This document shows positions 1-24,206 of a DNA stretch of 24,206 bases, piece after piece. The stretch is from NCBI GenBank assembly GCA_937925775.1, contig CALAMM010000141.1, positions 1 through 24,206 on the forward strand, written 5' to 3'. Position numbers and translations under genes: made by a program. Source of the DNA: an uncultured Fimbriimonadales bacterium. Lineage in GTDB: Bacteria > Armatimonadota > Fimbriimonadia > Fimbriimonadales > GBS-DC. The stretch's first letter is position 1. Each line of letters opens with the position of its first letter. The notes under the pieces were generated by a model. It ran no database searches and had not been told where the DNA came from. It saw only the letters and a program-made list of their open reading frames with translations.

Positions 1-2
1 TT

Positions 3-176
3 GCAGGCGTGGAGGGCGATGTGGACGGCAACGGGTGCGTGGATGACGCCGACCTGTTGCAGGTGCTGTTCAACTTCGGCGCGACGGGCGCGAACGACGC
101 CGATGTGAACGGCGACAACATCGTCGACGACGCGGATCTGCTGATTGTGCTGTTCAACTTCGGCACAGGCTGCTGA
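3..176 (+). CDS. 3' fragment of a probable secreted/surface protein ending in a tandem EF-hand-like, GC-type dockerin domain (5'-truncated by the window edge)
   Basis: The frame from position 3 reads AGVEGDVDGNGCVDDADLLQVLFNFGATGANDADVNGDNIVDDADLLIVLFNFGTGC*. It has two DxDG/NxxVDDADLLxVLFNFG Ca-binding-like repeats, a terminal Gly-Cys, and TGA at 174-176. It is absent from the ORF track because there is no start codon in the window. Confidence 0.85.
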   Translation, partial: AGVEGDVDGNGCVDDADLLQVLFNFGATGANDADVNGDNIVDDADLLIVLFNFGTGC

Positions 177-186
177 AAGCCGTTCT

Positions 187-219
187 CTGTGGGGGTGCGC
201 CCATAGCGCGCCCCCACAG
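187..219. terminator. GC-rich hairpin between convergent genes (bidirectional terminator and/or GTGG-type REP)
   Basis: CTGTGGGGGTGCGC (187-200) pairs with GCGCGCCCCCACAG (206-219): 14 bp with one G-U pair and a 5-nt loop. It lies between the stop at 176 and the mutS2 stop at 257. Confidence 0.7.
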
Positions 220-256
220 TTCGTTTGCCACCGCGAGCTCTTGCGGAGAGCCGTAT

Positions 257-2602
257 TCACCGCTTCTTGAAGTTCACAATCGTCACCCCCTCACCCCCCT
301 CCGCGTTGGAAGGATGAAAGAATGAGCGCACCTGCGGGTGCGTCTTGAGGTAGTTCCAGACCATGTTGCGCAGGGCGCCGGTACCTTTGCCGTGTTGCAC
401 GCGCACGCTGTCATAGCCTGCGAGCAGCGCGTCGTCGATGTATTTCTCCAGCAAGGGTTGCGCCTCTTCCACGCGCAAGCCGTGCAGGTCCAACTCCAGC
501 GGGACGGGCTGTGCGGGGCGCGGCTTGCTTACCTGCACGGTGGGCTTCGGCGCGGCGGGTCTCTCCAACGGCTCTAAGTCGTCCAGGGCGACCGGGATGC
601 GCAGTTTGCCGACATAAACTTGCGCTCGCCCCTCGGCGGGCGGGGAGGCGAGGGTGCCCGTCTGTCCGAGACTGCGGATGCGCACGCGCATACCGACCTC
701 CCAGTTGGCAGGGGGCGCGGAGGGGGGTTGAGCGGGAGTTTCCGTGTGCGCTGCCGCGCGCGCTTTGTCCATCAGTTTCGCAAGTTGGTCGCGGAGCTGG
801 GCGGTGTGCTTGTTCTCGCGTGGCGCTTGCCGTAGCTGGCGCAGGATTTGCTCGGCTTCCGCGCGGAGTTGCTCCAGATACGCCTCGACGGCTTGCTGGG
901 CGCGCTGTTTCGCCGCGCGTTTTTCCTGTTCCAGCGCGGCGCGCTCCTCACGCAGACGCGCCTCCTGCTGGACAAGTTCCGCGAGCTTCGCCCGCCACTC
1001 CGCCTCCGCCTGCTCAGCAGCGCGACGGGCGCGGTCCAAATCGTGAATCATCGCGGTCAGGTTCACCTCTTGCACCCCCAGGAACTCGGTCGCCTGCTTC
1101 ACCACGCGCTCAGATAACCCCAGCCGACGGGCAATCTCCATCGCATGGCTTGCGCCCGGCACGCCCATCAATAGGCGGTAGGTGGGCTGCAGGGTCTCCA
1201 AGTCGAACTCCATCGCGGCGTTGATGAGTTTTGGATGGTGGTAGGCGAACGCTTTGAGTTCGCCGTAGTGAGTGGTGGCAACGACGCGCGCCTCACGCTC
1301 CAGCAGCGTCTGCAGGATGGCTCGCGCGAGCGCCGCGCCCTCCGTAGGGTCCGTGCCTGCGCCCAGCTCGTCCAGAAGCACGAGGCTGTAGCGTCCTGCC
1401 TGTTCTAAATAGCGAATAATATGGCGCATATGCCCCGAAAAAGTGGAAAGCGACTGCTGCAGGCTCTGCTCGTCGCCGATGTCGGCAAAAATGCCGTTGG
1501 GAACCGCCACGCGCGAGTGCGCTTTCGCTGGGATGTGAAGCCCCAGCAGGCTCATCAGCGTCAGCAGTCCCAGCGTTTTCAAAGTGACCGTCTTCCCGCC
1601 CGTGTTGGGTCCTGTAATCAACACACCGAGCCACTCGTGCCCCAGCTCGATGTCGATAGGCTTGACGGTCTCGCGGGGGATCATCGGGTGGCGCGCCCCC
1701 CGCAGCTTCCAGACACCCTCCGTGTTGATTTGTGGCATGGTGCAGTCCCAATCCAGCGCGAGCCTGCCCGCTGCGATGATGGCGTCGAGGTGTGCCAGCG
1801 CATCGACGGTCTGCCAGAGCGCATCGGCGTTGGCTTCCACCGCGCGCGACAGCCCATACAGAATGGCTTCGATCTCCTCCTGCTCCGCCGCCTGTAGCTC
1901 GCGCAGGCGGTTGCCGAGTTCAACGAGTGGTTCAGGCTCGATGAACAGCGTTGCGCCGCTCGCGCTGGCGTCGTGGACGATGCCCTTCACGCGCCCGCGC
2001 GCGTCGCTGCGCACCGGCAGGCAGTAGCGTCCACTCCGCAGGGTGTAGTGCGGCTCTTGCAGGGCGTCGCGCAGGGCGTGGATAAGGCGTTGGAGCTCGT
2101 CCGTGATGCGCTTGTGCAAGCGCTGCTGGTCGCGGCGCAGCTGCGCCAACTGTTCGCTGGCAGTGTCCAGCACCTCGCCTGATGGAGCGATGCACTGCGC
2201 AATTTGCTTTTCCAGTGCGCTCAGCGTGTGCAGGCGTTCCGCATAGACGGCGAGGCGCGGGTAATGCGCCGCGCGGGGGAGCAAGTGGCTCTTATACAGG
2301 CGCGCCCCTTGCAAAAGCTTCTGAATGTGGAGCAGCTCTTCGGGGCTTAGCACGCCGCCCTTCTCGGCTTTCTGCAGGGCAGGGCGCGGCTCCGAAACGC
2401 GCAACGGCGGGGGCGGCTCACGCATCAGCAAACGCGCCGCGTCGTCCGTCTCCTGCAAACGCATCAGCACGAGATTCGCATCGCGACTCAGCTCACGCGC
2501 CCGCACATACTCACGCCCAAACGGCGTCTCAGCCCGCTTCGCCCACTCCTGACGCACATAGTCCAACTCCAAAATCCTAAGCGTGTGCGCGTCCCAGTCC
2601 AC
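257..2602 (-). CDS. mutS2: Endonuclease MutS2 (MutS2/Smr family)
   Basis: Walker A GPNTGGKT, LVLLDELGAGTDPTEG, TTHYGELK, GVPGASHA, a coiled coil, a KOW-like VGMRVRIRSLGQTG segment, and a C-terminal Smr domain (LDLHGLRVEEA...HGKGTGALR). Start moved from 2635 to GTG 2602 (MDWDAHTLRILE), 6 nt after a TACAAT box. Confidence 0.96.
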   Translation of the reverse strand: MDWDAHTLRILELDYVRQEWAKRAETPFGREYVRARELSRDANLVLMRLQETDDAARLLMREPPPPLRVSEPRPALQKAEKGGVLSPEELLHIQKLLQGARLYKSHLLPRAAHYPRLAVYAERLHTLSALEKQIAQCIAPSGEVLDTASEQLAQLRRDQQRLHKRITDELQRLIHALRDALQEPHYTLRSGRYCLPVRSDARGRVKGIVHDASASGATLFIEPEPLVELGNRLRELQAAEQEEIEAILYGLSRAVEANADALWQTVDALAHLDAIIAAGRLALDWDCTMPQINTEGVWKLRGARHPMIPRETVKPIDIELGHEWLGVLITGPNTGGKTVTLKTLGLLTLMSLLGLHIPAKAHSRVAVPNGIFADIGDEQSLQQSLSTFSGHMRHIIRYLEQAGRYSLVLLDELGAGTDPTEGAALARAILQTLLEREARVVATTHYGELKAFAYHHPKLINAAMEFDLETLQPTYRLLMGVPGASHAMEIARRLGLSERVVKQATEFLGVQEVNLTAMIHDLDRARRAAEQAEAEWRAKLAELVQQEARLREERAALEQEKRAAKQRAQQAVEAYLEQLRAEAEQILRQLRQAPRENKHTAQLRDQLAKLMDKARAAAHTETPAQPPSAPPANWEVGMRVRIRSLGQTGTLASPPAEGRAQVYVGKLRIPVALDDLEPLERPAAPKPTVQVSKPRPAQPVPLELDLHGLRVEEAQPLLEKYIDDALLAGYDSVRVQHGKGTGALRNMVWNYLKTHPQVRSFFHPSNAEGGEGVTIVNFKKR

Positions 2603-2608
2603 ATATGG

Positions 2609-2636
2609 ATTGTACCAGACGCAAATCGGGTACAAT
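2609..2636. promoter_or_regulatory. Back-to-back -10 boxes for mutS2 (minus strand) and gcvH (plus strand)
   Basis: Minus strand: TGG-TACAAT at 2617-2609 (extended -10). Plus strand: GGG-TACAAT at 2628-2636. The gcvH SD GGAGG is at 2645-2649. Confidence 0.65.
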
Positions 2637-2655
2637 AACAGCTCGGAGGCATCCT

Positions 2656-3036
2656 ATGAATACGCCTGCAGAGCTGCGCTACACACGAAGCGACGAATGG
2701 GTGCGAGTCGAGGGCGATATTGCCACCGTCGGCATCACGGACTACGCTCAGTCGGAGTTGGGCGAAATCGTGTTTCTGGAACTGCCCGAACCGGGACGCT
2801 ACCTGCAAACGGACGAAACTTTCGGCGTTATCGAGTCGGTCAAAGCGGCGTCCGACCTCTACGCGCCTGTGGAGGGCGAAGTCGTTGAGGTCAACGAGGC
2901 GCTCCCGTCCGCGCTGGAGACCATCAATCAAGACCCCTATGGCAAGGGCTGGATGATCAAAATCCGCATGAAAGACCCAAGCCAAGTGGAGAACCTGATG
3001 AGCGCAGAAGCGTATAGACACTATCGTCAACTCTGA
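2656..3036 (+). CDS. gcvH: Glycine cleavage system H protein
   Basis: LRYTRSDEWVR, VGITDYAQSELGEIVF, lipoyl-lysine motif ESVKAASDLYAPV, and NQDPYGKGW. True start is ATG 2656, after the SD GGAGG. Confidence 0.97.
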   Translation: MNTPAELRYTRSDEWVRVEGDIATVGITDYAQSELGEIVFLELPEPGRYLQTDETFGVIESVKAASDLYAPVEGEVVEVNEALPSALETINQDPYGKGWMIKIRMKDPSQVENLMSAEAYRHYRQL

Positions 3037-3045
3037 GGTTGGTCT

Positions 3046-4381
3046 ATGCCCTATATTCCTCATACCGAGCAAGACATTCAGCAGATGCTGGCGACGATAG
3101 GCGTCGCCTCGATACGCGACCTGTTTCAAGATGTTCCCGACGACCTGTATATCGAGGGCAGTTTGCCCGTGCCCGACGGTTTAGACGAGCATGCGCTTTA
3201 CAAACGCTTGAGCCAGCTCGCCGCGCGGAACGCCGACAGCACGCGCTTCATCAGCTTTTTGGGCGCAGGCGCATACGACCATTTCATCCCCGCCGTCGTC
3301 GGCGCGATTATCAGCCGTGGCGAGTTCCTCAGTGCGTACACGCCCTACCAGCCTGAAGCCAGTCAAGGACTGCTCCAGAGCATCTTCGAGTTCCAGACGA
3401 TGGTCTGTGAACTGACGGGTATGGATGTTGCGAACGCCTCGATGTACGACGCCTCCACCGCGCTGGCGGAGTCCGCGCTGATGGCGTGCAACATCACAGG
3501 CCGCTCTAAGGTGGTGGTCTCACAGGGCGTGCATCCCCACTATCGGCAAGTGGTGCGTACCTACCTGTGGACGAACAGCCGTCAGTTGGTGGAAGTTCCT
3601 ACGCGCGAGGGCATTACGGATATCGACGCGCTCCACGCGGTGATGGATGCCGAGACCGCCTGCGCGATTGTGCAGTACCCCAACTTTTTCGGCTTGATCG
3701 AGTCGCTCGCGCCTGTAGCAGAGGCGGCGCATCGGGTGGGCGCTCTGGCGATTGCCTGCGTCGACCCGATAGCGCTGGGCGTGCTGAAACCGCCAGGCGC
3801 GTACGGCTACGATATCGTCGTGGGCGAGGGGCAAGGACTCGGCAACGCGATGGGCTTCGGCGGACCGATGCTGGGGCTGTTCGCCTGCAAGCAGGAGCAT
3901 CTGCGACGCATTCCCGGACGAATCGTAGGGCAAACCACCGACGCCGAGGGCAGACGCGGCTTCGTGATGACCCTACGCACGCGCGAACAGGACATCCGCC
4001 GCGAGAAAGCCACCTCCAACATCTGTACCAACGAAGCGCTGTGCGCGTTAGCCAGTACGGTGTTTATGGCGTCGCTGGGCAAAAGCGGCTTCCGCGAGCT
4101 TTCTGAAACCTGCACCCAGAAAGCGCACTACGCCGCGCGCTTGCTCACCCAAATCCCAGGCGTGCGCCTCAAGTACCCCCACACGCCCTTCTACAAAGAG
4201 TTCGTGCTGGAGTTGCCGCGCCCTGCGCAGGAAGTATGCGACGCGCTGCTCGCCCACAACATCCTCGCAGGCTTGCCCCTCGGCGACTACGATCCCGCAA
4301 TGCAGAACGACCTGCTCGTGTGCGTCACGGAAACCCGCACCCGCGAGGAGATCGAGGCGTTCGCCGAAGCGCTGCGAACCG

Positions 4382-4389
<8 letters not shown>
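3046..4389 (+). CDS. gcvPA: Glycine dehydrogenase (decarboxylating) subunit 1
   Basis: 447 aa with FLGAGAY.H, YTPYQPEASQGLLQ.IFEFQT, NASMYD, and TREQDIRREKATSNICTN. These motifs and the length match the split-type P protein alpha subunit. Confidence 0.96.
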
Positions 4390-5895
<1,506 letters not shown>

Positions 5896-6027
5896 GAGGC
5901 GATACTACAACAAAGTGTTGAAAACGAAGATTGGTTGTGGCAATGTGCCGAGGCGGGTGTCCAGTTGGGCGATAGGTGGCGCGAGTTGGGCGGGCATGGA
6001 AGGCTACCTACTGTTTGCCTGGGTGCC

Positions 6028-7077
6028 TCATACTTCCCCCACCTGTGCGGCGAGCGCGTTCAGGATGCGTCGCCGATAGTCCAGATAGGCGTCCTTCTCG
6101 CGCGAGTAGTAGACATGGTTTGTAAGCAAGATGACCGCCATTTCGATGTGTGGGTCAAAGAGCATTACGGTTCCCGTGAAGCCCGAATGCCCCACGCAGC
6201 GTGTTGGGAACAGGTCGCCGCGCGGCAACATTGGGTTCGGGTGGGCGAACAGTCCTAGCGTGTGCATACTGGGCGTCTGATTGCCCACCTGCGCCTGCGG
6301 GGTCAGCAGCAGTTGAACTGCGTAGTACGATAACAGGGGTCGCCCGCCGCTCAGCACCATCCGCGCGTAGCGGATAAGGTCCTCCAGCGTGCCGAACAGT
6401 CCGGCATGCCCCGCGACGCCGCCCATCGCGTAGGCGTTCTCGTCATGCACTTCGCCGCGAATCGTGTGGTCGGGTCGGTTTTCAGAGTTTCTTGTGGGGG
6501 CGACGCGCTCATGCCATTCAGGGGGCGGGCAGTAGCAGGTCGATGACAATCCCAGTGGCTCGGCGATTTTCGTTTGGAATAGTTCCGCCTGCGACTGGTC
6601 GTACACGCGCTCCAGAATCGCGCCCATCAGGATGTAGCCGAGGTCGCTGTAGGTGTAGCCTTGCGCGGGGGGGCGCGTGCGCGGGGTCTCGAGCGCCGCT
6701 CGGATTACAGATTCGCGCGTCTCAGCGTTTTTGTAGAGGGCGCGCCACGCAGGTAGCCCCGCAGTATGGGTAAGCAGGTGTTTTACCAGCACGCCAGCGT
6801 GGTGCTTCGCTTCCGGGAAAAAGCGAGTGAGGGGCGTCTCCAGCGTCAGCTTGCCCTCTTCAAGCGCAAGCAAGGCAAGAGTCGTGGTGCTAATCGGCGT
6901 GGTGAGCGAGGCGAGGTCGTAGATGGTCGTCGCGCTGGTCTGCTCGCGGCGTTCGGGGTCAGGCGTGCCGAACAGCCCCTGATACTTCACGCGCCCGCCC
7001 AGCAGCACGGCGCACGCCGCGCTGGGGAAGATTTTCTGCTCAATAGCCTCCTGAATCACGCTCTCTACGCTGGGCAT
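6028..7077 (-). CDS. Serine hydrolase, beta-lactamase class C/AmiE-like fold, with a non-canonical SxxT motif
   Basis: YDLASLT(T)P, LLTHTAGL, YTYSDLGYILMG, GEVHDENA..MGGVAGHAGLF, GHSGFTGT, and ILLTN. SD GGAG lies upstream and the start is 5 nt after the GHL10 stop. Confidence 0.88.
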   Translation of the reverse strand: MPSVESVIQEAIEQKIFPSAACAVLLGGRVKYQGLFGTPDPERREQTSATTIYDLASLTTPISTTTLALLALEEGKLTLETPLTRFFPEAKHHAGVLVKHLLTHTAGLPAWRALYKNAETRESVIRAALETPRTRPPAQGYTYSDLGYILMGAILERVYDQSQAELFQTKIAEPLGLSSTCYCPPPEWHERVAPTRNSENRPDHTIRGEVHDENAYAMGGVAGHAGLFGTLEDLIRYARMVLSGGRPLLSYYAVQLLLTPQAQVGNQTPSMHTLGLFAHPNPMLPRGDLFPTRCVGHSGFTGTVMLFDPHIEMAVILLTNHVYYSREKDAYLDYRRRILNALAAQVGEV

Positions 7078-7082
7078 CGTTC

Positions 7083-8222
7083 CTACTCCGCTGCTCCGAA
7101 AGGGTTGGGGGCCACCTCACGCGCAATCTGGCGTAGATAGGTCTCGCTCTTACCGTCTTGGGTGATGGCGTCGTAAGAGAAGAGGCTGAATCCACGCGCG
7201 CCGCTGCGTCGAACTGCCCGAATCTTGTTGATGGTGCTATCGGGGGAGATTTGCCATGCGCCGATGCCGATAATCACAGGACGCCCCTGCGCCTGCTCCA
7301 CGACGCGCACCGCTTGATGCTGGACGACTGCGGTATCCTTGTCATACGCCATCGGCACCACCGTGTCCAGCCAGTCGCTGCGTAGCCAGTGGAGCCAGTC
7401 CTGCAGTTTGTGTTTTGCGGCGGCTTGCGGGTCGGGCCACACCGCCGCCGAGAGGATGAGATTGGGGTTGATGCGCCGCGACTGGCGGCTGAACGCCCAC
7501 ACGAACGCGCTCACTTGCTCGCGTCGCCAGTCGCTCCACTCGGCGGGGAACGCCTCAATCCACGCAAGCGGGTTTCGCCCCCTCGCGCTCCGATCGAGCT
7601 GGGCACGGCGCGCCTCGGAAACGCGCTCCAGCATCGTCTGACGAAACCGCGCCCGACAGCCCGCGCAATAGCAATACCCCTCGTAAGGATAGCGCACATA
7701 GTCAAGGTGCAGCCCGTCCAGCTGCGGATAGCGCTGGGCAACCTCTGCGAACACTTTCAGCAGGTGCGTGCGCACATTCGGGTTGCTGGGACACAGGTAA
7801 ACGCCTTCGACCTTGCCTGCGGTGGTCATCTGATAGCGGTTTTGGGCGTCGCGGGCAATCCACTGGGGGCTACGACTGACAACATGCTGGCTGCTGCGCG
7901 GTAGGCGAGGTTGACTCCACACATAAAAAACATTCAGCCAAGCGTGAACCTGCAGTCCCATCCCTTCCGCACAGCGCAGCAGGTAATCCAGCGGGTCGAA
8001 CTCGGCGGGCTGGCTCGCTAACGCCTCCGCACGAGGCTCATAACTCGAGCGGTAGTAGGCGTCGCCGCGTCCGCGCACCTGCACAAACAGCGCGTTGAAC
8101 CCGTAGCGCGCCGCCAACTCCAAAAACCGCTCGATCGAGCTCGGCGACACCAACGAATTGCGCACCACCCACAGGGCGCGCATCTCCTCTGGCAGCCGAT
8201 GTCGGGCAACACGAGGCATCAT
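7083..8222 (-). CDS. Glycosyl hydrolase-like 10 (GHL10/YddW-DigH-like) family protein
   Basis: EMRALWVVR, GFNALFVQVRGRGDAYY, FDPL, GLQVHAWLN, YLCPSNPNVR, GLHLDYVRYP, QDW..W, and PMAY. The start is uncertain: ATG 8222 was chosen and GTG 8339 is the longest option. Confidence 0.85.
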   Translation of the reverse strand: MMPRVARHRLPEEMRALWVVRNSLVSPSSIERFLELAARYGFNALFVQVRGRGDAYYRSSYEPRAEALASQPAEFDPLDYLLRCAEGMGLQVHAWLNVFYVWSQPRLPRSSQHVVSRSPQWIARDAQNRYQMTTAGKVEGVYLCPSNPNVRTHLLKVFAEVAQRYPQLDGLHLDYVRYPYEGYCYCAGCRARFRQTMLERVSEARRAQLDRSARGRNPLAWIEAFPAEWSDWRREQVSAFVWAFSRQSRRINPNLILSAAVWPDPQAAAKHKLQDWLHWLRSDWLDTVVPMAYDKDTAVVQHQAVRVVEQAQGRPVIIGIGAWQISPDSTINKIRAVRRSGARGFSLFSYDAITQDGKSETYLRQIAREVAPNPFGAAE

Positions 8223-8307
8223 ACCCAATTTTCGGCGCGTGAGGAACCGTTCCTGCCCCTCTGTAAGAACCCCCCAAGCGTAGCTCGGAGTAGAGGAGAA
8301 GGCAGGC

Positions 8308-8354
8308 TTTGCCCTCTCCTGCGCCCTCCGCTGCCACACGCGGGAGAGGGCAAA
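8308..8354. repeat. CCCTCTCC/GGAGAGGG-type palindromic (REP-like) hairpin
   Basis: TTTGCCCTCTCCTGCG (8308-8323) pairs with CGCGGGAGAGGGCAAA (8339-8354): 16 bp with one wobble. A related CCCCTCTCCC element occurs at 23953-23992. Confidence 0.65.
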
Positions 8355-8372
8355 AGGGGTTCACCTCACCGA

Positions 8373-9179
8373 TTACACCGTCACTTTCGCGTAATCGAGC
8401 GCGTGGCGGATGGGGCTGTCGAAGTGCGGCGGAATCTTCGCAATCATCCCGAAAATCACTTTACGGATGCGCTCCGCGTTCTGATGGAACACATGCATCA
8501 CCTCTTCTGCCGTGACAGGCTTCACCTCGCCCTCCGCGACCAACCCGCTGTCGTAGTCCGTAATCAGCGAGATGTTCACCACAGGAATCGCCAGTTCCAA
8601 CGCGAGGTACGCCTCAGGATACTGCGTCATGTTAATCACTTCCCAGCCCATCGAGGTGAACCACTTACTCTCGGCTTTGGTGGAGAAGCGGGGACCGTTG
8701 ATGACCACGATGGTACCGCGTTCGTGGACGGGGATGCCGTGAGCGCGGATCTCTTCGATGGCAATTTGGCGCAGCACGGGACAGTAGGGGTCGGCAGGCG
8801 AGACATGGTGGACCGTGGGACCCTCATAGAAGGTGTCGGCACGCCCGTGCGTGCGGTCGACATACTGGTCTGCCACCACAAAGTCGCCCGGCTTGACATG
8901 GCGTTGCAGGCTCCCTGCAGCACAGGGGCTAATAATCGCCTGCACGCCGAGTTCCTTCATCGCCCAGAGGTTGGCGCGGTAGTTGATTTTATGGGGTGGG
9001 ATGGAGTGTTTGCGTCCGTGTCGGGGCAGGAACGCCACGCGCCGCCCGTTCACTTCGCCAATCGATATCAGGTCGCTGGGCGGACCGTAGGGTGTGTCGA
9101 TTTTAACTTCTTCGACCTTGTCCAGAAACGAATAGAATCCTGAGCCGCCGAAGACTCCAATCTCAGCCGAAGGTTTCAT
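8373..9179 (-). CDS. mtnP: S-methyl-5'-thioadenosine phosphorylase
   Basis: IGVFGGSGFY, FLPRHG..H.IPPH.INYRAN, DQYVDRT, GPRFSTKAE, INMT..PE, and ITDYD. The DYD pair is typical of the aminopurine-specific MTAP type. SD AGGAGG at 9191-9186. Confidence 0.93.
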   Translation of the reverse strand: MKPSAEIGVFGGSGFYSFLDKVEEVKIDTPYGPPSDLISIGEVNGRRVAFLPRHGRKHSIPPHKINYRANLWAMKELGVQAIISPCAAGSLQRHVKPGDFVVADQYVDRTHGRADTFYEGPTVHHVSPADPYCPVLRQIAIEEIRAHGIPVHERGTIVVINGPRFSTKAESKWFTSMGWEVINMTQYPEAYLALELAIPVVNISLITDYDSGLVAEGEVKPVTAEEVMHVFHQNAERIRKVIFGMIAKIPPHFDSPIRHALDYAKVTV

Positions 9180-9876
9180 CTAATAGCCTCCTGTTCTGTT
9201 CGGTGTATTGCAGGGCTTGAGCGGCGGCGTTCTGCTCTGCCTGTTTCTTGCTGGGTCCGACGCCTTGCCCTACAACGATGTCGCGCAGTTTGACGCGCAC
9301 GACGAAGGTTTTATTGTGGGGCGTGCCCCGCTCCTCGACCACTTCGTAGGTGGGGGTAATGCGCCACCACGCCTGCGTGCGCTCCTGCAGCTGCGACTTG
9401 TAGTCCTGCACGGGCATTGCGCCTGCTTCGAGGGCGTCCAGTTCGGGCTTGAGGTGTTGCAAGGTATACTCGCGCGCGGCTTTGTAGCCTGCGTCGAGGT
9501 AGATTGCGCCCACGACGGCTTCGAAGGCGTCGGCGAGGATGGAGGGGCGTTCCCGTCCGCCCGACGCCTCTTCAGCCGGGCTCAGGCGCAGCAAGCCTGC
9601 AATCCCCGCACGCTTCGCCGCTTCGCACAGCACGCTCGACCGCACAATGCTCGCCCGCGCCTTCGATAACTGACCCTGATCCCAGTGCGGATACCGCTGG
9701 TATAGGTACTCGGCGATAATCAAGCCCACCACCGCATCGCCCAACAGCTCAAGGCGCTCGTTGCTCGCCAGCAACTCGCCTTCCGTATGTGAGCGATGGG
9801 TGAGGGCTTGCACTGCTAACTGCTTGTTCCGAATAGGCAGGTGGACACCTGCCTTTTTCAGCCACCAGAAGCGCAC
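9163..9876 (-). CDS. rnc: Ribonuclease III
   Basis: ALTHRS, signature NERLELLGDAVV, ILADAFEAVVGAIYLD, and dsRBD DYKSQLQE...GPSKKQAEQNAA. Start moved to GTG 9876, 7 nt after TATAAT. It overlaps the mtnP start by 17 nt. Confidence 0.95.
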   Translation of the reverse strand: MRFWWLKKAGVHLPIRNKQLAVQALTHRSHTEGELLASNERLELLGDAVVGLIIAEYLYQRYPHWDQGQLSKARASIVRSSVLCEAAKRAGIAGLLRLSPAEEASGGRERPSILADAFEAVVGAIYLDAGYKAAREYTLQHLKPELDALEAGAMPVQDYKSQLQERTQAWWRITPTYEVVEERGTPHNKTFVVRVKLRDIVVGQGVGPSKKQAEQNAAAQALQYTEQNRRLLDETFG

Positions 9877-9883
9877 GACCAAA

Positions 9884-9892
9884 ATTATACCC
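9884..9892 (-). promoter_or_regulatory. -10 box of the rnc operon (probable leaderless transcript)
   Basis: GGG-TATAAT, then 7 nt, then GTG. There is no SD. Confidence 0.65.
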
Positions 9893-9984
9893 CGCCCGCG
9901 CACAAAGCGATTTTAGATAGCAGGAATCGCGCCCCACGCCCCGAATCGGCTTCCCGCAACCTATGCGGAGGAGGACTGATAACC

Positions 9985-10722
9985 ATGCCGACCGTTGCAA
10001 TCACACTGGACTGCGAAGCAGCGGACTACCCGCGCTGCTACACGCAAGAGTATATCAAAGTGGCGGAAGAGTTCACCATCCCCTTTACATGGATGATCCA
10101 AGTCGCAGGCAAAGACCCGATGGCAAATGTACAACTGTACTACCGTGAATACCTGCACCGTATCCCCTCGTGGCACGAGTTCGGCTTGCATCTGCATTTT
10201 GAGGACTCGCAAGGACGCTATGTGGAAGACCCTCGCGAGCGCGGCGAGATGCTCCAGACGGGCAAGGATTTGCTCAAGCAGATCCATATCAAGCCGACGG
10301 CGTTCCGCGCAGGCAGCTACGCCCTGACCCCGCCCGACCTGAAGTATCTGGAAGATATGGGCTTCCTCGTGGATAGCAGCGCGATCCCCGACGCTGAGTA
10401 CCGCATGTTCGTGGACTGGGACGGCGCACCCACGAAACCGTACCATCCCTCATACCAAGATGTGCGCAAGCCGGGCGAGGCGAAAATCCTGATTGTGCCC
10501 GTTGCCACCGCAAACGGCAAAATCGGCTACATAGACCAAGGCTGGGAAGTCATCGAGCCAATCCTGCGCACCCACCTCGACCAGGGCACCCCTGTCATCT
10601 GCTTGGGCGGCTATGACTACCACGACAGCGTGGAGACCCTGCGCGAGGCGATTTTGTTCCTGAAAAAACACAATGCCCGCTTCGCAACGCTGACCCAGAT
10701 TGTGTCGGAGTATACGCTATGA
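9985..10722 (+). CDS. Polysaccharide deacetylase-like (NodB/CE4 fold) protein
   Basis: ITLDCE, HEFGLHLH (metal ligands), PTAFRAG, and F.VDSS. SD GGAGGAGGA precedes ATG 9985; the ORF-track start at 9841 overlaps rnc. Confidence 0.75.
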   Translation: MPTVAITLDCEAADYPRCYTQEYIKVAEEFTIPFTWMIQVAGKDPMANVQLYYREYLHRIPSWHEFGLHLHFEDSQGRYVEDPRERGEMLQTGKDLLKQIHIKPTAFRAGSYALTPPDLKYLEDMGFLVDSSAIPDAEYRMFVDWDGAPTKPYHPSYQDVRKPGEAKILIVPVATANGKIGYIDQGWEVIEPILRTHLDQGTPVICLGGYDYHDSVETLREAILFLKKHNARFATLTQIVSEYTL

Positions 10723-11858
10723 TCGATTCGCGCTGGCAGAAACTGGCAGACATTCTGGTGCATCACTCTGTGCGCGTGCAACCAGGGGAGCGCGTGCTGG
10801 TGGAATCGCTGGACGCGCCCCCTGAGTTCGTCGCGCTGCTGATGCGCACCATCCACGCGGCAGGCGGCGAGGCAATCCCCGAAGTGAAGCAAACCCCTAT
10901 CCTGCGCGCCCTCTACCAAAACGCGAGCGAGGCACAGATTCAGTTCATCGCAGCACTGGAAAAAGCGCAGATGGAAGGCGTGCAGGGCTACATCGGACTG
11001 CGCGGCGCACCCAACTTCGCCGAAATGTCCGATATCCCCCAGACACAAATGCAGCGCGTGCGCCAGCACTGGTGGAAACCCGTCCATCAGGAAGTGCGCG
11101 TGCCCCACACCAAATGGGTCGTGCTACGCTGGCCTACGCCCGGCATGGCGCAAGCCGCCAACATGAGCACCGAAGCCTTCGAAGACTTCTACTTCACCGT
11201 CTGCACCGTGGACTACGCGAAGATGCAGCGCGAGGTGCAGCCTCTCGTGGAATTCATGCAACGCACGCGCGAAGTGCGCATCATCGGACCAGGCACTGAT
11301 TTGCGCTTCTCAATCGAAGGCATCGGCGTCGTGCCTTGCTACGGCACGCACAACATCCCCGACGGCGAGTGCTTCACCTGCCCCGTACGCGACTCAGTAG
11401 AAGGCGAGATTACAATCAACACCAACAGCGTGTACGAGGGGAACCTGTATCGCAACATCCACTTCAAGCTGCGTCAGGGCAAGATTGTGGAGGCGACCTG
11501 CGCCGACGACGGCGACCGCCCCGGCGCGGGCAATCCTCGCAAACTGAACGCGATTCTCGACTCCGACGAGGGCGCACGCTACATCGGCGAATGGTCGCTC
11601 GGCTTCAACCCCCACATTCTGTATCCGATGAACGACACCCTGTTCGACGAGAAAATCGCAGGGTCGTTCCACTTCACGCCCGGCAACGCCTACGGCGAGG
11701 CGGACAACGGCAACCGCTCGCAGGTACACTGGGACCTGGTCGTGATTCAACGCCCCGAGTTCGGCGGCGGCGAGATCTACTTCGACGGACGGCTCATCCG
11801 CAAAGACGGTCTGTTCGTGATGGACGAGCTAAAATCGCTGAACTATGATACTATGTAG
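10719..11858 (+). CDS. Aminopeptidase, M29 family (AmpS/AmpT/PepS)
   Basis: D.RWQKLA.ILV.HSVRVQPGERVL, KWV.LRWPT..MAQ.A, NIPDGECFT, IGEWSLGFN, LFDEKIAGSFH, N.SQVHWD. ATGA overlap with the upstream gene. Confidence 0.93.
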   Translation: MIDSRWQKLADILVHHSVRVQPGERVLVESLDAPPEFVALLMRTIHAAGGEAIPEVKQTPILRALYQNASEAQIQFIAALEKAQMEGVQGYIGLRGAPNFAEMSDIPQTQMQRVRQHWWKPVHQEVRVPHTKWVVLRWPTPGMAQAANMSTEAFEDFYFTVCTVDYAKMQREVQPLVEFMQRTREVRIIGPGTDLRFSIEGIGVVPCYGTHNIPDGECFTCPVRDSVEGEITINTNSVYEGNLYRNIHFKLRQGKIVEATCADDGDRPGAGNPRKLNAILDSDEGARYIGEWSLGFNPHILYPMNDTLFDEKIAGSFHFTPGNAYGEADNGNRSQVHWDLVVIQRPEFGGGEIYFDGRLIRKDGLFVMDELKSLNYDTM

Positions 11859-11956
11859 TCGTAGTTTTAGATACCTCGCTGCGCTCGGAATGACAATCAC
11901 TGCTTCGAACAGAAATATTTGTCATTCCGAGCGGAGCGAGGTATCTAAAACTACGA
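11859..11956. repeat. REPIN-like element: 38-bp inverted repeat with a 22-nt spacer
   Basis: TCGTAGTTTTAGATACCTCGCTGCGCTCGGAATGACAA (11859-11896) and its reverse complement (11919-11956) differ by one mismatch. The core is shared with 15710-15737. Confidence 0.9.
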
Positions 11957-11969
11957 ACAGGAGGCTCTT

Positions 11970-12167
11970 ATGGCAATTCATGAAACGGAAGAGCGCAACG
12001 GCAAACTGCGCACGGTGATGAAACTGGAGCCGGGCGAGCGTGTCGCCCTGTGCCGCTGTATGCGTTCTAAAGAGTTCCCCTTCTGCGACGGTACGCACAA
12101 GCAGCTAGAAGGGAAAACGGGGCCAGTAATTATTGAGGCGCTGCAGCAGGCGGTAGAAGAAGAGTGA
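11970..12167 (+). CDS. CDGSH iron-sulfur domain protein
   Basis: ALCRCMRSKEFPFCDGTH matches the CxCxxSxxxPxCDG(S/T)H 2Fe-2S motif. SD AGGAGG at 11959-11964. Confidence 0.93.
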   Translation: MAIHETEERNGKLRTVMKLEPGERVALCRCMRSKEFPFCDGTHKQLEGKTGPVIIEALQQAVEEE

Positions 12168-12204
12168 GAGTATGGCAGTGGGAACGCGGTCGTACCCATC
12201 GAAT

Positions 12205-12654
12205 TCACTGCCCTGTGTGCCCGAACCCGCCGTCGCCGCGCGGGGTCGGGGGCAACTCGCTCGCCGGCTCCCACTCCACGCGCAACACGGGCGCAATCAC
12301 CATCTGCGCAATCCGCTCGCCGCGACGGATGGTGAACGGCTCCTGCCCCAGATTAATCAGAATCACCTGCACCTCGCCGCGATAATCGCTGTCGATGGTA
12401 CCAGGCGCGTTCACCATGCCGATGCCGTGTCGGATTGCCAGTCCGCTGCGGGGGCGCACCTGCGCCTCGTAGCCAGGCGGCAGGGCGATGCGGATGCCCG
12501 TGGGGATCAGCGTGCGCTCGCCTGGTTGTAAGGTGACTGGCTCGGAAACAGCGGCGTATAAGTCGACCCCTGCCGAGCCATCGGTCTGATAGCTCGGCAG
12601 GGGCAGATCGGTCGCATCGGGTTCCTGTGTAATCAACACGCGCAGGACGCTCAT
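12205..12654 (-). CDS. dut: dUTP diphosphatase (trimeric dUTPase)
   Basis: Motifs [27 protein letters not shown], and [14 protein letters not shown] overlap with the kinase stop. Confidence 0.98.
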
Positions 12655-14378
12655 TTTTCGACCTGCTCTTTACCCTCTTTGACAGCGGGGGGCACTTTAG
12701 GCAGGCGCACATAGAAGGTGGAGCCGACGCCCACCTCGCTCTCGACCCAGATTTGCCCGCCGTGAATCGCCTCCACGAGGTGCTTCACGAGGTACAGCCC
12801 CAAGCCTGTGCCGTACTGCTTGCGCGTGTCGGTGTTGTCGACGCGATGGAACTTCTCGAACACCTTCGTCAGGTGCTCTTTCGGGATCCCCATCCCCTGG
12901 TCGGAGACATAGAAGATGATATGGTCGGCGTCTTCCTCCCAGGCTTTGACGCGGATCTCGCCGCCGTTGGGCGAGTACTTAATCGCGTTGCTGAGCAGGT
13001 TGGTCAGAATCTGATCCACCTTGTCCTCGTCGGCGATAATCTTGGGCAGGTCTTCCGGCACATCGTGAATAATCGTGTGTTTGGTAGTAGCCTGCCGCTG
13101 AATCATCACCACTTTCTTGGAGAGGTTGTAGAAGTCCACATGCTTGTAGACAGGCTTGAGCGACTCGCCCGCCTCGATACGCGCGATGTTCAGGAGGTCG
13201 TTAATCAGGCGCGTGAGGCGATCGGTCTCCTGATCGATGATAGAGTAGAACTCGCGCCGGTCTTCTGGGGTGAAGGCGTCTTCGGAGTCCATCAACAGCG
13301 TTGAGACAAAGCCCTTGATGGCGGTGAGCGGCGTGCGCAGCTCGTGCGAGACTGTCGCCACGAACGCCGATTTCATGCGCTCCAGGTTGCGGATGTCGGT
13401 GATGTCGTTGAAAATCATCACTGTACCCATCGGCTTCTGGTCTTCGCCGCGCACGATGGCGTTCTGCACCTGATAGATATGCTCTTTGCCATCGATTTGC
13501 ACCGTGATTTCGACCAGCTCACCCTCTTTCTCTTCTTCCAGGGCGGCGCGTATCATATTGCGGATGGTTTCGTTGTTGATAATCTCCGCGTAGTTTTTGC
13601 CCAGCACACTGGGACCCAGTCCGAACACGCGTCGTGCGGCGGCGTTCATCTGGTTGATGCGCCCGTTGTGATGTACCAGAATCAGCCCTGCGCGCAGGCT
13701 CTCGATGGTGTGGACGAGTTCCTCTTTCTCTTCGAGGATTGCCTGATAAAGGCGCATGCCTGCAATCACGGCGGCGGCGTTGCGCGCCATGCGTTCGAGC
13801 AGGCGTACATCCTCGTCGATGAAGTGCCCGCCGCGCTGCTTGTTGAACGCATGCAGCACACCGATGGTCTGGCGATCGATGACGCGGTTCTCCTCATCGC
13901 GCTTCTCTAAAATCAGCGGCACGCACACGAGGTTGCGAATGTGCAACATCGCGACATGCTCTTTGCTGGTGCGCGGGTCGGTGATGGCATCATGCACGAT
14001 AATCGGTTTGCCCTCCCGGAACACCTCGCCCGAGACGCCATGCGTAGCGCGCACGCGCAGCAGGCGGATTTCGTCTTCGGTCAGTCCGTAGGCGGGCGGA
14101 TAGGCGCGCAACTCGCCCTCTTCAGGGTCGTGCAACATAAACACCACCTTTTCCGCCTGTAAAATCGCGCCGATTTGCTTCACGAGGCGTTTGAGCGTCG
14201 CCTCGTAGTTGGCAGGACTGGCGACATCGGCGGCGACCACCTCAGGCGTTTTGGCTGCGGCGGCGCCGTTGCGCGGCTGGCTCTCCAGCTCCTGAACCCG
14301 CTGGACGGCGCGCTCGTACTCCGTTTTTACCTGGTTATACTGCTTCAGCAGCTCACGATAGGCTTGCTCCCAGTTCAT
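12651..14378 (-). CDS. Cytoplasmic sensor histidine kinase (coiled coil-GAF-PAS-HisKA-HATPase)
   Basis: GAF-like segment ([17 protein letters not shown]...NLVCVPL...IGVL.AFNK), PAS-like segment, H-box [11 protein letters not shown]-box [11 protein letters not shown]1 DQGMGI, G2 GTGLGL. No transmembrane stretch seen. SD GAGGAG upstream. Confidence 0.93.
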
Positions 14379-14412
14379 GGTTCGCTCCTCGCTAAGAGTG
14401 TAAATGATAGCC

Positions 14413-14438
14413 TGTGCTATATGGCAAATTATAGCACA
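14413..14438. promoter_or_regulatory. Kinase-gene extended -10 overlapped by a 9-8-9 palindrome (candidate operator)
   Basis: Minus strand TGC-TATAAT at 14436-14428. Palindrome TGTGCTATA (14413-14421)-N8-TATAGCACA (14430-14438). Confidence 0.6.
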
Positions 14439-14453
14439 TCGAAGGTTCCCGCG

Positions 14454-14819
14454 CTATCGAGCAATTCGCTCCGGATTTAGACGGCGTTTGGGGCGAGTTG
14501 TATTGCAGTGCGCCCCGATGAGTAATTTCGACGCGCCTATCGTTCTCCATAGGCGAAGTATCACATACGACTGTCGTTGCGCCCTCAGATCCGCAATCGC
14601 CTGCAAATCCTGCTCCAAATCTGCCTCATCGTAGTGGATAGGAATATCGCGCTCGCGCAAGCGTCGCTGGAACTCGAGACGGTCAACTCCCGACCACTCG
14701 ATTGCTTGTTCCAGCGATAGCCGTTGCTGCTGGTACAGCCAGATGGCTAACTCGACTCGGAATTCCGCCTCATCGAGCTGCGCAGCGCGTAGCATTTCGT
14801 CGCTAATCACGACGCTCAT
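14454..14819 (-). CDS. UPF0175 family antitoxin-like protein with a read-through C-terminal extension (ancestral end probably 14574)
   Basis: ELAIWLYQQQRLSLEQAIEWSGVDRLEFQRRLRERDIPIHYDEADLEQDL is the typical UPF0175 pattern, normally about 80 aa. SD GGGAGGT lies within the SPFH tail, with an ATGA overlap. Confidence 0.85.
   Translation of the reverse strand: MSVVISDEMLRAAQLDEAEFRVELAIWLYQQQRLSLEQAIEWSGVDRLEFQRRLRERDIPIHYDEADLEQDLQAIADLRAQRQSYVILRLWRTIGASKLLIGAHCNTTRPKRRLNPERIAR
14467..14514. repeat. 48-bp direct repeat, copy 1 (non-genic copy of the SPFH 3' end)
   Basis: CGCTCCGGATTTAGACGGCGTTTGGGGCGAGTTGTATTGCAGTGCGCC is 45/48 identical to 14834-14881. Confidence 0.92.
14551..14577 (-). 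pseudogene. N-terminal stub of a DUF3368-type PIN toxin
   Basis: ACG ACA GTC GTA TGT GAT ACT TCG CCT reads (M)TVVCDTSP, matching the MxVVxD/NTSP start of DUF3368/PIN proteins that normally follow UPF0175. The start codon has become ACG and the homology stops after 9 codons. Confidence 0.7.
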
Positions 14820-15637
14820 TCTATACCTCCCGACGCTCTGGATTTAGACGGCGTTTGGGGCGGGTTGTATTGTAGTGCGCCGTCCATCAGCGGGCGAATC
14901 AGGTCCATCGGGATCGGGAACACCACCGTTGTATTGCGCTCGCCCGTGATCTCCGCCAGCGTCTGCAGGTAGCGCAGTTGCAGCGCAGCGGGTTGCTGGG
15001 CAATCATCTGCGCGGCTTGCACCAGCTTCTCGGCGGCTTGGTACTCACCCTCGGCGGCGATGATTTTGGCGCGCCGCTCGCGCTCGCTCTCCGCCTGACG
15101 CGCCAGCGCACGCTTCATCTCTTCGGGCAAAATCACATCGCGCACCTCCACATTCGTCACCTTCACGCCGAACGCTTCGGTCTGCTCGTCGATAATCGAC
15201 TGCAGCTGCTGATTAATCTTCTCGCGCCGCGCCAGCAGGTCGTCCAGCTCCGCCTGACCAATCACGCTGCGCAGGGTGGTCTGAGCAATCAGGCTGGCGG
15301 TCTGGATGTAGTCCGTAATCTGCACGACAGCGTCGCGCGGATCCATCACCTTGAACAGCACCACCGCGTCCACGCTTACTGACACATTATCGCTGGTAAT
15401 CGCCTCCTGACGGGGCACGTTCATAGTTACAATGCGCGTGTCCACGATGCGCGCCGTGTCGATAATCGGGATTAGGAAGATGATTCCAGGTCCTTTTACT
15501 GCCTGAAACCGTCCGAGTCGCAGCACGACGGCGCGCTCCCATTCGGGCAACACGCGCAGCGCAGCCCGCAAGACCACAATCACGAACAGAATAACCGCAA
15601 TAGCCGTTGTAGAAAACGGATTGTCAAAAAAGTTCAT
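14816..15637 (-). CDS. SPFH/band 7 (stomatin-like) membrane protein
   Basis: N-terminal TM helix, VLPEWERAVVLRLGRF, GPGIIFLIPIID, ITSDNVSV.VDAV, TLRSVIG, LL..REKIN, VKV..VEVRDV.LP, QAE.ERERRAK, and ALQLRYLQTL. SD GAGGGAG upstream. Confidence 0.95.
   Translation of the reverse strand: MNFFDNPFSTTAIAVILFVIVVLRAALRVLPEWERAVVLRLGRFQAVKGPGIIFLIPIIDTARIVDTRIVTMNVPRQEAITSDNVSVSVDAVVLFKVMDPRDAVVQITDYIQTASLIAQTTLRSVIGQAELDDLLARREKINQQLQSIIDEQTEAFGVKVTNVEVRDVILPEEMKRALARQAESERERRAKIIAAEGEYQAAEKLVQAAQMIAQQPAALQLRYLQTLAEITGERNTTVVFPIPMDLIRPLMDGALQYNPPQTPSKSRASGGIE
14834..14881. repeat. 48-bp direct repeat, copy 2 (within the SPFH 3' end, encoding GALQYNPPQTPSKSRA)
   Basis: CGCTCTGGATTTAGACGGCGTTTGGGGCGGGTTGTATTGTAGTGCGCC, 367 bp from copy 1. 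Confidence 0.92.
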
Positions 15638-15658
15638 CGTCCATCTCCCTCAGTCTAT

Positions 15659-15667
15659 AGTGTACCC
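15659..15667 (-). promoter_or_regulatory. Candidate -10 box of the SPFH gene
   Basis: GGG-TACACT, 21 nt upstream of the ATG. The same 9-mer occurs at 17935-17943. Confidence 0.5.
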
Positions 15668-15708
15668 GTTTGGGAGTAAGTCCTCCAAATGTGAAGATGT
15701 ACCGCGAT

Positions 15709-15790
15709 GAGATTCCTCGCTGCGCTCGGAATGACAAACTATTCCGCGCCCCAATACCCCTGTCATTCCAAGCCGCAGGCGAGGAATCTC
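15709..15790. repeat. REPIN-like element, second copy of the TGTCATTCC family
   Basis: GAGATTCCTCGCTGCGCTCGGAATGACA (15709-15736), then a 24-nt spacer, then TGTCATTCCAAGCCGCAGGCGAGGAATCTC (15761-15790). The left arm is 27/28 identical to 11869-11896. Confidence 0.85.
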
Positions 15791-15792
15791 CC

Positions 15793-17079
15793 TCAACGCC
15801 CCTGAAGCCACCGCTGTACCTGCTCCACGCACCGTTGCGACGCGCCCTGATGCTTTTTGATTAGTTCTGAGGCTTGCTGGGCGATTTGCTCGCGCAGTTT
15901 GGGGTCGTGCAGCAGGCGCAGGACGCCCTCAGCAAGTTCGGCGGCGGTTTGCACCTCGAACCCCACGCCCGCCGCTTTCGCCAGCTGCGCAATATCGCGG
16001 AAGTTGTGCGTGTGCGGTCCGAAAAACACGGGCTTGCCGTGCGCAAGGGGCTGGAACAGGTTCTGCCCGCCCAGCGGCGCGAACGCCCCGCCCACGATAG
16101 TCACATCCGCTACAGAATACAGGCTTGCCAGCTCGCCGAAGGTGTCCAAAATTACCACCTGCGCGTGCTGACCACTGGGCAGGGGCAGTTGGCTGCGCCG
16201 ATAGGTGCGCCACCCGCGCGCCTGCAGCAGTCGCTCTACCTCGTCCACGCGCTCCAGATGGCGCGGGGCAAGCACAAGACAGGTTTCAGGTAGCGAATGC
16301 AACACCTGCTGATAGGCGTCGGCGATGAGTTGCTCCTCCTCAGGGGCGCGTGTGCTGCCCACCACAATCACTGGCGCGCCCTCTGGCAGCGATAGTTCAC
16401 GCCGCCACTCGTCCGCGCTGCGCCCTAACGCGCCTAACGCCTGATCGAACTTCGTGTTGCCGCACACATCCACCCGCGATGGGGACGCCCCCAACGCAAT
16501 AAACCGCGCGGCGTCGTTGGGCGACTGCGCGCAGATGAAATCCACGCAGCGCAACATGTGGTGATAAATCGGACGCGACTTGGGCGCGCGTTCCGCCGTG
16601 CGGTCGCTAATCCGCCCGTTCAGCACCAGCACGCGCCCCCTGCGACGCCTCTGCTCGGTTAGCAAGTTCAGCCACAGCTCGGTCTCAAACAGAATCAGCA
16701 TGCGCGGCTGCACACGCCTCAACACGCGCCGCACCGCGAAAGGCAAATCGAGCGGGAAGTAGATGAAGTAATCCACGAAGTCGCGCAGCGAGCTTTGCGC
16801 GGTTTGCTGTCCTGTGGGCGTGGTGGTGCTGAACACGATTTCGTAGTCGGGCAGCGTTTGGCGCAGCAGCTTCACGACGGGCTGGGCGGCGAGCGTCTCG
16901 CCCACCGACACGCAGTGTATCCAGAGGCGCGGCCTGTCTTTTGGCGGCGGCACGGGCACAAAGCCGAACCGCTCCTGCCAGCGGTCGCGCCACGAGCCGC
17001 CCAGTATACGCGCCGCCACATATACCAGCCACAGCGGCGCAGTGAACAGCAAGAAGAGGTTGTAGGCGAGGCGCGTCAC
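15793..17079 (-). CDS. waaA: 3-deoxy-D-manno-octulosonic acid (Kdo) transferase
   Basis: N-terminal TM, LWIHCVSVGE, STTTPTG, PLDLP, ETELWLN, NGRISDR, QS..DA.RF..LG, GNTKFD, APRHLER, DTFGEL..LY, and GG.N. GTGA overlap with the upstream gene. Confidence 0.92.
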   Translation of the reverse strand: MTRLAYNLFLLFTAPLWLVYVAARILGGSWRDRWQERFGFVPVPPPKDRPRLWIHCVSVGETLAAQPVVKLLRQTLPDYEIVFSTTTPTGQQTAQSSLRDFVDYFIYFPLDLPFAVRRVLRRVQPRMLILFETELWLNLLTEQRRRRGRVLVLNGRISDRTAERAPKSRPIYHHMLRCVDFICAQSPNDAARFIALGASPSRVDVCGNTKFDQALGALGRSADEWRRELSLPEGAPVIVVGSTRAPEEEQLIADAYQQVLHSLPETCLVLAPRHLERVDEVERLLQARGWRTYRRSQLPLPSGQHAQVVILDTFGELASLYSVADVTIVGGAFAPLGGQNLFQPLAHGKPVFFGPHTHNFRDIAQLAKAAGVGFEVQTAAELAEGVLRLLHDPKLREQIAQQASELIKKHQGASQRCVEQVQRWLQGR

Positions 17080-17753
17080 GGTTTCGCCCCCCGCGCAATT
17101 GCTTCCGCCCGCGCTTCCAGTTCATTAATCGTATGCTCCAGTTGCTCGGCGAGGCGGGCGAAGTCGTCTTTATCGGCGTCTTCTGGAACCCACACGGGCT
17201 GCCCAATCAGGAACGCCGCGCGTGCAAAGGGCAGAGGGATCATGTACTTGTCCCAGGTGGGCAGCAGGATGCGCGGATACGCGCCGATGCCCGCTGGATA
17301 GATGGGCGCGCCGGCTTTTTGCGCAATCAGCAGCGCGCCGGGCTGGAACTTGCCGCTGGGACCGCGCGGTCCGTCGGGCGTGAAGGCTAACACCGCGCCT
17401 TTTTTCACCTCGCGTGCCGCCTCCAACGCCGCCCGCACCCCGCCCCGACTGGTGGAGCCGCGCAGCGTGCGAAAGCCGAAGCGCGTGAAAATCTCGTTCT
17501 GGATGTCGCCGTCGCGCGAGAGCGAAATCATCGCCAGCACGCCGCGCCCCTTCATAAAGTTCGCGGGAATCAGCGTGCGCCCGTGCCAGGAGACCATCAC
17601 CGCGCCCGTGCCCTCGCGCAGATGCTGTTCAATCGGCTCCCAGCCCTCCACATAGAGCCGTACGGTGCGCCCCAGCCCGCGCGCCAGCGCGTAGCCCAAC
17701 TTGCCCAACCGCTTCGCTCGGCGAAGATCCCGCTCCGAACGCTCCACAACCAC
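17076..17753 (-). CDS. DUF374 / lysophospholipid acyltransferase-family protein
   Basis: SWHGR, MISLSRDGDIQ, RGSTSRGG, TPDGPRGP, and LPTWDKYMIPLPFAR. Start moved to GTG 17753, 7 nt after TATAAT. Confidence 0.88.
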   Translation of the reverse strand: MVVERSERDLRRAKRLGKLGYALARGLGRTVRLYVEGWEPIEQHLREGTGAVMVSWHGRTLIPANFMKGRGVLAMISLSRDGDIQNEIFTRFGFRTLRGSTSRGGVRAALEAAREVKKGAVLAFTPDGPRGPSGKFQPGALLIAQKAGAPIYPAGIGAYPRILLPTWDKYMIPLPFARAAFLIGQPVWVPEDADKDDFARLAEQLEHTINELEARAEAIARGAKP

Positions 17754-17760
17754 AAGAGGG

Positions 17761-17769
17761 ATTATACCG
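17761..17769 (-). promoter_or_regulatory. -10 box of the DUF374-waaA operon (probable leaderless transcript)
   Basis: CGG-TATAAT, then 7 nt, then GTG. There is no SD. Confidence 0.65.
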
Positions 17770-17934
17770 AGTTCCGCAGCCCTGCCGCCCCAAAAGGGTC
17801 GAAATTGACCCCCGAGAGGAAGCTTGCTTCCTGTCAAGGCGAGTTCGATCCTTCTCATTGAACGAGCGACCAGACCGAAATATGGAGAAAGGTCCGATTT
17901 TCAACCATCTTTGGGACAGCGGGCGCGTCTTATC

Positions 17935-17943
17935 GGGTACACT
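17935..17943 (+). promoter_or_regulatory. Candidate -10 box of the secreted protein-sbcC unit
   Basis: GGG-TACACT, followed by SD GGAGG at 17968-17972 and ATG at 17979. Confidence 0.5.
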
Positions 17944-17978
17944 TACTCACTGATTGTAGACGAGGCTGGAGGCAATCG

Positions 17979-18557
17979 ATGAAAAAACTCATCGCACTTA
18001 TCACGGCGTTTGCAGTGCTGGTCGTAGGCATTGCGCAACAGCACGACCATACCCATCAGCACAATGGGCAGCAGCAACCGAAGCCAGCTCAGGCGCAGCA
18101 ACCGCAGAAACCACCTAAGCCAGGAACACTCACGGCGCAAGGCAAACCGCTGAACTTTTTCTCGCGCGGCGAGGGCACACTTGTAGTGCGCGGGCGGGGG
18201 TATCTTGTGATAAATACGGTACAGGGTAATGTCCAGATTGAAGGCTTTCGGGAAGTGAAAGAGCTGCCCCGCAATGCCCGCATCAAGCCCCCGCTCGATC
18301 AGCGACTAAAGGTCTACATGGGGCAGGGCGTGCTGCGTATTCAGGGCAAGTACGACTCGGTGCGCGCTGTATTGCGTGAGGGGCAGATCGATTTTAGAGG
18401 CGTCGCCGCGTTCAACCTGTCGGGGGCAGGCGCGGCGTTCTTGGACGGCGTACGACGCGACCTGACGCCTATCGGCACCTTCACCCTGCTCGTGCCCGAG
18501 CCGCGCTGGGAGCAGGAAGAGGTCGACGCGAAAACGCCCAACACAGACGACCGTTAA
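17979..18557 (+). CDS. Hypothetical secreted protein with His-rich and Gln/Pro-rich N-terminus
   Basis: Sec-type signal MKKLIALITAFAVLVVGIA, then QQHDHTHQH, a Q/P/K linker, and a beta-strand-rich, Gly-rich domain. Good SD. No family recognised. Confidence 0.8.
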   Translation: MKKLIALITAFAVLVVGIAQQHDHTHQHNGQQQPKPAQAQQPQKPPKPGTLTAQGKPLNFFSRGEGTLVVRGRGYLVINTVQGNVQIEGFREVKELPRNARIKPPLDQRLKVYMGQGVLRIQGKYDSVRAVLREGQIDFRGVAAFNLSGAGAAFLDGVRRDLTPIGTFTLLVPEPRWEQEEVDAKTPNTDDR

Positions 18558-18560
18558 CCG

Positions 18561-21362
18561 ATGCGCCTGATTGCGCTGGAACTGGAGAACTTTCGGCAGT
18601 ATGCGCATGCGCAAGTCGCCTTCGAACAGGGCGTGACGGCGATTGTCGGCGCGAACGGCGCCGGCAAAACCACGCTCGTGGAGGCGATCCTGTGGGCGTT
18701 GTACGGCGCGAGCGCGGTGCGTGAGACCGCCAGCACCCTACGCTTCCTCTGGTCGCAGGGCGGAGCGAAAGTGCGCGTCACGCTGGAGTTCGAACTCGGC
18801 AACCGTCGCTATCGGCTACGGCGCGGTCTCAATGAAGCTGAACTCGCGCAGCTGAACACCGACGGCGCATGGCTCCCCCTCGCCCGCGGAACCAGCAGCG
18901 TGAACGAGCGCGTGCTGCAACTGCTGGGCATGAACCTCCTGCAGTTCCAGACCAGCTTCTGCGCCCGCCAGAAAGAGCTGGAGTTTATGCGCTACAGCAA
19001 GGAGAAGCGACGCGAGGAAATCAGTCGCATGCTCGGCTACGAGCGCATCACCGAGGCGTACGACAAAGCGACCGTCGCGGCGCGCGCCTTGGACGCGGAA
19101 GTGAACGGACTCAAACAGGCGATTGGCGACCCGCAGAGCCTCGAACAACAACTGCAGAGCGTGGAAACCACACTGCAGCAGACTGAGATCGCCCTGCGCA
19201 CAGAAGAATCCGAACTGGAAACCGCAACTGCAGAGCGCGACGCCGCCAGGCAACAGTTCGACGCCCAGAACGCCTTGCGTGAACAACACATGCGCCTGAG
19301 CCAGCAGCGCGCCCTGCTGGATAATGACCGTCAGCACGCCCAGAAACGGCTCGACGAGCTGCGCACGCGCTGGGAACAGCTCAAACACGCCTGCGACCGC
19401 TACAAAGCAATCGAAGCCGACGCCCGACGCTATCGCGACATCGCACGAGAGCTGGAGCAAATGGATCAGCTGGCTCAGGCGGCGCAACAACGCGCCCAGC
19501 TACAAGCGCAACAGGAGACCCTCTTGCAACAACAGGCGCGGTTGCAATCCGAACAGACCGACCTGACGCAGAAGCAATCGGCGCTGGACGCCCTGCAGCC
19601 GCGCCTGCAACAAGCAGAGCAGCTCCAGCGGCAACTGCAACGCCTGCGCCAGATTGCTCGGCAAGCTGCCGAACGCGCCCGAATCGAAGCGCAAATCGAG
19701 AGCATGCAGCAGCAGCGGGACGCCCTGCGCCAGAAGGAGACGGCGCGCGTCGCGCTCCAGCAGGCGGTTCAGGAAGCGGAAACCGCCCTCCAGCAACGAC
19801 AGCAAGCCCTCAGTGCAGCGGATGCGCAACTGGAATCGCTGCTGCACGACTGGCGCCAGCAACGCGCCGACGCCGACGCCCACGCACGCAGTCTGCACGC
19901 GACGCTCCACCAACAACGCGAGCGCATCGCGCAGCTCGAATCGCTCGGAACGGAAAGCAAATGCCCCACCTGTGGGCAGCCCATCGGCGAGGCGTATCAC
20001 GCCGTGCTGCAGCAGGCAAAAGCCGAGGCGCAGGCGACTGAACAGCAACTGCGCGCCGCCCGCCAGAAATTCAGGCAGCTCGAACAAGAGCCTGCTCAAG
20101 CGCAAACAATGCGCGCGCGCCTCACACAGCTCCAACAGGAGCGCGACACCGCCCAGCACCAATACGCCCAGCTGCAGGCACAACTGCGCCAGCTGGAAAC
20201 CGAACTGAAGCCGATCGACACGCTCGAAAAGCAGATTCGCGACCTGCAGCGCCAACTCGCCCGCATTCCCGTATACGACCCCCAGGAAGAGGCGCGCTTG
20301 CAGACGGAACTTGACGCGCTGACGCCCACGCTGCAGCAGGCGCAGCAACTGCAGGGCGAACTGCGTCGCCGAAATGCCGTCGAACGCGAACTCCAGCACA
20401 CCGAGCGACGACTTGCGGAACTGCAACAACAGTTAGACTCACTGCCCACAGGCTATGACCTCGAACGCCACGAGGCGTTGCGACGGGAATCGGAACGACT
20501 ACGCCCCCTTTATGAGGAAGCACTCGAGCTCAAGCCTGTCATCCGACAACGCGACGAACTCCGCCAGCAAATCAACGACGCCAAAGCCGAGCTGAGCCAG
20601 AAGACCGCTCTGCTGGAGCAGATCGAGACAGAGATTAGGCAACTGGGCTACGCTGAAGATGCCTACCTGCAGACGGCGCACGCCTATCAGGAAGCCGAGC
20701 AGCGCGTGAACGCGCTGGAACGCTCCGTCGCCGCCCGCCGCGCCGAACTGAACAGCCAGACCGAGTTGCGCGACCACCTGAAGGCGCGACTGGAGCAGAT
20801 CGCCCAACTCCAGCAGCAGCTCCGCGAAAAAGAGCGCGACCTGATGATGCATCAGACGCTACGCAAAGCGCTGCAGGAGTTCCGCACGGAACTCAACGCC
20901 CGCCTGCGCCCCACACTCGCCAGCATCGCGACCGAGTTCCTCAGCGCGCTCACCAACGGACGCTACACTGAGCTGGACATCGACGAGGAGTACCGCTTCA
21001 CCGTAATTGACGAAGGACATCGCAAAGCCGTGATTTCGGGCGGTGAGGAAGACATCGTGAACCTGAGCCTGCGCCTTGCACTCGCACGCCTGATTACCGA
21101 ACGCGCGGGACAGCCCCTCTCACTCCTGATTTTAGACGAAGTGTTCGCCTCCCTCGACGCCGAGCGACGCCAGAATGTGATGGAACTGCTAAACAACCTG
21201 CGCAACTGGTTCGACCAGATTCTGGTGATCTCGCACTTTGAGGAGATTAACGAGGCAGCGGATCGGTGCGTGCGTGTGCGGCGCAACCCGCTGACCCGCG
21301 CGAGCGAGCTTGTGGAGCCAGAGCTGCCCACCCTGCCGCTGCTGGAGACTTTGGAGCCCTAA
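18561..21362 (+). CDS. sbcC: SbcC/Rad50-like SMC-family ATPase
   Basis: Walker A GANGAGKTT, Q-loop region CARQKE, long coiled coils, zinc hook CPTC (19962-19973), signature ISGGE, Walker B LLILDE, D-loop SLD, and H-loop VISH. Confidence 0.9.
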   Translation: MRLIALELENFRQYAHAQVAFEQGVTAIVGANGAGKTTLVEAILWALYGASAVRETASTLRFLWSQGGAKVRVTLEFELGNRRYRLRRGLNEAELAQLNTDGAWLPLARGTSSVNERVLQLLGMNLLQFQTSFCARQKELEFMRYSKEKRREEISRMLGYERITEAYDKATVAARALDAEVNGLKQAIGDPQSLEQQLQSVETTLQQTEIALRTEESELETATAERDAARQQFDAQNALREQHMRLSQQRALLDNDRQHAQKRLDELRTRWEQLKHACDRYKAIEADARRYRDIARELEQMDQLAQAAQQRAQLQAQQETLLQQQARLQSEQTDLTQKQSALDALQPRLQQAEQLQRQLQRLRQIARQAAERARIEAQIESMQQQRDALRQKETARVALQQAVQEAETALQQRQQALSAADAQLESLLHDWRQQRADADAHARSLHATLHQQRERIAQLESLGTESKCPTCGQPIGEAYHAVLQQAKAEAQATEQQLRAARQKFRQLEQEPAQAQTMRARLTQLQQERDTAQHQYAQLQAQLRQLETELKPIDTLEKQIRDLQRQLARIPVYDPQEEARLQTELDALTPTLQQAQQLQGELRRRNAVERELQHTERRLAELQQQLDSLPTGYDLERHEALRRESERLRPLYEEALELKPVIRQRDELRQQINDAKAELSQKTALLEQIETEIRQLGYAEDAYLQTAHAYQEAEQRVNALERSVAARRAELNSQTELRDHLKARLEQIAQLQQQLREKERDLMMHQTLRKALQEFRTELNARLRPTLASIATEFLSALTNGRYTELDIDEEYRFTVIDEGHRKAVISGGEEDIVNLSLRLALARLITERAGQPLSLLILDEVFASLDAERRQNVMELLNNLRNWFDQILVISHFEEINEAADRCVRVRRNPLTRASELVEPELPTLPLLETLEP

Positions 21363-21453
21363 TGCGTCGTGGTCTAACCCGAGTTGCTCCTGTATAGGGA
21401 TTCTTCGCCTTCAGTTCGGAATGGCGAGTTCGCTGCTATGTCGCCCCGAATCC

Positions 21454-22488
21454 CTACCGCCTGCCCCGACGCAGGCGATAGACATACGCCAGCACTTCCG
21501 CCACTGCCTGATACAGCGTGCTGGGGATTTCCTCGCCAACCTCCGCCTGCGCGTAGAGGCTTCGGGCAAGTGGCGGGTTCGGCACAATCGGCACATGCCA
21601 TTTCAACGCCTCTTCGCGGATTCGTTGCGCGAGCCAGCCCCTGCCTTTGGCGACCACGCGCGGCGCGCTCATCGACGCGCGGTCATACCGCAACGCCACG
21701 GCATAGGTCACAGGGTTCGTCACCACCACATCAGCGCGGCGCACATCGCGTATCGATCGCTGCCGCGCCGCCTCTTGCATCTTCTGGCGAATCCGCGCCC
21801 GCAGGTGGGGGTCGCCCTCCATCTGTTTGTATTCCTCTTTGAGTTCGTAGCGCGACATTCGGATGGTTTTCTCAAAGTCCCACCGCTGATACAGATAGTC
21901 CAGAATCGCCAGCACGAGCCACAGCACCCCGACGCGCAGTCCCACCTGATAGAGCGCGTCCGCCATCGGGGCGAGTGCGTGCGGGGTCGGCAACTGCGAC
22001 GCCGCGACGAGCCGCTCGGTCTCGACCTGCAGCGTGCGCCACGCCACCCACGCAATCAGCCCGAACTTCAGCACAGCTTTGAGCAGCTCCACCACCGAAC
22101 GCTGCGAGAAGAGCCGTTGAAACCCACGCAGGGGGTTAATCCGATTGAGGTCAGGCTGCAGGGGCTGCGCGGAGAGGTGCAGCCCCACCTGCATCGCGTT
22201 GGCAATCAGAGCGGTCAAGAACGCCGCCGTGAGTAGGGGCGCAAGGAACGCAAGCGCGCTCCACATCAGCGCGTCTGAGAGGCGCAGCGTCCCCGCCTGC
22301 AGGAGCTGGTGTTGAAACGCTGTCAAAAACCGCTCACCGCCCCAGCGCATGGCAAGCGGCAGCATAAGCACCAGCGCGAGAAAGATGACCGCCCCATTGA
22401 TTTCGGTGGAACGCGCGACCTGCCCTTTCCGACGCGCCTCCTGCCGCTTGCGCGGCGTCGCCTGCTCTGTGCGCTCCTCATCTGCCAT
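21454..22488 (-). CDS. flhB: Flagellar export/substrate-specificity switch protein FlhB
   Basis: ERTEQATPRKRQEARRKGQVARS.E, four hydrophobic segments, INPL.GFQR.FS, MS..ELKEEYKQMEGDP..R.RIR, ADVVVTNP..YAVALRY, P.VVAKG, and IP..LYQAVAEVLAYVY. Confidence 0.95.
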   Translation of the reverse strand: MADEERTEQATPRKRQEARRKGQVARSTEINGAVIFLALVLMLPLAMRWGGERFLTAFQHQLLQAGTLRLSDALMWSALAFLAPLLTAAFLTALIANAMQVGLHLSAQPLQPDLNRINPLRGFQRLFSQRSVVELLKAVLKFGLIAWVAWRTLQVETERLVAASQLPTPHALAPMADALYQVGLRVGVLWLVLAILDYLYQRWDFEKTIRMSRYELKEEYKQMEGDPHLRARIRQKMQEAARQRSIRDVRRADVVVTNPVTYAVALRYDRASMSAPRVVAKGRGWLAQRIREEALKWHVPIVPNPPLARSLYAQAEVGEEIPSTLYQAVAEVLAYVYRLRRGRR

Positions 22489-22497
22489 ATGTGGAAA

Positions 22498-22524
22498 TTA
22501 TCGGCGTTTTACTGGGACGATTGC
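22498..22524 (-). promoter_or_regulatory. Sigma-28 (FliA/SigD)-like promoter of flhB
   Basis: Perfect GCCGATAA at 22505-22498, 9 nt before the ATG. A 15-nt spacer upstream leads to GCAA (22524-22521), a weak match to TAAA. Confidence 0.55.
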
Positions 22525-22603
22525 ACGACGGCGCGCTATCTCTTTTGACTGTCGCAAGCACCCGTAGCAGGATTCTCACCGCGTTGAGCGTAATTGGCAC
22601 AGT

Positions 22604-23872
22604 ATGAACCACACCATCACACGGCGAGAGTTTCTGAAGGTGAGCGTGGCGCTGAGCGCGCTGCCGATTGCGCAGTTCGCGCACGCGCAGGGTTCGGATC
22701 GAATTAAGGTCGGTTTAGTTGGTTGTGGCGGGCGCGGCACGGGCGCCGCGATTGATTGCCTCAACGCCGATAAGGGAACCATCATCTGGGCACTGGGCGA
22801 TGTGTTTGAAGATCGGCTAAACGCCAGCTACGAAGGTCTCAAGGAACAGTTCCCAGAGCGCGTGGAAGTTTCCCCCGAGCGGCGCTTTCTCGGCTTCGAC
22901 TCCTACAAAAAGGTGCTGGAGAGCGGGATTGACCTGGTGCTGCTCTGCACGCCGCCCGCGTTCCGCCCCGTGCATTTTCTGGCGGCGATGGAGGCGGGCA
23001 AGCATGTGTTTATGGAGAAGCCCGTCGCCGTGTGTCCTGAAGGCGTGCGGATGGTGCTGCGCGGGGACGAGATTGCCCGGCGGAAACGGCTCGGCGTGAT
23101 GCCCGGCACGCAGTATCGGTGGCATCCGGGCTATCAAGGCGTCATCGAGCGCCTTCGCGCGGGGCATATCGGCGAGCTGCGCGCCGCCTACGCCTTCTAC
23201 AACGATGCCAGCCCCGCCCCCAGACCGCGTGAGCAGGGCTGGAGTGAAATGGTATATCAGCTCCGCAACTGGCTGTTCTACAACTGGCTCGCAGGCGACC
23301 AGCCCGTGGAGCAGTTCGTCCACAACATCGATGTGATGAACTGGGTGATGGACAGCGTTCCCACACGGGCGATGGCGATGGGCGGTAGGCAGGTGCGCAC
23401 CGCGCCTGAATACGGCGATGTGTACGACCATTTCGCGATTGAATATGAGTATCCCAACGGCGTGCGCGTGCTGGCGATGTGCCGCCAGATGGACAACACC
23501 GCCTATCGCGTATCGAACCTCGTCGTCGGCTCCGCTGGAACCGCCCTGATGGAACAGTTCACCAACTTCTATGTGCGCGGTAAAGAGACATGGGAGCCGG
23601 GCAAACAGTGGCTTAACCCCTATGTGGAGGAGCATCGCGTGCTGATTGAGAGCATCCGCAAAGGCAGCCCCATCAACGAGACGCGCACCATCGCCGAAAG
23701 CACGCTCACGGCGATTATGGGGCGCATGTCAGCGTACACGGGCAAGATTGTGACCTGGGAGGCGGCGATGAACTCGAAACTGAACCTCGTGGAGCGCGTG
23801 ATGAATCTCCACTACGACTCGCCCACGCCGCAGGATCCAGTGCCCATGCCCGGGATAACACCGTTAGTCTAG
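22604..23872 (+). CDS. Tat-exported Gfo/Idh/MocA family oxidoreductase
   Basis: Twin-arginine signal TRREFLK...AHA, Rossmann motif VGLVGCGGRG, LCTPPAFRP, GKHVFMEKP, and VHNIDV.NW. Confidence 0.92.
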   Translation: MNHTITRREFLKVSVALSALPIAQFAHAQGSDRIKVGLVGCGGRGTGAAIDCLNADKGTIIWALGDVFEDRLNASYEGLKEQFPERVEVSPERRFLGFDSYKKVLESGIDLVLLCTPPAFRPVHFLAAMEAGKHVFMEKPVAVCPEGVRMVLRGDEIARRKRLGVMPGTQYRWHPGYQGVIERLRAGHIGELRAAYAFYNDASPAPRPREQGWSEMVYQLRNWLFYNWLAGDQPVEQFVHNIDVMNWVMDSVPTRAMAMGGRQVRTAPEYGDVYDHFAIEYEYPNGVRVLAMCRQMDNTAYRVSNLVVGSAGTALMEQFTNFYVRGKETWEPGKQWLNPYVEEHRVLIESIRKGSPINETRTIAESTLTAIMGRMSAYTGKIVTWEAAMNSKLNLVERVMNLHYDSPTPQDPVPMPGITPLV

Positions 23873-23894
23873 GGACTCATCGGGTTCCTCGCTC

Positions 23895-24206
23895 TTGCGC
23901 GACGGCGTTCCTGCCGCGCTTGTTGAACTCAGGCGTTGTACCCTTGTCAGAGCCCCTCTCCCACGCTGCGGAAGAGGAGAGCGGGTGAGGGTGAAAGGAG
24001 GCGTTTGGTACGATGGCGTCCCCGCCGTCGCGCACCAGCTAATCCACCTGCAAACGCCCCGACGGCGAGGATGCCCATGCCACAGACGACGGCGGGGGCG
24101 CCGTCGTAAATGCTTCCCGTGAGAAATCATACGCTTGGTGCGACGGCATTCCTGCCGTCGTGCAGTGCGCTGGGACATCGGTTCGAGCGCGACGGCAGGA
24201 ATGCCG
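23895..24206. repeat. Cluster of REP-like palindromes (CGACGGC-N-GCCGTCG family plus one CCCCTCTCCC element), running off the window edge
   Basis: Copies at about 23898-23919, 24009-24030, 24060-24082, 24087-24108, 24139-24160 and 24190-24206. 24144-24160 is the exact reverse complement of 24190-24206. 24009-24030 and 24087-24108 form another inverted pair. Confidence 0.85.

Follow-up and report, generated by a model that had tools for sequence, protein, structure and literature searches.

The window analysed here, a 24,206-nt stretch of DNA, belongs to a metagenome-assembled genome (MAG) of 1.56 Mb that is 69% complete and divided among 210 contigs. On its minus strand, genes for a DUF374 protein and a KdtA-like glycosyltransferase are followed by a gene for an SPFH/Band 7 protein, an antitoxin-like open reading frame (ORF), a GAF-PAS-HisKA-HATPase histidine kinase gene and a dUTPase gene (Table 1). 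The SPFH/Band 7 match (PF01145) scored 137.4 bits against a cut-off of 23.6. An Rfam search of positions 14200–15000 returned no match, and 5–8% of sampled words were present in the RNA runs listed.

Table 1. Features of the locus, in the order in which they are read on the minus strand (positions are those of the window)
Feature	Position	Strand	Basis or remark
DUF374 gene and KdtA-like glycosyltransferase gene		−	Head of the gene order, then SPFH
SPFH/Band 7 gene, 273 aa	14816–15637	−	PF01145, E = 6.7e-40
Upstream copy of 48-nt direct repeat, the real SPFH 3' end	14834–14881	−	Repeat comparison
AGA codon at SPFH stop position	14837–14839	−	TGA or TAA in relatives; change unique to the window
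Antitoxin-like ORF, 121 aa	14454–14819	−	ORF translation
UPF0175 antitoxin core, 81 codons	14577–14819	−	Pfam; 82–93% identity to P0001–P0004 (80–81 aa)
CGA codon replacing the relatives' antitoxin stop TGA	14574–14576	−	Alignments
5' stub of DUF3368/PIN-like toxin gene, 29 nt, ACG ACA GTC GTA TGT GAT ACT TCG CCT AT	14549–14577	−	Alignment and BLAST breakpoint
Deletion junction	14548–14549	−	BLAST breakpoints and alignment
3' toxin-gene remnant, 9 nt, GGA GAA CGA (last two codons and former stop)	14540–14548	−	Alignment
Cassette 3' spacer, common to the L002/L003 lineage	14515–14539	−	Alignment
Downstream copy of 48-nt direct repeat, SPFH-tail relic	14467–14514	−	Relic stop TGA to GGA at 14472–14470
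Read-through tail, 40 codons and TAG stop (14454–14456)	14454–14576	−	Basic, pI 12; without homologue
TGCTATAAT, extended −10 box of histidine kinase gene	14428–14436	−	Block conserved in all relatives (alignments)
GAF-PAS-HisKA-HATPase histidine kinase gene	12651–14378	−	Profile match; conserved downstream neighbour of the insertion site (synteny)
dUTPase gene		−	After the kinase gene

The first 81 codons of the antitoxin-like ORF had been assigned to UPF0175 in the first-pass annotation, and a profile search bore this out, with PF03683 (75 model positions) matching at ORF residues 5–73 with 74.9 bits against a cut-off of 27.9 (E = 4e-21). The length of the whole ORF departs from the stand-alone family size of ~80 aa (80–82 aa in 54 of 64 aligned members), and one of the closest homologues is labelled Fimbriimonadales. 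Within an alignment of 65 sequences, all eight near-invariant residues of the family (M1, D7, L28, A39, F50, R57, Y63 and D71) are kept in the window. The sole window-specific replacement at a conserved site is G37E, in a column with Gly in 38, Ala in 14 and Glu in two of 64 sequences; this change was considered as a mark of a dead antitoxin and rejected, given that Glu occupies the column in other family members. The AlphaFold2 (AF2) model of the core has a pLDDT of 93–97, and comparison with L002 gave a dN/dS of 0.06 at a dS of 0.45, a figure not assignable to the time after toxin loss. The core, with its helix-turn-helix fold and acidic C-terminal helix, therefore appears to be still intact. 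It is the one UPF0175 gene of the MAG.

[quoted passage not shown] 2009, PMC2701414; Matelska et al. 2017, PMC5499597). Relatives of the window show the gene order SPFH, UPF0175, DUF3368, kinase and dUTPase at the orthologous site. Five related lineages carry an 80–81-aa UPF0175 gene and an overlapping DUF3368 gene between the SPFH and GAF-PAS kinase genes, and the DUF3368 gene is intact, at 162–163 aa, in L003, L006, L008, L009 and L036–L041. Antitoxin and toxin genes overlap by ATGA in L003, L006 and L036–L041, and by TGATG in L008 and L009. The relatives thus hold an antitoxin gene directly upstream of an adjoining COG2405/DUF3368 toxin gene, whereas in the window the toxin gene is deleted and a 29-nt stub takes its place. 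The proposal in the first-pass annotation that the window holds a fossil UPF0175/DUF3368 module is borne out by these intact pairs at the same site, and the predicted ATGA junction is seen in them. The label of TA module is based on the gene-pair architecture and on the published predictions; on this basis, the locus is very probably a decayed UPF0175/DUF3368 (COG2886/COG2405, PIN-like) cassette of the predicted type II kind.

Loss of the toxin gene can be followed to the base. The minus strand at the junction reads GCG CAA CGA CAG TCG TAT GTG ATA CTT CGC CT; position 14576 is the C of CGA. Nucleotide alignments place a T at this column in all five related lineages and a C in the window; the T sits in CGATGAC, the ATGA overlap, in L002, L003, L030 and L036, and in GTGATGA in L007 and L008. 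In the relatives this T opens the antitoxin stop codon TGA and at the same time forms the middle of the toxin start codon ATG (14577–14575). Because the two genes overlap by ATGA, a single T-to-C substitution has abolished the toxin start and the antitoxin stop together, as the first-pass annotation had read from the window itself. Past this base another 26 nt align with the 5' end of the toxin gene. Comparison of stop codons at orthologous positions is limited by synteny with G003, which spans 12210–15790 only.

The body of the toxin gene is missing. Compared with the opening 29 nt of the toxin genes in the relatives, the 5' stub is identical at 20–22 positions; homology breaks off after CCTAT, leaving nine codons of N-terminal homology, the number given in the first-pass annotation. 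BLAST against contig C12 of G003 paired window position 14549 with 3476 and position 14548 with 3927, so that 450 nt of that contig (3477–3926), or 451 nt relative to the intact toxin gene, are deleted. No microhomology was seen in the alignment at the junction 14548|14549. The description of the remnant as a 5' stub was incomplete, as 9 nt at the 3' end of the toxin gene survive as well, and here the former stop TGA has become CGA through a T-to-C change at 14542, where only L002 and L003 are comparable. Exact-pattern scans of metagenome and genome contigs found neither the deletion junction nor the antitoxin/toxin junction elsewhere. No match to the DUF3368 profile (PF11848) was found anywhere in the 69%-complete MAG of the window; the search is effective, given that it detects the family in eight of 15 congeners. 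As a side product of the deletion, the toxin-frame stub is brought into frame with the duplicated SPFH tail in a 52-codon ORF (MENDRR..., 14392–14550, minus strand). This ORF spans the kinase promoter because the relic SPFH stop is now GGA, ends in a TAG 13 nt upstream of the ATG of the kinase gene, and is probably not translated since it has no Shine-Dalgarno sequence upstream.

The toxins of the relatives keep E38, G80-E81 and D99, residues invariant across the family. The N-terminal motif of the family reads VVSNTSP, Asn being present in 25 of 29 sequences, and Asn in place of Asp was therefore rejected as the sign of a dead PIN domain, being the family norm. The toxin start given in the first-pass annotation, VVxDTSP, needs amending to VV[SC]NTSP, with Asp occurring as a minority variant; the Asp in the stub of the window is a derived or minority state.

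To assess the reliability of the sequence, the window was compared with Logan contigs assembled from four runs, all belonging to a single study. The contigs showed no differences at depths of 4–22 and spanned 14421–14981 (two runs), 14421–14896 and 14421–14857. The contigs of all four runs cover the deletion junction and positions 14576, 14542 and 14472, and those of at least three extend to the SPFH stop codon as well. These contigs are not fully independent because they probably derive from the MAG's own source samples, and they are contigs rather than raw reads. Given the agreement of four separately assembled sets, a one-off assembly error is unlikely, and base 14576 in particular, singled out earlier as a possible sequencing error, is the same in each. 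In two of the runs (X1 and X2) a co-occurring congener, ~93% identical, was found with an empty site: its contig joins 14421–14475 to 14843–14981, skipping 367 nt, and it is about tenfold more abundant (depth 217–266 vs 22). A mixture of congeners within the MAG could in principle have produced a chimeric or erroneous deletion or stop losses, and the incompleteness and 210 contigs of the assembly, the abundant empty-site congener in the same samples, and second SPFH and kinase genes, 85–88% identical, on other contigs are all compatible with such mixing. However, the contigs of all four runs match the window without a difference across the deletion junction and the antitoxin-stop, toxin-stop and downstream-repeat changes, as do those of at least three runs across the SPFH stop, and a chimera with the abundant congener, which is different at many other positions, would be a mosaic, of which none was seen. 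An artefact of this kind is highly improbable.

With its stop removed by the T-to-C change, the antitoxin ORF gains 40 codons before it meets a TAG immediately ahead of the kinase promoter. The first-pass annotation had described these 40 residues as toxin stub and duplicated SPFH DNA, which they are, with the cassette spacer contributing as well: the tail reads through the toxin stub out of frame, then the spacer, then the duplicated SPFH tail, again out of frame. No relative carries the tail and the comparison of homologues found no homologue of it. The tail has a pI of 12 vs 4.4 for the core. Within the AF2 model the native C-terminal helix is prolonged to residue 101 with pLDDT dropping through 87, 73 and 57, and beyond this residue there is no regular secondary structure (pLDDT about 60). 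The tail is most likely a non-functional by-product. As modelled, the window protein would most likely be a still-foldable orphan antitoxin with a junk tail.

A second stop loss lies upstream. The SPFH gene ends in TGA or TAA in nearly all relatives aligned and has AGA at this position in the window; L029, from another genus, has a gap at the stop column and a longer tail. Because the stop TGA has become AGA, the SPFH protein gains seven codons (RASGGIE), making it 7–12 codons longer than those of the relatives (261–267 aa), and the new end, a TGA at 14816–14818, overlaps the antitoxin ATG. The resulting ATGA overlap (14816–14819) is the coupling of the two genes noted in the first-pass annotation, and the core is probably produced through coupling to SPFH translation. 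The alignments show that this coupling arose by the SPFH stop loss, an event separate and distinct from the decay of the toxin. In all cassette-bearing relatives, those with an intact toxin included, a gap of 12–17 nt that holds nothing but a Shine-Dalgarno sequence separates the SPFH stop from the antitoxin start. Because this same adjacency exists where the toxin is intact, the cassette stood next to SPFH from the outset. The first-pass annotation had the orphan antitoxin captured into a membrane-stress operon after toxin loss, a view at odds with the intact-toxin relatives, in which the cassette and the SPFH-tail repeat are already in place.

In the window, every stop codon in the array has lost its first base: TGA became AGA in SPFH (14839), CGA in the antitoxin (14576), CGA in the toxin (14542) and GGA in the relic SPFH tail (14472), while neighbouring genes keep TGA. 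Of ~282 sites invariant among the relatives the window changes ~10, and three of these are the T of a stop codon. The hypergeometric probability of this clustering is ~3e-5 unconditioned, ~9e-4 after discounting the change that drew attention to the locus, and ~0.03 under the most forgiving assumptions, in which the repeat copies are linked by gene conversion. The clustering exceeds what simple neutral decay would give, leaving room for some selection outside the explanation by decay. The stop losses could have come about through chance and relaxed constraint, and selection for translational coupling is likewise possible.

Four TGA codons of the relatives that appear as AGA, CGA, CGA and GGA in the window are also what would be expected if TGA were reassigned or read through in this host and the substitution of NGA for TGA reflected a change of code. 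This reading was rejected and is scarcely conceivable: TGA terminates the dUTPase, kinase, KdtA-like, DUF374 and CDGSH genes as well as the lengthened SPFH gene, long ORFs stay open under translation table 11, out-of-frame TGAs are kept in the same stretch, and TGA is the commonest stop of long ORFs genome-wide.

Breakage of the toxin gene is recurrent at this site. Within one lineage the toxin carries a 1-nt deletion in L002, L004 and L005, leaving 95 aa, and is intact in L003 and L006; in another a 2-nt insertion in L007 truncates the DUF3368 domain, with L008 and L009 intact; and L030–L035 have an independent internal deletion of ~380 nt (43 aa). Together with the internal deletion of 451 nt in the window, a single chromosomal site in five sister lineages has seen four independent routes to a broken toxin, with the antitoxin core ORF intact in all four broken-toxin lineages, the window included. 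Read from these alignments, the pattern would fit toxin loss being favoured and antitoxin loss not.

Read-through from an antitoxin into a toxin stub is not unique to the window, because a second case was found on an unrelated metagenome contig (L053, 1501–1945). The 110-aa UPF0175 ORF there (P0055), an orphan flanked by genes for threonyl-tRNA synthetase and a GHMP kinase, continues into what is left of a truncated DUF3368 gene (IVVSDTSAINNLA...). This stub is read in the frame of the antitoxin, the relative frame being that of the window, and the resulting tail SLVIRLRSTI resembles SYVILRLWRTI of the window. C-terminal extensions occur in about eight of the best 150 UPF0175 family representatives, and those of P0071, P0097, P0156 and P0163 are unexplained. 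Over-long UPF0175 proteins in databases, with odd C-terminal tails, can thus be read-through of toxin stubs.

The cassette measures ~0.75 kb and occupies the space between the SPFH stop codon and the GAF-PAS kinase promoter. A search for terminator-like sites, and for promoter-like sites particular to the cassette, found none. Duplicated SPFH DNA downstream of the antitoxin ORF had been noted in the first-pass annotation and is present as a 48-nt direct repeat with copies 94% identical. It had been taken for a novelty of the window's lineage; a repeat of 25–48 nt, however, brackets the cassette in every cassette-bearing relative. Most congeners (G002, G004, G006, G008, G009, G010, G012, G013 and G016) have empty sites, with a single copy of the repeat followed by the conserved kinase promoter TGCTATAAT; the empty-site loci compared were L012–L018, L021 and L023, and the cassette loci L002, L008, L030 and L036. 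Flanking repeats of the target 3' end together with single-copy empty sites are the features of an attL/attR-like arrangement. No recombinase or integrase was found in or adjoining the insert, which consists of the two TA genes only.

Both repeat copies of the window read CACT/CAATAC/AAACG and both copies of L002 read CATT/CAGTAC/AAACA, and the cassette junctions of the window and L002 lineages are clearly homologous. The likeness of copies within a genome could plausibly reflect gene conversion or, alternatively, independent target duplication. Within the genus the kinase-gene tree collapses to an unresolved star, with cassette lineages scattered among empty-site ones and one cassette lineage in another genus, and because of this star repeated loss and repeated gain are not separable. 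Antitoxin distances are 9% between the window and L002 and 21–22% between the window and L008 or L030, and are not mirrored by the kinase distances, which are star-like at 11–13%. As far as the alignments go, the pattern would fit repeated loss by recombination between repeats and site-specific spread equally well.

Other rearrangements were observed around the same junction. In G014 (L022; G014:C105, ~1500–1620 in gene orientation), whose kinase is the closest to that of the window at 94% identity, unrelated opposite-strand DNA takes the place of SPFH upstream of a partial repeat copy. On contig C27 of the window's own genome, other DNA adjoins a partial repeat copy upstream of a kinase gene, and in G007 and G015 other genes follow SPFH. 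The junction between the SPFH stop and the kinase promoter looks like a rearrangement hotspot. The second SPFH gene of the MAG (263 aa) lies on contig C95 (L045, 4759–5550) and the second GAF-PAS kinase gene on C27 (L046, 3807–5726); they are 85–88% identical to those of the window, not adjacent to one another, and each accompanied by part of the SPFH-tail repeat. This second set reflects either a bin drawn from two congeners or a duplication and rearrangement of the locus.

In the cassette-bearing relatives, then, the cassette stands behind the SPFH stop and before the kinase promoter, flanked by the 25–48-nt duplicate of the SPFH 3' end. In the lineage of the window the 451-nt internal deletion has stripped the toxin gene to 29 nt at its 5' and 9 nt at its 3' end, and the T-to-C change in the ATGA overlap has killed the toxin start and the antitoxin stop at once, extending the antitoxin ORF by 40 codons to the TAG ahead of the kinase promoter. 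The further loss of the SPFH stop, TGA to AGA, leaves SPFH ending on the antitoxin start codon.

Selection could also have a part in what remains, maintaining the orphan antitoxin in the role of an anti-addiction factor or of a DNA-binding regulator tied to SPFH, with the stop losses selected for coupling or for a new C-terminal helix. At sites invariant among the relatives the window changes 3 of 145 positions in the core vs 3 of 20 across junction and stub (Fisher p = 0.024), which hints, weakly, that the core stayed constrained while the toxin remnant drifted; the contrast carries little weight, as the three stub changes include the inactivating one itself and another in the variable last codon of the antitoxin. 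The low dN/dS against L002, the intact antitoxins in all four broken-toxin lineages, the non-random clustering of stop losses and the prolongation of the native C-terminal helix to residue 101 in the AF2 model agree with maintenance, as does the frequency of DUF3368 genes in congeners, up to five per genome, from which cognate toxins could arrive. However, the MAG, at 69% completeness, yielded no DUF3368 gene, the tail is present in no relative and so carries no signal of conservation, its pLDDT falls to 57–67, and a tail of pI 12 on a core of pI 4.4 could equally harm the protein. Orphan antitoxins are, moreover, common leftovers of decay (PMC7192599). Selective maintenance of this kind is unlikely. 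The leftover antitoxin is most likely either still weakly useful, in that it could neutralise a cognate toxin from another element, or heading for loss.

A more far-reaching account would treat the UPF0175–PIN pair as a promoterless cassette that inserts at the SPFH stop without a recombinase of its own, duplicating the last 8–16 SPFH codons, with selection removing the stops after the death of the toxin and thereby welding the antitoxin, with its new helical tail, to SPFH translation as a host regulator. This account is very unlikely. Integrated elements of the attL/attR-like kind do resemble the locus in that a direct repeat of the last 8–16 SPFH codons brackets the cassette, congeners have single-copy empty sites, and other DNA adjoins the same repeat in G014 and on C27. 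Unlike such elements, the 0.75-kb insert has no integrase or recombinase in or beside it and its repeat varies in length between lineages; vertical descent with loss by repeat recombination explains the pattern equally well.

The locus also resembles the predicted COG2886/COG2405 pairs. The antitoxin family, the 81-aa size and the overlap with a PIN-like gene agree with the orthologous loci, the VV[SC]NTSP motif is shared, and E38, GEAE and D99 are conserved in the toxins of the relatives. The window departs from these pairs in that its toxin is cut to 29 and 9 nt and its antitoxin lacks a stop and bears an unrelated tail of 40 aa, and the 12–17 nt between SPFH stop and antitoxin start leave no room for a promoter. 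Orphan antitoxins of degraded chromosomal TA loci are common, with a median of nine per Klebsiella strain in one survey (PMC7192599), and share with the window a toxin that is gone and an antitoxin ORF that stays in its original context; in the sister lineages, too, the toxin was inactivated independently more than once. The locus is a degraded TA locus with an orphan antitoxin, an outcome of ordinary gene decay of an already known kind, and not a new kind of system. It differs from the orphan antitoxins surveyed in that its substitution and internal deletion are both mapped to the base, and in that its antitoxin is a read-through fusion coupled to an upstream host gene by a second stop loss. 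It offers a clean, base-resolved natural case of the death of a TA module, unusually clear thanks to the intact pairs that close relatives retain at this site.
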